A stretch of DNA of 64,000 nt from Promethearchaeota archaeon (GTDB lineage Archaea > Asgardarchaeota > Lokiarchaeia > Sigyniarchaeales > SOKP01). The notes under the pieces were generated by a model. The model was not told where the DNA came from. It ran no database searches and worked only from the letters and a program-made list of their open reading frames with translations. A program made the translations under genes and the position numbers. This document shows, one piece after another, positions 1-64,000 of this stretch. The stretch spans positions 656,785 to 720,784 of the forward strand of contig JBHLNF010000001.1 in the NCBI GenBank assembly GCA_048937405.1, read 5' to 3'. How positions within the stretch are numbered: position 1 is the first letter of the stretch; every line of letters starts with the position of its first letter.

Positions 1-109
1 AAACTTGCTCGGGTCCAGTGAATACGAGAAAATATACTCCTACACCAACGCCGACAGCTATAACAGCAATAAGGACAATAGCTACTATTCGTTTAGTTCC
101 ACTTTCCAT
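1..109 (-). CDS. Partial CDS (N-terminus only), membrane-anchored exported protein, possibly a solute-binding protein
   Basis: Translated by hand: MESGTKRIVAIVLIAVIAVGVGVGVYFLVFTGPEQV, running off the window edge. N-terminal hydrophobic anchor; SD-like GAAGTGA upstream. Confidence 0.7.
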   Translation of the reverse strand, partial: MESGTKRIVAIVLIAVIAVGVGVGVYFLVFTGPEQV

Positions 110-292
110 TTTTTAGATCACTTCAAAATTTATTTTTTATTTTTCATTTATAATTAGATTTTAACAAGTAATAGTTCATTTAAACATATATTTAAAAGTT
201 ATCAAATTTTTATAGTAGACATTTAATATTTATTCCTACTGAAATTTGAGGAAAGGGGTTTTTTTTCCCCGTCTATAAATACTCTACCTCTA

Positions 293-3200
293 TTAAAATA
301 TAAAAGCACCTGAAATCTGTATAACAAATATTATTCCAAAAAATATGAGTAAGATAATTAAAAAAATAAGCGTATAAAATCGCCACTTAATTGATATATT
401 TTCCTTTTTTTCTTTAAAAATCATATAAGGTAATAAGATTGCCCCTACAATCCAAATTGAAATCCAAATAGTAAAAATATACCAAATTGGTGTGATAAAA
501 GCAAATAAAACTATAATAACACTACTCCAACTAATAATTAAACGGATCATTCTCCTTCTAAACTTTATATCTGGATCGTCAGATTTTTTAGATGGCATAA
601 ATGAATAAAGTAAGCCAAAAATAGGAAATATTAGAAGAGTTGCATGAATAGGATTTAAAAGACCAAATATTACATCTGAGAAAAGAATACCAAAAAATAT
701 TGAAGCAATTATATTAATAATTGTCCAAATAGCCCTGTAATGAATCTTAATAAAATAGCTTATTTTTAAAAGAACATTCTTAATTATTGTTTTTAGAAGT
801 CTGAAAATTTTTGATATTGTATCAACAATCCAACTGAAAATTTCTTTTAGTTGTTCTAATAAGAAAATAAAGGGATAAATTAGAAGCATTATAACAAAAA
901 TAATAATACTAAATATAGAGGATAAAGAAAGCTGGTAAATTATTGAACTTAATAAGAAAAATATTACTAACCAAAAAGTCAATGCTAAAATCGAATGTTT
1001 CTTAAATGGTTTCACTATTATTATCAGAAATATCATAAAAATCAAGAAAGTAATGTTTATATTCAACAGGTGATTATATCCACTGAAATACTCTAATAAT
1101 AAATATAAATCAACGGATAATAAAGCTCCTGAGGTTAAAAAGGCGCTTGATTTCAATATTTTTCGCAGTTTTTCTTCTAAAAAGCTATCAAATAGGGTTA
1201 TTAATAGTAAAATTAAAACAGCAATAAGTATTAAATTAAGATTCATGTTAAAATTGAAGCTAATGAAGTATAAAGGCCAAGTAATGAAATTAATATAAGA
1301 AACAATTATTAGATTAAGTTTAATTTGCTCTTTGTGTAAAACAATTGCATGCCAACTAGATATTAATCTCAAAAGATAAGTAAACTCAATGATAAAGACT
1401 ATTATAACGAGCGGTATAACAGTATAGAATATTTCAATAAAAAAGGTATTATAAAACCAAATTAAATAAAATAAGGAAAAAGCCATAATTAAACCCCAAG
1501 ATAATAACTCAAAATAAGTAACACTTCTTCCTAAAAATTTTAGAAGTTTTTTATCGATAATCATTAAGACGTGAATAATACAGCTAATTACTAATAAAAT
1601 TATTTGGAAATTTATTCTTTGTATAATTAATAATTGTAGTATAATAATACTCAATAAAAAATAGAAAAATGCTCCTAAAATGTGTTGGATAGAGCTTTTA
1701 TATCTTCTAAATGTATCTATCTTCTGAGGGGATAACATTTCTAATGATTTAAAAAGAGAGAAATTTGAATAGAATTGCATTATAAGAAATATCAAAAACT
1801 CTAAACTCAATAAGATAGAATATAGAGATATATATTGATTTAAGATAATAAGTAGCATTATTGAAATAACAATAAAGGAAATGGAGTGAACAAATCTTGC
1901 ATAAAATTTTATTATTTTTTTTATCGAATAAATGTCTAAAATCGTTAAAATGAATAATATTAATAAAGAAGAGAGGATACTCTCAAATAATCCCAAATAC
2001 TTGATTGATAGTCCATATGTAATTAAGCTTATTTCAAGATATAATGCTAAAAATAAATTTGAATGCATCTTTTCCAAAAAATTCGGATATTTTTGTTCAG
2101 GTAAAATTTTATTATAGATTTTTATGGTATTAAACGTTAAACATATTTGCAAAAATATAATTATATTAACTATAAGGAAATTCAAATAATTTAGGATATG
2201 AAAAATATAGGCTAAATTTATTCCTGATAATCCTTGAAATACGATAAAAAGAATAAATTCGACCCGATTTTTTAAAGTTTTCTCAAACTTAATTAAAAAG
2301 TAGCTTAAAAAATATAAGAATAGAAAAGCATTTTGAATTAATAACGAATATTCTAGAAATCCTCTTATTTCTTCAAAGAGTAGTAATAATCCTCCTGAAA
2401 TTAGAGAACTTAAGTAAAAAGAACTCCAAATAAATGAATTATAGATGAGAATCAAGCGAGTAGAAGATCTTATTGAATGGTATTTATCTAAGTGAGAGGA
2501 TAATTTAACAGAGATAAGATTTAGGAGAGATATTGTTAACATTAACAGAAATAGATTTAAATATAATAAAAACAAAAGTACTGCTAATGTATTACAGAAA
2601 ATTAACCATGACCATAGATTGAACCAATTCCTAGTTGATTTAAACATGAATTTAAAATAATAGTTATCTAATATGAAACCTTCTATGAACAAAATTCCAC
2701 TAAACAATATTAAAAATGAAAATATAATAAAACGAATTTCCCAATTAATAAAAAAAAGATAAAGTAATAGATTAAATCCTGAAGCTAAAGGAATTAGGAG
2801 GTATAAAATATAACTAATTTTATTGAAAAAGAGGGTATATTCTTTAAAATTCACGTTTAAATCCGATTTTTCGATGTATTTCATGCAAAATAAGAAAAGA
2901 ACTGACCATATTATGAGAAAATCACATAGTTGGTATATTATTAAAATTTGAGTAAATAATAGCTGTTTCATTAAATTTGGTAAAATTATTCCAATAAATA
3001 ATGAAATACAAATTGAGTTTAATAGAAAACATATAAAATTAAACCACCTTAACTGAATTTTATTTTTGTAAATTCTAAAGATACTATTTTCTATTTCTTG
3101 AGATTCTTGTTTTATTTCTTGCGTTTCCTGTTGGACTGACTTTTTGAAGATATTAATAATAATCTGAAAAACAATGAGATATAACATTGACCAAGTTAGC

Positions 3201-6200
3201 AACCAATAAGGTTGAATAACGTCTAAACTTAACATAGCTTCCAAAATTGGAGAATTTATAGGAATTGGGAAGCAAAACCAGAGGAAATAGCGATATTCTT
3301 TAATTAAAAAATAAAAAAATAAAATAGATACAGAAGAAAAAGTCGAAATTAATATCCCTGGTGACGCCTTGAAAATCAATGATACAAAAGAAGTAGCAGA
3401 TAATGAAGCTCCAATAATGATAATTAAATATTGAATTATGTTATTGATAGGTAGTCCCATTCTATATCGATTAAAAATGAAAAATGAGAAACCAATAACA
3501 GTTAACCAAAGAGAGGACGCTAATACAAAAAATCCAGTTATAAGATTGATCATATTGAATATTAACCAGGCTAAATTAAATATTAGTATCCATGAGAGGC
3601 TAAAATCTATAATTTTACTAACATATTTATTTGAAATCTTTATATATTTTGAGGAAAAAAGACTCAAACCTACAACAATAAAGCTGATGTTTATAGAAAA
3701 AATGAGATCTAAAATTAATAAATAAAGAATAGAAACGACTGTGAAAAAGATACCTAAAAGACTCACAATATATGCACATAATAAAATAAGTTCACGAGAT
3801 CTTATATTTGGAAAAAATGAATAGACAATTAACAAAAAGCCAATAACTAAAACATCAATTGAAATTGCAATTTCTAAATCAACACTAATAGATATTAAAT
3901 AAAAAAATAAAAAGAAACCATTAACAGCAGTTAACATAAGCCAAATTTTAGATACAATTTTCCAATATTTAACTCCTACGAACAATGGCATTAATAGGAT
4001 AACTGCAAATAAAAGAAAAGATAAATTTCTTAATAAGAGATTACTAATAAATAAATTTAGACTAATCCAATAGAGTAAGAATAGGCTTTCACCCCATATA
4101 ATAAATATAATTTGAAAAAAGTATTTCTTAATTTTTGTATACAGGACAGGTAAAAAAAATAAAGAACATATTATTATCGATATTATAAATGAACCTTTTA
4201 CTTGAAATACCCCAAATTGTAATGAATCAGTAAGTACATCAATTCCAGTAAAACTCTGATATATGATAAAGAAGTTTATAAAAGGTAGAATATTCCATAC
4301 ATACCATCCTGATTTCCAAATTGTCCATGAAATCCTCCAATGATATATTCCAATACAAAAATAAAAAAGAAAAACGCCAAAATCTATAGCGAATATTAAC
4401 GGAACTATAGATAATACGTGCATTGATAGAGAAGCAATGATTATAAAATATAAAAAAGTTGGAAAAGCTATAACTATAGAAGCAAGTATAGCAAAGAAAA
4501 ATTTATTTCTAAGCCTTTTTGGAGCATCATTATATAATAAAATTAATCCAAAATCTGATATACTTAGAGTGAGAGTGAAAGTTAAAATTGGATTGTAAGT
4601 ACCATAAATCTGATTATTAAAGAACCATGAGTATGATAAAAAGCTAATAAAGTCAAAGACAAATAAAATTACACAAGGTTTAATAAACCATTTATAACGT
4701 TCATCTTTTTGATGGTGAAAGTAAATTCCTGTAAAGAATAAGAATAAGAAAATTGAAATTGTTACGTTATAAATAGCTAAAATATTTGTAAAATTCATGA
4801 GAGAAATAAACGAGAGAATAGAAATTAACAAATATAATGAAAATTTTTCTTGGGTATTGTTTTTCTTAATATTTAGAGTAATAGAGAAAATTAAAACGGA
4901 AATTGTCGTTAAGAGATATAGATTGATGATTATACTTATGTTTGTTAAATTTAGCCCTATCACAACACCATAACTATCTAGAATTACTAGAATCGCAGCA
5001 AAAGTATAATAACTCAACAGAAAATATGATAAAAACCTAAAAATGGAGCTTATACTTCTCTTAGAAAGAATAAGCATATAAGATATTAATATAAGGAGAA
5101 TTGAAAGAGTACTATTAACATAAAGAAGGCTGAAAAATAAGATGATTGAAGTTAGATATAATCTGTAAATATTCAGTGAAGATGACTGTTCTATTACTTC
5201 ATTATATTTTATAGAAAAATAATATAAAATTAAAATCAGATTAACTGTGAGAGATATTATTTTCAAAAGTGAATTTTGATAGAACAATGGTATTGAATTT
5301 AATAAATTGAACAAAATTTCTATATAAATACCCAATAAAGAAAGGTTAAATACAATTTCAGTTATTTTTTTCAATAATAATTTATTTTTGGATGAAATTA
5401 ACCTCAGATTTTTTAGTATGTGAAGGCTTAATGGTGTAAGAATAGTAAATATTAATGATATAAGTAAAATTTTATTTACAATAAAAAATTGATAAGCAAA
5501 CACTTCAATTAGCATATAAATTAAAAAACATAATATTATCTTTATGATCATCCATGCAATTAATTCAGAAATAATTTTTACTTGAGTTAATTTCAGACTT
5601 ATTAAATTATCACTCACTATCAAAAGTAAAAGAAATAATGTGGTAAAAAAACCAATCAGAATAGTGGAATTGAATACTATTGAACTTAAAAAAAGATAAG
5701 ATAGAATATTTGTTGAAAGACTTAAAAATGTGAAAATGTATGATATTGAAATAATTATTCCATAAATTATGATATCTTGATACTTTTTCAAGGTTAAATA
5801 TTTTGGGTCATAGGAGGATGTTAATTTCAAGGTATAAATACTCAATAAAAAGAATAATAAGAAGCTACAACTTAACGTTAGAAAAACTACAGGAGTTAAT
5901 GTAAACCTATTAATAAAGGTCGAAGAAATATAATAAGAAAGAAGTAATGAAAATAGAAACCAGATAATTAGTTTAAGCAATTTGGAGTTTCTTATATATT
6001 TTTCTTTCAACTTAATTTTGATAGCGATAATCTCGAAAATATTAAGAAAAACAAATAGAATTAATAGTGTTAGAGTTATTATTGGAATAAAATTCGCTGC
6101 GAATCCAAATACTTCTATTCCAATGATAAATGGCAATGAAACAATTAAACATGATAATGCTGTAAAATTATAGATTGTTAATTGTCTTACTGATACTAGA

Positions 6201-9200
6201 TTGAAATATTCTTTTTTATAAGCATAATAGAAAATAAAAAACCAAGAGAAAAATAATGCAATAAAAGAAATAAGGATGTTATAAAAAATACCGCCTAACA
6301 ATAAAAATGGATAAAAAAATATTGTTGAAATCGAAATAAAAAATATGGTAATGAATTGTAATCTCCCTAAAATTAAAATAAATTTGCTGTTTAATTCTAA
6401 ATTTTTAGATAGATTACTGAGAATAAATAAAAAAGTAAAAAAAATGTAGAGGGAAAAGTTAATAATATTTATTGGTAAAAGCTTAGAATAAAATATCAAC
6501 CCTTTATTTATTAAATCTAAACTAATTATTAATGGAATTGAAGTAAGTAAACCTGTTAAAGCAATAGAAGTTAAAATTATTCCTAATTTAGCGAGTTTAA
6601 TATGAAACAACTGTTTCTTATAAGAGTAAAAAAGAGGTATGTAAAAGAAGCAGAACATAAAAATTAATGGTAATACAATACAATAAAAAGTCCCAGTTAA
6701 TAAAAAAAATGTATAATAGAAGACCGTCGTAATACCAATACTTAAAGTTAAAATTACATGTAATTTAAGAACCAGATTAACTCGATTTTCATCAGTCTTA
6801 ATTTTCTTCAATATGAAATAATAAATGTCAAGAAGAATAAATGCAATATACAGAGTAAAATTGATAACAGAAAATATTAAAAAAATTAAATCAAAATAAA
6901 ATCCTAAATTGAACAATTCCAAACCTATAATTGTGGGAATTAATGATATTGTAGCTGAAAATAGCAAACTGTTTACTTTTAATAATTTGGATGTAAAGTT
7001 TTTGAAAATCCCTTTCCTCCTCAAATATAGAATTGGAAAGTAAAAGGTTATGGTAAAGATCAGAAGAGGAATTATCAAAACATAAGTTGTATTAAAAGTT
7101 AGCAATAAAAAGAAATAAAAAGCTATAGGTGAACTATATAATAGAATAAATATGTTTATTCTAAAGATGAGATCTTCAGAAAAGAATTCTATTTTTGAAA
7201 ATAGATTGATTATTCCTCCAACAATTATTAATGAAAAATATAATGAATAGATTATATTTTCAACGAAGGATAAAGACTGAAAAATAATAAAAAAAATAGA
7301 GAAAAAGAAAGATAAAATCTCAGTACCAATTAAATATGAATTGATTTTATTGTTTCTCATAAATTTGGATTCATTTATTTTTTCTAAACTCATACCAAAT
7401 TTCAATATTATATAGTAGAAAATAGATGAAATTAAACAATCTAATATTAGAATGATGATATTTATATTAAGTAAGGAGATAATCAGTAAAGATATAAAAA
7501 AATTAACAAGAAATATCCAAAAAATAAAATAACTGAACATCAAGAAGTATTGTAATTTAAAGATATTTAGACTATAATTTAGAAAAAGAAAAATAGTGAA
7601 TACTATTGGAAATAAAATCATTGATATACAGATAGAATATAAAAAATTGACAAATTCAAATACCAGAAAATTCCTAAAATTAATGAAAATAAAAATAACA
7701 AATTCAATTAAAAAACTTATTATAACTGTATATATTCTGAAAGATTTAGGACTTTTAACGTAAAAATATCTAATCCCTAAAATGTATAGAGAAATTAGTA
7801 AAGTTACTAAAATGATAATGCAATGTAAGAGAATATTTGAAATTAGAATTATTAAGGGATCAGATGTAAAAGATGTATATTCGATAATAGCTATTGGAAA
7901 GAATGAGTATAATATTGGTATAAAACTTGCAATAGCCAGTAAATTTTGGTAAACAAGAATATCATCTTTATTAAAATATTCATATTTAACAAAAATTTGT
8001 AATACAAAATACAATGAAAGACAAAATATTAAGAAATTTAATAAAATTATCTCATGCATTAATGGTATTACCCCAAAAGCAACAGAAAACAAAATTGAAA
8101 TTGAATTTAACAACGCTATGTATCTGTTGTACTTTTTAGGACAGAGTTCTGATTTTTGTTCATAATAGACAAGAAAAAAAATAAATGGAAGTATAATTAA
8201 ATTTAAGAGAGGAACTTCAATTAAAAAAGAGAAAATAGTTATTAGTAAAATTAAAACAATAGATATATATGAATTATGTTTTTGATATCTGATATACTTT
8301 TGTATACCACTTTCTCTTGAATTTTCACCTTTTTTAGATATGTAGAATAGATTAAAAAGTTTCGAGTTATAATATACACTAACATAGAACCTAGATTTAA
8401 AAAAAAATAAGATAAAAATGAAAGTTAAAAAAGCATTACTTATTATTTCTAGGTTTGAGTACAATGTACCTCTGAGACTGAATATTAGAATATTAACAAA
8501 TGGCATTTGAATTAATAAGATAAAAAAAAGATTGACTATGAAAATTACAAATTGCTGTTTATAAGTAATCAGGTCCTTTAGAATTGGCTTATTCTCAACA
8601 ATCAGTTCTTTAATCTTATTAATTTGATTTTTAGTTGATGATAAAGTTAATATGTAGATAAGAATGTTTGTAATTAAACAAAAAAGCCAAGAAAATTCGG
8701 TAAATGTTGTAAAACTCAGAAATATAATATGAATGAAGTAATTGACGACAATGATAAAATTATCTGGTTGTTTAAGTGATGATTTAATATTTTTTGCATG
8801 TTTAAACTCCTTCTCCTCTAAATTAAAATAATCTAATGGTTGAAATTTATAATAATAATATACGATATTATAAAGAATTGTATAACTAACTAGAGGAAGT
8901 AAAGTAAAGTGAATATTTACAGGGGAAATTAAATAAAATATTGGTGTTATTAGCAAAGAAAAGATAGTAATCAAAAATAAACTATGAATTCTGGCGGGGG
9001 GGTTATTTTTTTTATTTAAAAAGAATGGTTTTCTTCTATATTTATCATATACTTTAAAAAAAAATAGGAGAGCATAAATAAAACTTAATACAGAAAATGA
9101 GAATGAAATGTAAAAATTTACTCCAGATTGAGTGAGGATCACAATTACTAAAAACGAAATAATCAACGGAGCAATAATTAAATAAAAACAAAACCACCAA

Positions 9201-9268
9201 GACTTTTGGAGAAATTCAGTGGCTTTTTTAATTTTTTCTTGTGAGTTATTACTATTTTCCGTTAACAT
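293..9268 (-). CDS. Giant polytopic membrane protein (2991 aa) with internal ~133-aa 4-TM repeats
   Basis: Uninterrupted 9 kb ORF of alternating hydrophobic helices and short Lys-rich loops along its whole length; no recognisable soluble domain. Confidence 0.85.
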   Translation of the reverse strand: MLTENSNNSQEKIKKATEFLQKSWWFCFYLIIAPLIISFLVIVILTQSGVNFYISFSFSVLSFIYALLFFFKVYDKYRRKPFFLNKKNNPPARIHSLFLITIFSLLITPIFYLISPVNIHFTLLPLVSYTILYNIVYYYYKFQPLDYFNLEEKEFKHAKNIKSSLKQPDNFIIVVNYFIHIIFLSFTTFTEFSWLFCLITNILIYILTLSSTKNQINKIKELIVENKPILKDLITYKQQFVIFIVNLFFILLIQMPFVNILIFSLRGTLYSNLEIISNAFLTFIFILFFFKSRFYVSVYYNSKLFNLFYISKKGENSRESGIQKYIRYQKHNSYISIVLILLITIFSFLIEVPLLNLIILPFIFFLVYYEQKSELCPKKYNRYIALLNSISILFSVAFGVIPLMHEIILLNFLIFCLSLYFVLQIFVKYEYFNKDDILVYQNLLAIASFIPILYSFFPIAIIEYTSFTSDPLIILISNILLHCIIILVTLLISLYILGIRYFYVKSPKSFRIYTVIISFLIEFVIFIFINFRNFLVFEFVNFLYSICISMILFPIVFTIFLFLNYSLNIFKLQYFLMFSYFIFWIFLVNFFISLLIISLLNINIIILILDCLISSIFYYIILKFGMSLEKINESKFMRNNKINSYLIGTEILSFFFSIFFIIFQSLSFVENIIYSLYFSLIIVGGIINLFSKIEFFSEDLIFRINIFILLYSSPIAFYFFLLLTFNTTYVLIIPLLIFTITFYFPILYLRRKGIFKNFTSKLLKVNSLLFSATISLIPTIIGLELFNLGFYFDLIFLIFSVINFTLYIAFILLDIYYFILKKIKTDENRVNLVLKLHVILTLSIGITTVFYYTFFLLTGTFYCIVLPLIFMFCFFYIPLFYSYKKQLFHIKLAKLGIILTSIALTGLLTSIPLIISLDLINKGLIFYSKLLPINIINFSLYIFFTFLFILSNLSKNLELNSKFILILGRLQFITIFFISISTIFFYPFLLLGGIFYNILISFIALFFSWFFIFYYAYKKEYFNLVSVRQLTIYNFTALSCLIVSLPFIIGIEVFGFAANFIPIITLTLLILFVFLNIFEIIAIKIKLKEKYIRNSKLLKLIIWFLFSLLLSYYISSTFINRFTLTPVVFLTLSCSFLLFFLLSIYTLKLTSSYDPKYLTLKKYQDIIIYGIIISISYIFTFLSLSTNILSYLFLSSIVFNSTILIGFFTTLFLLLLIVSDNLISLKLTQVKIISELIAWMIIKIILCFLIYMLIEVFAYQFFIVNKILLISLIFTILTPLSLHILKNLRLISSKNKLLLKKITEIVFNLSLLGIYIEILFNLLNSIPLFYQNSLLKIISLTVNLILILYYFSIKYNEVIEQSSSLNIYRLYLTSIILFFSLLYVNSTLSILLILISYMLILSKRSISSIFRFLSYFLLSYYTFAAILVILDSYGVVIGLNLTNISIIINLYLLTTISVLIFSITLNIKKNNTQEKFSLYLLISILSFISLMNFTNILAIYNVTISIFLFLFFTGIYFHHQKDERYKWFIKPCVILFVFDFISFLSYSWFFNNQIYGTYNPILTFTLTLSISDFGLILLYNDAPKRLRNKFFFAILASIVIAFPTFLYFIIIASLSMHVLSIVPLIFAIDFGVFLFYFCIGIYHWRISWTIWKSGWYVWNILPFINFFIIYQSFTGIDVLTDSLQFGVFQVKGSFIISIIICSLFFLPVLYTKIKKYFFQIIFIIWGESLFLLYWISLNLFISNLLLRNLSFLLFAVILLMPLFVGVKYWKIVSKIWLMLTAVNGFFLFFYLISISVDLEIAISIDVLVIGFLLIVYSFFPNIRSRELILLCAYIVSLLGIFFTVVSILYLLILDLIFSINISFIVVGLSLFSSKYIKISNKYVSKIIDFSLSWILIFNLAWLIFNMINLITGFFVLASSLWLTVIGFSFFIFNRYRMGLPINNIIQYLIIIIGASLSATSFVSLIFKASPGILISTFSSVSILFFYFLIKEYRYFLWFCFPIPINSPILEAMLSLDVIQPYWLLTWSMLYLIVFQIIINIFKKSVQQETQEIKQESQEIENSIFRIYKNKIQLRWFNFICFLLNSICISLFIGIILPNLMKQLLFTQILIIYQLCDFLIIWSVLFLFCMKYIEKSDLNVNFKEYTLFFNKISYILYLLIPLASGFNLLLYLFFINWEIRFIIFSFLILFSGILFIEGFILDNYYFKFMFKSTRNWFNLWSWLIFCNTLAVLLFLLYLNLFLLMLTISLLNLISVKLSSHLDKYHSIRSSTRLILIYNSFIWSSFYLSSLISGGLLLLFEEIRGFLEYSLLIQNAFLFLYFLSYFLIKFEKTLKNRVEFILFIVFQGLSGINLAYIFHILNYLNFLIVNIIIFLQICLTFNTIKIYNKILPEQKYPNFLEKMHSNLFLALYLEISLITYGLSIKYLGLFESILSSLLILFILTILDIYSIKKIIKFYARFVHSISFIVISIMLLIILNQYISLYSILLSLEFLIFLIMQFYSNFSLFKSLEMLSPQKIDTFRRYKSSIQHILGAFFYFLLSIIILQLLIIQRINFQIILLVISCIIHVLMIIDKKLLKFLGRSVTYFELLSWGLIMAFSLFYLIWFYNTFFIEIFYTVIPLVIIVFIIEFTYLLRLISSWHAIVLHKEQIKLNLIIVSYINFITWPLYFISFNFNMNLNLILIAVLILLLITLFDSFLEEKLRKILKSSAFLTSGALLSVDLYLLLEYFSGYNHLLNINITFLIFMIFLIIIVKPFKKHSILALTFWLVIFFLLSSIIYQLSLSSIFSIIIFVIMLLIYPFIFLLEQLKEIFSWIVDTISKIFRLLKTIIKNVLLKISYFIKIHYRAIWTIINIIASIFFGILFSDVIFGLLNPIHATLLIFPIFGLLYSFMPSKKSDDPDIKFRRRMIRLIISWSSVIIVLFAFITPIWYIFTIWISIWIVGAILLPYMIFKEKKENISIKWRFYTLIFLIILLIFFGIIFVIQISGAFIF

Positions 9269-9420
9269 CGCCCATTATAAATTGAGGTTTACTTTGAAAA
9301 TAATGAAATTTTATATTTATAAATATATCAGAGCATTGGTTATTAATGTAAAGGGGTAATTAACAAAATTCTAACATTAATTCTATTAAATAAATTATTG
9401 AAACGATGAAAAGCTAATAT

Positions 9421-10755
9421 TTATTTAAAATTTGGTAAAAAGCTTTTTTGTAGTTCAAACAACTCATTAAAAATAGATTCTGCTTTTTTAAAACTTCCTA
9501 CGTTAGGATCGATTGCTAATGATGCAATTGCAATCTCCTTAGATTCTTTTAGAACAGCCTCGACGCAAAGATCTTGTATTGAAGCTTCAATACGAAGTAA
9601 TGCTGCTATATTTTTTGGTAGATTAATAGAGTTAACTCCATGCACACCGTTTTTATTGACTACCGCAGAACATTCTAAGATAAGGTCTTGAGGTAAATTC
9701 TTCACTATATTATTATTTGGGATATTTACAGCAACCTCATAAGAATTCTCATCATTTATTATTGCTTCGATTATCGGGATTGCTCTTTCTATTGAAACTT
9801 CTTCGTATAATATTCCCTTCTTAGGATATTTACCTTTTTTAAGTCTTTTATGATAATTAAGAAACTTATTATAAAAAAATTGTCCTTCTTTATCAATAAA
9901 ATCAATCCAATCAATCATATCCTGTGTCTCAGTAAATTCCTCACCAAATTGTAAGTATTCTCCTATATGGTTATCCCCTACGTATGGAAAATAACCAAAT
10001 CTCTTAAAAATTTCAAATGTTAAAGTTGAAAATTCAAATCGATCATCATGTTCTTTAAAATAGTCCATAGCAATTGAATTAAAAGATGGTAATAAATCTT
10101 TTCCAGTAGATAAATCTTCGATTCCCATTAAAAATGCAAAATGATTTAATCCAGCAACATTCATTTTTAACTCATCTATCGGTTTTTTAAATATCCTTGG
10201 TAAATGTTTTACCATAAATGAAATTTGATGACATAGTCCAATGAATTTTAGATTTTTTACACTCCTCTTAATTGCTAAACATACTCTTGACATTGGATTT
10301 GAGAAGTTAATGAAAAAAGCATTTGGACATAGTTCCTCCACATCTTTCACAATCTCAATAATAGGGGGAATTATTCTCCAAGCATGAAAAGTACCACCTG
10401 GTCCACCACATTCTCCTAAAATCTGCTTAGAACCATAATTTCTAGGTATTTCATAATCTTGGCGCCATAATTTCATTCTATCTCCTACTTCTATTGAATT
10501 AATAATGAAATCTGCCCCTCTTAGTGCTTTCTTCCTATCAGTCGTCTGTTCAAGAATGAATTTGTTTTCTCGCCTCTCATTTTCAACCATTAAGAGATCA
10601 TATACAATTTCCAACTTTTTTTTATTTATATCATGAAGAACTATTATTGAATCTTCCAAAACCTTACTTAAATAGATATCATTAAACATAGGTAAACCAA
10701 AAGAGGTCGAACCTGCTCCGATTAAAACAATTTTCCTATTCATTTTATTTTCCAA
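9421..10755 (-). CDS. Glycoside hydrolase family 4 (NAD+/Mn2+-dependent alpha-galactosidase/alpha-glucosidase)
   Basis: KIVLIGAGS Rossmann motif, GECGGPGG, NFSNP, GLCH and GLNH GH4 motifs. Confidence 0.9.
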   Translation of the reverse strand: MENKMNRKIVLIGAGSTSFGLPMFNDIYLSKVLEDSIIVLHDINKKKLEIVYDLLMVENERRENKFILEQTTDRKKALRGADFIINSIEVGDRMKLWRQDYEIPRNYGSKQILGECGGPGGTFHAWRIIPPIIEIVKDVEELCPNAFFINFSNPMSRVCLAIKRSVKNLKFIGLCHQISFMVKHLPRIFKKPIDELKMNVAGLNHFAFLMGIEDLSTGKDLLPSFNSIAMDYFKEHDDRFEFSTLTFEIFKRFGYFPYVGDNHIGEYLQFGEEFTETQDMIDWIDFIDKEGQFFYNKFLNYHKRLKKGKYPKKGILYEEVSIERAIPIIEAIINDENSYEVAVNIPNNNIVKNLPQDLILECSAVVNKNGVHGVNSINLPKNIAALLRIEASIQDLCVEAVLKESKEIAIASLAIDPNVGSFKKAESIFNELFELQKSFLPNFK

Positions 10756-10894
10756 CCATATTAATATTAATTAACATCCTATTTTAGTTAAAAGTAAAAT
10801 TAGATTAATAAGTTTATATGAACATTATCAAAACTGTTAATTTCTTTGCATGTCAAACCAAGTGTTTAATTAATACAATAAATGGGAAGGGAAT

Positions 10895-10909
10895 GGGAAG
10901 ATTTATATA
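10895..10909 (+). promoter_or_regulatory. Putative BRE/TATA promoter of the structured leader and small ORF
   Basis: Purine-rich GGGAAG followed by TTTATATA (10902-10909), about 24 nt upstream of ATG 10933 and the first stem. Confidence 0.5.
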
Positions 10910-10932
10910 GCAATTTTGACTTATTTTAAATA

Positions 10933-11161
10933 ATGAGTTTTTCACATAATACAACGGATTATTGGTGCAAGACCCAAGGTAAGGTATTACCGGTAATCCG
11001 TGGTATTAAGAGAGAATAAATCAAAACTCTTGACCTTTTTCTTATAATTTTTCCTGATTTGTTCTCTTTTATAACTACAACTCAATAAAATTTATTTGAA
11101 ATGGGTCAATAATAAAATTGATTCTCCAAGTGAAGGATTCAATAAAAAATAGAGGTGAAAA
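10933..11161 (+). ncRNA. Putative structured cis-regulatory RNA leader or sRNA
   Basis: 21-bp stem 10947-10967/10988-11008 (one mismatch, three G-U); 13-bp stem 11011-11023/11055-11067; extra pairings 11030-35/11104-09 and 10935-41/11023-29. G-U pairs favour the + strand. Confidence 0.55.
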
Positions 11162-11164
11162 TTT

Positions 11165-11344
11165 TTGGAGGAAGAATCAAGGAAAACTGATCTAATATTG
11201 GATTATTATAAAGATTGGGATTCTTATAAAGCCCCAGTCATGATGTCAATTGACATCCCTAATGATTTTTCAGAAAGCCTTGAGGCAAAAGATGATAGGA
11301 GACTAAAAGCCTTGAGACTTAAAATGAAAAAAAGACTGGAGTAA
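11165..11344 (+). CDS. Small hypothetical protein (59 aa), not in the ORF track
   Basis: SD GAGGTGA at 11152-58, TTG start; MEEESRKTDLILDYYKDWDSYKAPVMMSIDIPNDFSESLEAKDDRRLKALRLKMKKRLE; T-rich tract downstream. Confidence 0.75.
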   Translation: MEEESRKTDLILDYYKDWDSYKAPVMMSIDIPNDFSESLEAKDDRRLKALRLKMKKRLE

Positions 11345-11391
11345 AAAAGAAATAAGGATCTTTTATATTTTATTAACTTTTTTTAAATTTA

Positions 11392-12582
11392 TTAATTTAT
11401 CACACTATCTATTCGTTCTATTGCATCTTTTATTCGTTCTTCTGGTTGTGTTAGAGCCATTCTAACAAAACCCTCCCCATATTGACCAAATCCAATTCCA
11501 GGAGTGAGAACTACTCCAACTTCTATTAAAGATTTTACAAAATTCATACAGCCGCTAACACGATATTTATCAGGTATTTGGTTCCAGATGTAAAACGTTG
11601 CTTGAGGTGTATTTGTTGACCAACCAATATTATTTAATCCTTTAATTAGAGTATCTCTACGTTTTTCATATATTTTTACTGTTTTCTTAACTATTTCTGG
11701 TTTTTTTTGAGATTTATATTCATTTAATCCTTTAACTACAGCTCTCTGGATAAATGTAGGGCAGCCTGAATCAATTTGAGATTTAATCTTTCTTAACCCC
11801 TGTATAATAGCTTTATTTCCAGCAATCCACCCACATCGAAATCCTGTCATATTAAACATTTTAGATGCACTGTTAATTTCAACATGGCTTGGATCTATTT
11901 GCAAAATTGAAGGTGCAATGTAATCATCAAATGTAAATTCTGAATAAGGATTATCATGAACTATAAAAAAATCATAATCTTGAGCATAATCTACCATTTT
12001 TTTTAAGAATTCTTTCGGTGCTATTGCACCAGTAGGATTGTTAGGATAGTTCAAATACATTAATTTTGCTTTTTTAAGAATTTTAGTATCAATTATATCT
12101 AAATCAGGCAAGAAATCGTTCTCTTTCAAAAGCGGCATTGAATATGGATCTGCATCGCATAATTTTGTTGCTCCATTCTCATAAACAGGATATCCTGGAT
12201 TAGGACAGAGTACTATATCTCCGGGATTCACAAATGCTCTAGCAATATTAGCTACACCTTCTTTTCCTCCAATTATATTTGAAATCTCTTCTTTTGGATC
12301 GAAATTTATATTAAATCTAGTTTTATACCAGTTAGCAACGCCCTCTCTAAAATCTTCTTCTCCCATGCTTGAAGGATATTGATGATTCTCTGGTTTTTTA
12401 ACCTGTTTTATTAATTCATTGATAATTAAATCAGGAGTTGGAATATCAGGATCTCCTATTCCCATAGGGATAATATCAAGCCCTTTTTTTCTTTTTTCTA
12501 AAACTAATTGTTCTATCTCAACAAAAATATAGGTTGGAAGGCTTTTATATCTCTCAGAATATTCTAATTTAATTGGAAACAC
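11392..12582 (-). CDS. PLP-dependent class I/II aminotransferase, LL-diaminopimelate aminotransferase-like
   Basis: GIGDPD, GGKEG, NYPNNPTG, DNPY, SASKMFNMTGFRCG (PLP lysine), PGIGFG..GEGFVR. Confidence 0.85.
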   Translation of the reverse strand: MFPIKLEYSERYKSLPTYIFVEIEQLVLEKRKKGLDIIPMGIGDPDIPTPDLIINELIKQVKKPENHQYPSSMGEEDFREGVANWYKTRFNINFDPKEEISNIIGGKEGVANIARAFVNPGDIVLCPNPGYPVYENGATKLCDADPYSMPLLKENDFLPDLDIIDTKILKKAKLMYLNYPNNPTGAIAPKEFLKKMVDYAQDYDFFIVHDNPYSEFTFDDYIAPSILQIDPSHVEINSASKMFNMTGFRCGWIAGNKAIIQGLRKIKSQIDSGCPTFIQRAVVKGLNEYKSQKKPEIVKKTVKIYEKRRDTLIKGLNNIGWSTNTPQATFYIWNQIPDKYRVSGCMNFVKSLIEVGVVLTPGIGFGQYGEGFVRMALTQPEERIKDAIERIDSVIN

Positions 12583-12706
12583 CTACTTTTTAAAATTGGG
12601 ATAAGAGATGTATTAGAATAATCATAATCTAAAAAATAAAAATATTACGAAAATGGAATGTAAATTTTGTTTTAATAGAACTAAATAAAAATAAGTTATA
12701 ATTATA

Positions 12707-12904
12707 TTATATAGGATAATCTTGTCTTATCTGCAGTTCACGTTTCATGTTCTCAATTTGATATTTTATAAAATTAAAAGGTCTTGTTTTTATTTGGTGC
12801 CCAAATTTACGCAAATGCTCTTCTAAAAGATTAATTGAGAGCTCTAATTTATTTATTCTATCTTGGACTTGATTTAACATATAATTATCTCTCCTTAAAC
12901 CCAT
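12707..12904 (-). CDS. Small coiled-coil hypothetical protein (65 aa)
   Basis: Intergenic ORF with ATG start and heptad-like composition. Confidence 0.6.
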   Translation of the reverse strand: MGLRRDNYMLNQVQDRINKLELSINLLEEHLRKFGHQIKTRPFNFIKYQIENMKRELQIRQDYPI

Positions 12905-13119
12905 AATCTTGTGTTATTCTGAGTTTAAGATTATTTACCTAAAAAATCAAAAGAGGCTTAAGATTTTATGGATTCTTACTATTAATGAATTTTTATTTGA
13001 CCATTTTTTTTTTATTAAATTCTAATTAGAAAAAGCCTTTTTACTCAATAAACCCAAATTTAGTTCTTTTTGATCGAAAATAATTAAAATCTCTTCCCTT
13101 TTTTATTATATGATCAATA

Positions 13120-14253
13120 ATGACGATAGATAATGTTGAGAATACAAATATAATAAAAAATAAGTTCTGGTATAAAGTGGCAAGAACAATTATAAAAGCA
13201 GGAGTTTTTCCTGTTCCAATCAGCGATAAATTGATAGAGTTATTACAAACTCTAATAACTGAAGAACAAGCTAAATTTATTTTAATATTTAAAAAACCTT
13301 CAATGACACTTGAGGAAATTAAAAAAAAAACTGATATAAAGGAACAAGTTATAATTGAAACGCTTAATATATTGATGCATAATGGTATAATTGTAGGAAC
13401 GAGAAGTAGAACTACTGAAGTTATGGTTTATCGTTTAATGGGGTTATATCCTGGTATTTTTGAGTATACTTTCTTACGGGGGGAGTATTCAGAAAGGGAT
13501 AAAAAAATAGCTGCATTATTCCAAAAACTTTTTGGGGAAGTAACTAAACAAACGCAAAAAAATTATGATAATTTAATAAATGTGTTCAAGGATTTGCCAC
13601 CAACTGATAGAACACTTCCAGTTGAAAAGGAAGTAGATGTTGGAACTGAAAATGTAATGCCGTTTGAGGAAATAAAAAAATATATTGAAGAATACGATGA
13701 TATCGCCTTAGCTCATTGTTATTGCCGCCATGCAAAAGAATTAGTTAACGATCCATGCAAATTGGGTGCTTCAAAAGAAAATTGTTTCCTTATTGATAAA
13801 AGTGCCAGATTTGCTATAGAGCAAGGTTTCGGAAGACCAGTTTCAAAAGAAGAAGCAATCAAAATATTAAGAGAAGCAGAAAGCGAAGGTTTAGTTCATA
13901 AAGTATTTCATGTTCATTCAGATACGAGTAGAGGAATTGAAGCTATTTGTAATTGTTGCAAGTGTTGTTGTGGGATAATAAATGCATATTATCGCGGTTC
14001 AACACCAATCCATACAATGTCTTCTTATCTAGCACGTGTTGATGAGGATTCTTGTTCAGGATGTGCAACCTGCATCAATATGTGTCCAATGGAAACAATT
14101 AAATTACTTGATACAATTGCGTTTATTAATGAAGATAAGTGTATTGGATGTGGAGTATGTGCTTATCATTGTCCTGAAGAAGCTATACACCTAGTAAGGA
14201 TTGGTCCAAGACATATTTTTATTCCTCCTAAGAAAATAGAAATAGAAAAATAG
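13120..14253 (+). CDS. 4Fe-4S dicluster protein with N-terminal HTH-like region
   Basis: CYCR, ICNCCKCCCG and two C-terminal CxxCxxCxxxCP ferredoxin motifs. Confidence 0.85.
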   Translation: MTIDNVENTNIIKNKFWYKVARTIIKAGVFPVPISDKLIELLQTLITEEQAKFILIFKKPSMTLEEIKKKTDIKEQVIIETLNILMHNGIIVGTRSRTTEVMVYRLMGLYPGIFEYTFLRGEYSERDKKIAALFQKLFGEVTKQTQKNYDNLINVFKDLPPTDRTLPVEKEVDVGTENVMPFEEIKKYIEEYDDIALAHCYCRHAKELVNDPCKLGASKENCFLIDKSARFAIEQGFGRPVSKEEAIKILREAESEGLVHKVFHVHSDTSRGIEAICNCCKCCCGIINAYYRGSTPIHTMSSYLARVDEDSCSGCATCINMCPMETIKLLDTIAFINEDKCIGCGVCAYHCPEEAIHLVRIGPRHIFIPPKKIEIEK

Positions 14254-14295
14254 AATATATCTTTTGAAAATCACCTTATATTTGGAGTTTTTTTA

Positions 14296-15183
14296 TTGGT
14301 TGTTCGTAGAAAATATCATTGTAATAATGAAATTTTAGAATGGCAATGGGCATCAGACAATGAAATGATGCCTCATCCCTATTTTACATCTGTTTATTTG
14401 ATAGATGGACTTCTTATTGATTCTGGTGCTCCTGAAGGGGTAAATGATCTTCGCAAATTTGTTCAATCTCTTAATCCGAAACAATCAATTAATAAATGTT
14501 TTATCACGCATACACATGAAGATCACGCAGGAGGTGCTTATATGTTAAAAAGTGAATTTGGAATACCATTATATGCAAGTGAAAAAGCCGTACGTTTATT
14601 AAAAAAAGGAAATACTTATCCTAAATATCGTCAAATGGCATGGGGTCCAAAACTATTACCAGTTATAGCTGAAATTATTGATAAACCAATAATAACAAAA
14701 TCAGAAAAATATGAGTTTGAATTATTTCCTATGAGCGGACATGCTCCAGAATTAGTTGCCTTAATTGAAAAAAATCAGCAATGGGCTTTTGTAGCTGATG
14801 CAGTACTACCAAAATATAAAATGATATTTGGTGGAAACAGTGATATTCAAGAAGATATTTCATTAATCTATCACTCTCTTTCTAAACTATATGATTTTAC
14901 CAATGGAATGGATGAATTATTAATATTTTCCGCAGGAAATGAAGTATTAAAAGGGAGAGAAATTATTTTAAATAAATTAGAAGAAATTGATAATTTACGC
15001 ATTAAGGTTCATGAAATTAAGACTAAATTTCAAAAACAGGGATATTTTGGAAAAAAATTAATAAAAAAAATACTAAGAAGCATTTTCGGAAAGGAAAGCT
15101 TAATAGGTAAGTTTACTCAAGGTGATCTTTCACGAGAAAATCTAATTATTTCACTACTTAAATGGAAAAAAGAAATTAGATAA
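14296..15183 (+). CDS. MBL-fold metallo-hydrolase
   Basis: LIDSG, THTHEDHAGG (HxHxDH), GH and D motifs. Confidence 0.85.
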   Translation: MVVRRKYHCNNEILEWQWASDNEMMPHPYFTSVYLIDGLLIDSGAPEGVNDLRKFVQSLNPKQSINKCFITHTHEDHAGGAYMLKSEFGIPLYASEKAVRLLKKGNTYPKYRQMAWGPKLLPVIAEIIDKPIITKSEKYEFELFPMSGHAPELVALIEKNQQWAFVADAVLPKYKMIFGGNSDIQEDISLIYHSLSKLYDFTNGMDELLIFSAGNEVLKGREIILNKLEEIDNLRIKVHEIKTKFQKQGYFGKKLIKKILRSIFGKESLIGKFTQGDLSRENLIISLLKWKKEIR

Positions 15184-15337
15184 TTTTTTATATTAACTTT
15201 CCTGGGAAATATACCAAAAATCAAAGTTTAATTGAATTTATTACAATTTAAAATGCAAAAAAGATAATAAAACACCTACACTTTGTAAATAGCGAGTAGT
15301 AATTGTATTATGACTACACTCGATAAAGACTGAAGAA

Positions 15338-16351
15338 TTATACTAGATTATTAATTATTATTTCAGAAATATCTCCAGAGTATTCAGCAGTTCTTCTTAT
15401 ACTTTCAATAATATATCCTATCGCCATTGATATTTGTACATTTCCATTTGTATTAAGGCCTATTTTTTCAGTGATTGAGATTAAATTTTTTATATCTTCA
15501 ATATTTTCATTTGCTAAACTAATACTTTTTTGAAGCCAAGCATCTAAGCTTTTATTCAATAAATTAAGAGATAATTTACTTACTTCTTTTAGTTCTTCCT
15601 TTAAATCATCATCAATTTTATGTTTTAAAAGAACCAAAACATTTTTAGCTATCTTTGAGGCATGATCCCCAATTCTTTCGAGGAATCTACTCATTTGTTG
15701 ATAATGACTCGCTTGTTCTAAAGTAATCCCCATCTTTTGGCAAAGAATTATGTCTCTCAATACAATATGAGATTGACGACCAATTAACCAATGTAGTCTG
15801 TCAACATCATTGTCTCTTTTAATGACTTCTTCAGCTAATTCACTTTTTCCGTTATCTAGAGCATTTATCGAATCCTCATGCATACCTTGTACAAGTATAT
15901 ACATCCTTTTTATCGTTTTTTCAAAAGGCATTTCTTTAGGATTAAGTAAATCTTTAATCACTATGTAATTATTAGATTCTTCAACAATTTCTGGACCTAT
16001 CGCAATTTGAGTAAAATTTGTAATAGTATCTCTTAGTAAAGGGTCAAATTTCTTACTCGATTTAATAATAATTCTGGAAAAACCCATTATATAAGCGCCT
16101 ATTAAAACTCGAAATAAAAAATTTTCATCATTATAATCATCGACAATTATTTCTTTTGTCTTGATTCCTTTTTCATTATCAATCTTAGGAGTTATCAACA
16201 AATTACCGTCCGGTTGTGAAAGGATTCCTAATGTATCATTTTTTTCTACACCATGCTTATCAATCCAAACCTTCGGCAAACTTATTATGTAAGAGCTTCC
16301 TCCAGTTTTTTGCACTTTTCTTGTTTCAATATGAAATCCCATTGATATCAC
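15338..16351 (-). CDS. Archaeal phosphate uptake regulator (AbrB DNA-binding domain + PhoU domains)
   Basis: ETRKVQKTGGSSYIISLPKVW AbrB motif; DNDVDR, ERIGDH and RRTAEY PhoU motifs; divergent from pstS. Confidence 0.9.
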   Translation of the reverse strand: MISMGFHIETRKVQKTGGSSYIISLPKVWIDKHGVEKNDTLGILSQPDGNLLITPKIDNEKGIKTKEIIVDDYNDENFLFRVLIGAYIMGFSRIIIKSSKKFDPLLRDTITNFTQIAIGPEIVEESNNYIVIKDLLNPKEMPFEKTIKRMYILVQGMHEDSINALDNGKSELAEEVIKRDNDVDRLHWLIGRQSHIVLRDIILCQKMGITLEQASHYQQMSRFLERIGDHASKIAKNVLVLLKHKIDDDLKEELKEVSKLSLNLLNKSLDAWLQKSISLANENIEDIKNLISITEKIGLNTNGNVQISMAIGYIIESIRRTAEYSGDISEIIINNLV

Positions 16352-16365
16352 TATGATTTATTTTA

Positions 16366-16375
16366 TCTATATAGA
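16366..16375. promoter_or_regulatory. Putative Pho-box palindrome TCTATATAGA
   Basis: Perfect palindrome just upstream of the regulator; related copies lie near 16406, 16444, 16470 and 16640 in the same divergent promoter. Confidence 0.5.
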
Positions 16376-16747
16376 ATAAAAAATTTCATTATTAACTCAA
16401 TTTGGTTATATAGAATAAATAATTGAATTATTTTATACTTAAACTATATAATATATATATTTTCTATATTCTATATATATAACAATACTACATTAGTTAA
16501 AAAATTTTACAATAGAGGATAATTATTTCAATATCCTCCCTATAGTATTTTATCTTTATTAAAAGACAATAATGATTATTAACCTGACAATAATATTTAA
16601 TTGCCTTTATAATGATAAATAAAATCTATCTCTATAGAATATATAGAGTAAATAACTCAACATATACTATATCGAGATTCCTTATATTGAATAGGCAAAT
16701 CCTCTACCTAACAAAATTTTAACAAAAACTTAAGTTTCATAATATAA

Positions 16748-17869
16748 GTGTTTATAATGCGAGAACGAACAATAATATACGTTTTAGGTATTGCCTTAGT
16801 TGGAACGATTATCGGATTTGGTGTTGGAATGTTTGTTCTAACTTCACCAGAGACACCAATTAGACTTAGTGGAGCAGGTGCTACTTTCCCAGCGCCATTA
16901 TATCAAAAATGGTCTGAAGAATTTGATACTCTCACAGGAATTCAAGTGGATTATGAGGGCATTGGTAGTGGTGGAGGGATTCAGCAACATACTGCAAAAA
17001 CAGTAGATTTTGGTGCTTCAGATCCTCCAATGAAGACATCTGAATGGACAGCTGCGTCGAATACTTTACAATTACCCATGACAATAGGAGGAATTTTAGT
17101 TGCTTATAATCTTCCAGGAATAACAGAACCTCTTAAGTTAACTGGAGATATAATCGCCCAAATATTTGCAACTAGTATAACTACATGGGACGATGCCAGC
17201 TTGAAAGCTTTAAATCCTGGAGTTATTTTACCAACTCATTCAATAACTGTTGTTCACAGATCAGATTCAAGTGGATCTACAGCTGTATTTACCAGCTTTT
17301 TATCCGATGAGAGCACAATGTGGAATTCTACATATGGGGCTTCTAAAACCATTGATTGGGATCCTGATACTTTGGGTCAAAAAGGAAATTCTGGTATTGC
17401 GGCATATCTTCAAGGTAATGAATATTCACTGGGTTATATTGAATTAGCATACGCGATTGAAAGTGGTCTTGATTATGCTTTAGTTCAAAATAGAGGTGGA
17501 ATTTATTCATTAGCTAATACTACATCAATAGCACAAGCCGCAGCTTATGCTTCTCTTTCTTTACCTGCTGGTAATGAAAATTGGGAACCTGTTGGAAGCT
17601 ATTTTAAAACTGGTCCAGGATGTGGAGATGCTTATCCTATTTCTTCATTCTCTTATATGCTAGTTTATAAGGAACTGAATGTAATTCCCGGTATGACATT
17701 AAAAAAAGCAAAGGCTTTAACAAATTGGTTATGGTGGTGTACTCATCAAGCTCAATCCTACGCGGAAGGATTACACTATGTTGAAATTCCTGCTCCGGTA
17801 ATAGCGATAAATGAAGTGAGTTTACGTTCTATAACATATGATGGGGAAATCGTAAATACATGGACATAA
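16748..17869 (+). CDS. pstS: Phosphate ABC transporter substrate-binding protein
   Basis: GAGATFPAPLY, GSGGG, DFGASD, RSDSSGST, YPI motifs. Start may be ATG 16757. Confidence 0.95.
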   Translation: MFIMRERTIIYVLGIALVGTIIGFGVGMFVLTSPETPIRLSGAGATFPAPLYQKWSEEFDTLTGIQVDYEGIGSGGGIQQHTAKTVDFGASDPPMKTSEWTAASNTLQLPMTIGGILVAYNLPGITEPLKLTGDIIAQIFATSITTWDDASLKALNPGVILPTHSITVVHRSDSSGSTAVFTSFLSDESTMWNSTYGASKTIDWDPDTLGQKGNSGIAAYLQGNEYSLGYIELAYAIESGLDYALVQNRGGIYSLANTTSIAQAAAYASLSLPAGNENWEPVGSYFKTGPGCGDAYPISSFSYMLVYKELNVIPGMTLKKAKALTNWLWWCTHQAQSYAEGLHYVEIPAPVIAINEVSLRSITYDGEIVNTWT

Positions 17870-17958
17870 TATTAAATTACTAATTTAACAATATTTTTTT
17901 TTAAATTTTATTTTGAAAATTAAAAGATATAATTATAATTTAATGGTATTAACACCCA

Positions 17959-18969
17959 ATGAACGAACAATTATCCATAATTCCTAAAAATAATCAAAAA
18001 AATAAAAAAAAAAAATTCATTTTAGAAAGAAAAATTGGTATAGATTCAATTTTTAAATCATTTTTAGGGATCATATCTTTTTTAATATTTATAATAATTG
18101 GATTAATGATTCTAATTCTATTTTTGAGTTCTTATCTTTCAATCAAAACTTATGGATTTGAATTTCTTTGGGGAACTGAGTGGAACCCAACTCCAGCAGA
18201 TCCTAATACTCCCCCTGTATTTGGAATTTTACCTCCGATATTAGGAACACTAGTTACTTCTTTAATTGCAATTCTTATAAGTTTTCCTATAAGCATAGGG
18301 ATAGCATTAACTCTCTCTGAATTCACTTCAAAAAGATTTAACTTTTGGGTTTCATTTCTAGTAGAACTATTAGCAGCTATACCAAGTGTAATTTATGGAC
18401 TTTGGGGTATATTTACTCTTATACCATTTTTAAATCAAAATGTATATCCTGTCATTCAAAATACATTTGGTTTTCTCCCTTTTTTTCGAGGTGCAACTCA
18501 TGGATATAACGTTTTAACGGGTGGAATTATCCTAGCAATTATGATAATTCCTACTATCACTGCTATTTCTCGAGATATATTTGCGGCAGTTCCAACAAGT
18601 CAAAAAGAAGCGATTATAGCATTAGGTGCAACAAAATGGGAATCAACAAAAATTATTAGGAAATATGGACGATCAGGCGTGATAGGAGCGGTAATATTAG
18701 GACTTGGTAGAGCAATAGGAGAAACAATGGCTGTAACAATGGTTATTGGAAACTCATTTAATCTAATTAACTCTTTATTTGATCCTACTTACACTTTAGC
18801 ATCATTAGTAGCTAATGAATTTACGGAGGCTAGTTCTCCGAAAGTTTATCTTTCAGCTTTAATTGAGGTAGGATTTGTATTATTAATACTGGCTTTAATT
18901 GTTAATATTGCTGCAAGATTAATAATACGATATTCTATAAGGAAATTCAAAGGAGTGGAGACGTTTTAA
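17959..18969 (+). CDS. pstC: Phosphate ABC transporter permease
   Basis: ELLAAIPSVIYGLWG, GRAIGETMAV. Confidence 0.95.
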   Translation: MNEQLSIIPKNNQKNKKKKFILERKIGIDSIFKSFLGIISFLIFIIIGLMILILFLSSYLSIKTYGFEFLWGTEWNPTPADPNTPPVFGILPPILGTLVTSLIAILISFPISIGIALTLSEFTSKRFNFWVSFLVELLAAIPSVIYGLWGIFTLIPFLNQNVYPVIQNTFGFLPFFRGATHGYNVLTGGIILAIMIIPTITAISRDIFAAVPTSQKEAIIALGATKWESTKIIRKYGRSGVIGAVILGLGRAIGETMAVTMVIGNSFNLINSLFDPTYTLASLVANEFTEASSPKVYLSALIEVGFVLLILALIVNIAARLIIRYSIRKFKGVETF

Positions 18970-18970
18970 A

Positions 18971-19819
18971 ATGGCTTTTTCAGAAGAAAAAAGGTTTAAA
19001 ATCAGAAAATTCAAGAATTATTTAATGATATCACTCTGTTTTTTAGCTCTAATTCTTGGTTTAATACCTTTAATTAGTATTTTATATGAAGTTATTATAA
19101 ATGGAATTGGTCAAATGAGTATTGGTTTTTTAACTCAAGAAATCTCACCATTAGGACAGGCAGGAGGAGGAATTGGCCCTGCTATTCAAGGAACATTAAT
19201 AGTAATTTTGCTAGCATGTTTATTTGGAATACCTATTGGTATTTTTTCTGGAATTTTTTTAGCAGAATATCCCTATAGTAAAATTAGTTTTGCTGCTGGT
19301 TTTTTAAATGATGTCTTATCTAACATGCCTTCAATTGTTATCGGTATTTTTACTTGGATATTGATTGTAAGTCTTACAGGATGGTCAGTTTTAGCAGGTG
19401 GTTTTGCTTTAGGGATAATGATGATTCCTTTAATAACACGAGCAACAGAAGAATCTATTAAAATAGTACCTTCTACGATTCGAGAAGCTGCTCTAGCGTT
19501 AGGAATCGCTCAATGGAAGACAACCTTAACTATAACTGTTCCAACAGCAAAAAAAGGGATAGTTACGGGGATATTACTTGCAATTGCTAGAGTTGCTGGA
19601 GAAACAGCTCCTTTGTTGTTAACTATACTTGGAAGTAGATTCTTTTTCGCTAATTTTTTTGAACCAACAGCAGCGCTTCCCTTAACAATTTTTAACTCAT
19701 CACAATCTCCATTCGTGAGTATAGATTGGCCAAAAGCATGGGGTGCGTCGCTATTTTTAATATTTATGGTTCTTTTACTAAATATCATGGTTAGATTTTT
19801 GACAAGAGAAAAATATTAG
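18971..19819 (+). CDS. pstA: Phosphate ABC transporter permease
   Basis: PSIVIG, REAALALG, ARVAGETAPL. Confidence 0.95.
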   Translation: MAFSEEKRFKIRKFKNYLMISLCFLALILGLIPLISILYEVIINGIGQMSIGFLTQEISPLGQAGGGIGPAIQGTLIVILLACLFGIPIGIFSGIFLAEYPYSKISFAAGFLNDVLSNMPSIVIGIFTWILIVSLTGWSVLAGGFALGIMMIPLITRATEESIKIVPSTIREAALALGIAQWKTTLTITVPTAKKGIVTGILLAIARVAGETAPLLLTILGSRFFFANFFEPTAALPLTIFNSSQSPFVSIDWPKAWGASLFLIFMVLLLNIMVRFLTREKY

Positions 19820-19831
19820 ATGTGATGAATT

Positions 19832-20602
19832 TTGATTAAATTACAAATTGAAAATTTAAATGTATCGTTTAGTGATAAACGGGTTTTAAGTAACATTAAT
19901 TTGAATATTGAAAAAAACCATATTACTGCAATTATTGGTCCATCGGGATGCGGTAAAACAACCTTACTTAGAAGTATGAATAGAATGCATGATCTAATAC
20001 CTGATGCGAAAGTAACTGGCAACATTTCAATGGACAATTATAATATATATGGTAATAACAATAAAAATAGATCAATCGATTCTGTTTTAGTTAGGAGGAA
20101 AATAGGAATGGTTTTTCAAAAACCAAATCCGTTTCCAACTATGTCGATATTTAACAATGTTATTGTTGGTCTTAAATTAAAGGGTATAAGAGAAAGAGAA
20201 AAATTGGAAATGATGGTTGAAAAATATTTAAAATTAACACATTTATGGGATGAAGTTAAGGATGATTTAGAAAAATCTGGAGCGAGTCTTTCTGGTGGTC
20301 AACAACAGAGATTGTGCATAGCTAGAGCATTAGCAGTCGAACCTGAGATAATTTTAATGGATGAACCATGTTCAGCTTTAGATCCAATTGCTACTGGGAA
20401 AATTGAAGAACTAATACTTGAATTGAAGAAAGAATGGACTGTTGTAATTGTAACCCATAATATGCAACAAGCAGCAAGAATTAGTGATTTTACAGGTTTT
20501 ATGTATTTAGGAGAATTAATTGAATTTGGGGAAACTACTCAAATATTTGAGAATCCAAAAGAAGAATTAACTGAAAATTATATAACTGGAAGATTTGGTT
20601 AG
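19832..20602 (+). CDS. pstB: Phosphate ABC transporter ATPase
   Basis: [39 protein letters not shown]. Confidence 0.97.
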
Positions 20603-20612
20603 GTGAATTTTA

Positions 20613-21266
20613 ATGGCAAAAGAATTACATAGAGAAATTTTTGAATTAAAAAAAGAAATTCTTGATATGGGTAATTTAGCTTTAGGAATGTTAGATGATT
20701 CAATGAAGGCTTTATCTACTCAAAATATAGAATTAGCTAAAACTACTGTGGAAAAGAAATATAAGATTAGAGAATTTGATGCAGATATAGAGTCAAATGC
20801 ATTAAAATTAATAGCCCTTTATCAACCAATGGCTATAGATCTCAGAAGATTAGCAACAATATTAAAAATGATTACTTATCTAGCAAGGATAGGGAGATAT
20901 GGTAAAGATATTGCATCAGTTGTGGAGGAAATTTCAAAAAAACAACCTTATCCTTCCCCATTTGTAAATTTACAGCATATGTGGGAACATACAAAACTAA
21001 TGATTGAAGATGCACTTAAAGCTTTTGATGAGGCGGATATTAAATACATCGAGAAATTTGAGGAAAGGGATAATGAAATTGATAAAATGAGATGGTCAAT
21101 ATTCAGAGAATGTTTAACATACATGATGGAAGATCCTAAAACAATAACATCTTGTGCCTTTTTTGGTATGATTGCACGATTTTTAGAAAGGAGTGCTGAT
21201 CATGCATGTAAAATTGCTGAGAAAGTTCATTACATGGTAACTGGAGAACATAAAGAGATTTCTTAA
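20613..21266 (+). CDS. phoU: Phosphate signalling complex protein PhoU
   Basis: QPMAIDLR, DNEID, ERSADH; follows pstB. Confidence 0.93.
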   Translation: MAKELHREIFELKKEILDMGNLALGMLDDSMKALSTQNIELAKTTVEKKYKIREFDADIESNALKLIALYQPMAIDLRRLATILKMITYLARIGRYGKDIASVVEEISKKQPYPSPFVNLQHMWEHTKLMIEDALKAFDEADIKYIEKFEERDNEIDKMRWSIFRECLTYMMEDPKTITSCAFFGMIARFLERSADHACKIAEKVHYMVTGEHKEIS

Positions 21267-21407
21267 TTTTTTTTCCCTATAATTAATAAAATCCAGACTA
21301 ATATAAAATTACACCATAAATTTTTCTTATATTTTTTAGGAATTAATTTAATAAATTATAGTTAAGTAATAAGAATAAAAGTTATTTAAATAACCAATCA
21401 GATTATA

Positions 21408-22028
21408 ATGGACACATATAATCATTTACCTGATGTTCAAATTAAACCTATTGGACAAATATCGAAAAAATTTATAGATCTTGGAATTAAATCATTTAGA
21501 GAAGCTTGTGATTTTGTCCATAATATTGAATATGGATATAATACAGATTATGAAGATAAAATGATTTTGTTTAAAGAAAATATGGGAACTTGTACAACTA
21601 AACATGCAATAATTGCAGGTTTGGCTGAAGAACTTGACATACCTCTATATAAGCATGTAGGCGTCTATAAATTCACTGAAGAAACCTCTACTGGTACCCA
21701 AGAAATCTTAAAAAAATATAATATTCCTTATGTTCCAATGGTTCATTGCTTTTTAGTATATAAAAATTACCGATTTGATTTAACAGAAGGTAATTGTAAC
21801 GGAAAAAATACCACTCTCGAAGAATTTATATACGAACAAAAAGTTAATCCCTTCATCAGCAGAAAAGATGAATACTTACTATTTAAAAGGGTATTAAAAG
21901 AAAGAATTCTGTCATCAAAAGAAATGGATGGAATTAATGAACGATCTATATTAAAAGCGAGAGAAGAATCTATTAATCTTATAAAAAAAAATTCAAAAAG
22001 ACAAAAATTAAATAGAATTAATTTGTAA
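21408..22028 (+). CDS. Hypothetical protein, possible transglutaminase-like fold
   Basis: GTCTTKHA...HCFL...FDLT resembles a Cys-His-Asp triad. Confidence 0.55.
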   Translation: MDTYNHLPDVQIKPIGQISKKFIDLGIKSFREACDFVHNIEYGYNTDYEDKMILFKENMGTCTTKHAIIAGLAEELDIPLYKHVGVYKFTEETSTGTQEILKKYNIPYVPMVHCFLVYKNYRFDLTEGNCNGKNTTLEEFIYEQKVNPFISRKDEYLLFKRVLKERILSSKEMDGINERSILKAREESINLIKKNSKRQKLNRINL

Positions 22029-22092
22029 TTATAAATCTTTTAGGAAACTCTATCAAGTATACAATAATTCTGATAAAATAAAATTATAATTT

Positions 22093-22785
22093 TTAAATTC
22101 CTTCTACACTGGTTAATAATACCATTATATAATCCGCAACACCTTCTATCGAATCAGAAATTGCTTCAAGAATATCAAAAATATTTCCTACCGTAAAAAT
22201 TGTAAAAAAATTCACATCATATTTAGTTTCTTGAAGACTTCTTCGGAGCTTAATGTTCAATAGGTCAACCTTATGTTCATTTTGATTAATTTGTCTAGCA
22301 ATCTCTTTAACTTGCTTCCTTTCTTCTACCAAATCAATTACTATCTTATCTAGATATTTAGCACAATCAACTGTAGTCTTCATTATTTCAATAATTAGAT
22401 TAATAGTTTCTTCACTACTCTGATCCCAAAATTTTACTGGTACAGTAGCTATTCTACGGGCTACTCCATTACAACAATTGGCAACATCATCAATTCTTTT
22501 AATTAAATGCGATAAATTTTGCCTTACACTTGGATCTAATTCTCCTTTTGAAATATCTTTTTGAAGATCCCTTCTTAAGTCATCGGCTTCACCTTCTAAT
22601 TTATCAACATTATGAAAAATATCATGAGTCTTTTCGAGATCTTTTTCTTTTAGAAGCATTAATATTCCTCTATCTAACTCTTTGACACATTCTTGTACTT
22701 TTTGAGCATGCTTTATAGTCTTTTCCAAAGCATTTAAAGCAGTTTCTCTTTTCAGGTATTCAATTAAAGAACCCATAATAACCAA
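22093..22785 (-). CDS. DUF47 / PhoU-like phosphate transport regulator
   Basis: LEGEADDLRR, IDDVAN, EHKVD, EAISDSIEGVAD; adjacent to PiT. Confidence 0.88.
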   Translation of the reverse strand: MVIMGSLIEYLKRETALNALEKTIKHAQKVQECVKELDRGILMLLKEKDLEKTHDIFHNVDKLEGEADDLRRDLQKDISKGELDPSVRQNLSHLIKRIDDVANCCNGVARRIATVPVKFWDQSSEETINLIIEIMKTTVDCAKYLDKIVIDLVEERKQVKEIARQINQNEHKVDLLNIKLRRSLQETKYDVNFFTIFTVGNIFDILEAISDSIEGVADYIMVLLTSVEGI

Positions 22786-22808
22786 TTTTTTATTCTCAAT
22801 TTTATTCT

Positions 22809-22834
22809 CTATATAAACTATATAGTAATATATA
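22809..22834. promoter_or_regulatory. Putative Pho-box array (ACTATATAGT plus two flanking copies)
   Basis: CTATATA at 22809 and 22818, ATATATA at 22828; upstream of the DUF47 gene. Confidence 0.5.
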
Positions 22835-22856
22835 TTTTTTACTTATTATAAATTTA

Positions 22857-23894
22857 TCAAGTTAATCCAAATGAGCTTAATCCAAAGTATATAAAACCTG
22901 CAAGTAGTGCGGCTATAGGAAACGTTAATACCCAAAAAATTGCCATCTTTCCTAAACCTTTATAATCCACCTCTTTTTTTTGGGCAATACTCATTCCAAC
23001 TATACAAAATACAATTACATGGCTATGAGAAATTGGAAGTGCAAAAAGTGTAGCAATCATTAAAATAATTGCAGAACTAATCTGGATAATAAAACCTTCA
23101 CTAGGGCGTGTATCAATCATATGGGATGCTAAATTTTTGATAACATACCGTCCTGCAATGTAAATACCGAGAAATGAAAAAATACCACAAAAAATTGCAT
23201 ATAAAATGTATTGTCCATTTGTTATAGAACTATTTTCTCTAAGACCTAGAAGAATACCTAAAGCTTCTCCTGAATTAGCTCCGACCCAAATTTCTGCAAA
23301 CAAGACAGCAATTAATAAAAACCACTTAAACATTTTTTCAGATTTCTCGATCTGATTTAAACCCTTTAAACGAGATAAGAAAACTTTAGCACATATTTTA
23401 AAGAGAATATAAGTTATTAATAATCCTGATATTGGTGAAATAAACCAACTTAAAATTACATTTGTTAATTTCTCATTATTGAAAGCGGTATTAAGATCAA
23501 TTCCTCCCTGGGAAATAGCATAAACTATTATTACCCCCACAATACTTCCAATTAACGAGTGTGTACTACTTAATGGAATCCCCGAAAAACTCCCTACCAC
23601 TAACCAGATAATACTACTTATCAATACAGTTAAGAGCATATAATTAGTATATTTTTCTTCTAAACCTTCACCTAAAATGTTTTTTCCTACGGTTTCCGGG
23701 ACAAAACCACCGCTGAAAAGAATCATACCAGAACCAACGGCAATACCCCCCACAATTAATGCTATTTTGAATTTTATAACACCAGCACCAACTAAAGAAG
23801 CGAGTGTTTCATCATTAGCGCCAATACTAAAAGCTAAACCAACAGCCATGATTATTAAAACTATAACTAAGAGTATTGTTAGTTCTTCAGCCAT
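22857..23894 (-). CDS. Inorganic phosphate transporter, PiT family
   Basis: GAND signature, PLSSTH and PISHSH motifs; about 10 TM segments. Confidence 0.9.
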   Translation of the reverse strand: MAEELTILLVIVLIIMAVGLAFSIGANDETLASLVGAGVIKFKIALIVGGIAVGSGMILFSGGFVPETVGKNILGEGLEEKYTNYMLLTVLISSIIWLVVGSFSGIPLSSTHSLIGSIVGVIIVYAISQGGIDLNTAFNNEKLTNVILSWFISPISGLLITYILFKICAKVFLSRLKGLNQIEKSEKMFKWFLLIAVLFAEIWVGANSGEALGILLGLRENSSITNGQYILYAIFCGIFSFLGIYIAGRYVIKNLASHMIDTRPSEGFIIQISSAIILMIATLFALPISHSHVIVFCIVGMSIAQKKEVDYKGLGKMAIFWVLTFPIAALLAGFIYFGLSSFGLT

Positions 23895-23920
23895 TTTTTT
23901 TTTTCTTGTCTAGTAATTTT

Positions 23921-24583
23921 TTAGTCAAAAATAAGATATTTTGTTGCAAGAAACTGGATATATTCAGAGAAGTTTTTAATATGATCGGAGAGCATCATAA
24001 TATCTTCAATTAAATTTTTCAAATATAGGAATGTTCTTGATAAATAATCCATATCATAATTATATAAGCGATTTAGTAATTGCCATTCATCATCTCGCAT
24101 TTTTCGCCTTTCTTCTTTTATTTCTTCACATATATCATGAGCTTTACTAAGATCTGAACCAATAGATTTTACAGCTTCAGACAATTTATTTGATATAGTT
24201 TTTAATGAGTTAAGAATACGTAATATATGAGTCTTAAATTGTTTATCGGGAAAAATAGCTTTATAGAGAAGCATTCGATTTGCTAAAAATTCTTCTATAT
24301 TTTTAATATCGTTTATTTTGTTAAATAGTTTTAATCTGTCTGCTTTGGAGAACATGAGTTTTGATTTGAATATCTTTGATTCAAATTGCTTTTTTATTTG
24401 GACTTCAGTATTAGTTTCTATAACATAATTCATATTTTCCTTGAAATTGTTAAAATTTTCTTGAACAAGATATTCAATCCCTTTTATTAGTTTCATCGTT
24501 TGTTCATTTATGTTATCCATGAATAAATGAGTTAATTCATCAATACTGCGTTTCTTTAATTCCTTATCCTCAATATTCTTCAT
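23921..24583 (-). CDS. Divergent DUF47/PhoU-like protein
   Basis: Helical protein with (K)ADR, EERR and EDIMMLSDH motifs; directly upstream of PiT. Confidence 0.65.
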   Translation of the reverse strand: MKNIEDKELKKRSIDELTHLFMDNINEQTMKLIKGIEYLVQENFNNFKENMNYVIETNTEVQIKKQFESKIFKSKLMFSKADRLKLFNKINDIKNIEEFLANRMLLYKAIFPDKQFKTHILRILNSLKTISNKLSEAVKSIGSDLSKAHDICEEIKEERRKMRDDEWQLLNRLYNYDMDYLSRTFLYLKNLIEDIMMLSDHIKNFSEYIQFLATKYLIFD

Positions 24584-24606
24584 TTTCTATATTATTCATT
24601 TTATAT

Positions 24607-24616
24607 TCTATATAGT
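24607..24616. promoter_or_regulatory. Putative Pho-box TCTATATAGT
   Basis: CTATATAG core at 24608-15, upstream of the DUF47-PiT unit; weaker copies nearby. Confidence 0.5.
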
Positions 24617-24877
24617 TAATATATATTCTATTAAATTTCAATATATAGCTTATTTTTATTGTTAAATTATTAATCATGAAAAATTTGTCTAATAATATGT
24701 TCAAATTTGGATTTCCTTCCTCCATTTTAAATTACAAGATTTTAATTATAGCTTCTTTAAAAAAATCATATTAATAAAATAAATAATAAAGTGGAATAGA
24801 AAACATTTTATGCATTAACAACTTCAATGAATATAAAAAAAAGAAATAATTAAAAGATAAAAAAATAGAAATTATTA

Positions 24878-25561
24878 CTAAATTTTCTTAGCTACTGTCA
24901 ACATAATAATATAATCAGCAACGTCTTCCGCATTATCACTGATAGCTTCCATAGCTGATATACAATTATAAATAACTATTGCACTAAAAGGATTTATCTC
25001 AATATTATTTGAGACTAAACTTCTACTAATTGCATAATTTTTTTCATCACACTGATGTTCTAAAATATTAACCTCTTGCCCTATCTGTTGAATTTTTTCT
25101 TCCTCTGCTTTTAAAAGTTCATTAACCATAAGATTTACTTTTTTAACAGCCTCTACTGAGATTCTTGAAATATCTAAAATATTTCTATGAATATCTTCGC
25201 CTAAACTCATAAAATCTTTATGATTCATAGAAATAAGAATTCTTGAACTAGCATTTGCGGTATTCGCAATGTCATCAATTCTTTTAACAAGGTGAATCAG
25301 ATTCTCTCGAATTTTAGATGGAAGTTCTGCTTGTGATAACATATTCAGAATATTTCTTCGAATTCCATCTGCTTGATGTTCTAATTCATCAACTCGGAAA
25401 AATACTTTTAATGCAAGATCAATGTTTTTTTCTTCAAGAAGAAATGACAAACCTTTATCAAATTCGACAATACATTCAAGTACTTTCTGAGTATGAACTA
25501 AAGTTAAATTTATTGCATTTTCTTCATTACGAGATTTGAACCATTCCATCAAGGAACTCAT
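24878..25561 (-). CDS. DUF47 / PhoU-like protein
   Basis: LEHQADGIRR, IDDIAN, LEHQCD, EAISDNAEDVAD; paralog of 22093-22785. Confidence 0.88.
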   Translation of the reverse strand: MSSLMEWFKSRNEENAINLTLVHTQKVLECIVEFDKGLSFLLEEKNIDLALKVFFRVDELEHQADGIRRNILNMLSQAELPSKIRENLIHLVKRIDDIANTANASSRILISMNHKDFMSLGEDIHRNILDISRISVEAVKKVNLMVNELLKAEEEKIQQIGQEVNILEHQCDEKNYAISRSLVSNNIEINPFSAIVIYNCISAMEAISDNAEDVADYIIMLTVAKKI

Positions 25562-25604
25562 ATATTATACCTTTTTTTCTTTATTTCAATATATTTGATT
25601 ATTT

Positions 25605-26828
25605 TTATTCTAATTTTAATACTTCTCTTATTATATCATTACTAGGATGTTCAAATATTATCCCCAATTCTTTAGGAAAATATACTGTTACCTCAGAATT
25701 CTCTAAAAATGCATTATGGATTTCATAAGTGGCTGATCTAGTAACAATAATCACTTTATCTTTATGGTCTATTTTTGTAAGGATTTCAAATCGGTAAAAT
25801 ACTCCCATAAATTTACGACGGAGTAGTGTTCCCAATATTGCATTTCTTTTTTCATTGACACGATTACCTAATCGAAGTTTCATATGGTTTGCTCGAACAA
25901 CTAATAGAACTTTATCATTATTCTGAATTTTATTATACAATGATTTTTTTAGATAACCTGCGAAAGTATTTTCAAAACCAATATCTATTGGCATTGGAAC
26001 AGATTCTTCTTGAATCTCATTGAAGAATTTATCCCCCTGCTTAGATTTACTATGAATATCCCATTCTGGCTTTATATTTTTAATACAAATTCCATCAAAA
26101 TAATTTATTTCACTCATAAAATTTGCTACAAAAAGATTAATTGGATGATAATATATCTCATTAGGACTTCCTACCTGAATAAGTTTTCCTTCATTAATTA
26201 CAGCTATTCTATCAGCCACCATCATTGCCTCTCTTTCGTCATTGGTAACATGAATTACTGTTAAACCTAGTTCTTTAGATTTTGCCATTAAAAGTAATTC
26301 TCTTCTTAAACTCATTCTAAGTCCAGCATCAAGTGCTTTTAAAGGTTCATCTAATATCAATAGTTTTGTTTGTTCTAGATTTAGCAAGGACCGACATAAT
26401 GCGACTCTCTGTTTCATTCCCCCACTTAATTCATCTGGGTATGCATCATTTCTTCTAGTTAATAAAGTCATCATTAAAACTTGTTCAACTAATGATTTGG
26501 TTATTTGGGAAGCTCTAGCATGAACTCTTCCACTATAAGAAATATTTTCAACAACATTCATATGAGGAAATAATGCATAGTTTTCAAACATAAAACCTAT
26601 ATTTCTCTCACCAGGCGATCTTTTAGTTACATCCTGCTCATCGAAAAATATTTTCCCAGAATCTGGTTTAAGAAGGCCGGCAATAAGCTTAAGTAATGTA
26701 GTTTTACCGGCACCTGTGGGACCTAAAATAATAAAGTATTCTTTATCTTTTATCTCTAGTGAAATATTTTCTAATGCCGTGAAATTTCTAAATTTTTTAA
26801 AAATATTTTTCAATTTAATATTTACCAA
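25605..26828 (-). CDS. ABC transporter ATPase (MalK/PotA/CysA-type with C-terminal TOBE region)
   Basis: GPTGAGKT, LSGGMKQR, LILDEP, HVTN (N at the usual H-loop His position). Confidence 0.9.
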   Translation of the reverse strand: MVNIKLKNIFKKFRNFTALENISLEIKDKEYFIILGPTGAGKTTLLKLIAGLLKPDSGKIFFDEQDVTKRSPGERNIGFMFENYALFPHMNVVENISYSGRVHARASQITKSLVEQVLMMTLLTRRNDAYPDELSGGMKQRVALCRSLLNLEQTKLLILDEPLKALDAGLRMSLRRELLLMAKSKELGLTVIHVTNDEREAMMVADRIAVINEGKLIQVGSPNEIYYHPINLFVANFMSEINYFDGICIKNIKPEWDIHSKSKQGDKFFNEIQEESVPMPIDIGFENTFAGYLKKSLYNKIQNNDKVLLVVRANHMKLRLGNRVNEKRNAILGTLLRRKFMGVFYRFEILTKIDHKDKVIIVTRSATYEIHNAFLENSEVTVYFPKELGIIFEHPSNDIIREVLKLE

Positions 26829-26839
26829 TAATTTTTCAC

Positions 26840-28024
26840 CTACGATAAAGAAAGTTCAGATAATAAATTTTTAGGGGCCTTAAATACGTGGATATCATCC
26901 TTATGAATTCCAATTATTAATTTTTTTCCTGAGATGAAGTTTTCCTCAAAATTTCCTGGTTTTATTGAAATGAATTTATCATTGTTATCTAAATTTAAAT
27001 AAAATCTTTTTGTTGCCCCAATAAATCTTGATGTTTCTAAAATACACTCAAATAATTCCATTTGAGACCAATTATATTGGCTGCTTTCAAAATCATAATC
27101 TTCAGGAAATAGATATACATCTTCAAAACGAAATGCGATTACTATATTATCATCTAAATCAAATTTATTACCAAAATTATGTGTTTTTAATTTTGGACCA
27201 CCCAAACGAATTCTAATCTCCATTTCATTATTGTCAAATAACTTTAAAACAAAACCTTGAAGAAAATTAGTTTCTCCTAAAAAATTTGCAACGAATATAC
27301 TATTTGGACTTTCATATAAATCATAGGGAGATCCCATCTGAAGTAATTTTCCTCCTCTCATAATTATAATTTTGTCGGCTATAGCCATAGCTTCTTCTTG
27401 ATTATGAGTAACATGTATAGCTGTGAGACCTAAATCTTTCACTAAATTTCTTAACTCATGACGAAAAACTTTAGATACTTTTGGATCTAAAGATCCTAAT
27501 GGCTCATCCATAATCAGAATTTTGGCACCAGTTGCTATTGCTCTTGCTATACCTAATTTTTGTAAACCTGGATTTCCAAAAATTGATGGATATTCATCAG
27601 CATATTGTAGTAAATCAACTGTTTTGAGAGCTTTTTCAGTTTCCTTAATAATATAATTATCGTTATATCCTCGCATTTCTAAACCAAATGTTACATTTTC
27701 CCATACAGTCAAATGATCAAAAATTTCAAAATGTTGAAAAATAAATCCCATATCTCTATCTTCTGGTGGGATGCCTTTAACATCTTTTCCATCAATCAAA
27801 ATTTTACCATTGGTAGGCTCTTCAAGTCCTGCAATTATTCTAAGCGTTGTGGTTTTCCCACATCCAGTAGGTCCTATCAAAAAAACATATTCCCCATGTT
27901 CAATTTTTACAGAGATATTATCAACAGCTAGGACCTTACCTTCGTTAAAAGTTTTTGTAACATTTAATAGTTCTATAGTTGGCAATAGATTATCCTCTTT
28001 TTTTTGATACTGTTCGTAATGCAA
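26840..28024 (-). CDS. ABC transporter ATPase with degenerate signature motif
   Basis: GPTGCGKT, MDEP and VTH are present; the signature reads FGNPGLQK instead of LSGGQ. True start is probably TTG ~27986 (LPTIEL). Confidence 0.88.
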   Translation of the reverse strand: MHYEQYQKKEDNLLPTIELLNVTKTFNEGKVLAVDNISVKIEHGEYVFLIGPTGCGKTTTLRIIAGLEEPTNGKILIDGKDVKGIPPEDRDMGFIFQHFEIFDHLTVWENVTFGLEMRGYNDNYIIKETEKALKTVDLLQYADEYPSIFGNPGLQKLGIARAIATGAKILIMDEPLGSLDPKVSKVFRHELRNLVKDLGLTAIHVTHNQEEAMAIADKIIIMRGGKLLQMGSPYDLYESPNSIFVANFLGETNFLQGFVLKLFDNNEMEIRIRLGGPKLKTHNFGNKFDLDDNIVIAFRFEDVYLFPEDYDFESSQYNWSQMELFECILETSRFIGATKRFYLNLDNNDKFISIKPGNFEENFISGKKLIIGIHKDDIHVFKAPKNLLSELSLS

Positions 28025-29666
28025 AAATTAAGAATGCACTAAAAATCATAATAATTACACTCGCAAATACTCCTGAGGCATAGGCATTTGCCTCAACAAA
28101 ATCTACGATAAGCACAGGAACGGTTCTTACGCCACCCATTACAACAATAGTCGCACCCGTTTCTCCTAATGAGCGAGTGAAAGTCATAATACATCCTGCA
28201 ATAATCCCTTGTTTTATGTTGGGAAGTGTAATTTTTCTAAAAACGGTCATGTTCGAGGCACCTAAAGTTCGAGCAGCTTCTTCAACTCCCTTATTTGAAG
28301 ATTCTAAAACTCCAATTATAGGACGAACCATATATGGAAATGTAAAAGCAATATGTACAAATAATATCATAAAAAATCCAGATTGAAACAAACCAAAACC
28401 TGTTGGACCCCAAAATAAAAATGTTGCAAATCCTAAAGCTGCTGAAGGAATTGCGATCGGAATATCTAAAATAGTATCTAAAATGGTGATCATTTTTCCC
28501 CACTTTCGCTTTGTAATTATAAATGCAAAAGGTATACCAAAAATTAAATTTGCAAGAACAGCTAAGGCTCCTATTTCAATTGAGTAAATAAAACTTGTAT
28601 ATAAAAAAGCCCACTTATAATCTTTTCCTAAGAAAACCTCCTCTACAATATTAGCTCCAATTATTTCTATTATAATATAAAATGCAGGTATAAGAATTAC
28701 AATAAAAAGAATTCCTAAAGCTAATAAATCTCTTAAATGTCTTAAACTCTTTTTACTTAAAAATCTTTCTATTCTAGGCCATACTGAATTAATTGGAAAT
28801 CCTGTTTTCCGAGTCAAAAATTTTATTGAAAATAATAGTAAAAGTGAAATTACAATTAAAATTCCAGCTAGTAAAGAAGCGGAGGGCAATTCTAATTGCC
28901 TTCTATAGCCCACAATCAAAATAGGGGCGGTTTCAACTAAACCCGAAAGTATAATTGTAGCACCAGTTTCACCTAAGCTTCTCGTAAATGCAAGAATAGC
29001 CCCAGCTATTAATCCTTCTTTCATCAATGGAAGTGTTATAGTTCGAAATACTGTGAATCCTGGAGCGCCTAGAGTTTGAGCAGCCTCTTCATATAGAACA
29101 GAAGTTTTTTCTAATACAATCTTCATATTTCGTACAATATATGGAAAAGTGAATACTATGTGTCCAAGCACAATCAATGTAAATCCTGGATATATTCCAA
29201 ATATTCCCCAAAATAACATTATAGAAAATCCTAAAGCACTAGTAGGTACGGCCATTGGTAAATCTACCAATGCGTCAAGTATTTTTTTACCTCTAAAATT
29301 ATATCTCGTTAATATAATTGATATGGGAAAAGCAATGATAATATCAACACCTACAGCTATAGAAGCAATTGAAAAGGAGCTTCCTAAAGCTCTCAACATA
29401 TTATGCCATTGCAAATCTCCCAACAATGGGTCGTTAAAGACATCTTTTTTTATAGCAGGAATGTTTAGAAATATAGTTGAAAAAATGTTTATTATCGGAC
29501 CTATAATAACCAAAATGAAAAAGATAATTACTATAGAATCTAAACTTTTTCTGAATATTGACTTGGAAAAGAATCTATCTAATTTTAAATTTAAAGGTAA
29601 ATTCAATTCTTCTTCAAGAGAGCCTCCTTTCAAATCTTGATTTTTCTTTTGTATTTTCTTTATCAT
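27990..29666 (-). CDS. Fused double ABC permease (ModB/CysT-CysW-like)
   Basis: Two copies each of DxPxAxPxxALG, HIxFTFPY, EEAAxTLGA and FTRSLGETGAT. Confidence 0.9.
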   Translation of the reverse strand: MIKKIQKKNQDLKGGSLEEELNLPLNLKLDRFFSKSIFRKSLDSIVIIFFILVIIGPIINIFSTIFLNIPAIKKDVFNDPLLGDLQWHNMLRALGSSFSIASIAVGVDIIIAFPISIILTRYNFRGKKILDALVDLPMAVPTSALGFSIMLFWGIFGIYPGFTLIVLGHIVFTFPYIVRNMKIVLEKTSVLYEEAAQTLGAPGFTVFRTITLPLMKEGLIAGAILAFTRSLGETGATIILSGLVETAPILIVGYRRQLELPSASLLAGILIVISLLLLFSIKFLTRKTGFPINSVWPRIERFLSKKSLRHLRDLLALGILFIVILIPAFYIIIEIIGANIVEEVFLGKDYKWAFLYTSFIYSIEIGALAVLANLIFGIPFAFIITKRKWGKMITILDTILDIPIAIPSAALGFATFLFWGPTGFGLFQSGFFMILFVHIAFTFPYMVRPIIGVLESSNKGVEEAARTLGASNMTVFRKITLPNIKQGIIAGCIMTFTRSLGETGATIVVMGGVRTVPVLIVDFVEANAYASGVFASVIIMIFSAFLIFALRTVSKKRG

Positions 29667-29684
29667 TTTAATTAATATTTCTTT

Positions 29685-30809
29685 TTATGCTGTAGCTTTA
29701 CACAATTGCCATAAATCAGGGATTTTTATTAATACTTCTTCATCCAATGGTGTATGTAACTCAGGAACATTAAGATCATAAGTAATACCATTAGTTTCAT
29801 AATTAAATACTTCAGGATCTAATGGAATTGAAGGATTAATAGGTCTAAATCCGTATTCTAATGCAGAAATAACAGTTTCATTTTCATTTAAAAAATTAAG
29901 GAAAGCTTCTGCTACGACTCTCTGCTGATCAGTTATCCAATCCGCATTCAATATACAAAACGGATGGTCACTATATAATGTTCCTTCCTCTGGATAAACA
30001 GCAATAATTTTTCCTCCTTTAGCAGTACTGGAAATATCTCTTATTAAATTTTCATACAAGAAAGCAATATTTAAAGCAGTAGGGCCCTCATTTTCCATAT
30101 AACGCGCTAAGAAACCAGTAGAAGTTCCATACACTACAGCGCTTGATTCAAATTCTCTGAGCCATTGTTGATTAGTCAAATTTTGTAGATCAGACATTGA
30201 TAAATTCTCCGAAGAGATACCAGAAACTGCTGATAATGCCATTATCACACTCATAAATCCTGAATTTGACAAACGGGGATCAGTATGAGCCATTCTAATG
30301 TTCACATCTGGATCTAATGTCAGATCATGTACATCATTAAATCCCTTTATGTTATAGGTATTATTAAATGATTCCCAAGTAGCAATTACTATAGGAGAAT
30401 ATATTATTCTAACTGCTGCACTAATATTTACTATTGGATCTTCGCTATTTGTTAAATCTGCCCATTTAGAGTTTAAAAAAGGCATCCAAATAGAACTTGC
30501 TGGACTCCATATAGTAGGATAGATTTCTCTATTAAGAATACTAATAATTGAATTTGAAGATCCATAAGGATGCATATCAATACTGATTGGTTCATCAGGA
30601 TGGGTATTTTGCCACTCATCCATAAAATCAGAATAAGCAGCTGTCATCCAACTTGCCTTTTCAGAACTATAAATTATAGTTATATGTGTTCTTTCCCCTC
30701 TACTTTCAAGTACTAAACTAGTAGAAAATGCTCCTATTATAAATCCTATTATAAATATCGAAATAATTCCAAATTTACTATCCTTTTTAGCTTTTCGTGT
30801 ATTTTTCAT
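29685..30809 (-). CDS. Type II solute-binding protein, N-terminally anchored
   Basis: YSSEK, WSPASS, SPIVIA, TDPRLSNSG, STG, YEN, YPEEGT..SDHP, YGFRP; resembles the SBP domain usually fused to vWA domains. Confidence 0.8.
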   Translation of the reverse strand: MKNTRKAKKDSKFGIISIFIIGFIIGAFSTSLVLESRGERTHITIIYSSEKASWMTAAYSDFMDEWQNTHPDEPISIDMHPYGSSNSIISILNREIYPTIWSPASSIWMPFLNSKWADLTNSEDPIVNISAAVRIIYSPIVIATWESFNNTYNIKGFNDVHDLTLDPDVNIRMAHTDPRLSNSGFMSVIMALSAVSGISSENLSMSDLQNLTNQQWLREFESSAVVYGTSTGFLARYMENEGPTALNIAFLYENLIRDISSTAKGGKIIAVYPEEGTLYSDHPFCILNADWITDQQRVVAEAFLNFLNENETVISALEYGFRPINPSIPLDPEVFNYETNGITYDLNVPELHTPLDEEVLIKIPDLWQLCKATA

Positions 30810-30836
30810 AATTAGCAGATTTTAATAGGATTTTAT

Positions 30837-30935
30837 CTAAATGAAAGATCTAATAAAATTATCAATAAAAGCTAAAATTATACCACATAATAATCCAATT
30901 GACAAAGCAATAATATATAGTAATTTTCTTTCCAT
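30837..30935 (-). CDS. 32-aa single-TM small protein at the head of the ABC operon
   Basis: MERKLLYIIALSIGLLCGIILAFIDNFIRSFI; SD-like AAGGTA upstream; stop 27 nt before the SBP start. Confidence 0.55.
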   Translation of the reverse strand: MERKLLYIIALSIGLLCGIILAFIDNFIRSFI

Positions 30936-31045
30936 CTAATTACCTTACTTTTTTGTACATTAATCAAAGACAAATTAAATTATAGTCTGTGTAAAAATAT
31001 AATCTTCTATTTATTATATTTATTTAATAAAAACTGAATAGCGTC

Positions 31046-31073
31046 TCTATATATCTTATATATTCTATATAGA
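31046..31073. promoter_or_regulatory. Putative Pho-box array upstream of the ABC operon
   Basis: CTATATA/TTATATA/CTATATA at 31047, 31056 and 31065 (9-bp period), ending in a perfect TCTATATAGA. Confidence 0.55.
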
Positions 31074-31118
31074 TGTTATTTTTAAATAAGAAAAGGTAAA
31101 GATCTGGTTTTAAACAAT

Positions 31119-32693
31119 TTATATTAAGCTTGAACCAATTACACTATTATGAGGTTTTTTTCCAATAAGTTTTAATAATGTAGGAACAATATCCGTAATT
31201 TTACAATAGGGAATTTGCTTAAAAGGAATTTCTAAAGAACCACCTATAATTAAAGGAACAACCATGCATTTTCGAAAACCTACATCGTGATCATATAAGT
31301 TTTTGCTTTTATGCTTTCCATGGTGTATACCAAATTTTATAGAGTCATTATTACTAAGGATGATATCTGCACTTCTTGGATTTTTAAAATGGCGTGGTAT
31401 TAAATCGGGATAGACAGGATAATCCAAATGATATGTCGCTTCTAACCATTCTTGATTCGAGTGAAATTTATTATCCAATAATTTACTTGCTGAATTATCA
31501 TTGATAAAACCAAATATATCTATATCATTATTATCTAAGATATAACGTGTTCTATAATCAAACCCATTCCCTTCATACTCAATCTTTCCTGTTACAATTT
31601 TGCCTGTATATTCATCCTTTCTTTTAAAATGAAGTATTCCTTTATTATATGTGTTATTATCGTCTCTATAAATCATAAAATGACACCCCTTAATTTTAAA
31701 TAATTCTTTCAATAAATTTTTCTTCTTTGGACCATAATTCTTAAGTTCTTCAGTGGTAGGACGAATCCACATATTTTTACTATTTAAATTATTCTTCCCT
31801 TTAAAATAAAAAAATCCTACACCAGAATAATAAGCAAGATCCATATTCCCTTTTGAATTTTTGATAGGATGGTAATTGGATAATTTATTTTGTTTTAAAA
31901 AAACTTTTAGATTACCTCTTTGTTGAGCTTTATAATTTCCATGGTCAGAAGTAATTGCTATAGCAGTATCTTCTAAATAACCCATTTTCTCTAAGTTGTT
32001 AGATAAAACTCCAATAACCTTATCAATGTGTAATAAATTCAATTTATATATATTTGAATCGAAACCATACTTATGCATTATAAGATCAGAGGACATAAAC
32101 CACAACAGAGAAGCGATAGGAGGCTCTGAATTTTCAAAGAATTTTTTTGGTTTTTTGAAAACTTCAATTAATTTTTGCGCAATAACAGAATTCGATCTAA
32201 TTAATCTTCTTTTAACACTTGGGAAATAATTTAATAAAAGGTAAAACATTGCGAGTTTTGTTTTTCTCTCAGGATAAATATAATCTGAACCTCTATTAAT
32301 GAACTGCGCAATACTTGCTTTGTTCCCATCTCCTACCATTTCTAGAATTGTCTGACAATTTTTCCCAATATCATTATTAATTTTATAAATTTGTAAATCT
32401 TTAGCAGCATATTCTCTTAATATTGGAGGAGATGTATCTCGATCCATCCAATTAAGGAGGGGAACTCCATGGCATAGTTCTTTTTTATAATTACCGGTGT
32501 AAGTTCCAGTTAATAACGATACTTGAGTAGGATAGGTAATAGGAGGAAAATCGGTAACACAATTTTCTGAATAAATTCCATTTTCCATCAATATTTTTAG
32601 ATTAGGCAGTAACCCCTTTCTAATAAAATCAAAAAAATGTTCAGTCCTAACATCGTCTATGATACAAAGAATAACCCTGTTGATTTTGTTCAT
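31119..32693 (-). CDS. Alkaline phosphatase superfamily enzyme (nucleotide pyrophosphatase/phosphodiesterase type)
   Basis: IIDD, PPITYPTQVSLLTG (Thr nucleophile), DLIMH, TSDHG, C-terminal H, DIVPTL. Confidence 0.85.
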   Translation of the reverse strand: MNKINRVILCIIDDVRTEHFFDFIRKGLLPNLKILMENGIYSENCVTDFPPITYPTQVSLLTGTYTGNYKKELCHGVPLLNWMDRDTSPPILREYAAKDLQIYKINNDIGKNCQTILEMVGDGNKASIAQFINRGSDYIYPERKTKLAMFYLLLNYFPSVKRRLIRSNSVIAQKLIEVFKKPKKFFENSEPPIASLLWFMSSDLIMHKYGFDSNIYKLNLLHIDKVIGVLSNNLEKMGYLEDTAIAITSDHGNYKAQQRGNLKVFLKQNKLSNYHPIKNSKGNMDLAYYSGVGFFYFKGKNNLNSKNMWIRPTTEELKNYGPKKKNLLKELFKIKGCHFMIYRDDNNTYNKGILHFKRKDEYTGKIVTGKIEYEGNGFDYRTRYILDNNDIDIFGFINDNSASKLLDNKFHSNQEWLEATYHLDYPVYPDLIPRHFKNPRSADIILSNNDSIKFGIHHGKHKSKNLYDHDVGFRKCMVVPLIIGGSLEIPFKQIPYCKITDIVPTLLKLIGKKPHNSVIGSSLI

Positions 32694-32805
32694 TATTTTT
32701 CACGATATGTAATATTTTATTTTCATTTCTGAATAGACAAGGGTAAAGATTTATCAATATTTAGTAAATCAAGATTGAAATAAATAGAAATACAATAAAT
32801 AATAA

Positions 32806-32909
32806 TGGAGCCCCCGGTGGGACTTGAACCCACGACCGGCAGATTACAACTGCAGGGCTGTTTGAATAATGAATCACTGTCTGCTGCTCTACCACTAAGC
32901 CACGGAGGC
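32806..32909 (-). tRNA. tRNA-Thr(UGU) with a 29-nt intron at position 32/33 (32850-32878) and encoded CCA
   Basis: Cloverleaf GCCTCCG/CGGGGGC, U73, T-loop TTCAAGT. After splicing the anticodon arm is GCAGA-CTTGTAA-TCTGC. BHB motif: helix GCAG/CTGC with bulges AC^A and AG^T. Confidence 0.92.
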
Positions 32910-33067
32910 ATTTTTTTTTAACTATCTATTTTATATGTAACTATTATAAATTTTTAATTTTGTGGTTTTAAACGTGGTAAATAACCAATCGTAATAATTA
33001 AAAGGTTATTTATCTTTTTGTTGATTAATTAACATATTAATAATTATAGTGCAAATAAGACTTCTGA

Positions 33068-33415
33068 ATGAATAAAATGTTTACAAAAGAAGAAGTAACA
33101 AAATTGGCTTTTAAAATTTATAAGGAGAACCAAAGTGTAGAAAAAAGTGTCTGGAGACTCGCAGAACTTTGCGTGACAATTAATAATAACATCAAGGATG
33201 GATATGATATTAAACCATTAGAAACAGATAATTTAATTCTATTATTAAGAGATGACGTTAATGGGCAACTAATTCTTCCTTCGGAAGGTGAAATTAAAAA
33301 AGTTGCAGATATAATATATCATGAAAATCCTAGTAGAAGTCAGATAGATTGGTATATCGCTGAAAAACAGCTTCTTTTGGAAGAAATAAAGAATATCGTA
33401 AGTCATAGAAATTAG
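33068..33415 (+). CDS. Hypothetical protein with two DUF2934-like repeats
   Basis: EEVTKLAFKIYKEN...WRLAE and GEIKKVADIIYHEN...WYIAE. Confidence 0.7.
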   Translation: MNKMFTKEEVTKLAFKIYKENQSVEKSVWRLAELCVTINNNIKDGYDIKPLETDNLILLLRDDVNGQLILPSEGEIKKVADIIYHENPSRSQIDWYIAEKQLLLEEIKNIVSHRN

Positions 33416-33583
33416 TATCGAATTTTTATATTCATCTAATTACTAGAACTCCACTCTTTGCAGGAGTATCTTTACTTTAGAGTATCAAATTAAATATTAA
33501 AGAATGATTACAGAGTATTATAATAAATACTAGATTAATTATTTATATTAGAAATTAAAATATCATACTTTTATTAGTTTGTA

Positions 33584-36496
33584 ATGCCACCTTCAAAAAA
33601 GAAAAAACAAGATGATAAATCACAAACATCGTTATTTTCATTTGTTGATAACACAGATACAAAGAAGAAAAAGACAACAGAACTAAAAAAGGAATCTAAT
33701 ATTGAGAAAACTGTAGAAAAGAAGCCAACAGATAAGCCGAAAGCAAAAAAAGAAGAGAAGGATAAAGAAAAAACACCCAAATTTGAGGCTAGCTCAGAGG
33801 GGATTCCTTCACACTTATTTTTTCAAGGTAATGATGAAGATTTTGGGTTAAAAGAAGGGAATATCAAATTACCTAATGTTTTACGAGAAAATTTTTCTTC
33901 AAAATATATTCGTTATCTTATTGAAAAAGGAGAAATCATTGAAAATATGGAAAGGGGCATATTACTTGATGTTGATTATGATGGTGGTCAAAATAAAGCT
34001 TATTGTAAATTTTACGATTTAGAAAATGATGAAATAAAAATATGGATTGATACTACAAATCATGAACCGTATTGTATAAGTAAGGAAACGATAGTAGATT
34101 TACAGAATATTATAGAATTAACAGATTATGAAGGTTTTACTAGATTTGAAGAAATAAAGAAAACCGATTTGCTAAAGGACAAAGAAATATCGATGACAAA
34201 AATATATGGAAAAACGCCATCAGATATCGGAGGTTCTGGTACAAATATTAGAAATATTTTAGGTAAGAACAATAAGAAAGCATGGGAAGCAGATATTAGA
34301 TATCATTTAAATTATATTTTCGATAGACAGCTAATTCCAGGATTAATATATTCTATTAAAGATGGTCAAATCAATAAGTTAAGTTTTGAAGAGGATTCAG
34401 AAGAATCTAAAAATATGGCAAATGAATTACGAGATCAGTTTAAAAATGAATCTTCAGAACTTCAAGAATTTTCGGAAAAGTTTTTAGATATTTTTCTTAC
34501 ACCGATTCCAGATGTGAAACGGTTAGCTATGGATATCGAAGTGAATATGGGATCAGAAGATTTTATTATTCCAGATCCTCGCCAAGCAAAACAAGCAATT
34601 ATTAGCATTTCCTTTGTAGCTTCAGATGGATTAAAATTAGTTTATGTTTTAAAAAGGGAAGGATTCCTATTTCATGGACTTCACAAGAAGTTTCCATCAG
34701 ATGCTAAACTTATTTTCTTTAAAAGTGAAAAAAGATTATTAATCGAGACTTTTCGTCTTTTGTGGGAATATCCTATAATTATTACTTTCAACGGAGATAA
34801 TTTTGATCTTAATTACATGTTTCATAGGGCAAATAAATTAAAAATTGATAAAGATTTAAATCCTATCCATATTAAAAGAGGTTTTGGGTTCTTATCAAGA
34901 TCTGATTGTGACTTGAGAAAGGGAATCCATATTGATCTATTTAATTTTTTCTTCAATCGAAGTATTTCTGGATATGCATTTGGAGGCGCTTATGAAAGCA
35001 GTTCATTAAACGCTATTAGTGATGCATTACTGGGGAAAATGAAGTATGAACATGAAGAAGAAATACATGAAATGGAATATGATGTCTTAACGTGGTATAA
35101 TTTAAAAGATTCAATACTTACATTAGAATTGACTCAATTTAACAACTCACTTGTATGGAATTTAATTATATTATTATGTCGAATTACCAAAATGCCTATT
35201 CATGAAACAGTAAGGCGTCAAATATCAACATGGATTCAAAATATTTTTTATTTTGAACATAGAAGAAAAAATTATTTAATACCTCGTAGATCAGAGATAG
35301 CTGAATTAAAAACTGGGGGCTACTCAAAAGCGGTAATTGAAGGAAAAACATTTGCAGGTGCATATGTTGTTCCACCAGTTCCAGGTATTCATTTCGATGT
35401 TGTAGTGATGGATTTTGCTTCACTTTATCCTTCTATTATTAAAGAATATAACCTATCATATGAAACAGTTTTATGTCCGCATAAGGATGATGAAGATAAT
35501 CTTGTAAAAGGAACCCCTTATCATATATGTACTAAAAAAATGGGAATCTTTGCTTATGTAGTAGGATTTTTTAGAGATATCAGAGTTAAATATTTTAAAC
35601 CAAAATCAAGTGATAAAAGTTTAACAGAAAAAAAACGAAGTTATTATCATACGATTCAACAAGCCCTTAAAGTGTTTATTAACGGTTCATATGGTGTATT
35701 TGGCTCTCAGAATTTTCCTCTATTTTGTCTTCCAGTTGCAGAAAGTACAACTTCAATAGGTCAATACTCGATAAAACAAACCATTAAGAAGTCAGAAGAT
35801 ATTGGTGTGAAAGTTCTCTATGGTGATACCGATAGTGTTTTCCTATTAAATCCTACCAGCGATCAAATGAAAATTATATCAGAATGGAGCAAAAGTGAAT
35901 TAGATCTTGATTTAGAAGAGGAAAAAGCATATCAATTTCTTGCACTTTCAGAAAGAAAGAAAAATTATATTGGAATTTATAAAGATACGAAATATGTAGA
36001 TATAAAAGGTCTTGTTGCTAAAAAAAAAAACACACCTGATTTTATTAAAAAGGCATTTAGTGAAATGATCGAAATATTGAAGCAAATCACCAATAATGAC
36101 GAATTTTTAAAAGCTAAAGATAAGATTAAAGAAATTGTAAGGAATAATTTAAAGAAGATTGGAAAACCAGATGCTTTTATATTAGAAGATTATGTGATAA
36201 ATATTGGTTTACAAAAAGATCTTAAGAGTTATACAAAAGTAATTCCCCAACATGTAAGAGCAGCATTAGAATTAAAAGAGGTAACTGGAAAAGAATTTCA
36301 AAAAGGTGAAACCATAAGTTTCATTAAAAGTAAGGGACCTATTGGAGCAAAAGCTATTGAGTTGGCTAAACTCCAAGATATTGATACAAAAAAATATAAG
36401 GATCTTCTAATTTCTGCGTTAGAACAAGTTTTAGATGCTCTAGGTATAACTTATGAAGAGATCAAGGGTATTAAAAAGATGGATGCTTTTTTTTAA
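33584..36496 (+). CDS. polB: Family B DNA polymerase (PolB1-like)
   Basis: Exo DIE and FNGDNFD; FAGA; DFASLYPS; K..NGSYG; YGDTDS; KKNY; PIP-like termini. Confidence 0.95.
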   Translation: MPPSKKKKQDDKSQTSLFSFVDNTDTKKKKTTELKKESNIEKTVEKKPTDKPKAKKEEKDKEKTPKFEASSEGIPSHLFFQGNDEDFGLKEGNIKLPNVLRENFSSKYIRYLIEKGEIIENMERGILLDVDYDGGQNKAYCKFYDLENDEIKIWIDTTNHEPYCISKETIVDLQNIIELTDYEGFTRFEEIKKTDLLKDKEISMTKIYGKTPSDIGGSGTNIRNILGKNNKKAWEADIRYHLNYIFDRQLIPGLIYSIKDGQINKLSFEEDSEESKNMANELRDQFKNESSELQEFSEKFLDIFLTPIPDVKRLAMDIEVNMGSEDFIIPDPRQAKQAIISISFVASDGLKLVYVLKREGFLFHGLHKKFPSDAKLIFFKSEKRLLIETFRLLWEYPIIITFNGDNFDLNYMFHRANKLKIDKDLNPIHIKRGFGFLSRSDCDLRKGIHIDLFNFFFNRSISGYAFGGAYESSSLNAISDALLGKMKYEHEEEIHEMEYDVLTWYNLKDSILTLELTQFNNSLVWNLIILLCRITKMPIHETVRRQISTWIQNIFYFEHRRKNYLIPRRSEIAELKTGGYSKAVIEGKTFAGAYVVPPVPGIHFDVVVMDFASLYPSIIKEYNLSYETVLCPHKDDEDNLVKGTPYHICTKKMGIFAYVVGFFRDIRVKYFKPKSSDKSLTEKKRSYYHTIQQALKVFINGSYGVFGSQNFPLFCLPVAESTTSIGQYSIKQTIKKSEDIGVKVLYGDTDSVFLLNPTSDQMKIISEWSKSELDLDLEEEKAYQFLALSERKKNYIGIYKDTKYVDIKGLVAKKKNTPDFIKKAFSEMIEILKQITNNDEFLKAKDKIKEIVRNNLKKIGKPDAFILEDYVINIGLQKDLKSYTKVIPQHVRAALELKEVTGKEFQKGETISFIKSKGPIGAKAIELAKLQDIDTKKYKDLLISALEQVLDALGITYEEIKGIKKMDAFF

Positions 36497-36564
36497 AAAT
36501 TATTACATATTTTTAATATTCTAAAATTCTAGATTAGAGTTATTCTTAAAAAAAAAAGAATTAT

Positions 36565-37038
36565 TTATATAATTTTGGTTCCACATGCGTCACAAAATTC
36601 TGCCGCTTCCTTCAAAGGTGTCCCACAATTTGGACAAAAATTCTTTTCATCGGTTTGAGTCTTGATGGGATGAATCGGTTCTGGTTCAGGAGATTCATTG
36701 AGATAAACGTCAGTATAAATAGTACTCCAAATTTTTTGAACAGGTAATTTGTCTCCATCCATAGGGCAAGTGCATTTAACTAACATCCAGGGTCCTGACG
36801 GTTTAGCACTTTTCACAGTTGCTTCTCCTCCGCATGTTTGACAACGAAAAATTCCATTACGGAAATGAGACAAATAACGTTCTTTTTGTAATAATGGAAC
36901 CTTAAAAGATCTTTCTTCATGAATTGGACATTTTTGTTTTACTAGAAATTTATCTCCAACAGCTTTTAAAAATGTAATAGCACCTGTTTTTCCACATTTA
37001 GGACAGCTGAACTGTTTACTCTCTTCCATTTGAGACAT
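36565..37038 (-). CDS. Multi zinc-ribbon protein
   Basis: Two repeats of CxxCG...LVKxxCP plus a C-terminal FCPNCG...FCDACG. Confidence 0.8.
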   Translation of the reverse strand: MSQMEESKQFSCPKCGKTGAITFLKAVGDKFLVKQKCPIHEERSFKVPLLQKERYLSHFRNGIFRCQTCGGEATVKSAKPSGPWMLVKCTCPMDGDKLPVQKIWSTIYTDVYLNESPEPEPIHPIKTQTDEKNFCPNCGTPLKEAAEFCDACGTKII

Positions 37039-37298
37039 AGTATTTCATCTTTACTATACTTTTATTATGAAAGAAAAAAATTCCTACTTAAATTCTTATT
37101 GTATTGAAATGAAAGGAGAAAAAATTTTTTTTTAAATTCGTTATGGATCATTTTTTATATTTATTATTAGTTCTTTTCAAATTTTTGCTCCAAATAAATT
37201 TTCTCTTAAGAAACCTTGACTTAATTTTTAAAAAAGGTTTATTTATATAAACAATGTGACTTCTAGATTATAATAAATCTAACGTTCCTGGGATATAT

Positions 37299-38201
37299 TT
37301 GAAAAAAAACAATTTATTATTCATATTTCTTATTTTTCTTATATTTTTAAGTAATTTCTCGTATCTTCTTTATATCAATGGACTTTTTGTAGATGGTTTT
37401 TTAATAGGAAAAAAAAAAAGAATTAATAATTCTTCTATATGTGGAGGGGGATATCTTATGGATACTGAGGCTATTTATTCATGGATTGAGATTAATGAAA
37501 CAGGAACTATTTTAGAGAAAATTTCTGATACGACTTTCAATTACCAGAGTTTACAATTTCCTTGGGATTTTAGAATATATAATAAAAACTATAACAGTTG
37601 TGTTGTAGTAAGTAGTGGTTATTTGGTATTTCCTAGTGGAAACATATCTTCGATGAGCGTGCATATACCTTCATTATACTATCATATTTCTCCTACTATA
37701 GCTTTATTTGGAGATAACTTAACAACTTCAGAGAGTTTTGGAGGGGGAGGAATAGTATATTATAAATTTTTAACATCACCAAATCGCTTAGTAATTGAAT
37801 ATAAAGATGTATATACCTATAATAACTCAAAACCATCATATGTAGGATCTTTTGAAGTAATTTTATTTTTTCAACCTGGTGTTGGTGATATCAAATTTCA
37901 ATATAAAGATGTGCTTAGTATATCTAGTAATCAAGCGGTAGTAGGCTTAGATTATGGAGATAGCGTGCATTTTAATCTCTACAGTGAATTTAATCAAACT
38001 AATCTACCAATTACAGAAAAAGCTATTAAATTTAAATTTGATAAGATGCTTTCAGTTTGTGGAAATGAAGAAAGATATGGTGAAGATGAAACTCCAGAAA
38101 TACCTGGAATGAATCCTGTCTTTTTGCTGCTAATATTTAGTATTATGATATTGAGTGTTATTTATATTCTTGTTAAAAATAAGCTCTACAAATATTTTTA
38201 A
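37299..38201 (+). CDS. Secreted beta-rich surface protein with C-terminal IPG-TM sorting signal
   Basis: Signal peptide; YSWIEI, FEVIL and IKFQY; ends EIPGMN + TM + basic residues. Confidence 0.75.
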   Translation: MKKNNLLFIFLIFLIFLSNFSYLLYINGLFVDGFLIGKKKRINNSSICGGGYLMDTEAIYSWIEINETGTILEKISDTTFNYQSLQFPWDFRIYNKNYNSCVVVSSGYLVFPSGNISSMSVHIPSLYYHISPTIALFGDNLTTSESFGGGGIVYYKFLTSPNRLVIEYKDVYTYNNSKPSYVGSFEVILFFQPGVGDIKFQYKDVLSISSNQAVVGLDYGDSVHFNLYSEFNQTNLPITEKAIKFKFDKMLSVCGNEERYGEDETPEIPGMNPVFLLLIFSIMILSVIYILVKNKLYKYF

Positions 38202-38306
38202 AAGAATAAAGAGAGCTAAGAACTGTTCCCATTTTTTTAAAAAAAAATATATTATATACAAGAAAAAAGGATTATTTTAATTACATAAAATCATTTATCT
38301 CTAAAA

Positions 38307-39392
38307 TTAGAATATTAGTGTAATGAACCCCATTGAATATCCACAGAAAATTGGATTTAAAATATTGTCATCTATCTTGAGGTTTAGGATATCTATAGTT
38401 AAAAATATTAATGCTCCAACAAGTCCAATAATAATTATTTGTGTAATATTATAAGATTGATGTTCAAAAAACCACAAGACTAAAACGCTGATACCTAAAG
38501 ATATTAAAAATCCAGAGATGTATCCAACTAATGTTTTATTTGAAGATTTCGGTAAGTGAACCTTACCAAATTTGAGTCCAAATATGGATGCAGCACCATC
38601 ACCTAAAGTAGCAATTAAAGCTGTAGCAGTAAATACGCCAAATGGAAGAAAAAGTGTGGGAATAAGTGATAAAATCAGTGCTACAGGTCTAGTAAATTCA
38701 TAGATCTCATTCTTTTTTAAGGACTTACCTAAAATATTAGAAATGCATGTTGGGAGTAAGCGATAAATATTTCCCTTATTAAAAATATGTGATAATCGAA
38801 CATAATCTAAAGCTGCAAAAATGATAATTGCTGTGTACCCGACTGTAGTTATTAAAAAAATTCCATACTCTTCTCCCGATATCCCCCAGAATTGATCTCC
38901 ATGCCATATATCATCCCAAATATAGACAGCAAATAACCATAAAAAAATAATAATCACAGCGGGTAATAAGTGAAATGCTTTCCTATGCACATCAGTTTTT
39001 AAAGCAGCTTTCCTATTATATAGATTTTTTGTATCCATTAAAGTAAATTGTTTTATAAATCTTTTAATCGTCCGATTTTCTCTTATTTGAGGATCTTTTT
39101 TTAATTTAAATTGAATTTGGTAATATAAAATAAAAAGTATTAGTAGTGGGGCATAAATACATATGATTTGAAGTGCTAATCCTTGAAAAAATCTTGTCTG
39201 ACTTGTATCTCTAATAAAAAACAATGGATACACAACTCCAGCAACAATCCATAATAGTATTATTAAAAAGGAATTAGTAAAATTATGTTCCTTAGAAAAT
39301 TTCTGTTTTAACTTAATAGCATAATATAAATGTGCTAATCCGTTTCCAATATAAAAAACTGTAACTGGTAGAGTGAAAGCATTATAAACCAT
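38307..39392 (-). CDS. CTP-dependent polyprenol/phytol/dolichol kinase family membrane protein
   Basis: RKAFH, GDGAASIFG..FG, KTLVG and DDN motifs. Confidence 0.8.
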   Translation of the reverse strand: MVYNAFTLPVTVFYIGNGLAHLYYAIKLKQKFSKEHNFTNSFLIILLWIVAGVVYPLFFIRDTSQTRFFQGLALQIICIYAPLLILFILYYQIQFKLKKDPQIRENRTIKRFIKQFTLMDTKNLYNRKAALKTDVHRKAFHLLPAVIIIFLWLFAVYIWDDIWHGDQFWGISGEEYGIFLITTVGYTAIIIFAALDYVRLSHIFNKGNIYRLLPTCISNILGKSLKKNEIYEFTRPVALILSLIPTLFLPFGVFTATALIATLGDGAASIFGLKFGKVHLPKSSNKTLVGYISGFLISLGISVLVLWFFEHQSYNITQIIIIGLVGALIFLTIDILNLKIDDNILNPIFCGYSMGFITLIF

Positions 39393-39488
39393 AGTATAAC
39401 TAAACTAAATTATAGTTTAAAAAATAAGTTATGTAAAATTACTAAGTTTATAACAAAATCAAAATTAAAAAGAAAAATAAAATTAAAA

Positions 39489-39776
39489 TTATAATCCTAA
39501 TAAAAGGATCTCATCAATTGCTTTATGAAGTTTTTTTAAATTGTCTTTTCCAAGAGCTTTATCAACTTGGACTTTTAAATCAAAAGCAGTACTTAAAGCT
39601 GTAAAAAAAGAGTTTTGAAGAACATCATTGAACTGCGATTTTTCTTTTTTTATCTCTTTAAATTCATCTACTCTTCTTAGCATAGCCTCTTCATAATCCT
39701 TATTCGTAATTGTTCTTAGCTCTGCTAATTTACGGATTTTCATCCCATCTTTATCTTCGACTAAATCTTCTGGCAT
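39489..39776 (-). CDS. Hypothetical protein (95 aa), translationally coupled to Tes
   Basis: ATG immediately follows the Tes stop; GGAGG SD lies inside the Tes 3' end. Confidence 0.75.
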   Translation of the reverse strand: MPEDLVEDKDGMKIRKLAELRTITNKDYEEAMLRRVDEFKEIKKEKSQFNDVLQNSFFTALSTAFDLKVQVDKALGKDNLKKLHKAIDEILLLGL

Positions 39777-41513
39777 TTATTTATCCTCCTCCTTATTAAT
39801 TCCACCATTACGAGCTACCTCTTGTTGGATTTCTTCTGCAGGTTGGCCAGTTGTAGTATCAAATTCATTCTTTACTTTTGCTGTTAATTTCTTAGCGACT
39901 TGTTTCTCAATATGAGGTCTATGAAGCGTGTTCATAGTGCAAAAGGAACATTCTTTTACACTACCGTCAGGCATTGCAATACCGAAGTGTACAATGCATC
40001 TTTTTGTTCTTTCAATATCCATATTATAAGCATCTTGAAAGTGCATGCTTGAGAGTAAAAGCGCCCCATAACTAAATGAACTCACGCTCTCCCAATCTCC
40101 ACGCATCAAAAGCCTTGAAAACATTTCCATAAGCTTTCCTGGCTTTTTCATATATTGAAGCACTCCTAATAAGAATCTGGCTCTTAATTGAGTCTTATCC
40201 AAAAAGTTTAATCCTTTATCAAGTGTTTTTCCAAAATCTCCAAGTAAATCTTCAAAAACTCTAAGTTCCTTTTTTTCTTTGTGTTTAATTTTAGCCCAAA
40301 AGCGGTTTGCAAAATCAATTACCTTCAATGGATCAAAATAGTCCATAATAGGCATCATTTCACCAGTATCAGGATCTACTACCATATAACTTGCGAAACC
40401 ACAATCGGGATGACAAGTGAATTCAATAGGTTCAACATCAGCAAGATAAGCTATAACTCTGCCAAATTCCACGATAGTTGTTAGAGGATACCAAGCATTT
40501 TCCATGCTTATTTTACCTGCGGTTTGTTCTTCTATAATTTTAAGAACATCCGCATTAGTTATTCTTAAATCTTGTCTTTCTTCAAATGCAATTCGCCCAC
40601 ATAAAGATACGGGTTGAAAAGTTATTCCACGTACTACGTCCACATTATCAATAGCATATTGAATAATATTGCCTACTTCTATGTCTGTAACTCCTTTAGC
40701 AATAGTTGCCACTAATACTATAGAATCAAGTTTTGCTTTACGACAATTTTCTATTACTCTTTGTTTATATGTCATAAGATTTTTGATACCACGAGTTTTT
40801 TCATATGTTGCATCATTAATTCCATCAAATTGAAAATATAATGTATCTAAACCAGCTTCTTTTACCCTTTTTGTCCATTCAAGACCTCCATTCTTCTTCT
40901 GAAATCCATAACCATTTGTAGCCACAATAACTTCCTTAAAACCATTATCTTTTGCCATCTTGCAAATTTCAGGAAAATCTTTCCTAACCGTTGGTTCCCC
41001 ACCTGTAAACATGATAGCAACAGCTGGAATCGGTTTACTTCTAAAATGTTTCATTATTCTGTCAATTTCTTCCAAGGAAGGTTCAATTAAATAACCAGAC
41101 TTTTGTACATTTGCATAACAGAAATTACAATTAAAATTACAGCGATTTGTGAGATCTATCAAGGCTAATGAACAAGTTGAGAGGTGTTGTTCACATAATC
41201 CACAATTATAAGGACATCCTCTTGGATCTTCACCAATACAATCAGGAGGATTAGCATTACCATCTTTATCAAATTTCCATACAATATTTCCGTTTTTATC
41301 TTTTATTGCCCAGTGTGTCCATTTGTAATATTTAGCACTTGAACTAAGTTTATCCTTGAATTGACCATGTTCTTCACATGTCTTTTTCATCCAAATTTCA
41401 TCATTATCTTCATAAACTTCGGCACCGATTGGTTCTAAACATTCTGGACAAATACTCCGTGTTTTTCTATAGTATGGAACGTTTAAATATTCATCATCGT
41501 CTAAATGGTACAT
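39777..41513 (-). CDS. tes: Radical SAM tetraether lipid synthase (Tes / GDGT-MAS family)
   Basis: N-terminal TRSICPEC...KTCEEHG, CPYNCGLCEQH, CNFNCNFC, GGEPT, FQPVS, CHPDCG, MHFQDAYN, RCIVH, FCTMN. Confidence 0.88.
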   Translation of the reverse strand: MYHLDDDEYLNVPYYRKTRSICPECLEPIGAEVYEDNDEIWMKKTCEEHGQFKDKLSSSAKYYKWTHWAIKDKNGNIVWKFDKDGNANPPDCIGEDPRGCPYNCGLCEQHLSTCSLALIDLTNRCNFNCNFCYANVQKSGYLIEPSLEEIDRIMKHFRSKPIPAVAIMFTGGEPTVRKDFPEICKMAKDNGFKEVIVATNGYGFQKKNGGLEWTKRVKEAGLDTLYFQFDGINDATYEKTRGIKNLMTYKQRVIENCRKAKLDSIVLVATIAKGVTDIEVGNIIQYAIDNVDVVRGITFQPVSLCGRIAFEERQDLRITNADVLKIIEEQTAGKISMENAWYPLTTIVEFGRVIAYLADVEPIEFTCHPDCGFASYMVVDPDTGEMMPIMDYFDPLKVIDFANRFWAKIKHKEKKELRVFEDLLGDFGKTLDKGLNFLDKTQLRARFLLGVLQYMKKPGKLMEMFSRLLMRGDWESVSSFSYGALLLSSMHFQDAYNMDIERTKRCIVHFGIAMPDGSVKECSFCTMNTLHRPHIEKQVAKKLTAKVKNEFDTTTGQPAEEIQQEVARNGGINKEEDK

Positions 41514-41754
41514 ATTATCACATTATAAATTTTAGTTAAAAGATCATTTATACAAAAATTAATTTAATGATTTTTAAACATTATTCTACTTTTCCTACTT
41601 TTGATAATATTATTTGTGAATAAACTTAAAAATTAATCTTCCTCCTCTTATACTATTAATTTATTAAGATTTTCATTTCTGATGAAATAAAAATATAATG
41701 TTTATAACCAACAAAATAAACTAATATTTAGAGATAATTTTTAATGAGAAAAAG

Positions 41755-43140
41755 GTGAATAGTATGAATTCTGGTTTTGTAAATGATTTTAATATGATTC
41801 TCGCCACGGATTTTTATCAATTAACTATGGGTGCTGCTTATTATCAATATAATCTCGAGAAGAAAATTGATGAAGAAAATGATATTGCTACATTTGAGTT
41901 ATTTATAAGAAAATTTCCTAAAAATCGCAATTATCTGATTTTTGCGGGTTTAGAACAGGCAATTCAATATTTATTAAATGCTAGATTTACAGAGCGTATA
42001 ATACATTTCCTAAGAGAGAAAGAAGTTTTTAAAAATATTGATTCAAGTTTCTTTGAGGAGTACTTACCAAAGTTTAAATTTAATGTGGATGTATGGGCGA
42101 TGAAAGAAGGAAACTACTTCTTTCCAAACGAACCAATTTTGAGAATGCAAGGACCTATTTTTCATGTTCAGATTGCAGAAACATATTTACTTAATGTTAT
42201 TAATTTTCAAACGCTTGTTGCATCTAAAGCTTCGCGAATTAAAAGCTTAGCTCCTGATAAAGTCTTTCTTGAATTTGGAACAAGAAGGTCTCATAGCCCT
42301 CTTGCGGGAGTATATGCCGCAAGAGCAAGCTACATTGCGGGATTTAATGGTACTAGTAATGTTATTGCAGATTTAGAATTAGAAATTAATTCTACAGGTA
42401 CTATGGCTCATAGTTTTGTGCAAAAATTCGATGATGAGTTAGAAAGTTTTAAATCATATTATAAAATATATGATAAGGATTCAATCCTTCTCATAGATAC
42501 ATATGATACTGAAATTGGAGCGAAAAAATCATGCAAATTTGGAAATAATATTAAAGGAGTTAGAATTGATTCAGGAGATCTTATTGATCATGCAAAGAGA
42601 GTTCGGGAGATATTAGATAAAAATGGATGTGATAAAGTAATAATTGTAGCAAGTTCAGATTTAAATGAATATAAGATTAAAGAAATTATTGATAAAAATG
42701 CCCCTATCGATGCTTTTGGTGTAGGAACGGAATTAGCCACTTCTAGTGATGATCCAACAATCTCTGGCGTATATAAGATAATAGAATATAATAATATCCC
42801 TAAAATAAAGATTAGTGAAGAAAAAATTACATATCCTGGGAAAAAACAAGTGTATAGGATTTATGATAAGAAAGGGCTATTCAAAGAGGATATCCTATCC
42901 CTAGAAAATGAAACAATCCCATCTAATGCTGAACCACTGTTAATTCCAGTTATGAAAAATGGCAAACTTTTATCGAAATTACCGAATATAAATGAAATCC
43001 AAAAATTTTATTTATATAATATTAAGAAACTACCTGATTTCTATAAAAAGTTAGAGAAAATTGAAGTTCCTAAAGTAAAGATTTCTAAAAAATTACAACA
43101 ACTTACAAATACTTTAAAAATGAAATATCTTAAGAAATAG
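41755..43140 (+). CDS. pncB: Nicotinate phosphoribosyltransferase
   Basis: TDFYQLTM, EFGTRR, GTMAHS, LIDTYD, VRIDSGD, FGVGT. Confidence 0.95.
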   Translation: MNSMNSGFVNDFNMILATDFYQLTMGAAYYQYNLEKKIDEENDIATFELFIRKFPKNRNYLIFAGLEQAIQYLLNARFTERIIHFLREKEVFKNIDSSFFEEYLPKFKFNVDVWAMKEGNYFFPNEPILRMQGPIFHVQIAETYLLNVINFQTLVASKASRIKSLAPDKVFLEFGTRRSHSPLAGVYAARASYIAGFNGTSNVIADLELEINSTGTMAHSFVQKFDDELESFKSYYKIYDKDSILLIDTYDTEIGAKKSCKFGNNIKGVRIDSGDLIDHAKRVREILDKNGCDKVIIVASSDLNEYKIKEIIDKNAPIDAFGVGTELATSSDDPTISGVYKIIEYNNIPKIKISEEKITYPGKKQVYRIYDKKGLFKEDILSLENETIPSNAEPLLIPVMKNGKLLSKLPNINEIQKFYLYNIKKLPDFYKKLEKIEVPKVKISKKLQQLTNTLKMKYLKK

Positions 43141-43157
43141 TCTTTTATTGATTTAAA

Positions 43158-44039
43158 TTAGTTAATTTTAAGATTTACATTTGTCAATTTAAAACTAACA
43201 TCCCATAACTGTTCTGCTATGTTTTTATCATATGATATTTTAACAGATTTCGCTGTTTTTCTTCTTTTAAAGTATTGACCTGTTATTCCATCAATTTCAG
43301 GATTAGATGCTAAATAAACTGAAGTTTTAGCTCCGCGTTTAGGGCTTTTCATAAATAAACCAATTAATGGGTAAAAATATTTAACAAAAGATCGGAACTT
43401 ACGTACCATATTTGTTTTTATAATTCCCGGATGTAAACAATTCACTGTAACTCCAGTCTCCTTAATTTTTCTCGCAAATTCATATGTAAAGAGAACAATC
43501 GCTAATTTGGATTGCCTGTATGCTTTCATTTGCCTATAATGTCTTTCTCCATTTAAATCCTCAAAATTAATAGATTTAGCTTGATAACTTGATGTTACGT
43601 TTACTATTCTAGCTGGAGCACTATCTTTTAAAATATTAAACAATAAATTGCATAGCATATATTGAGCTAAATAATTTACAGCAAAGGTGGTTTCAATCCC
43701 ATCTATTGTTATTTTCCGTTTGCTAAGATTTACTCCTGCATTATTAATTAGTACGTGTAATTTATTATATCTACTTTTAAATTCTGATACAAGATTATGA
43801 ATCTTCCTTTGAGAAGATAAGTCTGCTAAGATCAAATCAATCAATTCATTCCCAGTTTTCTTTTTTATTTCAGCTATAGCTTTTTCTGCTCGGATTTGAT
43901 TACGACATACTAAAACTAATGTAGCACCTAGATGTGCTAATTCTATAGCTGTTGCTTTACCAATTCCCGAATTAGCTCCCGTAATCATGCAGATCTTTCC
44001 TTTCATGATTTTTGGTATACTTTTCATAGTTTTAGTCAT
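43158..44039 (-). CDS. SDR family oxidoreductase (retinol dehydrogenase-like)
   Basis: TGANSGIG, NNAG, YRQSK, LHPG. Confidence 0.92.
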   Translation of the reverse strand: MTKTMKSIPKIMKGKICMITGANSGIGKATAIELAHLGATLVLVCRNQIRAEKAIAEIKKKTGNELIDLILADLSSQRKIHNLVSEFKSRYNKLHVLINNAGVNLSKRKITIDGIETTFAVNYLAQYMLCNLLFNILKDSAPARIVNVTSSYQAKSINFEDLNGERHYRQMKAYRQSKLAIVLFTYEFARKIKETGVTVNCLHPGIIKTNMVRKFRSFVKYFYPLIGLFMKSPKRGAKTSVYLASNPEIDGITGQYFKRRKTAKSVKISYDKNIAEQLWDVSFKLTNVNLKIN

Positions 44040-44198
44040 TATTCATATCCCCAGTTAAATTTTCAAATCTTATTTCAAAGAAGAGGTCTATATTAGAATA
44101 TAAATTAGTATTAATAAAATCTCCTTCCTAACCCGGATTAATTATTTCATAAAGATAGTAAGTTAATCGTGAAGTGTCTTTGAAAAACTGGTAAGAAA

Positions 44199-45146
44199 CT
44201 ATATCCTTGAAATCTTTCGAACATTCTTTATTATAAATCCCCAATAATTATCTTTTACTAATTTTCCGCTGAAATTAATCAGATCTCCATTTTTAAAGAA
44301 ATATTCACTCTGAAGTCTTTCAGAAATTCTCACTTTTAAGTTTTCAACATTCTTAATATCCATTTCACTAAAATCACTTTTTTTTTTCAATTTTGGACCA
44401 AACTTCACATCTTTTAGCGAAACTATAAAAAATTTCGTAATATTTCCCTGAAATTCAGATTCTCTTTCAATAATCTCTGTGATTTCGCCTTCATACACTG
44501 TTATTGATGTCTCTAAATAACTCATGAGTTTCACACCTGATGATGATTCATCAATTAAAACTACAGCTTTCCTTAGTTTATCTCCTTTTTTCCCCGTATG
44601 ACCTTCAACTAATTTTATTGACTTAATTTTTTCTTCAAAATCATGAGGTAGAGTTGTTAGAGACCAATCTTTTTGTTTAAACCATTTTTGTTTTAATGAA
44701 TAAATAAATCCTACCCAAAAATGACTGCAGAACCCCCTATTTGCCCCTATTCGACAATCACAATCACGTTCAGGATTTTGAATATTTTGCGGAGTAATTG
44801 ATAAATAGGATTGAACTTCCCAATTAAAACCTTTGAAGAGCAATTCTATTTCATGATTATCAGGATTAACGATTTTTATTTCTTCAATAGTTTCTCTATC
44901 TTCCCCATTAATCTTTTTTAAAGCTAAATTAATACCATCAGTTATAATCTCAAGTTCTTTTATTTGTAAAAGATCTTTAAACTCTTCTTCTGCTAATGAA
45001 TCAAGGATAAAATCAATTAGCTCAGATTTCTTGAATTTTGAAAATCCTTTTATTTCAAAATTTCGGCAGATTTGTTTCAATTCATCAACATTTAAGTATT
45101 GTAAAAGAAAATTCAAGTAAGTTCTATCATCAATTTCTCTATTCAT
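44199..45146 (-). CDS. Protein with Rho-N/SAP-like, SWIM zinc finger and OB-like domains
   Basis: LNVDELKQIC..KGFSKFKKSELI; CDC...FCSH; C-terminal GDLINFSGKL. Confidence 0.7.
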   Translation of the reverse strand: MNREIDDRTYLNFLLQYLNVDELKQICRNFEIKGFSKFKKSELIDFILDSLAEEEFKDLLQIKELEIITDGINLALKKINGEDRETIEEIKIVNPDNHEIELLFKGFNWEVQSYLSITPQNIQNPERDCDCRIGANRGFCSHFWVGFIYSLKQKWFKQKDWSLTTLPHDFEEKIKSIKLVEGHTGKKGDKLRKAVVLIDESSSGVKLMSYLETSITVYEGEITEIIERESEFQGNITKFFIVSLKDVKFGPKLKKKSDFSEMDIKNVENLKVRISERLQSEYFFKNGDLINFSGKLVKDNYWGFIIKNVRKISRI

Positions 45147-45319
45147 TTAATTTTAAGCCTAAAAATTATAAATTGTGAAATTTCCAAGTATTAATTGAAT
45201 TTATTGCTTATAATTATAACTATTGCATAACAAGTTTTAGAATATTAGGACTCCGATTAAAAAAGTAAAATGTTCAAAATTGTCTATTTTAAATCAAAAG
45301 AAAAAAAGTCTTAAAATAT

Positions 45320-45934
45320 TTAATTTGACATAGTCCCTTTAACAAGAACTTCTGTTAAATTTTTAATAAGTTCTTCTTCTTCAACCTCAAAACCACTCCG
45401 AATCCACCAAATAAAAACTCCAAGTACTGTAGATGTCCAGATTCTTGCCGTTATTTTAGGATTTTGACTACGAGCGCCAAATTCTATCAGTCTTAATATA
45501 AGTTTTTCTACCTCATCTGTAAAATTGTCAAGAATCTCATTTCTTTTATCTCGATATTTCTGATCCATTCCTCCCATTTGCTCAAAAAAAATTAAAAAAC
45601 TCTCTTTTTTTTCTTTAAACATCTTTGCATACCCTCGAAAAAGATTTTTAACAGCAGAAATTGGGGGGAATCTATTTTCCTGAAAATAAATGAATAATTC
45701 TTTAAATTTATTAACCATAAGTTCAGTTAAGCCACTAATTATAACTTCGATAACCTCTTCTTTGCTTTTAAAATAATTATAGAAGTTTCCCACAGATGTT
45801 CCAGCCTTTTTTGTGATGTCTTTTATACGAGTATTGTGAAATCCTTTCTCTTCAAAAACAGAGAGAGACGAGATAATAAACAAATTTCTTTTCTCTTTTT
45901 TAATAATTTCTGCCTTCTTTGCTCTCAACGACAA
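45320..45934 (-). CDS. TetR/AcrR family transcriptional regulator
   Basis: F.EKGFHNTRIKDITKKAGTSVGNFYNYFKSKEE HTH. Confidence 0.92.
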   Translation of the reverse strand: MSLRAKKAEIIKKEKRNLFIISSLSVFEEKGFHNTRIKDITKKAGTSVGNFYNYFKSKEEVIEVIISGLTELMVNKFKELFIYFQENRFPPISAVKNLFRGYAKMFKEKKESFLIFFEQMGGMDQKYRDKRNEILDNFTDEVEKLILRLIEFGARSQNPKITARIWTSTVLGVFIWWIRSGFEVEEEELIKNLTEVLVKGTMSN

Positions 45935-46256
45935 TTTTAGTCAACTCAAAAATAATGAATTGTCAATATTATATCAAAATTCGTTTAAATTATTATTACA
46001 TGTAAGAAATTATGTTAAAATTTATTACTTATTAATTTTCAATTTAAAAAGATTTATTAAGCTTCTTAAAGCTCTGGAGTCCATTTCCTTTTATTAATTC
46101 ATAACTACCTATTAGATCTAAGAATAAAAATAAAATAAAAGAAATGGATAAAAATAAATTCTTTTAGAAACTGGTTTCGCGATTGAAATTATTAAATTAA
46201 CATAAATTTCATATCTTTTTTAATTAAATTCTTAAATAATTATGATAATAACTTAA

Positions 46257-46282
46257 TAAATGAACGTTCATTCAGTGAATGA
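46257..46282. promoter_or_regulatory. Palindromic operator (TetR-type)
   Basis: TAAATGAACGTTCATTCA (18 bp, one mismatch) overlapping TCATTCA-G-TGAATGA in the divergent TetR intergenic region. Confidence 0.55.
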
Positions 46283-46421
46283 GGATTCGGTAAAAACTAC
46301 TAATTTATCTCCATTGCAAGTGTAGGAAAAAATTTATATACTTACCTATCTTTAATAATCGAAATAATTATTTAATTAAAAAAACGTTTGAATAAAACAT
46401 AATAATGGTGACTTTACTAAA

Positions 46422-46634
46422 GTGAGTAAATTTAAACCAGACTTCTTAGTAAAATATTTTGGTGAAATTAAATTCGCTGAACAGAATAGTCTAACTTTAA
46501 ATGATTTCGAACTTGCATTAAAAAAATATCTTTCAGGGAAAGTTAAATTACCCCATGGACACTATAAATTCGGGGAAATTGATAATTCATCTGTAAAGGA
46601 TTTTAAACAATCATTTTTGAACTATTTTGAATAA
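46422..46634 (+). CDS. Small hypothetical protein (70 aa)
   Basis: GGTGA SD upstream of the GTG start. Confidence 0.6.
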   Translation: MSKFKPDFLVKYFGEIKFAEQNSLTLNDFELALKKYLSGKVKLPHGHYKFGEIDNSSVKDFKQSFLNYFE

Positions 46635-46747
46635 TAAAATTAATGAATTTTTAGATTACATTTTCTAATTATTATCTTATTTTATATTTATCCTTATTTT
46701 AATCCTATTTCATTAAATGTTAAATAATTCTCTACATTTTTGCATCT

Positions 46748-47584
46748 ATGACAAATTTGAATGGAATAGAAGAGAAATATATTGAAACTAATGGGATAAA
46801 ACTTCATACTATAATTGCTGGATTTGGAAAGCCGCTAATCTTATTACATGGATTTCCAGAATTCTGGTATTGTTGGTCAAGAATTATTCCTCTCCTAAAA
46901 GACAACTTTAAATTAATAATCCCTGATATGAGAGGGTATAATTTATCTGATAAACCAGAGGGTACAGAAAATTATAAAATAGAAATTATATTGGAGGATA
47001 TCAAGGGTTTAAGTGAAAAATTGAAATTAGGAAAATTTTCACTAGCAGGACATGATTGGGGAGGTGTAGTGTCTTGGATATTTGCCGAAAAATATCCAAA
47101 ACTTTTAGAAAAATTAATTATACTAAATGCTCCACACAATAAATTATTCGCACAAACTCTAAAAACAAATAAAGAGCAACAAAAACGAAGTTCTTATATT
47201 TTAAGATTTCAACAACAAAATGGTGAGAAGTATTTAATAGAAAATAACTACGAAGCATTAAAAAATATAGTCTTTAATGATAATTTTAGTGAATTAGATA
47301 AGCAGAAATATCTTGAAGCATGGTCTCAACCTGGAGCAATATTAGGTGGGGTGAACTATTATAGGGCAAAAAATAACAATAATGATTGGTCTGGAATAAT
47401 TGAAGTTCCAACCTTAGTTCTTTGGGGTATGAATGATTTGGCATTAACACCACAATTATTAGAAGGCTTATCTGATTATGTCAAGGATTTGCGAATTGAA
47501 AAACATGAAAAATCTACTCATTGGATTACTCATGACGCTCCTGAGTTTGTAGCTTCAAAAATTTTAGAATTCATCCAAAATTAA
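46748..47584 (+). CDS. Alpha/beta hydrolase, epoxide hydrolase-like
   Basis: LLHGFPE, PDMRGY, GHDWGG (Asp nucleophile), NYYRA, HW. Confidence 0.92.
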   Translation: MTNLNGIEEKYIETNGIKLHTIIAGFGKPLILLHGFPEFWYCWSRIIPLLKDNFKLIIPDMRGYNLSDKPEGTENYKIEIILEDIKGLSEKLKLGKFSLAGHDWGGVVSWIFAEKYPKLLEKLIILNAPHNKLFAQTLKTNKEQQKRSSYILRFQQQNGEKYLIENNYEALKNIVFNDNFSELDKQKYLEAWSQPGAILGGVNYYRAKNNNNDWSGIIEVPTLVLWGMNDLALTPQLLEGLSDYVKDLRIEKHEKSTHWITHDAPEFVASKILEFIQN

Positions 47585-47803
47585 ATTTTCTTATAAGGAT
47601 TTCCTCTATTTTATTATAAATAAATCTCAATTAATTATTTTTAAAATGAGCAAGAAATCTATGAATTACATTATTTCCTGAAAATTATATAATAAAATAA
47701 ATAAATTTATTAGGTTCTATTGTTGGTTACAAAATAGCAGTTTTTAAAAAAAGTTTATTTTATTCAATGCATTTTATCAATTAGCTAAAAAATTGTATTA
47801 AAA

Positions 47804-48271
47804 ATGGAAGAAGACGATAAACAATTCTGTTGGGCTACTAAACTTGATTGGTTAAATATTCTATCAATGCTTAATCTTGAAAGTATTAGTCAGATCCCTG
47901 AATTAAAAAAAGATAGAGCAATTAAAAGAATTACCAAATTCTACAGTACAGAAGAACTTCTGGAATTTGACCCGAGTTATTTGGATAAACTTGTCGTAAA
48001 TGAATTAAGAGAATTAATGAAAAAAGAATTACTTCAAAATGAGAGAGAAAAAGAAAGAATGGAAAAAGCATTTCGTAATAAAGTAATACCAATGAAGAGA
48101 GGGGGTATTATACGTATTGATCCTCGTGATTTTAAAGATCTTAAAGATTTTGAAGGTGACCCTGAGAAAATGATGAAGTACTTTTATAAAAAATTGTTGG
48201 GAAGTGATGATGATGACAAAGATGACGACAAGGATAAATACAAAGAAGATAATACTGGATATTATATATAA
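47804..48271 (+). CDS. Hypothetical protein with acidic tail ending in a HbYX-like motif
   Basis: Ends ...DDDDKDDDKDKYKEDNTGYYI. Confidence 0.75.
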   Translation: MEEDDKQFCWATKLDWLNILSMLNLESISQIPELKKDRAIKRITKFYSTEELLEFDPSYLDKLVVNELRELMKKELLQNEREKERMEKAFRNKVIPMKRGGIIRIDPRDFKDLKDFEGDPEKMMKYFYKKLLGSDDDDKDDDKDKYKEDNTGYYI

Positions 48272-48395
48272 ACTCTTTATTTAATTCTAAATTCATTCTT
48301 TCAATAAAAAATGTTTAAAAGAGTTTTATTTTTCAAATAATTATAGAGTTTTAATATCTAATATCATCTGAAAGATTATCATAACAATTGATCAA

Positions 48396-49586
48396 TTAAG
48401 CTAATATATAATTATCCAATGTTCTTAGCGTTTTCTCAAATTTTTGGTAAATATTAACATCTACAATAGGAAAGAGATTACACAATTTTATTCTTAAATC
48501 CTTTTCTTTTATAACACATGACTTTATAGGTTCTTTCCCTCGTAAAATCAAATACAATAATGGTTTTTGAGGAATTGATGAAAGAACTTCGTTACTTAGA
48601 CTTTTTAATGAAAGAGATAATTTATTAATTATAAATTTTTCAAGATCTTTCCTTTTTGTAAATTCATATGTAAGATAAACTGTTTCCCATATATATCTAC
48701 GATTTTTTAAATGGATTATTTTTACGTTTTTTACAAATTTTTCGGACTTTTTTGATATTTCTACTAAAAAGATCCCTCGCTTAAATGAATTATCGATAGA
48801 ACAGGTAGCTTCTGAAGATCCAGGGTTAAATATCCAATTCTCAAGTATAAATTGTTTATGAAAATGTCCCAAAGCTAAATAGTCTATACGATGTCTTAAT
48901 GGCTGAATATCTTTTAAATTGACTCCAGGAACATTATCCATCTGACCCTCGATGCCAAAATGCTGTAATAAAATGTTAAATGTCCCATTATTTTTGGCTA
49001 ACTCTCTTCTTATTTTAGAAAGAAAAGAAATAGGATTTTCACCGAGATATTGTGTACCATAAATCATTATATTCTTAATTTGTATCTTACCACCTTTTCG
49101 TATTTCAAAATTGTAGGGAATAAACATTTCTTTTGGGGATAAGTCAAAGTCAACATCTAGAAGAATAATCAACCCAAGACTATTAAGTAATTTTAACCAT
49201 GACTGACTTCTTTTCTCGAATCTAATTCCTCTGGAAAATTTGCGGATATCATGATTACCTTCTATTGATATTATTGGGATATTACCTTTTGTAAAAATTT
49301 GAAAGTCTCTCAAAATGTTAATTATTTTAGTCAATAATCCAGGAAGCATTTCTAAGGAAGTAAATACATCCCCCCCAAATATTATAAAATCAACATAATG
49401 TTCAATAGTTAGTTCTAAAATTTCTTTAAAAGCATTGAAGAAATCATTTGCTCTATCTTTATTTCGATATTGAGCTGCTCCTAGATGAATATCACTGGCA
49501 TGGATAAATTTAGTTATATCGGGGGTTTTAGTTCTTCGAAATATTGAACTCCTGAATTTTTTATTAAAATGGTTTTCATTTGTCAT
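48396..49586 (-). CDS. Mre11/SbcD-family metallophosphoesterase nuclease
   Basis: SDIHLG, GGDVF, GNHD, HF, ALGHFH, NPGS. Confidence 0.88.
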   Translation of the reverse strand: MTNENHFNKKFRSSIFRRTKTPDITKFIHASDIHLGAAQYRNKDRANDFFNAFKEILELTIEHYVDFIIFGGDVFTSLEMLPGLLTKIINILRDFQIFTKGNIPIISIEGNHDIRKFSRGIRFEKRSQSWLKLLNSLGLIILLDVDFDLSPKEMFIPYNFEIRKGGKIQIKNIMIYGTQYLGENPISFLSKIRRELAKNNGTFNILLQHFGIEGQMDNVPGVNLKDIQPLRHRIDYLALGHFHKQFILENWIFNPGSSEATCSIDNSFKRGIFLVEISKKSEKFVKNVKIIHLKNRRYIWETVYLTYEFTKRKDLEKFIINKLSLSLKSLSNEVLSSIPQKPLLYLILRGKEPIKSCVIKEKDLRIKLCNLFPIVDVNIYQKFEKTLRTLDNYILA

Positions 49587-49760
49587 TAAAAATAGAATTT
49601 TTATTAATTATAAGCAAATATAATTCTATATCGAAATCAGCTTTTTAAGTATGAGTAGTCATGTAAAAAAGTAATAAAAAATCATAATGATAAAAAATAA
49701 TATTATAATGGTTCTTGAATTATTCAACATACCATAATCTCTATGTGAATTAACTATAAA

Positions 49761-50336
49761 ATGGATAATAAAGAACCTAAATATGATATTGGTGTAATTC
49801 ATGGAAGATTCCAAATATTACATAATGATCACATAAAATATCTCTTAGCTGGAAAAGAATTATGTAATCATCTAATAGTAGGTATTACAAATCCAGATCC
49901 CTTCTTAACAAGAGACACCAAAACAAATCCCCATCGAAGCACTCCAATAGCTAACCCATTAACTTATTATGAACGCTATTTAATAGTGCAAGCTGCATTA
50001 TTAGAACAGGGTTTAAAATATTCTAAATTTTCAATAGTTCCTTTTCCCATTAATATTCCAGAATTGATTAAATATTATGTTCCATTCGATGGAGTCTTCT
50101 TTTTAACTATTTATGATGAGTGGGGTAGAAAAAAAAAACAATTCTTTGAATCTCTAGGATTAAAAATTCATGTTTTATGGGAAGTAAAAATTGAGAATAA
50201 AGGATTAAGCTCAAGTGATATTCGTAAAGCAATGATACGAGATGAAGATTGGGAACAATTTTTACCTCAATCCGTTACCAAACTCTTGAAAAAATGGGAA
50301 ATTCCAATTAGATTAAAAAAAATGAAAACACAATGA
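49761..50336 (+). CDS. Nicotinamide/nicotinate-nucleotide adenylyltransferase-like (NadM family)
   Basis: GRFQILHNDH, NPLTYYER, SSSDIR. Confidence 0.85.
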   Translation: MDNKEPKYDIGVIHGRFQILHNDHIKYLLAGKELCNHLIVGITNPDPFLTRDTKTNPHRSTPIANPLTYYERYLIVQAALLEQGLKYSKFSIVPFPINIPELIKYYVPFDGVFFLTIYDEWGRKKKQFFESLGLKIHVLWEVKIENKGLSSSDIRKAMIRDEDWEQFLPQSVTKLLKKWEIPIRLKKMKTQ

Positions 50337-50562
50337 TAATATTTCTATAATTTACATTTTTATAGAATTTTTTACTCTTTTTCATTTGTTAATATGAACT
50401 GTATAATTGTAATAAGAAAAAATATTTTAAAAAAATCAGAATTTTAAAATCAAAAACAGACTAATTTGTATATAGATAAACTAATAAGAAGATAGTTTTT
50501 TATTCATTAACAACCAATTTTTTTTAAGTAAAAATTAAAATTGTTCTCATTGGTGAACATTA

Positions 50563-51306
50563 ACGTTATTCCAAGCGGAAATAGCACGATTTATACTAAT
50601 TTACATTTTCTTAGGTATTTTAGCAGTTTATTTCTCAATAATTGCCTTTAAAGTCTTAAAGAGAAAAAAACAACGTTTAAATCTAATTATTAGTGGATTT
50701 TATATCAGTCTCTCCACAGGTTTTTATTTAAACATGGTCTATGCCACGATAACTGAACCAATTACTATTTTAATACTTAATTTTTTAACTAATTTCTTTA
50801 TTTTTTTTGGCACAATATTTCTTCTTATCGCAAATTTGATAATACTGGAATCGACTCTTATTTATTCAATAAAAAGACAAAATAAGTTTATTTTATTCTA
50901 TGGAATCTTACTTTTCACAGGTATGTTATTATTAGTAATATTAGGAATATTCTTTGATAATCCAAGTAGTCCGTTTTTAGGAGTCAAAATAATTGGTGTT
51001 GTTCCAAAATGGGGTCCTATTTTTTTTACCTATATAATTTCGATAGTGACTGTTTTTACCCTTATTCCAATAAATTATACGAATTTTAAAATCTTTTTTC
51101 GATTTGAAACTATTGCTTTGAAAAGAAAATGGTTTTATCACTTAGTAGGCTTTTTAGGGATAACAGTGATTTTTTATTTATCGTGCATTTTTAATATTTT
51201 GGATCCTGGACATCCTTTAAAATTGATAATTATATTATTGCATATGTCATTAATAATCTGGGGTTATTTGATGTATTATGGAATTGGAATTAAATTTAAA
51301 GATTGA
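50563..51306 (+). CDS. 7TM membrane protein, paralog of 53288-54007; true start appears to be ACG at 50563
   Basis: The frame is open 57 codons upstream of ATG 50734 and aligns with the paralog N-terminus (ARF..Y..G...KVLKR...RLNLIISGFY). GGTGA SD lies 6 nt before ACG, with an in-frame stop just upstream. Confidence 0.75.
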   Translation, partial: TLFQAEIARFILIYIFLGILAVYFSIIAFKVLKRKKQRLNLIISGFYISLSTGFYLNMVYATITEPITILILNFLTNFFIFFGTIFLLIANLIILESTLIYSIKRQNKFILFYGILLFTGMLLLVILGIFFDNPSSPFLGVKIIGVVPKWGPIFFTYIISIVTVFTLIPINYTNFKIFFRFETIALKRKWFYHLVGFLGITVIFYLSCIFNILDPGHPLKLIIILLHMSLIIWGYLMYYGIGIKFKD

Positions 51307-51466
51307 TATTGAATCCTTATATCTTGAAATAAATATTCATTTTTTTTTTTAGGAATTTTTATGACATAACTTATTTTGTTTTTTTTTTCACGGGAAAAAA
51401 AGGAAAATTTTATATATTCTTTCAAAAAGACTTAATTATCTGAATAAAATTTAATGGGATATTAAG

Positions 51467-52561
51467 ATGGAAACCATTACTAAAAACAAATTAAGAATTC
51501 AAGAAGATGATACTTATTTTCAAAAATTTGTATTTAAAAATGGACGAGAATATGGATTAAGGTTTGCAACTCCAAAAGATGCTGCTGTTATCTTATCCAT
51601 GTTCAAAGAAAGCTATAATTATATATATCCTTATCCACTTGTTTATGATATAGAACTTTTAAAAAAGAATATTGCAAAACCGAATAACTTTTGGGTGTTA
51701 AGCGATTTATTAGAAAGTAAAATAACTGTTGGATGTGCTTTAGTGGAAAGTGAAAGGTATATTGCTCATGCAGGACGTTTAATAGTGAAGAAGAATTTTC
51801 AAAAGCAAGGAATTACAAGAAATTTAGCAGCTGCAGGGCTTATAGCAGTTACAAGGATGCCCCAATTTAAATCTGTTTTAAGACTTAATACTGAAGTTCG
51901 TGCTCCATTAACACAAGTTCAAAATTCCGCTCAGAACGCAGGTGCAATCCCTTATAGTATAATTCCTAGTTATCTTAAATTAGCAGACAACAGATATTTT
52001 GATTTTGATGATAATAACCCATGTATTCCTCAATTTGAAGAATCTGCAGTGCTTTATTCAATGATTTTTAGAAATCTATGGAAAAAAAGAACTAAAAATG
52101 TTTTTCTATTAGATAATGAAGATATAATTTTCCTGTATAAATATGTTAGAAATCAAGCTAAAAGAATGCAAGATGATACATTAATCTTAAAAAATGAGAA
52201 AAACAGTGAATTATATGAACTTTTTGGGGTTTCAAAGGATTTTTACATGGCAAATGTGAATTTATTTGGTTATATAAAAGAAAAATCGCTCAATAACTTA
52301 TTAAAAACCTATAAGAATTGGAGACTTATCATATGGAAAATTCCCACAACGGAACTTGGAATATCTTCAATGTCTCTTGCTCTGAGAAAAGGTTTTAAAG
52401 TGGTGGGTTATGATATTGGATTTAATAATTATAATTGGACATTGTTTGATTCTATTATTCTAGCTTACTATCCTAACAGAAATTATGATTTATCAGATAT
52501 AAAGTGTATAGATTCAATAAAACCACTCTTTGACAGAATAAAGCAACAATTCTTAAATTAA
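51467..52561 (+). CDS. GNAT-like N-acetyltransferase domain protein
   Basis: LRFATPKDA, YPYP, GRLIVKKNFQKQGI (motif A). Confidence 0.7.
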   Translation: METITKNKLRIQEDDTYFQKFVFKNGREYGLRFATPKDAAVILSMFKESYNYIYPYPLVYDIELLKKNIAKPNNFWVLSDLLESKITVGCALVESERYIAHAGRLIVKKNFQKQGITRNLAAAGLIAVTRMPQFKSVLRLNTEVRAPLTQVQNSAQNAGAIPYSIIPSYLKLADNRYFDFDDNNPCIPQFEESAVLYSMIFRNLWKKRTKNVFLLDNEDIIFLYKYVRNQAKRMQDDTLILKNEKNSELYELFGVSKDFYMANVNLFGYIKEKSLNNLLKTYKNWRLIIWKIPTTELGISSMSLALRKGFKVVGYDIGFNNYNWTLFDSIILAYYPNRNYDLSDIKCIDSIKPLFDRIKQQFLN

Positions 52562-52613
52562 TATTCTAAAAAATGCCTTTTTATATGTTTACTATATTAA
52601 ATAAATACAATAA

Positions 52614-53069
52614 TTAAGCAAGTAAAGATATAACCCTTTCTTCAAAAGTCAACGTACTTACATCAAATAACTTATTAAGTGTAGTTTTAAAACTTTCAAA
52701 TTGATTTGATTTAGTAAAATTGCATCCATTAAATTGAGAAATGAATTTTTTTAATACTTTCTCTAATAAAGGAAAAATTGTTTTTCTCAAAAATTTTTCA
52801 AGTCTTTCATCCCTATCTATAACTATAAAAGCCACGATCTCTTGATCAAATTGGAAACAATCTTTCACTATTCCTTTCTTAAAAATTATTGAGAATTTTT
52901 CACTCTCAAAATATTCTACGGGTTCCATTAAACATTCTGCAAAACTAAGAAGTCCACTCATAAGTCCACTTGAACAAACTAGATTTAAATTATCCTTACT
53001 AGCCCTATGATAACTAGAAAATATAATTGGAATTCCTTGAAAGAGTATACCTGCTTCTCTAATCAACAT
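52614..53069 (-). CDS. Stand-alone longin-like domain protein
   Basis: beta-beta-alpha(SGLMSGLLSFA)-beta3-alpha-alpha pattern ending F..F...L, typical of Asgard longins. Confidence 0.7.
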   Translation of the reverse strand: MLIREAGILFQGIPIIFSSYHRASKDNLNLVCSSGLMSGLLSFAECLMEPVEYFESEKFSIIFKKGIVKDCFQFDQEIVAFIVIDRDERLEKFLRKTIFPLLEKVLKKFISQFNGCNFTKSNQFESFKTTLNKLFDVSTLTFEERVISLLA

Positions 53070-53173
53070 GGGAAATATTAAGATAAATTAACTAATAAAG
53101 TGATAAAAACATATTCTAAATAGACGACAATAATTTACGACAAAAAAATAGTATTTAAATGTATTCTTTTTTA

Positions 53174-53196
53174 GTGATATTCCGTCGCAATATCAC
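53174..53196. other. Perfect 8-bp inverted repeat with 7-nt GC-rich loop
   Basis: GTGATATT-ccgtcgc-AATATCAC. Confidence 0.6.
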
Positions 53197-53287
53197 AAAT
53201 AGTAGTGAATCTAAAAATTAAGGGAATCATTCAATAAAATCGAGTAAGTGTACTCCCCATTACCATTTTTTTATTTGATAAATTTAT

Positions 53288-54007
53288 TCACTCCAATTGA
53301 CGCCCTACACCGATATACATTAAATAAGCCCCAGAAATAATCAGAATCAAATCTGCTATTCCTATTACAGCTCTAAAAATAGGGACATCTAAAAAATTAG
53401 AAATAAATATACTATATCCGCATATATAAAAAGCTCCTAATCCGATTATAAAACATTTCCATTTTTTTTTCAATTGGAAATCTTCAAACTTCTTAAATAT
53501 TTTATATGAGCTGTAAAAGGATGGTACTACTACGTATACAGTTACAATAGACACAAAAAAAAGAAAAAAAGGCAACATCCAATGAGGTGTCCAATTTGGA
53601 GGGCCAATTTCTACACCCCAATTTTCTATTAAGAGGAAAATCCACATAAAAGAAAGAACAACAGCATATCCTACTAATATAGCAAGTTGCTTTTTAGTAT
53701 TAATAACTCTTTCTGGTTTTAGCAACATTAGTTCAAATACTAAAATAAAAATTGGTGAATAAAATGCAAAAAATGTCGTTATTCCATGCATGATAAGGAC
53801 AATATTTACATCTGTTATCGGAGCGTAGATAAAATTTACACCAAATCCGATAACATTACCTAGGTAGAATCCGGTGAATATTAAGTTCAATCGTTTTGTA
53901 TCGCGTTTAAGAATTTTATAGATTAAAAAAATGAAGTAGAAAAACATTACTCCTTGGGCAATATATACTGTAAAAAATCTAGGTATACTCAGTTGATAAA
54001 ACGACAT
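53288..54007 (-). CDS. Stand-alone 7TM membrane protein (receptor/sensor-like)
   Basis: Seven hydrophobic segments; KILKR..RLN, PxW and LKKKW motifs shared with 50563-51306. Confidence 0.75.
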   Translation of the reverse strand: MSFYQLSIPRFFTVYIAQGVMFFYFIFLIYKILKRDTKRLNLIFTGFYLGNVIGFGVNFIYAPITDVNIVLIMHGITTFFAFYSPIFILVFELMLLKPERVINTKKQLAILVGYAVVLSFMWIFLLIENWGVEIGPPNWTPHWMLPFFLFFVSIVTVYVVVPSFYSSYKIFKKFEDFQLKKKWKCFIIGLGAFYICGYSIFISNFLDVPIFRAVIGIADLILIISGAYLMYIGVGRQLE

Positions 54008-54313
54008 TTTAAGATACCATCATCATATTACCAATTTTGAAAAAAATTATACTTAATAATACTATTGTCTTTGATGTTCTATTTATTATTGTGGTTTTTA
54101 GTAGTGATCTCTAAACAATCATATAATTTAAAAAATGTATTATAGGATTATAAGTAATCAAAAATTTATCTTAAATTGATATTTGATTACTAACAGATAA
54201 TTTTTCTAATTCTTTCATCTAATTTATTGAATCTTTTTTTCATTTTTTAATTGATAAATACAGAAATACAATTAGAAATATGATATATGAGAATTAATCC
54301 TTCATATCAATAT

Positions 54314-55432
54314 TTATGCTGCAAAAATCTCTTCTATAATGTTTTTTATTGGATAAAATATGGTAAGATCTCCAGTCCAATTATTTAGGATACTACTATA
54401 AACTTCCTCAATCTTTATTATTAATTTCCTAAGATTGTGAATAAAAAATTTCAATTCTTCCTTACAAATTAATACTCCAGTTATATAATCACCAGAAAAA
54501 AGAATCAAAATTTTGTTATATTTTTTTATAATAGAAATTTCACTAGATTTACCTTCAATTAGTTCATTAAGCATTATATTCATTGAAGCCAATGTTCCTG
54601 AGACAAATTGATTTTCTAAAATCTTAGTCTTGCTTGAGAAGGAATAAGCAAATAAACAAATCCCTGTATTGTTTAATATATAAATATCTTCAATTTTATC
54701 TTGCCAGTCAAATTCAAAGAACGGAGGGATTTTTCTGAAAAAAATGAAAATTAGGGCAATGGCTATTAGTTGAAGAGTAATTCCAACAAATCTTATTATG
54801 AGTCCAAAAACTTGAAGAATTAAATCCATCGAAAAAACATATCCAATTAAAATAAGTAATATGATTATTGTCCCTTTTAAGAAACTTTTTGATAAAATTT
54901 CTTGTTTTGCTGATTTTCTACCAAGATCTTTTACATAAAGCAAAAATAAGAAAGTGAATAAAGGCCATGATACAACTGAAAGTGAATGAATAAATAATAA
55001 ATCAATGAAAAATAGAATGGAAAATAAAAATAATAAGATAATAAAAGTTAGTGTGAAAAAATACTTCTTAAAAAAGAATTTTTTATTTTTCTCTATAAAA
55101 TATGAAAACAATAAAATACCTATCATTAGTGAAAAAAAACCAAAATTATAAAAAAGTTGTCTGTAATTCCCCTCTGACCAAATTAAAAAAGGAGAAATTC
55201 TATTATTAGATAAATAGTAGCTAGAAATTATAGATAAAATTTTTAATACTGAAAATCCAAAAAATAATGATGCAAATCCTAAATCTTGTGAGTTTTTAAT
55301 ACTTATCGCTTGTTTTCTATATTTAATTAAAAAGATTATTCCAAGTTCAAGAGCAAAAAAGGCAAAAATCGATTCCATTATTAAAAGTGTAAATCTAAAC
55401 GAGGTTGTTATTGGAAATTCGATATACATCAA
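54314..55432 (-). CDS. 7TM + C-terminal longin-like domain fusion protein
   Basis: Seven TM segments, linker PPFFEFDW, then IYILNNTGICLFAYSF...FVSGTL...WTGDLTIF. Confidence 0.75.
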   Translation of the reverse strand: MMYIEFPITTSFRFTLLIMESIFAFFALELGIIFLIKYRKQAISIKNSQDLGFASLFFGFSVLKILSIISSYYLSNNRISPFLIWSEGNYRQLFYNFGFFSLMIGILLFSYFIEKNKKFFFKKYFFTLTFIILLFLFSILFFIDLLFIHSLSVVSWPLFTFLFLLYVKDLGRKSAKQEILSKSFLKGTIIILLILIGYVFSMDLILQVFGLIIRFVGITLQLIAIALIFIFFRKIPPFFEFDWQDKIEDIYILNNTGICLFAYSFSSKTKILENQFVSGTLASMNIMLNELIEGKSSEISIIKKYNKILILFSGDYITGVLICKEELKFFIHNLRKLIIKIEEVYSSILNNWTGDLTIFYPIKNIIEEIFAA

Positions 55433-55438
55433 CTTTTT

Positions 55439-56587
55439 TTACATCTGTAGTATTTGATTCATAATATTATCAAAACTGCTAAATAATTGTGAATATTCTT
55501 CTGAAAAGTTATTTAAATTTAATAGAATTTCTCTAAAAAATAATTCAAACCTACCTTTTATAGATTTTAAAAGATGAGGAGTGCTAATTAAATGAACTTT
55601 AACAATTAAGACAAATGTTAAGTAGAATGGATATTGACTATCCTCTAGGAAAATATGATAATCACCTTTTTCAATTTCATTTAAACCTTTACCTTTAGTA
55701 TTTGTAATTATTCCTATAATGGATTCAATCCCTAAAATTCCTTTAGAAAATAGATTTTCAAACTGTTTGAGATGATTTTGATTCTGAGCATTTTTATCCT
55801 TAAATTTTTCAATGAAATCATAACTATAAATGCAACTTTTGTTTTGTTGGTTAATTATAAATAATTTAATGAGGTTTTTCCTCCATTCAAATTCATAAAA
55901 AGGAGGAAAATTAATTACGGAAAATGATATAATAATGAATCCAATTATTAACACACAAATACCAGTGTAATAAATTATTTCATTTAAAATTGGGGGTAAA
56001 ACACCTAATCCAACAAAAATAGCGAAGGTTAAAGCAACTAAACTTATTAATGTACCATATAAAAATAATTCGAATTTTTTTTTTATATTTCCTACAACCT
56101 TTCTTATCATAATCATTTGAAATCTTACTAAGTACAAACCATTTAATACAATAAAAATAATACTGCTTATAAATAAGGGTGAGAGTAAATTTGGCACAAT
56201 AAATAAAACCACTACAGGAATAATAGTAAAGATTAGTAAAATTTTAGCGATTTTAATATTTATAACACTTGAAAACTCTTTAGCAATTATGATGGAAGAA
56301 AAACATATTGTTGAAAAAAAACCAAAAAACCAACCTATTCTCGTAATTATTACATGAATTATTTCATTTTCAATAAAATTCCTTGCTATATGTATCAATA
56401 ACGTACCTAATATTAAAAAAAATATAAATGAACCAAATGCTAATAAAATTCTATTTAATGGAAGATTTTTATCTCTTGTTTTTTGATATTGGAAAAATAA
56501 ATAAATTGTTAATTGAAATCCCATCATGATAGGTAACAAAAAAGCTATAAATTGCAGTTCTTTATTAATTTCAATTTGAGAAAGCAT
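55439..56587 (-). CDS. 7TM + C-terminal longin-like domain fusion protein
   Basis: Seven TM segments, linker PPFYEFEW, then LFIIN...CIYSYDF...LFSKGILGIESII...FSSFDNIM. Confidence 0.75.
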   Translation of the reverse strand: MLSQIEINKELQFIAFLLPIMMGFQLTIYLFFQYQKTRDKNLPLNRILLAFGSFIFFLILGTLLIHIARNFIENEIIHVIITRIGWFFGFFSTICFSSIIIAKEFSSVINIKIAKILLIFTIIPVVVLFIVPNLLSPLFISSIIFIVLNGLYLVRFQMIMIRKVVGNIKKKFELFLYGTLISLVALTFAIFVGLGVLPPILNEIIYYTGICVLIIGFIIISFSVINFPPFYEFEWRKNLIKLFIINQQNKSCIYSYDFIEKFKDKNAQNQNHLKQFENLFSKGILGIESIIGIITNTKGKGLNEIEKGDYHIFLEDSQYPFYLTFVLIVKVHLISTPHLLKSIKGRFELFFREILLNLNNFSEEYSQLFSSFDNIMNQILQM

Positions 56588-56690
56588 TTTTATATAATAA
56601 AAAAAAATATATAGATTCTGAATTTTCTGATGTTTTTTGCTTTAAATGATTAAATTCAATATTAAATATTTAACTGGAGTATTTAACCAT

Positions 56691-57224
56691 TTATATTATC
56701 ATTTTATCTGTTAAAATTTTTCTCAATAAAGTCTCAAATACTAATTCCACATTTTCCCCAGTTTTGGATGAGCAATCAATATAATCAAATAAATTGTATC
56801 GTTGAGCGATTTTATCTCCCTCTTTCCGCGAAAAATTAATCTGATCTTTAAGATCAGACTTACCTCCAACCAGTAAAACTGGGATATCTATTTTTTCAGT
56901 GGTCTGCTCCTTTCTAAAGGTATCTACCCAAGCTTCTACGTTCTCTAAGGTCTCATATCTGGAAAGATCAAACATAAAAATACCTCCAGAAGATCCTCTT
57001 GAGTATAAAGGCAATAGAAAAGTAAATATACGCTCCCCTCCAAAATCCCACACTTGTAGTACAATTTTTATATCATCAATTTGCATAAATTTAACAAATA
57101 TCTCTGCTCCCATAGTGATCTGAATGTTTTCTTCAAAATATCCTTTGAGAAATCTTCGAGCTAATGTAGTTTTACCTACACAGGTTTCTCCAAAAATACA
57201 AATTTTATAAGCTAACTCTCCCAT
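56691..57224 (-). CDS. Rab-like small GTPase
   Basis: G1 GETCVGKT, switch I TMGAEIF, G3 WDFGGE, LYSRGS, G4 GKSD, G5 SSKTGENV; no C-terminal prenylation cysteines. Confidence 0.93.
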   Translation of the reverse strand: MGELAYKICIFGETCVGKTTLARRFLKGYFEENIQITMGAEIFVKFMQIDDIKIVLQVWDFGGERIFTFLLPLYSRGSSGGIFMFDLSRYETLENVEAWVDTFRKEQTTEKIDIPVLLVGGKSDLKDQINFSRKEGDKIAQRYNLFDYIDCSSKTGENVELVFETLLRKILTDKMII

Positions 57225-57481
57225 AGCATAAACCTTCGCTTTTAGTTCTTATAATTAAAAATATTCTAATTTAAAATAATCTTAGATTTCTTAGATCTAT
57301 AATATCCTCAACCTACAGCAAAATATAAGATCCTTAACTGATACAAATATTGAATATTCTAACCAATATTAATTTCACTTTATATATTTCTAAAACTAGA
57401 TTAATAACTATTTAATTCTTATTTAAAATTAATTTTAATGCAAACTTAAATATCTCAAAAAAAAGAATAAAAATAAATAAT

Positions 57482-58918
57482 TTATTTTTTCTTGCGTTTA
57501 GGTTCAATCTTTTTAATTACTATTGATTCTGCATGAATTTTACAATTCTTTAAGATTACCTTAAAGCCACCAGCTCCACCAACCCCCGGAATTGTCATTC
57601 CAACGGTTCCCATTGGAACCATCGCTCCTTCTTCTTCCCATTCTTCCTCTTCTTCCACTCCTCCTACAGCAGCTTTGTAATCTTCAGTTTCGATAATTGG
57701 ATGTCCCACTTTTTCTAACCATGCTGGTAATTCACTTAAATCAGAAACCTCTTCTTCCGTTGCAATTTTATCCCGTAGATCTTCTGGAAGGAATTCATAA
57801 ACGCGTTCCTTAACGCCTTTACCCATCCATACTATGGTGTAAATTCCTGACTTAAGACCTGCATTAACGCCATCATACTTTTGATATTTGGGTGATACAA
57901 TGTATTGTATGCTTATGCCATTAAACCCGGGCATTTGTTTTCCTCCACCGGTTTGATTGGCCATAGCACTAAAAGGAAGACCATTAATAGCGACACCATC
58001 AAAATTTCGATCAATAATTCCGTGACCAGCGCCAGTTTCTGGAATAAAGAAATCAATTGCTTCAAAACAGCCACAACTAGTATGAGGGAACTCCATTCCA
58101 GAGTAAAGATAAATTCTATCGATTTCCCCCAGTGAACGTTTTTTAATCATTTCGTTGACTCCAGAAAATTCACCGGCTAATTCATTAATTGTTTCACCAG
58201 GAGGTACTTCATAAAGAGGTCCTTTTGGGTCTACGCGTGCGGCGGCTCTGGCATCAAACCATGAAATAGAGCCACATAAACTCATTCGATTTGGTGTAAT
58301 ACAACAAGCATGAGTTGGGGCAAAACTCTGACACAAAACACAACCATAAAACATATCAACGTCCTCATCGTTGATACTTCTTGCTCTTTCGTCTCGTTTC
58401 TCGTAAATCTCCATTGCCATTTTGTAAGGTTCTTCTATTTTTTTCGGATCAGTATAGATTGTGACTTGAGCTTTTTTTATAATTGGTAGTTCAGCTTTAT
58501 ACAATCTAATTAGGACTGTTCCAAGCATCTGAAAGTTATCAAATCCTTTTTCTACAGCATTTTTAGAAATTCGCATCCAATTAGTATATCTTTGGTTTAA
58601 ATGCATTATTCCATTTACAAAGTTGCAAAATTCATGAACTCTTCTTTCAAATACAGCTTCTAAATCTTCTTCTAGTTCAGGTCCGGCAACTTCTACCAAA
58701 ATACCAATAGGATGCCTTGAACCTAATTCCATATCTTTTATATCTGGACCGATAAGAGTTACCTTTCCATCCTCAATTTCCTTATCCTTCTTAACACGTA
58801 CGAGTTCGAAGTGCTTCTCAATTTTAGGTCCGCCAAGTTCAACATACATTTGATTACCCCTAATACGTTCACCTTCGTATACGGGTCCAACATCTACAGG
58901 GATATCACTAAAACTCAT
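57482..58918 (-). CDS. cdhC: Acetyl-CoA decarbonylase/synthase beta subunit (ACS)
   Basis: YEGERIR, ERRVH, CVLCQSFAP, SCGCFE A-cluster ligands. Confidence 0.95.
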   Translation of the reverse strand: MSFSDIPVDVGPVYEGERIRGNQMYVELGGPKIEKHFELVRVKKDKEIEDGKVTLIGPDIKDMELGSRHPIGILVEVAGPELEEDLEAVFERRVHEFCNFVNGIMHLNQRYTNWMRISKNAVEKGFDNFQMLGTVLIRLYKAELPIIKKAQVTIYTDPKKIEEPYKMAMEIYEKRDERARSINDEDVDMFYGCVLCQSFAPTHACCITPNRMSLCGSISWFDARAAARVDPKGPLYEVPPGETINELAGEFSGVNEMIKKRSLGEIDRIYLYSGMEFPHTSCGCFEAIDFFIPETGAGHGIIDRNFDGVAINGLPFSAMANQTGGGKQMPGFNGISIQYIVSPKYQKYDGVNAGLKSGIYTIVWMGKGVKERVYEFLPEDLRDKIATEEEVSDLSELPAWLEKVGHPIIETEDYKAAVGGVEEEEEWEEEGAMVPMGTVGMTIPGVGGAGGFKVILKNCKIHAESIVIKKIEPKRKKK

Positions 58919-58953
58919 ATATTAAATCTCCTCACATTTTTTCCATATTATAT

Positions 58954-59493
58954 TTATAAATTTTTAATCAAATTTTCTAGAAATATCTTCCATTCTTCTT
59001 CGCTTAGATTTGGTAAACTAAATCTAGCGTTTGGATGAGAATATTTATCTAGATCAATTGTTCTTAACCAATTTGTAAAATTTTTAAGCCTAGACAATGT
59101 TTGAGAAACATAAAATACTATATGTCCCCCAAATATAGCCATTGAATACTGTCCTTCTCCATCTAATCCAGCCCAATCTTTATCAGATAAACGGTTTGTA
59201 ATATTTATCAAGGACATATCATACAATTTATTATCGGTGATTTTATCTTTTAAATAACTATATGCATGTCCTGTTGACACTACGTGACAGTCAATTTTAT
59301 TTGCTATTTCTATGAAATAATCCGCAACCTTTTTGCCATCAAGCTCCCAATTTAATGATTCAGCACCAATCACAAAAACAGTCTTCTTAGGGGTTTTAAG
59401 TAAATTAGCCATTACTGTTGGATCTGAAACAGAAGTACCCATCTCAGGACCAGGAATGTTAGCTTTTTGATACGGACGTGCCATTTCACTCAA
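58954..59493 (-). CDS. cdhB: CO dehydrogenase/ACS epsilon subunit
   Basis: WAGLDGEGQY, SQTLSRLKNF, HPNARFSLPN; upstream of cdhC. Confidence 0.9.
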   Translation of the reverse strand: MSEMARPYQKANIPGPEMGTSVSDPTVMANLLKTPKKTVFVIGAESLNWELDGKKVADYFIEIANKIDCHVVSTGHAYSYLKDKITDNKLYDMSLINITNRLSDKDWAGLDGEGQYSMAIFGGHIVFYVSQTLSRLKNFTNWLRTIDLDKYSHPNARFSLPNLSEEEWKIFLENLIKNL

Positions 59494-59637
59494 TTTCCTC
59501 TGTTTTTATTTTTAGCTAGAACTTTTAAAATAGTTGTTATACTTAGAATTATTAAAGACAATTTAAAAAAATTGTTTTTATTAAGTTTAACTCAAAATTA
59601 GTCATTCTATAAATTTTAAAGAAGTGAAAATAGATTT

Positions 59638-59940
59638 ATGTGTGAATTTAAAATAATTAATAAAAGTGATAATTCTCAAATAGCAGAAGAAATTTTAATT
59701 TTATCTTATACAGATACTCATGAATTAATTCTAAAAGATGTATTAGGTATGGGAGAGAAATTAGATTCTGCTTTAATTTTAGATGTAAATACTCTAAATC
59801 AAAAATGTATGATACTGCAACATCCTCTTATCAAAGATTTTTTAGATCTACTTTTTAATATAAGCTCTCAAACTGTAAAACCAACTCAATTTGATGAATT
59901 TATAAGAAAAGTTGAAGAATTAAAAAAAAATTTAAAATAA
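59638..59940 (+). CDS. CooT-like nickel-binding protein
   Basis: N-terminal MCE, LILKDVLG, DV.TL; divergent from cdhB. Confidence 0.7.
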   Translation: MCEFKIINKSDNSQIAEEILILSYTDTHELILKDVLGMGEKLDSALILDVNTLNQKCMILQHPLIKDFLDLLFNISSQTVKPTQFDEFIRKVEELKKNLK

Positions 59941-59946
59941 ATTAGA

Positions 59947-61710
59947 TTAATTATACTTTCTCTTCATTTGAGGATATGCATAATAAATTGAAATAATACC
60001 AATCAAGGATAGTATAATAAATGAAATTATAATGGCATTAAATCCTGGTATTGCACTTGAATCTGTAATTTGTGAAATATTATCTTGAAATGGGAGATAA
60101 CCATTATTACTTGCTGTAAAAACATAATTATTCACTTTTATTTGAGAGAAAGGTATTTCGATCGTTCCATTTTCATTAGTTTTGCCTTTCCAAATGAGAA
60201 TGTTATTCTCAGTATAGGTAATAGTAACATTTTGAACTGGAACATCATCAGCGGTCACCTTAAGGATCATAGTATTTCTAATATCATCAAATGGCTGGTC
60301 AATAGTTACATTAAGTTGTTTAGGAATTGAAAACCAAATCGGGCATTCAGGATCACCCAATAAATTATACTGTTTGAGTGTTTTATTTCCCCATTCAGTA
60401 TATTCATTCTTTTCAGGAGAGACAATTCTATCTGCAATATAATCTGCTTTAGCTAATGCTAAAGCTTTTCCAGGTTGATTATATTTAAATAATTGTTCCA
60501 AAAAGCGAAATCCCAATCCTTCAATAAACCAACCACCCTCTTCACGTTCATACCATTGATCTTCCCCCCAGACTACATAACTTCCGGCAACACAACCAAT
60601 TGCTAAATTTTTTAGAAAATATTCCGCAATACAATCGGAATCATCATCAAAAGTTCCTACAGAGCAACTACCTAAAAAATATAAACCTAATTTATCTTCT
60701 TGCTGCAGATCTGTAAAACTTGTATTGAGAAGGATTTCCCATGATATGTTATCAATTGCTCTGCCACCTAAATAAGGATCTTCAGTATAATCAAGTAGCA
60801 TATCTCCATCTAAGTCTTCAATCCATTTACCAATACTCATACTTTGAGGTCTACCATGAACATAAATAGTACCAATACTACAACCTTGATTAATAGCATC
60901 TTTAAGATGAATATAATCTAAATCAAAATCAGTATAATAATCAGACCCTTTAATACCTTGATTTTGAGCCAGAAAGACACTAGACCAATCATTAGGTAAC
61001 AAAGTATCATTTATATAATTATTAAATCGATTAGCATCACATTCTGCATAATCTAAAAGATTATCATCATTCCAATCTTGATCAAATTGAAGAATAGCAC
61101 CAGCAAATAAAGCATGAGACATCCATGCTCCGATAGGTGGATTTTTCTCATAATTTAATATCCGTTGAACCAAAGATTGCATTTCATTTTTATTATTAGC
61201 TGTTAAGCGTCCTACATAAAGCTCCATTTTATAATCGAAATTAGTTTGAGTCCAATCATTATTTATATCTCCATAATATGAATCACAACATACAACATCC
61301 CCATCATAAGAATATCCGTCATAGCAAGTTATGTATTTAGTTGGAATGTGATTATGATCACCTGCTAAAAGAACCCATTGCGTACAGTTATTACTGTAAT
61401 AGTCTAAAATACAGTTTTTTATTTTATCAGGAAGGTTCGTCCCTTCGTATGTTTGGTCAATATCGCTGACAAGTTCAATTTTAGAAATTATACCTTTCTG
61501 TGTTTTCCAAATCGCCAAAGGCTCAAGGATAGATTCAAAAATCTCGGTAGTAATGATTAAATAATCTACCTCTCCATTTGTGTTAACACTTCCTAACTTA
61601 AAATCTTTTGAAGAGGTATAATTGTAGGTAGTATCATTTAATTCAAAATTGGTAATGCAACTTACTAAAAATAAGGTCGAAATTAATAATATTGGATTTT
61701 TAAATCTCAT
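59947..61710 (-). CDS. Peptidase C25 (gingipain) family, surface-anchored
   Basis: YLIIT, WKTQKG, VLLAGD, DSYY, VGRL, HG and SC catalytic dyad, YNLLGDP; C-terminal IPGF-TM. Confidence 0.88.
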   Translation of the reverse strand: MRFKNPILLISTLFLVSCITNFELNDTTYNYTSSKDFKLGSVNTNGEVDYLIITTEIFESILEPLAIWKTQKGIISKIELVSDIDQTYEGTNLPDKIKNCILDYYSNNCTQWVLLAGDHNHIPTKYITCYDGYSYDGDVVCCDSYYGDINNDWTQTNFDYKMELYVGRLTANNKNEMQSLVQRILNYEKNPPIGAWMSHALFAGAILQFDQDWNDDNLLDYAECDANRFNNYINDTLLPNDWSSVFLAQNQGIKGSDYYTDFDLDYIHLKDAINQGCSIGTIYVHGRPQSMSIGKWIEDLDGDMLLDYTEDPYLGGRAIDNISWEILLNTSFTDLQQEDKLGLYFLGSCSVGTFDDDSDCIAEYFLKNLAIGCVAGSYVVWGEDQWYEREEGGWFIEGLGFRFLEQLFKYNQPGKALALAKADYIADRIVSPEKNEYTEWGNKTLKQYNLLGDPECPIWFSIPKQLNVTIDQPFDDIRNTMILKVTADDVPVQNVTITYTENNILIWKGKTNENGTIEIPFSQIKVNNYVFTASNNGYLPFQDNISQITDSSAIPGFNAIIISFIILSLIGIISIYYAYPQMKRKYN

Positions 61711-61805
61711 TAAAGTAAAGAGTTCAGTTAACTATTTATATTTTTTACTATGCTTTTAATAAGATTTAATTAGTTAAGATATTATCATACTTCCTATGAA
61801 AAAAT

Positions 61806-62663
61806 ATGAAAGTACAATTTTATGAAGATATTGAAAAATATAATGAAGTTGTTGTTCCATTTCTGATTAAAAAAGAGGCTGAAAATAATCTAATTTTTTC
61901 AGTTCTAAATGCAATTAGAAATAATCCGACTAGATATGGAGATGAGAAACCTTTTCTACTAACAGTAAAACATAATGACGAAATAAAACTTGTATCCTTA
62001 AGAACTCCACCATATAATCAACTTATTTCCTATACAGAAAATTTGAAGTCTATTGATACATTAATCGATATTATGCTTAGAAAAAATATGCAATTACCTG
62101 GTATTACTGGATTCAAAGATGGTGTAAAAAGATTTATTCAATTATGGTGTGAAGATAAAAATTTAAAACCTCAATTAATAAGAAATGAAAGAGTTTATAA
62201 ATTAGAAAAAGTTTCAAAAGGATTTTTAGGAAATAGGGAGTTTTTTGTAGGTACTGAAGGGAATCAATCATTAATATTGAGTTGGGCGAGAGAATTTATT
62301 CTGGAGGCTTTAAATGAGACCGAAGAATCATTTATAACACGATCTCTAGAGGGTGTAAAAAATGATATCAAGGCGAAAAAAATCTTTTTATTGAAAGATG
62401 GACAAGAAATAGTTTCGATGGCAAGAAAAGCGGGAAAAACACCTAATGGCAATTTAGTAAATCTTGTATATACACCACCAAATCTAAGAAGAAAAGGATA
62501 TGCCACTGAGAGTGTGGCAAAGCTTAGTAAACTTATTTTAGAAGAAGGAAATCTGTTCTGTTTCTTATTTACTGATTTGATGAATCCAGTTTCTAATACT
62601 ATTTATCAAAAAATTGGTTACAATCCGGTAATTGATGTTGATGAATTTAAATTTATAACTTAA
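61806..62663 (+). CDS. GNAT family acetyltransferase
   Basis: VYTPPNLRRKGYA, LFTD..NPVSNTIYQKIGY. Confidence 0.88.
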   Translation: MKVQFYEDIEKYNEVVVPFLIKKEAENNLIFSVLNAIRNNPTRYGDEKPFLLTVKHNDEIKLVSLRTPPYNQLISYTENLKSIDTLIDIMLRKNMQLPGITGFKDGVKRFIQLWCEDKNLKPQLIRNERVYKLEKVSKGFLGNREFFVGTEGNQSLILSWAREFILEALNETEESFITRSLEGVKNDIKAKKIFLLKDGQEIVSMARKAGKTPNGNLVNLVYTPPNLRRKGYATESVAKLSKLILEEGNLFCFLFTDLMNPVSNTIYQKIGYNPVIDVDEFKFIT

Positions 62664-62746
62664 GAATTACTTTTTCAAAAAAATAAAAAAAAAGATGCGA
62701 GAAAGTCTCCTGATTTTCTCCTGTTAAATTTTATTGTTTTCTTACT

Positions 62747-63028
62747 TTATTTCTTTGGTGGAAGAATTTCAATCTCTATTGAAGAGACATTGCTACTTGT
62801 GCCATCGGTATTTGTAATTGTCTCTGTATCAATTTTTATATCGCCATAACTTGACCCAGAAACAAACTTGTTGATTAAAATTTCAGCTACATCCACAGCT
62901 CGAGAAATAGAACGCCCTCGTGCTAATAAAGTAACTGGTTTATCATTCAATACCACCATAGCTGCCATAACATAGCTCATTGATTTCTTTCTACCGATAA
63001 AAACTTTTGAATCATCTCCTTTAGGCAA
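62747..63028 (-). CDS. albA: DNA/RNA-binding protein Alba
   Basis: VFIGRK..MSYV, ARGRSISRAVDVAE, VSSIEI; GGTGA SD before the TTG start. Confidence 0.95.
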   Translation of the reverse strand: MPKGDDSKVFIGRKKSMSYVMAAMVVLNDKPVTLLARGRSISRAVDVAEILINKFVSGSSYGDIKIDTETITNTDGTSSNVSSIEIEILPPKK

Positions 63029-63358
63029 AAATGATCACCCATTTTTCAGCTTTTTTCACTGTATAGCTTTTTTCTTTTTATAGTTAAATTCTTTTGTGTT
63101 CCTTAATTGCAATTTATCTATGTAAAGTTATCTATAGATAACTATGTGTTATAAACGAAGTTTAGTTTTTAATATTGTGCAATTTTATTTTTCTTTACAG
63201 ATAAAGAATCAATAAACACTTCTAATTATAGATTATTCAAAGATAAAGAAAGCTTTAATTTACAATTAATAAAAAATAATAATAATTTGATTAATCATAG
63301 ATGAATTATGGAGTAGTCTTACTTAATAGAAAGCAAATAAGTATTTGGAAAATAATAA

Positions 63359-64000
63359 ATGCCTATTAAAATCACTGAATTTTTAGAGGAAAAATCCAAT
63401 ATAATAAGAAAAAAGGATTTAAAGAAGACAACCAATTTAAAACAGGTTTTTACGTCAATTAATCAGCATCTCTATGGAAAATTAAAGCATACTGATACTG
63501 ATACTAGAGCTCGTTCTAAACAGATAGTGAATCTCTTACTTTGTAAATTAGTTGATGAAATGTCTAAGAAAGCTGAAGAAGAAGTAGAATTTTGCATAAG
63601 ACTTGGAGAATCTGATCAAGACTTACTCAAAAGAATTGAAATTTTTTTCAATGAGAATGTAAGAGAGAAATTTAACGAGGTTATGAATGAAAACGAGCAA
63701 ATAATGTTGACAAAGGAACTTGTTTATATGGTTGTTCAAGAATTACAAGAGATTTCACTTCTTAATTCATCTAAAGACATTTTGAGTGATGCTTTCGAAA
63801 TTTTTGTTAGTAAAATCTTAAAAGATGAGGGAGGACAGTTTTTTACACCTCCCAATGTCGTGAATTTCATGGTTAATTATTTGAATCCTCAAAATGATTC
63901 AAAAATTTTAGATCCTGCCTGTGGCCACGGTGGTTTTCTTCTTGAAATAAAAGATCTTATATGGTCAAAAATAAAATTGAAGGAAAAAAGAATTAAATCT
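63359..64000 (+). CDS. Partial N6-adenine DNA methyltransferase (HsdM / type IIG-like), truncated by the window edge
   Basis: Hand translation MPIKITEFLEEK...LLLCKLVDE...GQFFTPPNVV...ILDPACGHGGFL. Confidence 0.88.
   Translation, partial: MPIKITEFLEEKSNIIRKKDLKKTTNLKQVFTSINQHLYGKLKHTDTDTRARSKQIVNLLLCKLVDEMSKKAEEEVEFCIRLGESDQDLLKRIEIFFNENVREKFNEVMNENEQIMLTKELVYMVVQELQEISLLNSSKDILSDAFEIFVSKILKDEGGQFFTPPNVVNFMVNYLNPQNDSKILDPACGHGGFLLEIKDLIWSKIKLKEKRIKS

Follow-up and report, generated by a model that had tools for sequence, protein, structure and literature searches.

Gene and genomic context

The window analysed here, a 64,000-nt stretch of a lokiarchaeial contig, contains at positions 293..9268 of the reverse strand (-) a reading frame, the sole long one at this place, which begins with ATG and encodes 2,991 amino acids plus the stop codon. 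The deduced protein, with approximately 91 predicted membrane spans, has a mass of 353 kDa and a GRAVY score of +1.12 and is rich in isoleucine (17.7%), leucine (17.3%) and phenylalanine (12.5%); the GC content of the region is very low (21–25%). The gene is present as a single copy in its own 4.47-Mb genome. An AT-rich spacer of 152 nt (9269..9420, (-)) lies upstream of the start codon, and approximately 50 nt before the ATG a TATA-like sequence, TTTATAAATA, was recognised by eye as the candidate promoter element; the gene probably has a promoter of its own. Directly upstream, on the same strand, a family 4 glycoside hydrolase (GH4) is encoded (9421..10755, (-)), an adjacency that is kept in two genera of the host's family and is absent in the family of the cultured species. 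Other neighbours of the gene encode an aminotransferase, an MFS transporter and a Liv-type ABC importer. Comparison of the neighbourhoods of the homologues revealed no partner gene conserved across the family. In a single case, that of P. syntrophicum, an SPFH/flotillin-like gene was found directly upstream of the homologue.

Similarity searches detected 101 homologues of 1,660–3,750 aa (E ≤ 1e-145; best identity 75%, coverage up to 100%), and the full-length relatives number more than 100, with family lengths ranging from 2,500 to 4,900 aa. Close homologues are collinear with the protein from end to end, closed genomes also encode homologues, and matching DNA occurs in sediment metagenomes from two studies; in an alignment of 88 homologues, 225 positions are at least 85% conserved. 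An earlier note, made from the nucleotide sequence alone, had described a 2991-aa all-membrane protein at this position, which the single reading frame and its homologues bear out. The same note had named an assembly artefact devoid of full-length homologues, a match to a characterised family and a far lower helix count as grounds for abandoning that description; what we found was end-to-end collinearity with close homologues, homologues in closed genomes, no match to any characterised family and a helix count that is higher than the estimate. Low GC content and the prevalence of I, L and F might raise the suspicion that the frame is a product of chance in low-complexity, AT-rich DNA or of a chimeric assembly, but a non-functional gene is extremely improbable: stop codons are AT-rich, so that at 23% GC an open frame of 9 kb would hardly arise by chance, and the collinearity, the conserved positions, the occurrence in closed genomes and in 118 of the 399 genomes of the phylum set, and a positive-inside pattern kept across the family all speak against it. 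The locus is thus not an assembly artefact: the gene is genuine and conserved among Loki-type Asgard archaea.

Membrane topology

The figure of approximately 91 spans is composed of 23 hydropathy picks (aa 1–850) and 68 helices modelled by AlphaFold2 in aa 862–2990, which have a mean length of 25 aa and hold 81% of the residues; the earlier estimate of 70–80 transmembrane helices was therefore an undercount. Hydropathy peak-picking over the protein gave 76–87 segments, and is weak evidence by itself, since shuffled chains still give 52–72. The alternation of lysine and arginine between successive loops provides a test of the helix count that is independent of hydropathy. From aa ~340 onwards to the C-terminus, over approximately 80 consecutive loops, the family-mean K+R content per loop was found to alternate between 1.1–8.1 on one side and 0–1.0 on the other (Mann-Whitney p 3.6e-12). 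Its lag-1 autocorrelation was -0.50, versus -0.01 (minimum -0.31) in 200 shuffles, and none of 10,000 loop permutations matched the alternation of the protein. By this pattern, the protein begins on the K/R-rich (cytoplasmic) side and ends on the opposite one.

AlphaFold2 was run on two monomer segments, aa 850–2045 and aa 2060–2991 (932–1,196 residues), with pLDDT values of 77.6 and 80.8; the pTM reached only 0.47–0.49, so the long-range arrangement of the helices is not settled by the models. Loops are short, averaging 6.6 aa on the K/R-rich side and 5.5 aa on the other, and the longest outer loop in aa 862–2990 is of 19 aa, in agreement with the earlier statement that the protein has essentially no soluble domain. 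Several helices are kinked at prolines, and conserved polar residues deep in helices comprise K1243, N1665, Q2345, E2412, Q2498/N2502, H2566 and D2720.

Modular organisation

All modules described below lie on the same (-) strand as the gene. The N-terminal module (aa 1–322; 8303..9268) occurs in another genus of the host's family as a separate ORF of 313–314 aa, 46% identical to aa 1–322, which overlaps the start of a 2,540–2,718-aa gene; aa 1–300 are present in 59% of the 88 aligned homologues. A sub-threshold zinc-ribbon insert was seen within this module in one subfamily. The module is followed by a conserved membrane region (aa 330–679; 7232..8281) of approximately 12 spans with no significant repeat signal.

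The N-side repeat array (aa 680–1142; 5843..7231) consists of a half unit and three tandem units of 133–134 aa, located at aa 742–874, 875–1008 and 1009–1142 (nt 5843–7045). These are the units that the earlier note had pointed out: the motifs that it quoted start at aa 742, 875 and 1009, and those of the form S.(I/L)P.II.(L/I)(E/D) at aa 775, 910 and 1044. Their similarity was confirmed by piecewise BLAST (E down to 1.6e-14) and by HMM-HMM comparison (probability 99.8, E 5e-29). In the models each unit forms four helices, the second of them kinked at the conserved proline of IP.II.LE; across the homologues two, three or four copies of the unit were detected, depending on the species. The rest of the N-side arm (aa 1143–1479; 4832..5842) adds approximately 12 spans.

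Beyond the best conserved part of the protein, the C-side arm (aa 2070–2806; 851..3061) comprises 24 helices in six four-helix blocks of 108–136 aa. Its repeats are found at offsets of ~120, 245–250, 372–382 and 493 aa, and weaker repeats with periods of ~124 and ~247 aa run across aa 2070–2760. At the profile level the two arms resemble each other: aa 1051–1620 match aa 2169–2733 at a constant offset of ~1,110 aa (HMM-HMM probability 92–94, scores 46–50, with a reversed-sequence null maximum of 28.4), and 29 of 630 block pairs score above this null maximum. Significant repeat signal is limited to aa ~680–1620 and ~2070–2760; by HMM-HMM comparison against the reversed-sequence null, none was found in the conserved middle (aa ~1620–2040) or in the N-terminal module. 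The earlier view of a protein built from 4-TM repeats hence holds for those parts that are duplicated four-helix units, and goes too far for the middle and the N-terminal module.

Conservation is strongest in the middle, or hub (aa 1480–2040; 3149..4831), and no other part is shared at 29–35% identity with the 3,100–4,900-aa relatives of cultured Lokiarchaeia. An alignment of 14 hub sequences from four families contains 26 invariant columns, with the W/G/W/P/N, GS and FFPN motifs kept; invariant residues include Y1642, W1651, G1654, W1658, P1662, N1665, G1692-S1693, P1707, W1725, N1738, P1761, W1769, W1776 and F1819-P1820. The longest outer (K/R-poor) loop (aa 1673–1691, FTGID..T..L..FG; 4196..4252) is conserved, its D1677 is nearly invariant, and a short beta hairpin was modelled in it at low confidence. 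Conserved cytoplasmic loops are FFPNIRS (aa 1818–1824) and KFLGR (aa 2577–2581). A charged, poorly conserved cytoplasmic linker (aa 2043–2069; 3062..3142) parts the hub from the C-side arm. After this arm, an amphipathic helix (aa 2807–2843; 740..850) continues from the preceding span on the cytoplasmic side; the hydrophobic moment peaks at aa 2806–2835 (0.75 versus a protein mean of 0.20), and E2805 and K2808 are conserved in this region. The amphipathic stretch noticed earlier ahead of a final bundle is thus real, and the bundle itself (aa 2844–2991 plus the stop codon; 293..739) has five helices and a conserved SIKWRFY motif (aa 2959–2965).

Distribution and isolation of the family

Of the 399 genomes of the phylum set, 118 proved positive for the gene in profile searches. 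Within the host's order, the positive genomes per family were 100 of 133, 1 of 1, 12 of 14 and 2 of 4, and one other family of Lokiarchaeia had 1 positive genome of 3; no credible match was obtained in approximately 240 genomes of other classes of the phylum. Judged from these profiles, which answer the question of distribution across Asgard genomes raised in the earlier note, the family is restricted to Lokiarchaeia. Several host-family genomes that are more than 95% complete yielded no copy, with one genus positive in 1 of 10, and the gene is therefore dispensable there.

A profile of the hub searched exhaustively against 1.84 billion representatives gave only 56 matches, 53 of them at E ≤ 1e-30, with no twilight tail. 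The protein matched no Pfam family at E ≤ 1 and nothing in NCBIfam or PADLOC, and neither the protein nor the hub profile retrieved any PDB sequence at E ≤ 10. Segmental modelling and comparison with known folds, proposed earlier, yielded 68 long hydrophobic helices and no credible structural match (Foldseek best E 0.03; best Z of 10.9 and 9.4 among the top 50 VIA-align results); the weak neighbours were soluble helical solenoids and a designed flat helix-turn-helix repeat. We found no paper on the family or naming the homologue accessions.

Homologues are encoded by cultured organisms, namely Promethearchaeum syntrophicum MK-D1 (DSAG12_00898; QEE15075.1, UniProt A0A5B9D7T7, 3,940 aa) and Candidatus Lokiarchaeum ossiferum (a 4,905-aa hypothetical protein and WKT22_03128, 3,144 aa). 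They share with the protein the all-membrane composition, the lack of Pfam domains and the region of aa ~1500–1920 at 29–35% identity, and the end of the L. ossiferum protein aligns with aa 2757–2975. They differ in being 150–1,900 residues longer, in having diverged too far for BLAST beyond the middle and the end, and in their neighbouring genes; all are annotated as 'hypothetical'.

In sum, the gene product is very probably a polytopic protein of 353 kDa, a succession of helical hairpins that traverses the membrane approximately 91 times and keeps about four fifths of the residues within the bilayer, modular in its build, confined to Lokiarchaeia and without a detectable relative of known function.

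Comparison with other large membrane proteins

Piezo1 and Piezo2 are described as having 38 spans per chain, with nine four-helix units per blade. Like them, the lokiarchaeial protein is a very large polytopic protein with tandem four-helix units (here three of 134 aa and six further blocks) and a conserved non-repeat part joined to repeat arms. In contrast to Piezo, it has approximately 2.4 times as many spans and lacks an extracellular cap, a beam or any other soluble domain (the 19-aa longest outer loop leaves no cap-like domain); its conserved part lies mid-protein between two arms and not at the C-terminus, and the family has been found in archaea only. No Piezo family appeared in Pfam (E ≤ 1) or among PDB sequences (E ≤ 10), and no Piezo chain among the Foldseek results, all soluble solenoids, or the top 50 VIA-align results, although models of 932–1,196 residues could miss a match to a single unit. 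The likeness is one of build and does not speak for common descent, and the earlier note was right to offer Piezo as an architectural analogy only.

Arc3A (DUF2339; P. aeruginosa PA5114) has 35 predicted spans, no catalytic-looking residues and a span number that varies among species, and prevents the build-up of lysophospholipids during phospholipase attack (PMC8926400). It resembles our protein in being prokaryotic and nearly all membrane helices, without catalytic-looking residues and with variable span number, and differs in being bacterial, about one third of the size, paired with Arc3B and of demonstrated anti-phospholipase-toxin role. Homology was rejected: PF10101 (DUF2339) matched neither the protein (E ≤ 1) nor the six-frame translated genome (E ≤ 0.01), whereas control genomes were matched.

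Giant proteins of Omnitrophota contain up to 147 predicted membrane helices in one protein of 147,155 aa (bioRxiv 10.64898/2026.06.07.730766; 10.1101/2023.11.21.568195). These are mostly arrays of extramembrane domains with approximately one helix per 1,000 residues, unlike the lokiarchaeial protein with one span per 33 residues and 81% of the residues in helices. Neither of the two papers covers this Asgard family, and one just mentions Asgard proteins of more than 10,000 aa (10.64898/2026.06.07.730766; 10.1101/2023.11.21.568195).

Possible functions

The earlier note had suggested a membrane-shaping scaffold or a mechanosensor. We tentatively favour, as one possibility among several, a structural element inside the membrane, i.e. 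a scaffold of variable length. Hairpins would stand side by side as a long ribbon, longer or shorter according to how many four-helix blocks it contains; fixed points for contact or assembly would be provided by the conserved middle and the C-terminal end, and the ribbon could stiffen, bend or fence off the membrane instead of catalysing or pumping. The 'ribbon' picture draws on weak structural matches and short loops: a row of hairpins fits because the weak neighbours are helical solenoids and the designed flat repeat. The scaffold also fits because there is no soluble domain and outer loops are tiny, because conservation falls mostly on W, F, Y, P, G, N and S and not on charge clusters, and because the unit number varies and catalytic-looking features are absent; variation in length by whole blocks is more easily reconciled with a ruler or ribbon than with an enzyme or with a pore whose geometry is fixed. 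Against it, buried polar residues and proline kinks would also suit a channel or lipid pathway, the gene is dispensable in some host-family genomes, and a scaffold usually requires many copies per cell.

A channel, transporter or mechanosensor, in which the hub, alone or as an oligomer, would be the conduction or translocation path and the arms Piezo-like blades gathering tension or contacting lipids, seems to us rather unlikely. A hub joined to arms with four-helix units is reminiscent of Piezo, and the hub combines the invariant N1665 and a Trp/Gly/Pro-rich helix (W1651, G1654, W1658, P1662) with the only sizeable outer loop that follows; a few conserved polar residues also lie deep in helices. 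Yet buried charges are sparse (approximately 10 conserved polar positions in 68 helices), neither a cap nor any other extramembrane gate domain is present, arm length is free to vary between species, and the searches with the sequence and the segmental models brought up neither Piezo nor OSCA/TMEM63, MscS/MscL or any transporter.

Lipid handling or membrane protection in the manner of Arc3A, by a very large, dense helix array that would act as a binder or buffer of particular lipids or of amphiphiles that damage membranes, is unlikely as well. Ester-cleaving phospholipases are not known to act on archaeal ether lipids, and neither an Arc3B-like partner nor a lipid-metabolism gene was found among the conserved neighbours. 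Among characterised prokaryotic proteins, Arc3A alone is built in this style, and it shares the traits listed above (PMC8926400), but PF10101 gave no match in protein or genome, which leaves the likeness an analogy.

Improbable, finally, is a docking platform whose exposed conserved pieces would anchor a surface layer, the contact with a syntrophic-partner cell or a cytoskeletal element. The conserved outer loop with D1677, the FFPNIRS and KFLGR loops together with the cytoplasmic amphipathic helix, the zinc-ribbon insert of one subfamily and the flotillin-like neighbour in P. syntrophicum might all be taken in its favour; however, very little of the 353-kDa protein is exposed, no family-wide partner gene emerged, and the flotillin adjacency is one case.

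Significance

With approximately 91 spans in one chain, far above Piezo (38) and Arc3A (35), the insertion, folding and use of such a protein become questions in their own right. Lokiarchaeia are close archaeal relatives of eukaryotes, and their cells form long membrane protrusions; to our knowledge, no membrane-embedded shaping factor is known for them. Returning to the scaffold, its boldest form, which we consider quite doubtful, would be a new class of intramembrane skeleton: a ribbon of approximately 45 hairpins in the membrane plane, its length tuned by four-helix blocks, that might shape, stiffen or partition the lokiarchaeial membrane, for example in the long protrusions. If true, this would be a membrane-remodelling device without counterpart in bacteria or eukaryotes. 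Homologues in the cultured P. syntrophicum and L. ossiferum put proteomics, tomography and purification within reach. An intramembrane scaffold would represent a new principle of membrane organisation, and a channel or lipid handler would still be a new fold family.

The giant gene and its product

The giant gene occupies positions 293–9268 of the window, on the minus strand, as a single long frame of 2,991 codons with an ATG start, upstream of which 152 nt of AT-rich spacer carry a TATA-like box. Its GC content (21–25%, against 27–30% in the flanking genes) is low because Ile, Leu and Phe make up 47% of the residues of the encoded protein (353 kDa, pI 9.4, GRAVY +1.12). As stop codons are AT-rich, chance would not leave 9 kb of such DNA open. 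The gene has one copy in its own genome, a 4.47-Mb assembly of 29 contigs, and its DNA is also present in sediment metagenomes from two studies, with no RNA data set among the runs listed.

Homologues and distribution

Among 5.8 billion proteins, word-seeded HMMER searching identified 101 homologues of 1,660–3,750 aa, every one at E ≤ 1e-145; all were annotated as ‘hypothetical’, none had a Pfam domain, and the named sources were Asgard MAGs. Exhaustive profile searching of 1.84 billion cluster representatives yielded 56 proteins only, 53 of them at E ≤ 1e-30, and a twilight tail was absent. At the level of sequence, the family is isolated. In an 88-sequence alignment of homologues, 225 positions were conserved at at least 85%, with a conservation peak at aa 1500–2000, while aa 800–1000 were found in only one third of the sequences and aa 1–300 in 59%.

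The distribution of the gene was assessed by six-frame search of 399 genomes of the phylum, queried first with the middle of the protein and then with a 14-sequence profile of that middle. The gene was detected in 100 of the 133 genomes of the window’s family, in 1/1, 12/14 and 2/4 genomes of the other three families of the same order, and in one of three genomes of another family of the class. No credible match to either query was obtained from approximately 240 genomes of other classes. Close homologues are sometimes labelled Hodarchaeota or Thorarchaeota by their submitters; judged by the genome-based search, the presence of the family beyond Lokiarchaeia is not supported. Within the window’s family, several genomes of >95% completeness gave no match in the six-frame search, and in one genus the gene was found in only 1 of 10 genomes. 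It is common yet dispensable. A closed 3.3-Mb genome of the window’s genus has a match to the second half of the conserved middle only, in a 1,344-aa frame (G188:C1:2325895-2326962), and its giant gene may be truncated or broken.

Two cultured species carry members of a distant branch: Promethearchaeum syntrophicum DSAG12_00898 (3,940 aa) and, in Lokiarchaeum ossiferum (genome G138; loci L025 and L026), two paralogues of 4,905–4,908 aa and 3,144–3,146 aa. Nearly all genomes other than that of L. ossiferum have one family copy. All three proteins have aa ~1500–1920 of the giant protein in common with it (29–35% identity), and the 4,905-aa protein additionally aligns with its C-terminal end.

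Membrane topology

Hydropathy peak-picking gave 76–87 segments, varying with the threshold. Globally shuffled chains of the same composition still gave 52–72, and the hydropathy count alone therefore proves little. The segments aa 850–2045 and aa 2060–2991 were modelled separately (AlphaFold2, 28-row alignments). Both models are all-helical, with mean pLDDT of 77.6 and 80.8 and pTM of 0.49 and 0.47, respectively; since pTM is ~0.48, they do not establish the long-range arrangement. Across aa 862–2990 they contain 68 helices with a mean length of 25 residues (proline-kinked helices joined), 81% of the residues are helical, and the loops average 6.6 and 5.5 residues.

The positive-inside rule provided a test of the spans independent of hydropathy. 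From aa ~340 to the C-terminus, the family mean of Lys plus Arg per loop alternates between 1.1–8.1 and 0–1.0 (Mann-Whitney p 3.6e-12), and in the giant protein itself the two sides carry 123 and 32 K/R; most of those 32 fall within the first 330 residues, where segmentation is poor. For loop K/R, the lag-1 autocorrelation is −0.50, a value reached by none of 10,000 loop permutations; 200 shuffles had a mean of −0.01 and a minimum of −0.31. Near aa 1990 the alternation seems to slip out of register once; taking KEYRY for a short inner loop and aa 1995–2013 for a proline-rich span removes this slip. Adding the 23 hydropathy segments of aa 1–850 to the helices of the models, we arrive at a predicted total of about 91 spans, with an uncertainty of a few. 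The K/R-rich side is that of the N-terminus, and the C-terminus is on the opposite one.

Repeats and arms

Whole-sequence self-BLAST and hhalign in self-mode returned no repeats for the giant protein, and piecewise BLAST and block-against-block hhalign were used in their place. Piecewise BLAST with composition correction revealed a period of 133–134 aa that runs over aa ~646–1140 (E down to 1.6e-14), and neighbouring units matched one another with a probability of 99.8 and E 5e-29 in HMM-HMM comparison of blocks of the family alignment. The motifs of three tandem units that the earlier note had recognised were located at aa 742, 875 and 1009, confirming that observation. In the models, the 134-aa unit consists of four helices, the second of which is kinked at the invariant Pro of an IP.II.LE motif. 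With the unit profile, two, three or four copies are found depending on the homologue, and one diverged subfamily has no hit. When the three clear units were turned into an HMM, it detected no further units above shuffled controls, so that any repeat beyond aa 680–1142 rests on profile-profile scores only.

Such scores point to a second series of six four-helix blocks at aa ~2070–2760, with offsets of ~120, 245–250, 372–382 and 493 aa (HMM-HMM probability ≤97). Furthermore, aa 1051–1620 match aa 2169–2733 at a constant offset of ~1,110 aa (probability 92–94), which indicates that the two arms, on the N- and C-side of the conserved middle, are related. Altogether, 29 of 630 real block pairs scored above 28.4, the maximum of a null of 420 pairs from reversed sequences. 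The conserved middle and the N-terminal module gave no repeat signal. Sought as a free-standing protein of 72–238 aa, a four-helix relative of the unit turned up only as three gene fragments, on contigs shorter than 1.3 kb.

The conserved middle and the termini

The conserved middle (aa 1480–2040) has 26 columns invariant across four families, among them those of a Trp/Gly/Pro/Asn-rich helix (aa 1648–1672). The only sizeable outer loop (aa 1673–1691) comes after that helix. A charged and poorly conserved linker (aa 2043–2069) joins the middle to the C-side arm. Few conserved polar residues lie deep in helices (K1243, N1665, Q2345, E2412, Q2498/N2502, H2566 and D2720). Near the C-terminus, aa 2784–2842 are modelled as one 59-residue helix, whose second half, on the K/R-rich side, surpasses the rest of the protein in hydrophobic moment (0.75; mean 0.20); five helices follow, with a conserved SIKWRFY motif at the end. 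In genus g2, the giant gene shares its 3′ end with an overlapping zinc-ribbon ORF of 271 aa (L020:4699-5514).

In loci of g12, a genus of the window’s family, the first ~312 residues are encoded by a separate ORF (L021:13836-14780 and L023:5887-6828), which overlaps the start of the 2,540–2,718-aa main gene by a few bases and shares 46% identity with aa 1–322 of the giant protein. This makes the N-terminal module detachable, the two-ORF arrangement being a naturally occurring case of a membrane module split off or fused. Two proteins of one diverged subfamily (P0095 and P0096) have a sub-threshold zinc-ribbon motif (20–21 bits) in a loop of this module, at aa 168–190.

Genomic context

Directly upstream of the giant gene, and likewise on the minus strand, lies a family 4 glycoside hydrolase (GH4) gene (9421–10755), followed further upstream by an aminotransferase gene and, in relatives, also an MFS transporter gene. 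Directly downstream, just beyond the window’s low end, is a Liv-type ABC importer operon (L014, G000:C7:645000-657100) with a Peripla_BP_6 binding protein, two BPD_transp_2 permeases and two ATPase-sized ORFs; this arrangement is syntenic across the genus. The GH4 adjacency is kept in two genera of the window’s family. GH4 was considered as a functional partner and rejected, as the adjacency is confined to that one family and missing around the homologues of cultured species. The latter are instead accompanied by an SPFH/flotillin-like gene, histidinol dehydrogenase and GNAT genes, a PhoU-domain gene and an acyltransferase gene. The SPFH/Band 7 flotillin-like gene, directly upstream of DSAG12_00898 in strain MK-D1 (L027:2207-3442), is a single case, such a neighbour not being seen in the other genomes examined. 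The genomic context suggests no functional link, and we draw none.

Comparison with known families and possible function

Scans of the giant protein and its distant homologues against Pfam, NCBIfam and PADLOC gave nothing beyond two chance 13-bit NCBIfam rows, and PDB sequences, queried with the protein and with the profile of the conserved middle, gave no match at E ≤ 10. Foldseek comparison of the segment models with the PDB returned no rows at E ≤ 0.001, the top ones being soluble TPR/HEAT solenoids with TM-scores of ~0.1. Wide VIA-align searches with the two models had best Z values of 10.9 (rmsd 8.4) and 9.4, to generic three- or four-helix bundles and inside the tool’s stated noise range for helical models; the noise-level rows of both tools also include a designed flat helix-turn-helix repeat. 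Searches on Asgard giant membrane proteins, on Piezo with Asgard and on the MK-D1 accessions found no published description of the family.

A channel or sensor is unlikely. Tandem four-helix units are the sole idea that Piezo has in common with the giant protein, and no Piezo chain was among the VIA-align matches listed. Less likely again is a lipid or protection role like that of the bacterial DUF2339 protein Arc3A (PF10101; PMC8926400), which resembles the giant protein in its all-helix style and variable span number, but not in sequence; the DUF2339 profile had no match in the giant gene’s genome. A docking platform is the least probable of these. Omnitrophota giants exceed the giant protein in the absolute number of predicted helices, but reach only about one per thousand residues (bioRxiv 10.64898/2026.06.07.730766; 10.1101/2023.11.21.568195). 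The giant protein stands apart by its helix density and by having nothing outside the membrane, not as a simple record. We tentatively favour a putative structural role within the membrane, since the length of the protein changes by whole helix blocks, its exposed surface is minimal, and conservation falls mainly on aromatic, Pro, Gly and small polar residues.

Follow-up and report, generated by a model that had tools for sequence, protein, structure and literature searches.

The structured leader that precedes a 59-aa ORF in the window (the whole 64,000-nt stretch of DNA analysed, from contig 7, C7, of the source genome, here labelled G000; 4.47 Mb, 28.9% GC) is best explained as the type A member of a Lokiarchaeial family of attenuator-like mRNA leaders that are read by the ribosome, a reading to which a probability of roughly 0.6 can be given. 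It is preferred because none of the alternatives weighed below explains a conserved open frame within the leader together with the gene-matched codon runs found in paralogous leaders. More generally, this is a conserved and structured + strand leader, with a pseudoknot and competing helices, that is cotranscribed with the 59-aa ORF and very probably has a regulatory role. Its features are collected in Table 1.

Table 1. Positions, within the window, of the type A leader, its promoter and the ORF that follows it
Feature	Position	Strand	Remark
Direct repeat ATGGGAA-N4-ATGGGAA	10882..10899	+	immediately 5′ of TATA box
TATA box TTTATATA	10902..10909	+	conserved in orthologs
uORF, 28 codons + TAA, MSFSHNTTDYWCKTQGKVLPVIRGIKRE	10933..11019	+	frame conserved in orthologs
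P0 5′ strand (UGAGUUUUUCAC), uORF codons 1-5	10934..10945	+	minimum-energy fold
P1, long hairpin wholly within uORF	10947..11008	+	-25.7 kcal/mol
P2 5′ arm (AGAGAGAAUAAAUC), holding uORF stop codon 11017-11019	11009..11022	+	
Pseudoknot 5′ strand UUGACCU.UUUC, in P2 loop	11030..11041	+	
U-tract UUUUUCUU in P2 loop	11036..11043	+	17-24 nt past uORF stop
P2 3′ arm (GAUUUGUUCUCUUU)	11056..11069	+	14-bp stem with 11009-11022
Helix E 3′ strand	11071..11078	+	pairs with 11000-11007 (P1 3′ arm); extends P2, competes with P1
Pseudoknot 3′ strand GAAA.GGGUCAA	11098..11109	+	partner of 11030-11041
Pyrimidine tract UCUCC	11123..11127	+	complementary to SD and to purine-rich P2 5′ arm
P0 3′ strand (GUGAAGGAUUCA)	11130..11141	+	partner of 10934-10945 in minimum-energy fold
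Shine-Dalgarno (SD) AGAGGUGA (GGAGGUGA in most orthologs)	11151..11158	+	
59-aa ORF, near-cognate start (TTG here)	11165..11344	+	
T/A run	11378..11384	.	between convergent 59-aa ORF and LL-DAP aminotransferase gene

The leader and its ORF are single-copy in the source genome, with a divergent gene for a family-4 glycosidase on one side and a convergent gene for an aminotransferase of the LL-diaminopimelate type on the other; the T/A run between the two convergent genes is probably a terminator that they share. Orthologs of leader plus ORF, with 69-85% identity, are present in 21 of the 24 genomes first sampled from the genus, and in 48 of 53 in a wider sample of it. Both the 59-aa protein and its leader are present in 36 of 42 genomes from a second large genus, and in two further, small genera of this family; none was found in those other families of the order that the search covered. 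The comparisons below use 41 sequences (21 genus orthologs and 20 loci of genera g22 and g14), orthologous loci that represent at least three genera of one Lokiarchaeial family. Such a comparison of regions upstream of homologs had been proposed in an earlier note on this DNA, and it yielded conserved, covarying structure across the 41 sequences, with compensatory pairs counted per helix. Elsewhere in the window, a tRNA match at 32809-32909 (- strand) spans 101 nt against a 71-position model, and probably bears an intron.

In the leader that it described, the earlier note had overlooked a conserved open frame of 28 codons that runs through the first hairpin. The ATG of this upstream ORF (uORF), at 10933, is contained in a conserved block (TAATGAGTTTTTCAC); the frame traverses P1 and stops inside the 5′ arm of P2. 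The uORF is found in all 21 genus orthologs (27-31 aa) and at all 20 loci of g22 and g14 (23-32 aa, an internal ATG being taken at one locus). Across these orthologs the stop falls in or just before P2; across the three leader types (A, and the paralogous B1 and B2 described below) it falls within P2 or at its base. When the first ATG of each row is taken, frame 0 is free of stops in 40 of 41 sequences, even though uORF length varies between 23 and 32 codons. By contrast, frame +1 (88 stops) is open in none of the 41 and frame +2 (83 stops) in 1, and 17% of shuffled spans are open.

What is conserved in the encoded peptide is mostly at its ends: an N-terminal motif, MxFSxHNT, whose codons also form P0 and P1, and, in g22, a C-terminal motif, W.G[YC]K[RS]A[FI]IP. 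The middle is wholly different between clades (KTQGKVLPVIRG, GLHFYVKPVFISS, WEGYKRAFIPVV), while the hairpin is retained. Since the peptide varies in this way and the pairing does not, selection seems to act on translation and RNA structure, on the open frame and its base pairs, rather than on a particular peptide; this is the signature of a regulatory uORF. The MxFSxHNT motif could nonetheless mean that the peptide itself is functional. A plain two-gene operon, in which the 59-aa protein and a micropeptide of 28 aa would each have a function and the structured spacer stabilises the mRNA or sets their ratio without sensing anything, would account for the conserved ends and for a uORF that is open in nearly all orthologs; it is nevertheless unlikely, given the replacement of the central peptide between clades with the hairpin kept, the conservation of the competing helices P1 and E, and the occurrence of homologous leaders with unrelated peptide bodies before the genes for LeuRS and an FrhB-TrmB protein. 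Readthrough or frameshifting at the uORF stop was considered and set aside: beyond the stop, types A and B1 have about 22-24 codons before the frame closes and B2 has three, and no slippery heptamer was seen by eye.

The whole leader folds better than shuffled sequences (z = -4.95 on the + strand, -3.56 on the - strand). The stems and the pseudoknot described in the earlier note are all present in the sequence, with some correction of detail. What had been given as a 21-bp stem with three G-U pairs, implying a + strand RNA, is P1; the G-U pairs and the strand hold, pairing being possible on the + strand only, and the composition is 6 bp, an A/G mismatch and 14 bp. The second stem, P2, has 14 bp rather than 13. 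P1 is found in all 21 genus orthologs when each sequence is folded separately, its base conserved and its apex freely changing, and it has compensatory pairs in the LeuRS paralog (type B1). Run on a plain MAFFT alignment, RNAalifold preferred the invariant pairing between the 5′ end and the SD and missed P1, because the length of the apex varies; this is why P1 was folded per sequence and named helices were counted.

In P2, 97.6% of cells pair among the 41 sequences; the 5′ arm is mostly invariant, and a GAG/CUC in type A against a GCG/CGC in the paralogs is a compensatory difference. The pseudoknot, first recognised as TTGACC 11030-35 with GGTCAA 11104-09, turns out to be part of a longer helix (11030-11041 with 11098-11109) in which 85.6% of cells pair, against 43-51% in slid controls, and in which 6 of 11 pairs are compensatory over the 41 sequences and 5 of 7 within the genus; examples are UUGACC/GGUCAA, UUAACC/GGUUAA and UCCCU/AGGGA. 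Helix E, which contributes about -8 kcal/mol to P2, pairs in 82.7% of cells and shows limited covariation, one pair switching from U-A (16 sequences) to G-C (14) between genera. Since 11000-11007 belongs to both, P1 and E are mutually exclusive helices, and they overlap the uORF. Several nucleotides of P2 and its loop (AAUAAAUC, CUUUUUCUU, GAUUUGUU) are nearly invariant, in paralogs and across genera alike. Readings as C/D-box, H/ACA or K-turn elements were tried by eye and dropped: AAUGAG and CUGA are not retained together across the leader types.

Covariation is slight or absent in the helices through which such a switch would act on the SD: P0, and the pairings of the SD with the pyrimidine tract and with the 5′ end. 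P0 pairs in 70-76% of cells across the 41 sequences, with few compensatory changes. The pyrimidine tract and the SD pair in 90.7% of cells, against 61-71% when slid, and the changes are one-sided only; this 5-bp pairing is not the preferred local fold in the source genome, and is a minor part of the larger conserved structure. The earlier note had also suggested that TTTTCAC (10939-45) pairs with a GTGAAAA at the SD. That complementarity is kept in 94% of cells, but it cannot be separated from conservation of the SD and of the uORF, because both sides are invariant. Its other proposal for the 5′ end, AAAACTC 11023-29 with GAGTTTT 10935-41, is present here but lacks conservation: 63.7% of cells pair in this register, and 60.1% after a shift of one column. 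A pairing of the P2 5′ arm with the pyrimidine tract, used by the minimum-energy fold, was rejected at 71.8% of cells, no better than shuffles.

By joining the 5′ end to 11130-41, P0 makes a self-contained domain of about 210 nt, which might be taken for an independent small ncRNA that merely lies upstream of the ORF, as the earlier note had considered. This is highly improbable: all 41 copies directly precede a small ORF with its SD, the supposed ncRNA contains a conserved ORF, and there is no run of at least five T between the pseudoknot and the SD in the window. Nor is there a regulated intrinsic terminator of the usual order, hairpin and then U-tract; neither P2 nor the pseudoknot is followed by a U-tract that persists across genera. 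The conserved U-tract is instead inside the P2 loop, where it is retained with small variations in types A, B1 and B2 and may be an archaeal oligo-U termination signal. Because it sits in the loop, and not after the hairpin, the logic of bacterial terminators cannot be transferred to it.

The ATG at 10933 lies 31 nt past the first base of the TATA box, whose center is about 27 nt upstream of it. This is the spacing expected for a leaderless mRNA, and on that basis the transcript is predicted to be leaderless or nearly so, starting at or near 10933. The direct repeat abuts the TATA box of the type A promoter only, and the promoters of the type B paralogs are without it. Its TGGGAA and ATGGG cores are invariant in the 21 genus orthologs, and it is kept in g22, partly in the form TGGGAA-N7-CCCA; it may be a candidate transcription-factor site, adding a second layer of control. 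A similar site is found in G000 at C10:54493, ahead of a small Cys-rich ORF.

At the other end of the leader, the GAGGTG of the SD is invariant in the 41 sequences. In the orthologs, the 59-aa ORF starts at CTG, ACG or TTG and seldom at ATG, at a distance of 6-7 nt from a perfect SD (GGAGGTGA); the ATG that occurs nine codons into the ORF is not conserved. A near-cognate start at this distance from a perfect SD suggests that translation of the ORF is tightly limited. The protein has 65 homologs, all in Lokiarchaeota/Promethearchaeota records and all annotated as hypothetical, and matched no family in Pfam or NCBIfam; its predicted structure consists of two low-confidence helices (pLDDT 71, pTM 0.33).

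A covariance model of P2 and the downstream pseudoknot strand (R1) found a second locus in the source genome, and at least two loci in most of 52/54 genomes of the genus. It scored the window copy at 125 bits and the paralogs at 35-60 bits; since R1 was built partly from the window copy, independent support for a leader family comes from covariation. Both paralogous types, B1 and B2, have the same layout: a TATA box, an ATG about 26-30 nt on, a uORF of 27-29 codons containing P1, a stop at the base of P2, a U-rich loop and a pseudoknot whose strands differ from those of type A and stay complementary to each other. The window copy shares these family features, having a P2 with the AAUAAAUC/GAUUUGUU core and a U-rich loop that pairs downstream, and a uORF of the family's range (about 23-32 codons, beginning some 25-30 nt after the TATA box) with P1 inside it and its end in or at the base of P2.

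Type B1 is found about 90 nt before an archaeal-type LeuRS gene. Its uORF, of 27-29 codons, ends in LLAVLLL(S) at all 36 genus loci where it was identified (consensus MISNKTALKMNL.EK.SLVDLLAVLLL(S)); in genera g22 and g23 the peptide is different, and its end is still Leu-rich (LLLQALLQLLL, LLAVLLLLL, LLVLLLLL). Pairing holds in 91% of cells over 34 B1 sequences, with compensatory changes in 7 of the 14 pairs of the pseudoknot. In the source genome, the LeuRS leader is on C22 (- strand) at about 51540 to 51254, alternatively bounded as about 51245-51481; it has a uORF, MNLNKTALNINLRDLVSLVKLHAVLLLS, that ends in LLAVLLLS, a perfect 14-bp pseudoknot (UUAUAAUCUUUUUC with GAAAGAGAUUAUAA), and an imperfect P2, on account of which it was missed by R1 and had to be located via the LeuRS gene. 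A helix E analogue in this paralog was not accepted (76.7% of cells pair, not above shuffles, without covariation). The AGGUGG of the LeuRS paralog bears some likeness to a T-box; the motif is absent from type A. Type B2 (G000 C15, about 4969-5210; uORF MILISTSTRTLVRVLISLSIILLVVLII) precedes an FrhB/FdhB-like gene with a C-terminal TrmB domain, between methylmalonyl-CoA mutase genes and meaB. The source-genome B2 copy has a T5 run after the pseudoknot; T5 runs are common by chance at a genome composition of 29% GC.

Three LeuRS loci in the sister family f2 (genera g8 and g9) have no Leu uORF upstream, and two complete single-contig f2 genomes that were sampled (G038, G071) are without a LeuRS leader uORF. 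The upstream regions in g8 and g9 have instead a conserved block of their own, GGTGAAAACTATAATGGGTGAATATTTTCTC, perhaps a leader of another kind. The source genome also encodes, outside the window at C7:133668-134918, a product 26% identical to LeuRS over about 450 residues and with a similar N terminus (MVDYNAEKIEKKWQQKWEKDKIFE); no comparable uORF was seen in the 500 nt upstream of this gene.

The conservation of the P2-pseudoknot raises the possibility of a metabolite or ion riboswitch, in which the P2-pseudoknot would be an aptamer common to the three leader types and the uORF incidental. A compact pseudoknotted fold, near-invariant P2 and loop nucleotides across paralogs and genera, and one platform ahead of functionally unrelated genes are all in keeping with this; the invariant bases, though, are mostly in helices and not in junctions or bulges, and an aptamer explains neither a uORF held open against a 17% background nor a codon content in the paralogs that tracks the downstream gene. 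An Rfam search, as the earlier note had advised, gave no match at gathering score and nothing relevant at E ≤ 10; nine matches within that limit were all far below gathering score, and none was to a riboswitch family. A riboswitch is thus quite improbable. The analysis brought no support for ligand binding, nor for the thermometer-like switch that the earlier note also proposed, for which the pairing of the pyrimidine tract with the SD would be the candidate hairpin.

Recognition of the P2-pseudoknot by a protein is another possibility, and U-rich single strands, such as the P2 loop resembles, are typical targets of archaeal Sm-like proteins and of aCPSF1/FttA. The leader would then be autoregulatory, bound by the 59-aa product itself, by an Lsm-type U-tract binder or by a termination factor, with translation of the uORF secondary. 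The sequence of P2 and its U-rich loop is indeed conserved beyond the needs of pairing. Yet nothing in the analysis points to a partner, and the 59-aa protein, modeled as two helices of low confidence, is absent from the loci of the paralogous leaders; such a leader seems very unlikely.

The ribosome-read reading draws further on leaders that do not have the P2-pseudoknot platform. The source genome was scanned for short ORFs that follow a TATA box and in which a single amino acid dominates the last ten codons. The top matches were a uORF with a Leu run, upstream of a leuA-like gene, and two with an Ile run, upstream of a cimA-like gene and of an IleRS gene. The leuA-like gene (DTTLRDGEQ motif) has a 33-codon uORF ending in LELLSLLLLLLL 87 nt upstream (within C7:561900-562500, ATG at C7:562333, - strand); the uORF ends in a Leu run at 21 of 22 loci, in seven genera of the family. 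The IleRS-like gene (G000 C28, ATG 237455, - strand) is preceded by the uORF MNIVTKFLGFIRNMIMIISTIIII, and its leader has competing pairings (GUGGAUGUGGAU / AUAUCCAC / UUCCACAUCC); an Ile-rich uORF is found before IleRS at 25 of 26 genus loci, most ending in IISTIIII. The cimA-like gene (DSTLREGSQ motif) has the uORF MKLKLKPIIGIIAIFIIIIGIII 105 nt upstream (G000 C20, ATG 77277, + strand). Because these leaders lack the platform, the ribosome-read principle appears wider than one RNA family. A further uORF, MMIIGKNHSIIIRNLLVLLSLILILVLV, was noted at G000 C25:146890 (- strand), 104 nt before a gene of 191 aa.

This arrangement suggests a course of events in which the start site, the translation of the uORF, the controlled step, the direction of control and the signal are all inferred. 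Transcription would start at the ATG at 10933 or no more than a few bases from it, and a ribosome loading at the leaderless 5′ end would translate the 28-codon uORF and melt P1. As the uORF ends in the P2 5′ arm, the position of the ribosome would choose among the helices: P1 or E, and P2 with the pseudoknot made through its U-rich loop. A ribosome on the last uORF codons would cover the P2 5′ arm; since P1 is far stronger than E, E would be expected only as long as the 5′ arm of P1 is occupied by a ribosome. The choice of helices would then set the expression of the 59-aa ORF, by termination or by access to the SD. In the first case, termination would occur at the U-tract when ribosome and polymerase are uncoupled; the distance of this tract from the uORF stop is about where the polymerase would stand when the lead ribosome finishes, and would fit coupling-dependent readthrough. 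In the second, SD access would be governed by pairing of the SD with the pyrimidine tract at 11123-27; P0 would compete with this pairing, and would also hide the 5′ AUG.

The regulatory codon run seen ahead of LeuRS (type B1), leuA and IleRS has no counterpart in type A; no amino-acid run was found in the 41 type A uORF peptides. Every one of them (41/41) does have at least one His codon, and the His is relocated when position 5/6 is Gln or Asn, which is weakly suggestive of histidine as what the type A uORF reads. The evidence is weak because the sequences are related, most of the His codons are in the P1 stem, and the peptide is also Trp- and Cys-rich. The neighboring aminotransferase lends no support to a histidine link, being of the LL-diaminopimelate type and not a histidine-pathway enzyme.

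Leader-peptide attenuation is a textbook bacterial mechanism, which needs coupled transcription and translation, and the element described here is probably an archaeal variant of such control. Classical attenuators (E. coli pheM-pheST and leuL; Streptomyces leuS and trpS) likewise combine a short leader ORF with competing helices that overlap it, and their codon runs match the downstream gene, as do those of the paralogs and analogues here (Leu for LeuRS and leuA, Ile for IleRS). They differ in that the host here is an archaeon, the uORF is apparently leaderless, the window copy is without a regulatory codon run, and in place of a hairpin-plus-U-tract terminator there is a stem whose U-rich loop forms a pseudoknot. 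Archaeal termination differs from the bacterial kind, and the output step can therefore not be assumed from the bacterial model. Among bacterial precedents for synthetase genes are the pheST-type attenuators and the predicted leuS and trpS attenuators of Streptomyces (PMC1262725).

A further likeness is to the leaderless polycysteine short ORFs of mycobacteria, which are Cys-responsive translational attenuators and whose several loci of shared design have been termed a “ribulon” (bioRxiv 10.1101/834739). There too a leaderless sensory short ORF is the first cistron, and several loci have one design; those bacterial cases have been tested by mutation, while the present one is proposed from sequence comparison, its SD link (11123-27) showing one-sided variation only. 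With T-box riboswitches the analogy is functional only, that of a structured leader before aminoacyl-tRNA synthetase genes: there is no specifier loop, no T-box sequence and no Rfam T-box match, and a T-box senses uncharged tRNA, whereas the proposed sensor here is a translating ribosome. Eukaryotic uORFs of the GCN4/ATF4 type resemble the proposed mechanism in that the main ORF is regulated through translation of a short ORF ahead of it. They require a scanning 40S subunit and eIF2 phosphorylation, however, while the main ORF here is served by an SD of its own and is probably linked to the uORF by refolding of the RNA. Full-text literature searches turned up neither a published case of archaeal leader-peptide attenuation nor a description of a leader family with the uORF-P2-pseudoknot design.

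If the ribosome-read reading is right, ribosome-read control exists in the archaeal lineage, where it would provide natural test cases for ribosome-polymerase coupling and for factor-dependent termination; it would also give eukaryotic uORF control a prokaryotic system to be compared with. The 59-aa protein would merit study as a conserved product that is apparently under tight control through its near-cognate start. The window copy may show what else the platform can sense, since it has kept the platform and has lost, or never had, an amino-acid codon run. A broader proposal can be put forward more tentatively, at somewhat less than even odds: ribosome-mediated attenuation may be general in Lokiarchaeia, with leaderless uORFs gauging charged tRNA and controlling LeuRS, IleRS, leuA, cimA and further genes. 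The window copy would then be a divergent member that reads another signal, perhaps histidine or overall translation capacity, and switches on the 59-aa protein through a pseudoknotted platform that has no bacterial counterpart.

Follow-up and report, generated by a model that had tools for sequence, protein, structure and literature searches.

The window, a 64,000-nucleotide stretch of a lokiarchaeial (Asgard) genome, contains five co-directional genes, G1 to G5, which are all encoded on the minus strand (Table 1). The original prediction had described these genes, including a stand-alone seven-transmembrane (7TM) gene (G4) and a stand-alone longin gene (G5), and their order, coordinates and spacings of 103 bp between G1 and G2 and 6 bp between G2 and G3 were all confirmed. 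The gaps between G3 and G4 (306 bp) and between G4 and G5 (218 bp) are far wider than that between G2 and G3. Judging from its sequence, the G1-G2 spacer could contain its own promoter or terminator, and co-transcription of G1 with G2-G3 is only putative. A literature search found no description of a trio composed of a GTPase and paired 7TM-longin fusions.

Table 1. Genes and sequence features of the locus, with positions numbered from the start of the window.
Feature	Position	Strand	Description
G1	56691..57224	-	Rab-like small GTPase, 177 aa
G1-G2 spacer	56588..56690	-	103 bp, AT-rich, T9 run and TATATA-like stretch
G2 (A subunit)	55439-56587	-	7TM-longin fusion, 382 aa
G2 7TM domain	55910..56587	-	aa 1-226; seven segments by hydropathy; A-family alignment
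G2 linker FPPFYEFEW	55883..55909	-	aa 227-235
G2 C-terminal longin	55442..55882	-	aa 236-382; aligns with G3 longin
G3 (B subunit)	54314-55432	-	7TM-longin fusion, 372 aa
G3 7TM domain	54731..55432	-	aa 1-234; AF2 helices
G3 linker with IPPFFEFDW	54695..54730	-	aa 235-246
G3 C-terminal longin	54317..54694	-	aa 247-372; AF2 topology and VIA matches
G4	53288..54007	-	stand-alone 7TM protein, 239 aa
G5	52614..53069	-	stand-alone longin, 151 aa
GNAT-like protein	51467..52561	+	364 aa, weak acetyltransferase match
G0	50734..51306	+	G4 paralogue, 190 aa as called, directly upstream of GNAT-like gene

The product of G1 was anticipated to be a Rab-like GTPase devoid of a lipidation signal, and both parts of this description are borne out. 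It matches the Pfam family Ras at 9.5e-37, and its nearest solved relatives, according to the best PDB sequence matches, are a Thorarchaeota Rab (7ezb, 1e-30) followed by Ypt6/Rab6. The C-terminal cysteine that would serve as lipidation signal is absent from G1 and from 117 of 120 homologues. The P-loop reads GETCVGKT, the catalytic Gln of switch II is replaced by Glu (WDFGGE) and the Asn of the NKxD sequence in the GTPase G4 motif is replaced by Gly (GGKSD). These motifs are kept in the orthologues, and Glu occupies the catalytic Gln position in 101 of the 120 homologues as well. Such a change in switch II could just as well indicate, in place of GEF control, a switch that is GAP-dependent or poor in hydrolysis. 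Close homologues of G1 (53-61% identical) are also found in unrelated gene contexts.

G2 and G3 are paralogues that share 26% identity (E 5e-8). The seven transmembrane segments expected for each fusion were recovered for G3 in its AF2 model (pLDDT 79; helices 11-40, 48-70, 90-116, 125-143, 148-176, 183-209 and 211-234) and for G2 by hydropathy, which also assigns seven segments to G4. The Atlas model of G2 resembles 7TM-longin clusters (TM 0.71-0.76). Within the G3 family, the mean number of K+R residues is 4.0/4.3/4.1/2.3 in loops 1/3/5/7 and 0.6/1.3/0.2/1.0 in loops 0/2/4/6, and this positive-inside pattern places the N-terminus outside and the C-terminus inside. The G3 7TM domain also presents a conserved outer loop, SPFLIW. 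Family and structure searches detected no transporter or channel family for the fusions. The proposed common linker PPF[YF]EF[ED]W is present as FPPFYEFEW in G2 and IPPFFEFDW in G3, and the PPFxEFxW linker represents the most conserved motif in both the A and the B family: F227, P228, P229, Y231, E232, F233 and E234 are invariant and W235 is nearly invariant in the former, while in the latter E240 and W243 never vary and P237 hardly does.

The C-terminal domains of the fusions and the stand-alone protein G5 had been assigned to the longins, which AF2 topology and matches to solved longins (Z 10-13) corroborate. The element order in the AF2 models is beta-beta-alpha-beta-beta-beta-alpha-alpha, represented in G3 by E247-254, E259-264, H274-291, E299-304, E307-313, E317-323, H328-350 and H362-371. 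The VIA matches of the G3 longin (Z 10-12.3) extend over residues 241/246-372, and Rab-GEF longins from TRAPP, Mon1-Ccz1 and CPLANE are among them; individual hits are CPLANE 7q3d_C (Z 12.3), synbindin (Z 11.9), a solved Lokiarchaeal longin (8yqg, Z 11.4) and Mon1-Ccz1 (Z 10.5), whereas matches to roadblock domains are shorter and score lower. The G2 longin was matched by the A2 longin profile at 1e-9 in a genome search. Weak sequence signals point in the same direction, with traces of Pfam Sybindin in 19 of the 38 family members and of Fuz_longin_1 in four, and with Trs23 as the PDB profile hit (0.085). For G5, the AF2 model (pLDDT 80) has longin topology and matches Trs23 (3cue_A, Z 13.3, rmsd 2.6, 127 aa), with roadblocks reaching only Z 8-8.7; its hhalign comparison with the fusion longins gives a probability of 74.5% (E 2.7e-5). 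The invariant columns of both longin families contain neither a conserved Arg that could act as arginine finger nor a GP motif in the beta1-beta2 region, as defined previously (PMC12290439).

The pairing of the two fusions is conserved, and adjacency of a GTPase is enriched though not universal. In every related locus with downstream sequence (54 loci, or 27 clusters when grouped at 80% identity), B comes next after A, at a distance of -8 to +88 bp, so that the adjacency of the paired fusions in the original prediction extends to all loci with room for both. The suggested GTPase neighbourhood was recovered in part: 10 of 25 informative clusters have a small GTPase gene directly upstream (same strand, 134 bp or less) and the other 15 lineages lack one. 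As a rough baseline, GTPases account for 2.7% of the genes of this genome (108 of ~3955 ORFs). The GTPase-linked loci comprise one clade of the A-protein tree (99/95 support) and the outlying loci L063 and L081, whose GTPases carry WDLGGQ with NKLD/TKLD instead of WDFGGE with GGKxD; in L076, the sister of L081, a GTPase gene is located 1.3 kb upstream. Linkage is thereby found at three or more separate tree positions with different GTPase paralogues. In one clade, two further Ras-domain genes (~520 aa) surround the A-B pair. Conversely, this genome encodes two other tandem TM-longin pairs, neither with an adjacent GTPase.

Complex prediction, which had been suggested as a check of the longins with the GTPase, yielded a score of 0.85 in three runs for G1 with the G2 and G3 longins, in comparison to 0.31 for the best control. 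Among solved complexes, 58 of 80 attain this mark, as against 2 of 110 among mismatched pairs, and it concerns GTPase docking, with the A-B interface itself outside the score. The job used three chains and author-made alignments, unlike the calibration set, and the pass may stem from solved longin-GTPase complexes that the prediction model had learned. The runs share at least 89% of contacts, with a partner pLDDT of at least 83. In the model, switch I and switch II of G1 are placed on the helix-1 face of both longins. The predicted interface involves residues 27-44, 55-59 and 66-78 of the GTPase, 275-293 of G2 (longin helix 1), and 255-259 (beta1-beta2 loop), 272-290 (helix 1) and 353-357 (W352-x-G354 loop) of G3; conserved positions within it are G257, L288 and G354 of G3 and G283 and G286 of G2.

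Taken together, a reading to which we assign a somewhat better than even chance is that G2-G3 form a paired-longin membrane complex that docks and regulates G1, with G4 and G5 outside this unit. Here, the paralogues G2 and G3 would be subunits of a single membrane complex, and in each of them the strictly conserved PPFxEFxW linker would join the 7TM domain to a cytoplasmic longin. The two longins would together build a heterodimeric platform, and switch I, the interswitch and switch II of G1 would dock on its helix-1 face. Docking would bring G1 to the membrane, since G1 has no lipid anchor of its own, and would allow its nucleotide state to be read or set. The ternary GTPase-longin interface is a predicted one, and we infer both which partner regulates the other and any sensory role of A-B. 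A GEF-like or nucleotide-state-selective receptor role appears most likely, given the analogy to the longin pairs of TRAPP and Mon1-Ccz1 and the lack of a conserved arginine finger. The 7TM halves would act as an anchor at minimum, and the conserved outer loop suggests that they may sense something extracellular. The trio is thus a testable candidate for membrane recruitment and regulation of a lipid-free small GTPase in these archaea, with the same longin fold that eukaryotes use to control Rabs.

The original prediction combined all five genes into a single receptor-GEF module; in such a module, G4 and G5 would be a split third 7TM-longin unit. The genes are co-directional here and in locus L013 of a related genome, a 7TM gene with a longin gene behind it is a recurring arrangement in this genome, and G4 or B lies directly upstream of G5 at some loci of the same genus. 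Nevertheless, the gaps of G4 and G5 contrast with the 6 bp between A and B, the trio lacks G4 in L001, a locus of a related genome, and in L050, and G5 is absent beside A-B in L014-L018 and L051-L059. G5 orthologues instead adjoin a convergent GNAT-like gene, whatever the upstream gene. The five-gene unit is very unlikely. The GNAT-like protein matches Pfam Acetyltransf_7 and Acetyltransf_10 below threshold (~3e-3), an aminoglycoside acetyltransferase in the PDB (0.014) and GNAT clusters by Atlas features (0.96), and synteny shows its gene as a conserved partner both of G5 and of 7TM genes of the G0/G4 type. G4 is 33% identical to G0 (E 3e-21), its family has four members in this genome, and in other genomes G4-type 7TM genes accompany G5 and the GNAT-like gene. 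The single module is therefore replaced by two: G4 probably belongs outside the GTPase trio, and G0, the GNAT-like gene, G4 and G5 constitute a neighbouring module with the 7TM and longin parts in split form.

Different roles for the A-B pair itself were also weighed. It is doubtful that A-B is an effector (transporter, channel or receptor) switched by GTP-bound GTPase on its longins, for which the longin-like SRX domain of SR-alpha bound to SR-beta-GTP provides the model. Effectors read the switch I and II surface on which the predicted contacts fall, the fold matches include SRX-SRbeta structures (Z 10.2-10.7), and conserved polar residues of the 7TM domain together with the outer loop suggest more than anchoring; yet the searches gave no transporter or channel family, the top longin matches are GEF-type rather than SRX, and the complex model, being nucleotide-free, has no bearing on state selectivity. 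A comparably low probability is given to a GTPase-independent A-B, whose longins only dimerize or bind a ligand within a 7TM sensor or membrane enzyme, GTPase adjacency being secondary and lineage-specific. The lineages and TM-longin pairs without an adjacent GTPase fit this proposal, as do the many non-GTPase roles in the broad longin superfamily (PMC4917890). However, adjacency recurs across the tree with different paralogues, one clade has three GTPase genes around A-B, the complex model passes its controls and, given the ~100 GTPases per genome here, the partner may be encoded elsewhere. There is only a slim chance that the longin pair is a GAP, MglB-like or folliculin/GATOR1-like, that compensates for the missing catalytic Gln. 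The prevalent Glu fits partner-dependent hydrolysis, and MglB and longin GAP complexes share the platform geometry (PMC10933270, PMC12290439), but A-B is paired with Gln-keeping GTPases in L063 and L081, neither longin family has the GP motif, and the missing arginine finger argues against a folliculin-type GAP.

Among known systems, the TRAPP core Bet5-Trs23 (TRAPPC1-TRAPPC4), Mon1-Ccz1, CPLANE and BLOC-3 resemble A-B in combining two different longin subunits. TRAPP, Mon1-Ccz1 and CPLANE longins are the best structural matches (Z 10-13.3), accompanied by the weak Sybindin and Fuz_longin_1 signals; the GTPase switch face rests on the helix-1 face in TRAPP/Mon1-Ccz1-type GEFs, as predicted for A-B, and the client is a Rab there and Rab-like here. 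Those eukaryotic GEFs are soluble or peripheral proteins with prenylated Rabs as clients, whereas in A-B both longins carry a 7TM domain of their own, which makes the platform an integral membrane protein with a GEF role that is only a candidate one; partners of the TRAPPC3/Bet3 type are not encoded in this locus. MglA-MglB of Myxococcus and Thermus likewise has a prokaryotic small GTPase gene beside that of a platform regulator, and its overall geometry of docking is the one predicted here (PMC10933270). MglB, however, has an N-terminal helix and forms a soluble homodimer of Roadblock type, in contrast to two membrane-embedded paralogues of longin topology, and Roadblock matches are weaker (Z 8-9.8). 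In Ragulator-Rag, a Roadblock/longin-superfamily platform (LAMTOR) also tethers a GTPase to the membrane, but it is anchored by LAMTOR1 lipidation and binds the Rag Roadblock domains, not the switch face. A known Asgard operon encodes a LAMTOR1-like Roadblock, a Rab-like GTPase and a DENN protein (bioRxiv 10.1101/2020.10.19.343400); unlike the A-B locus, it contains DENN and no 7TM fusion.

In the signal recognition particle receptor (SR), which is among the fold matches, the longin-like SRX domain of SR-alpha sits on the switch region of the small GTPase SR-beta at the membrane; there the GTPase bears the TM anchor and its partner is soluble, so that the roles are reversed in A-B/G1. Longin SNAREs (VAMP7, Sec22, Ykt6; Z 11-13) carry a longin on a membrane-anchored protein, but there the longin is N-terminal, followed by a SNARE helix and one C-terminal anchor, while A-B have the 7TM domain first, the longin last and no coiled coil. 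Finally, GPCRs share seven helices, an outside N-terminus, an inside C-terminus and coupling to a GTPase, predicted here to occur via the fused domain. In fold comparisons, the TM part comes closest to adhesion GPCRs (Z 13.3, rmsd 4.4, 209 aa), with a Z score in the range reached by unrelated helical bundles, and Pfam gave no sequence family match for the 7TM part. In GPCRs the helix bundle contacts a heterotrimeric G protein, whereas here a longin platform is predicted to contact a monomeric Rab-like GTPase.

A Rab-like GTPase gene (G1) and two 7TM-longin fusion genes on its 3' side (G2, here called type A, and G3, type B) form the first of two modules that, judging from gene neighbourhoods, abut in the window; the second consists of the 7TM genes G0 and G4, a GNAT-like gene and the longin-like gene G5. 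ORF calling recovered exactly the five co-directional genes of the original prediction, all on the minus strand and at the same positions, with intergenic gaps from G1 to G5 of 103, 6, 306 and 218 bp. With a G+C content of about 23-31% the window is AT-rich, and its homologues carry the labels Promethearchaeota or Lokiarchaeota, which points to a Lokiarchaeial Asgard genome. The genes upstream encode the acetyl-CoA synthase CdhC and its epsilon subunit and are unrelated to the G1-G2-G3 trio.

Coordinates and orientation of the genes of the two modules in the window
Feature	Position	Strand or orientation	Description
G1, Rab-like GTPase	56691-57224	-	ORF, 177 aa
G2, 7TM-longin fusion (A)	55439-56587	-	ORF, 382 aa
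G3, 7TM-longin fusion (B)	54314-55432	-	ORF, 372 aa
G4, stand-alone 7TM gene	53288-54007	-	ORF, 239 aa
G5, stand-alone longin-like gene	52614-53069	-	ORF, 151 aa
GNAT-like gene	51467-52561	convergent to G5	364 aa
G0, G4 paralogue	50734-51306	directly upstream of GNAT-like gene	33% identity with G4

G1 to G5 had been taken for a single module, a view that does not survive comparison of related loci. The constant neighbour of G5 is the GNAT-like gene, which adjoins it in nearly all of 19 same-genus loci, whereas no fixed gene lies upstream of G5 (about six loci have G4 there, one has B and the rest have unrelated genes); moreover, G4 is akin to G0, and G5 is not found beside the A-B pair in most GTPase-linked lineages. 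One locus from a related genome (L001) contains two TM-then-GNAT pairs and has G5 directly after B, with G4 absent; at three loci of other genomes (L091, L094 and L103), genes of the G4-type TM, GNAT-like and G5-type kinds co-occur, arranged in several ways. The second module, at 50734-54007, recurs across the genus and family (L031-L049, L091, L094, L102, L103) and encodes a G0/G4-family 7TM protein, a GNAT-like protein of about 365 aa and a longin of about 151 aa; it resembles a 7TM-plus-longin unit split into separate genes and accompanied by an acetyltransferase-like enzyme. The AF2 model of G5 (pLDDT 80) places residues 3-139 in longin order without an N-terminal helix and superposes on Trs23 in VIA-align structural comparison (Z 13.3, rmsd 2.6, 127 aa; Roadblocks Z 8-8.7). 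BLASTP detected no match between G5 and G3; the relation is visible by profiles only, hhalign relating G5 to the fusion longins at E 2.7e-5. As modelled, G5 is thus a genuine longin. More distant G5-type longins (about 35% identity; L092, L093, L095, L096-L101) are present in nearly all genomes of the family, where they are convergent to a conserved three-gene run (about 340, 300 and 316 aa) in place of the GNAT-like gene.

G1 had been described as Rab-like with no lipidation signal, and both parts of this description are correct. The protein matches Pfam Ras at 9.5e-37, and its top 60 PDB sequence matches are all Rabs, with a Thorarchaeota Rab first (1e-30), followed by Ypt6/Rab6. It keeps Rab hallmarks in the P-loop (GETCVGKT), switch I (T37) and G5 motif (CSSK), and departs from them at three places: switch II reads WDFGGE, with Glu at the catalytic Gln position (DxxGQ expected), the G4 motif is GGKSD in place of NKxD, and the C-terminus (...TDKMII) lacks a prenylation Cys. 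A DFGGE switch II occurs in 101 of 120 G1 homologues, a large Asgard clade with Glu for Gln (P0129-P0248; WDFGGE in these 101) whose members mostly also have the altered G4 motif, GGKxD replacing NKxD; the last six residues are free of Cys in 117 of the 120. All three departures are retained in the orthologues that adjoin A-B pairs. Since the unusual switch II and G4 motifs and the missing terminal Cys are conserved across the clade, G1 is, on sequence grounds, an atypical GTP switch. GTPases of this clade are also found in unrelated gene contexts, and the G1-family profile matches 73 small GTPases in the same genome, of which 12 carry Glu in place of the catalytic Gln.

The two fusions are related as paralogues, sharing 26% identity across 232 residues (E 5e-8). 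An AF2 model of G3, built from an alignment of 39 sequences (pLDDT 79, pTM 0.71), comprises seven long helices within residues 11-234, followed at residues 247-371 by the longin order E-E-H-E-E-E-H-H without the N-terminal helix. When this model was compared with 48,161 chains using VIA-align, residues 241/246-372 superposed on longins, the best being CPLANE (Z 12.3, rmsd 3.1, 122 aa), with further matches to synbindin/TRAPPC4 (Z 11.9), Sec22 (Z 11.7), the solved Lokiarchaeal longin 8yqg (Z 11.4), the TRAPP core (Z 11.3) and Mon1-Ccz1 with Ypt7 (Z 10.5). The longin-like domains of the original prediction are therefore borne out by the order and superposition of the G3 and G5 models. Sequence matches agree with a longin fold at weak significance: below threshold, Pfam Sybindin matched 19 of 38 family members (best 0.0037) and Fuz_longin_1 matched 4 of 38 (best 5e-4), and a PDB profile matched Trs23 at 0.085. 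None of the curated longin models (Pfam Sybindin, Fuz_longin_1, Longin) matched G2, G3 or G5 individually, Pfam and NCBIfam returned nothing above threshold for G2-G5, and Foldseek of the full G3 model against the PDB gave nothing at E <=1e-3 and a mixed longin/Roadblock list from 4e-3 and weaker. A Roadblock/LC7/MglB identity was considered and rejected, as the G3 and G5 models start with two strands, end with two helices and have no N-terminal helix; Roadblock matches of both models cover fewer residues than longins at Z 8.0-9.8 (9.5-9.8 for G3). The Roadblock-type COG label that the JGI pipeline places on some B homologues is correct at superfamily level only.

For the membrane part, the mean number of Lys and Arg residues across the family is 4.0, 4.3, 4.1 and 2.3 in loops 1, 3, 5 and 7 and 0.6, 1.3, 0.2 and 1.0 in loops 0, 2, 4 and 6. 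By this positive-inside pattern, the seven helices of the AF2 model run from an outside N-terminus to an inside C-terminus, with the longin in the cytoplasm. Between the two domains, the PPF[YF]EF[ED]W linker is the most conserved stretch of both the A and the B family; it is restricted to these families and missing from the other TM-longin proteins of the same genome. The best fold match of the G3 7TM part is the receptor ADGRL3 (Z 13.3, rmsd 4.4, 209 aa), a value to be read against VIA-align's own note that helical models reach Z of about 13-14 from arrangement alone, without relatedness; for this reason, the GPCR-like bundle of the model is taken as topology only. The 7TM part matched no 7TM receptor family in Pfam or NCBIfam. 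A CREST-type hydrolase, suggested by matches to ACER3 (Z 11.8) and AdipoR2 (Z 10.2), was rejected, the invariant transmembrane His being absent from both families. Since BLASTP of G4 against G3 gave no match and jackhmmer with the G3 7TM domain on the same genome found no paralogue, G2 included, homology of the stand-alone 7TM proteins with the 7TM halves of the fusions cannot be asserted from their sequences.

Related loci were sampled from assemblies and metagenomes; there are 54 of them, or 27 clusters when the A proteins are grouped at 80% identity. Wherever the sequence continues downstream of A, B lies directly 3' of it, at -8 to +88 bp and often with stop/start overlap, which is strong evidence that A and B are a stoichiometric pair. 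A conserved GTPase neighbourhood had also been predicted, and this held in part: of 25 informative clusters, 10 have a small GTPase encoded directly upstream of A (<=134 bp, same strand) and 15 have none, against a rough baseline of 2.7% (a GTPase domain in 108 of about 3955 ORFs of the same genome). In a maximum-likelihood tree of A proteins, whose rows are kin and not independent, so that no p-value is attached to the linkage, the GTPase-linked loci fall into one clade (18 rows, 16 linked, support 99/95) plus L063 and L081, which amounts to at least four state changes. L076, the sister of L081, has a GTPase 1.3 kb upstream. Because the GTPases of L063 and L081 are different paralogues with canonical motifs (WDLGGQ with NKLD/TKLD), the association would be either ancient, with replacement of the GTPase, or repeatedly gained.

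Several loci in this sample have features of their own. In one clade (L016-L018, L051-L054, L059), paralogous proteins of about 520 aa (49% identical) flank GTPase-A-B on both sides. In L016 (3499-5064 and 8308-9861), a Ras domain lies at the centre of both (Pfam 4e-43 and 5e-48); the N-terminus before it appears Roadblock-like by eye, and a C-terminus of about 190 aa follows. Two longin family profiles built in the analysis (A2 and A5) gave nothing significant against these proteins. The contig of L018 (DATKTW010000108.1), which bears the Asgard GTPase-A-B cluster, is assigned to a MAG named 'Candidatus Nanopelagicaceae bacterium' (Actinomycetota) and is probably mis-binned, as its A protein is identical to that of Promethearchaeota-type loci. 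Loss of the P-loop from the GTPase of L001 and L050, called at 140 aa, was considered and dismissed, the P-loop being intact and in frame upstream of the call. This region (L001:4190-4722, reading ...IIGELAYK...; L050 alike) has no ATG, GTG or TTG start, and a non-canonical start codon is therefore likely. In a further lineage (L019:5871-9266, L020:1242-4637) B is tandem-duplicated to give A-B-B', with no GTPase nearby.

Multimer modelling bears on the proposed heterodimer and its GTPase interface. The longins of G2 (residues 228-382) and G3 were modelled with G1 as the scored partner and one alignment per chain. The predicted complex scored 0.85 (runs 0.85, 0.86, 0.85; best control 0.31), a mark that 58 of 80 solved complexes reach, as do 2 of 110 mismatched pairs, and that is read under both warnings of the tool: the alignments used here and the three-chain set-up are unlike the calibration set, and the pass may be memory of solved longin-GTPase complexes, since such complexes have already been solved. 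Contacts agreed by at least 89% between runs, with a partner pLDDT of at least 83. In the model, the switch regions of the GTPase sit on the helix-1 face of the longin dimer, the interface comprising residues 2-7, 27-44 (switch I and interswitch), 55-59, 66-78 (switch II), 174 and 176 of G1, residue 250 and helix 1 (275-293) of G2, and the beta1-beta2 loop (255-259), helix 1 (272-290) and loop 353-357 of G3. Conserved positions within these stretches are G257, L288 and G354 of G3 and G283 and G286 of G2. An Asn 'thumb' provided by the nearly invariant N285 of G3 was rejected, this residue lying outside the predicted contacts. With an unrelated protein in place of G2 the score fell to 0.31, which suggests that both longins contribute to the predicted complex. 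Modelling thus supports the GTPase-longin interface, and the proposed pairing of A with B rests on gene adjacency together with this drop.

What the pair would do to the GTPase can be weighed from the same evidence. We lean towards the view that A-B is a longin heterodimer embedded in the membrane, which binds the adjacent GTPase and regulates it, or recruits it, and rank a GEF-like protein or state-selective membrane receptor above an effector, and an effector above a GAP. The nearest structural relatives of the A-B longins are GEF longins. In longin GAPs of the folliculin type (FLCN, NPRL2, SMCR8), the beta1-beta2 region holds an arginine finger together with a GP motif (PMC12290439); in neither longin family here is an Arg or GP present at an invariant or nearly invariant column, the region reading IYILNNTGICLF in G3 and LFIINQQNKSCIY in G2, and a folliculin-type mechanism is therefore not supported by the sequences. 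The Gln-to-Glu change in switch II of G1 might itself suggest a GAP acting in trans, but Gln-bearing GTPases are paired with the same A-B type in some lineages, which speaks against an argument from Glu.

A true ligand-gated receptor-GEF, the most far-reaching form of the proposal, is considered unlikely. Here, the outer face of the A-B pair, with its conserved SPFLIW loop, would sense a ligand or partner cell, the signal would cross the invariant PPFxEFxW linker to the longin heterodimer, and the heterodimer would exchange nucleotide on its dedicated lipid-free Rab-like GTPase. Such a complex would give archaea a counterpart of GPCR logic, assembled from trafficking components, and would possibly be a forerunner of eukaryotic membrane-identity GEF systems.

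The 7TM-longin family is large. A search of 1.84 billion representatives with a B-type longin profile returned 1458 clusters (50% identity) at E <=1e-3 and 402 at <=1e-10, predominantly proteins of 355-375 aa in which the longin occupies about 225-370. No name for the family is present in Pfam, NCBIfam or the Atlas, a protein cluster resource with structure models that holds unnamed clusters of the same shape from Promethearchaeota and Thorarchaeota. The same genome encodes further TM-longin proteins, namely two tandem pairs (C17:216726-219165, 7TM, 365 and 381 aa; C13:284002-287518, about 11 TM, 556 and 553 aa) and two single fusions (C28:298820-301039, about 12 TM, 739 aa; C20:20884-22200, 7TM, 438 aa), all without an adjoining GTPase or the PPFxEFxW linker, as well as several pairs of a TM gene of about 240 aa followed by a longin gene of about 130-150 aa.

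Asgard genomes contain genes for about a hundred small GTPases and for dozens of longins and Roadblock proteins, and the trio addresses two questions: by which route lipid-free GTPases reach the membrane and which regulator serves which GTPase. In the strain MK-D1, GTPase genes lie generally outside Roadblock/longin operons, which makes matching difficult (Tran et al., 2024; PMC10933270), and whether operons could reveal targets had been asked earlier (Dey et al., 2016; PMC4917890). The trio offers a specific, conserved and experimentally tractable match of one GTPase with one predicted integral-membrane longin heterodimer, and the small size of its soluble parts puts binding and exchange assays within reach. 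Should this pairing be real, it would represent a membrane-recruitment route older than prenylation, and longin platforms would already have been membrane-coupled in archaea. In the literature searched, which left most subscription papers and the asCOG supplements outside and is thus not proof of novelty, no fusion of a longin with a polytopic membrane domain and no GTPase-A-B trio is mentioned. Asgard longins, Roadblocks, Rab-like GTPases and longin- or Roadblock-GTPase fusions are already well described, as is an Asgard operon of a LAMTOR1-like Roadblock, a Rab-like GTPase and DENN (PMC10933270; bioRxiv 10.1101/2020.10.19.343400). Assigned by class, the A-B pair would belong with the longin platforms that serve small GTPases, differing in being membrane-integral and paired.
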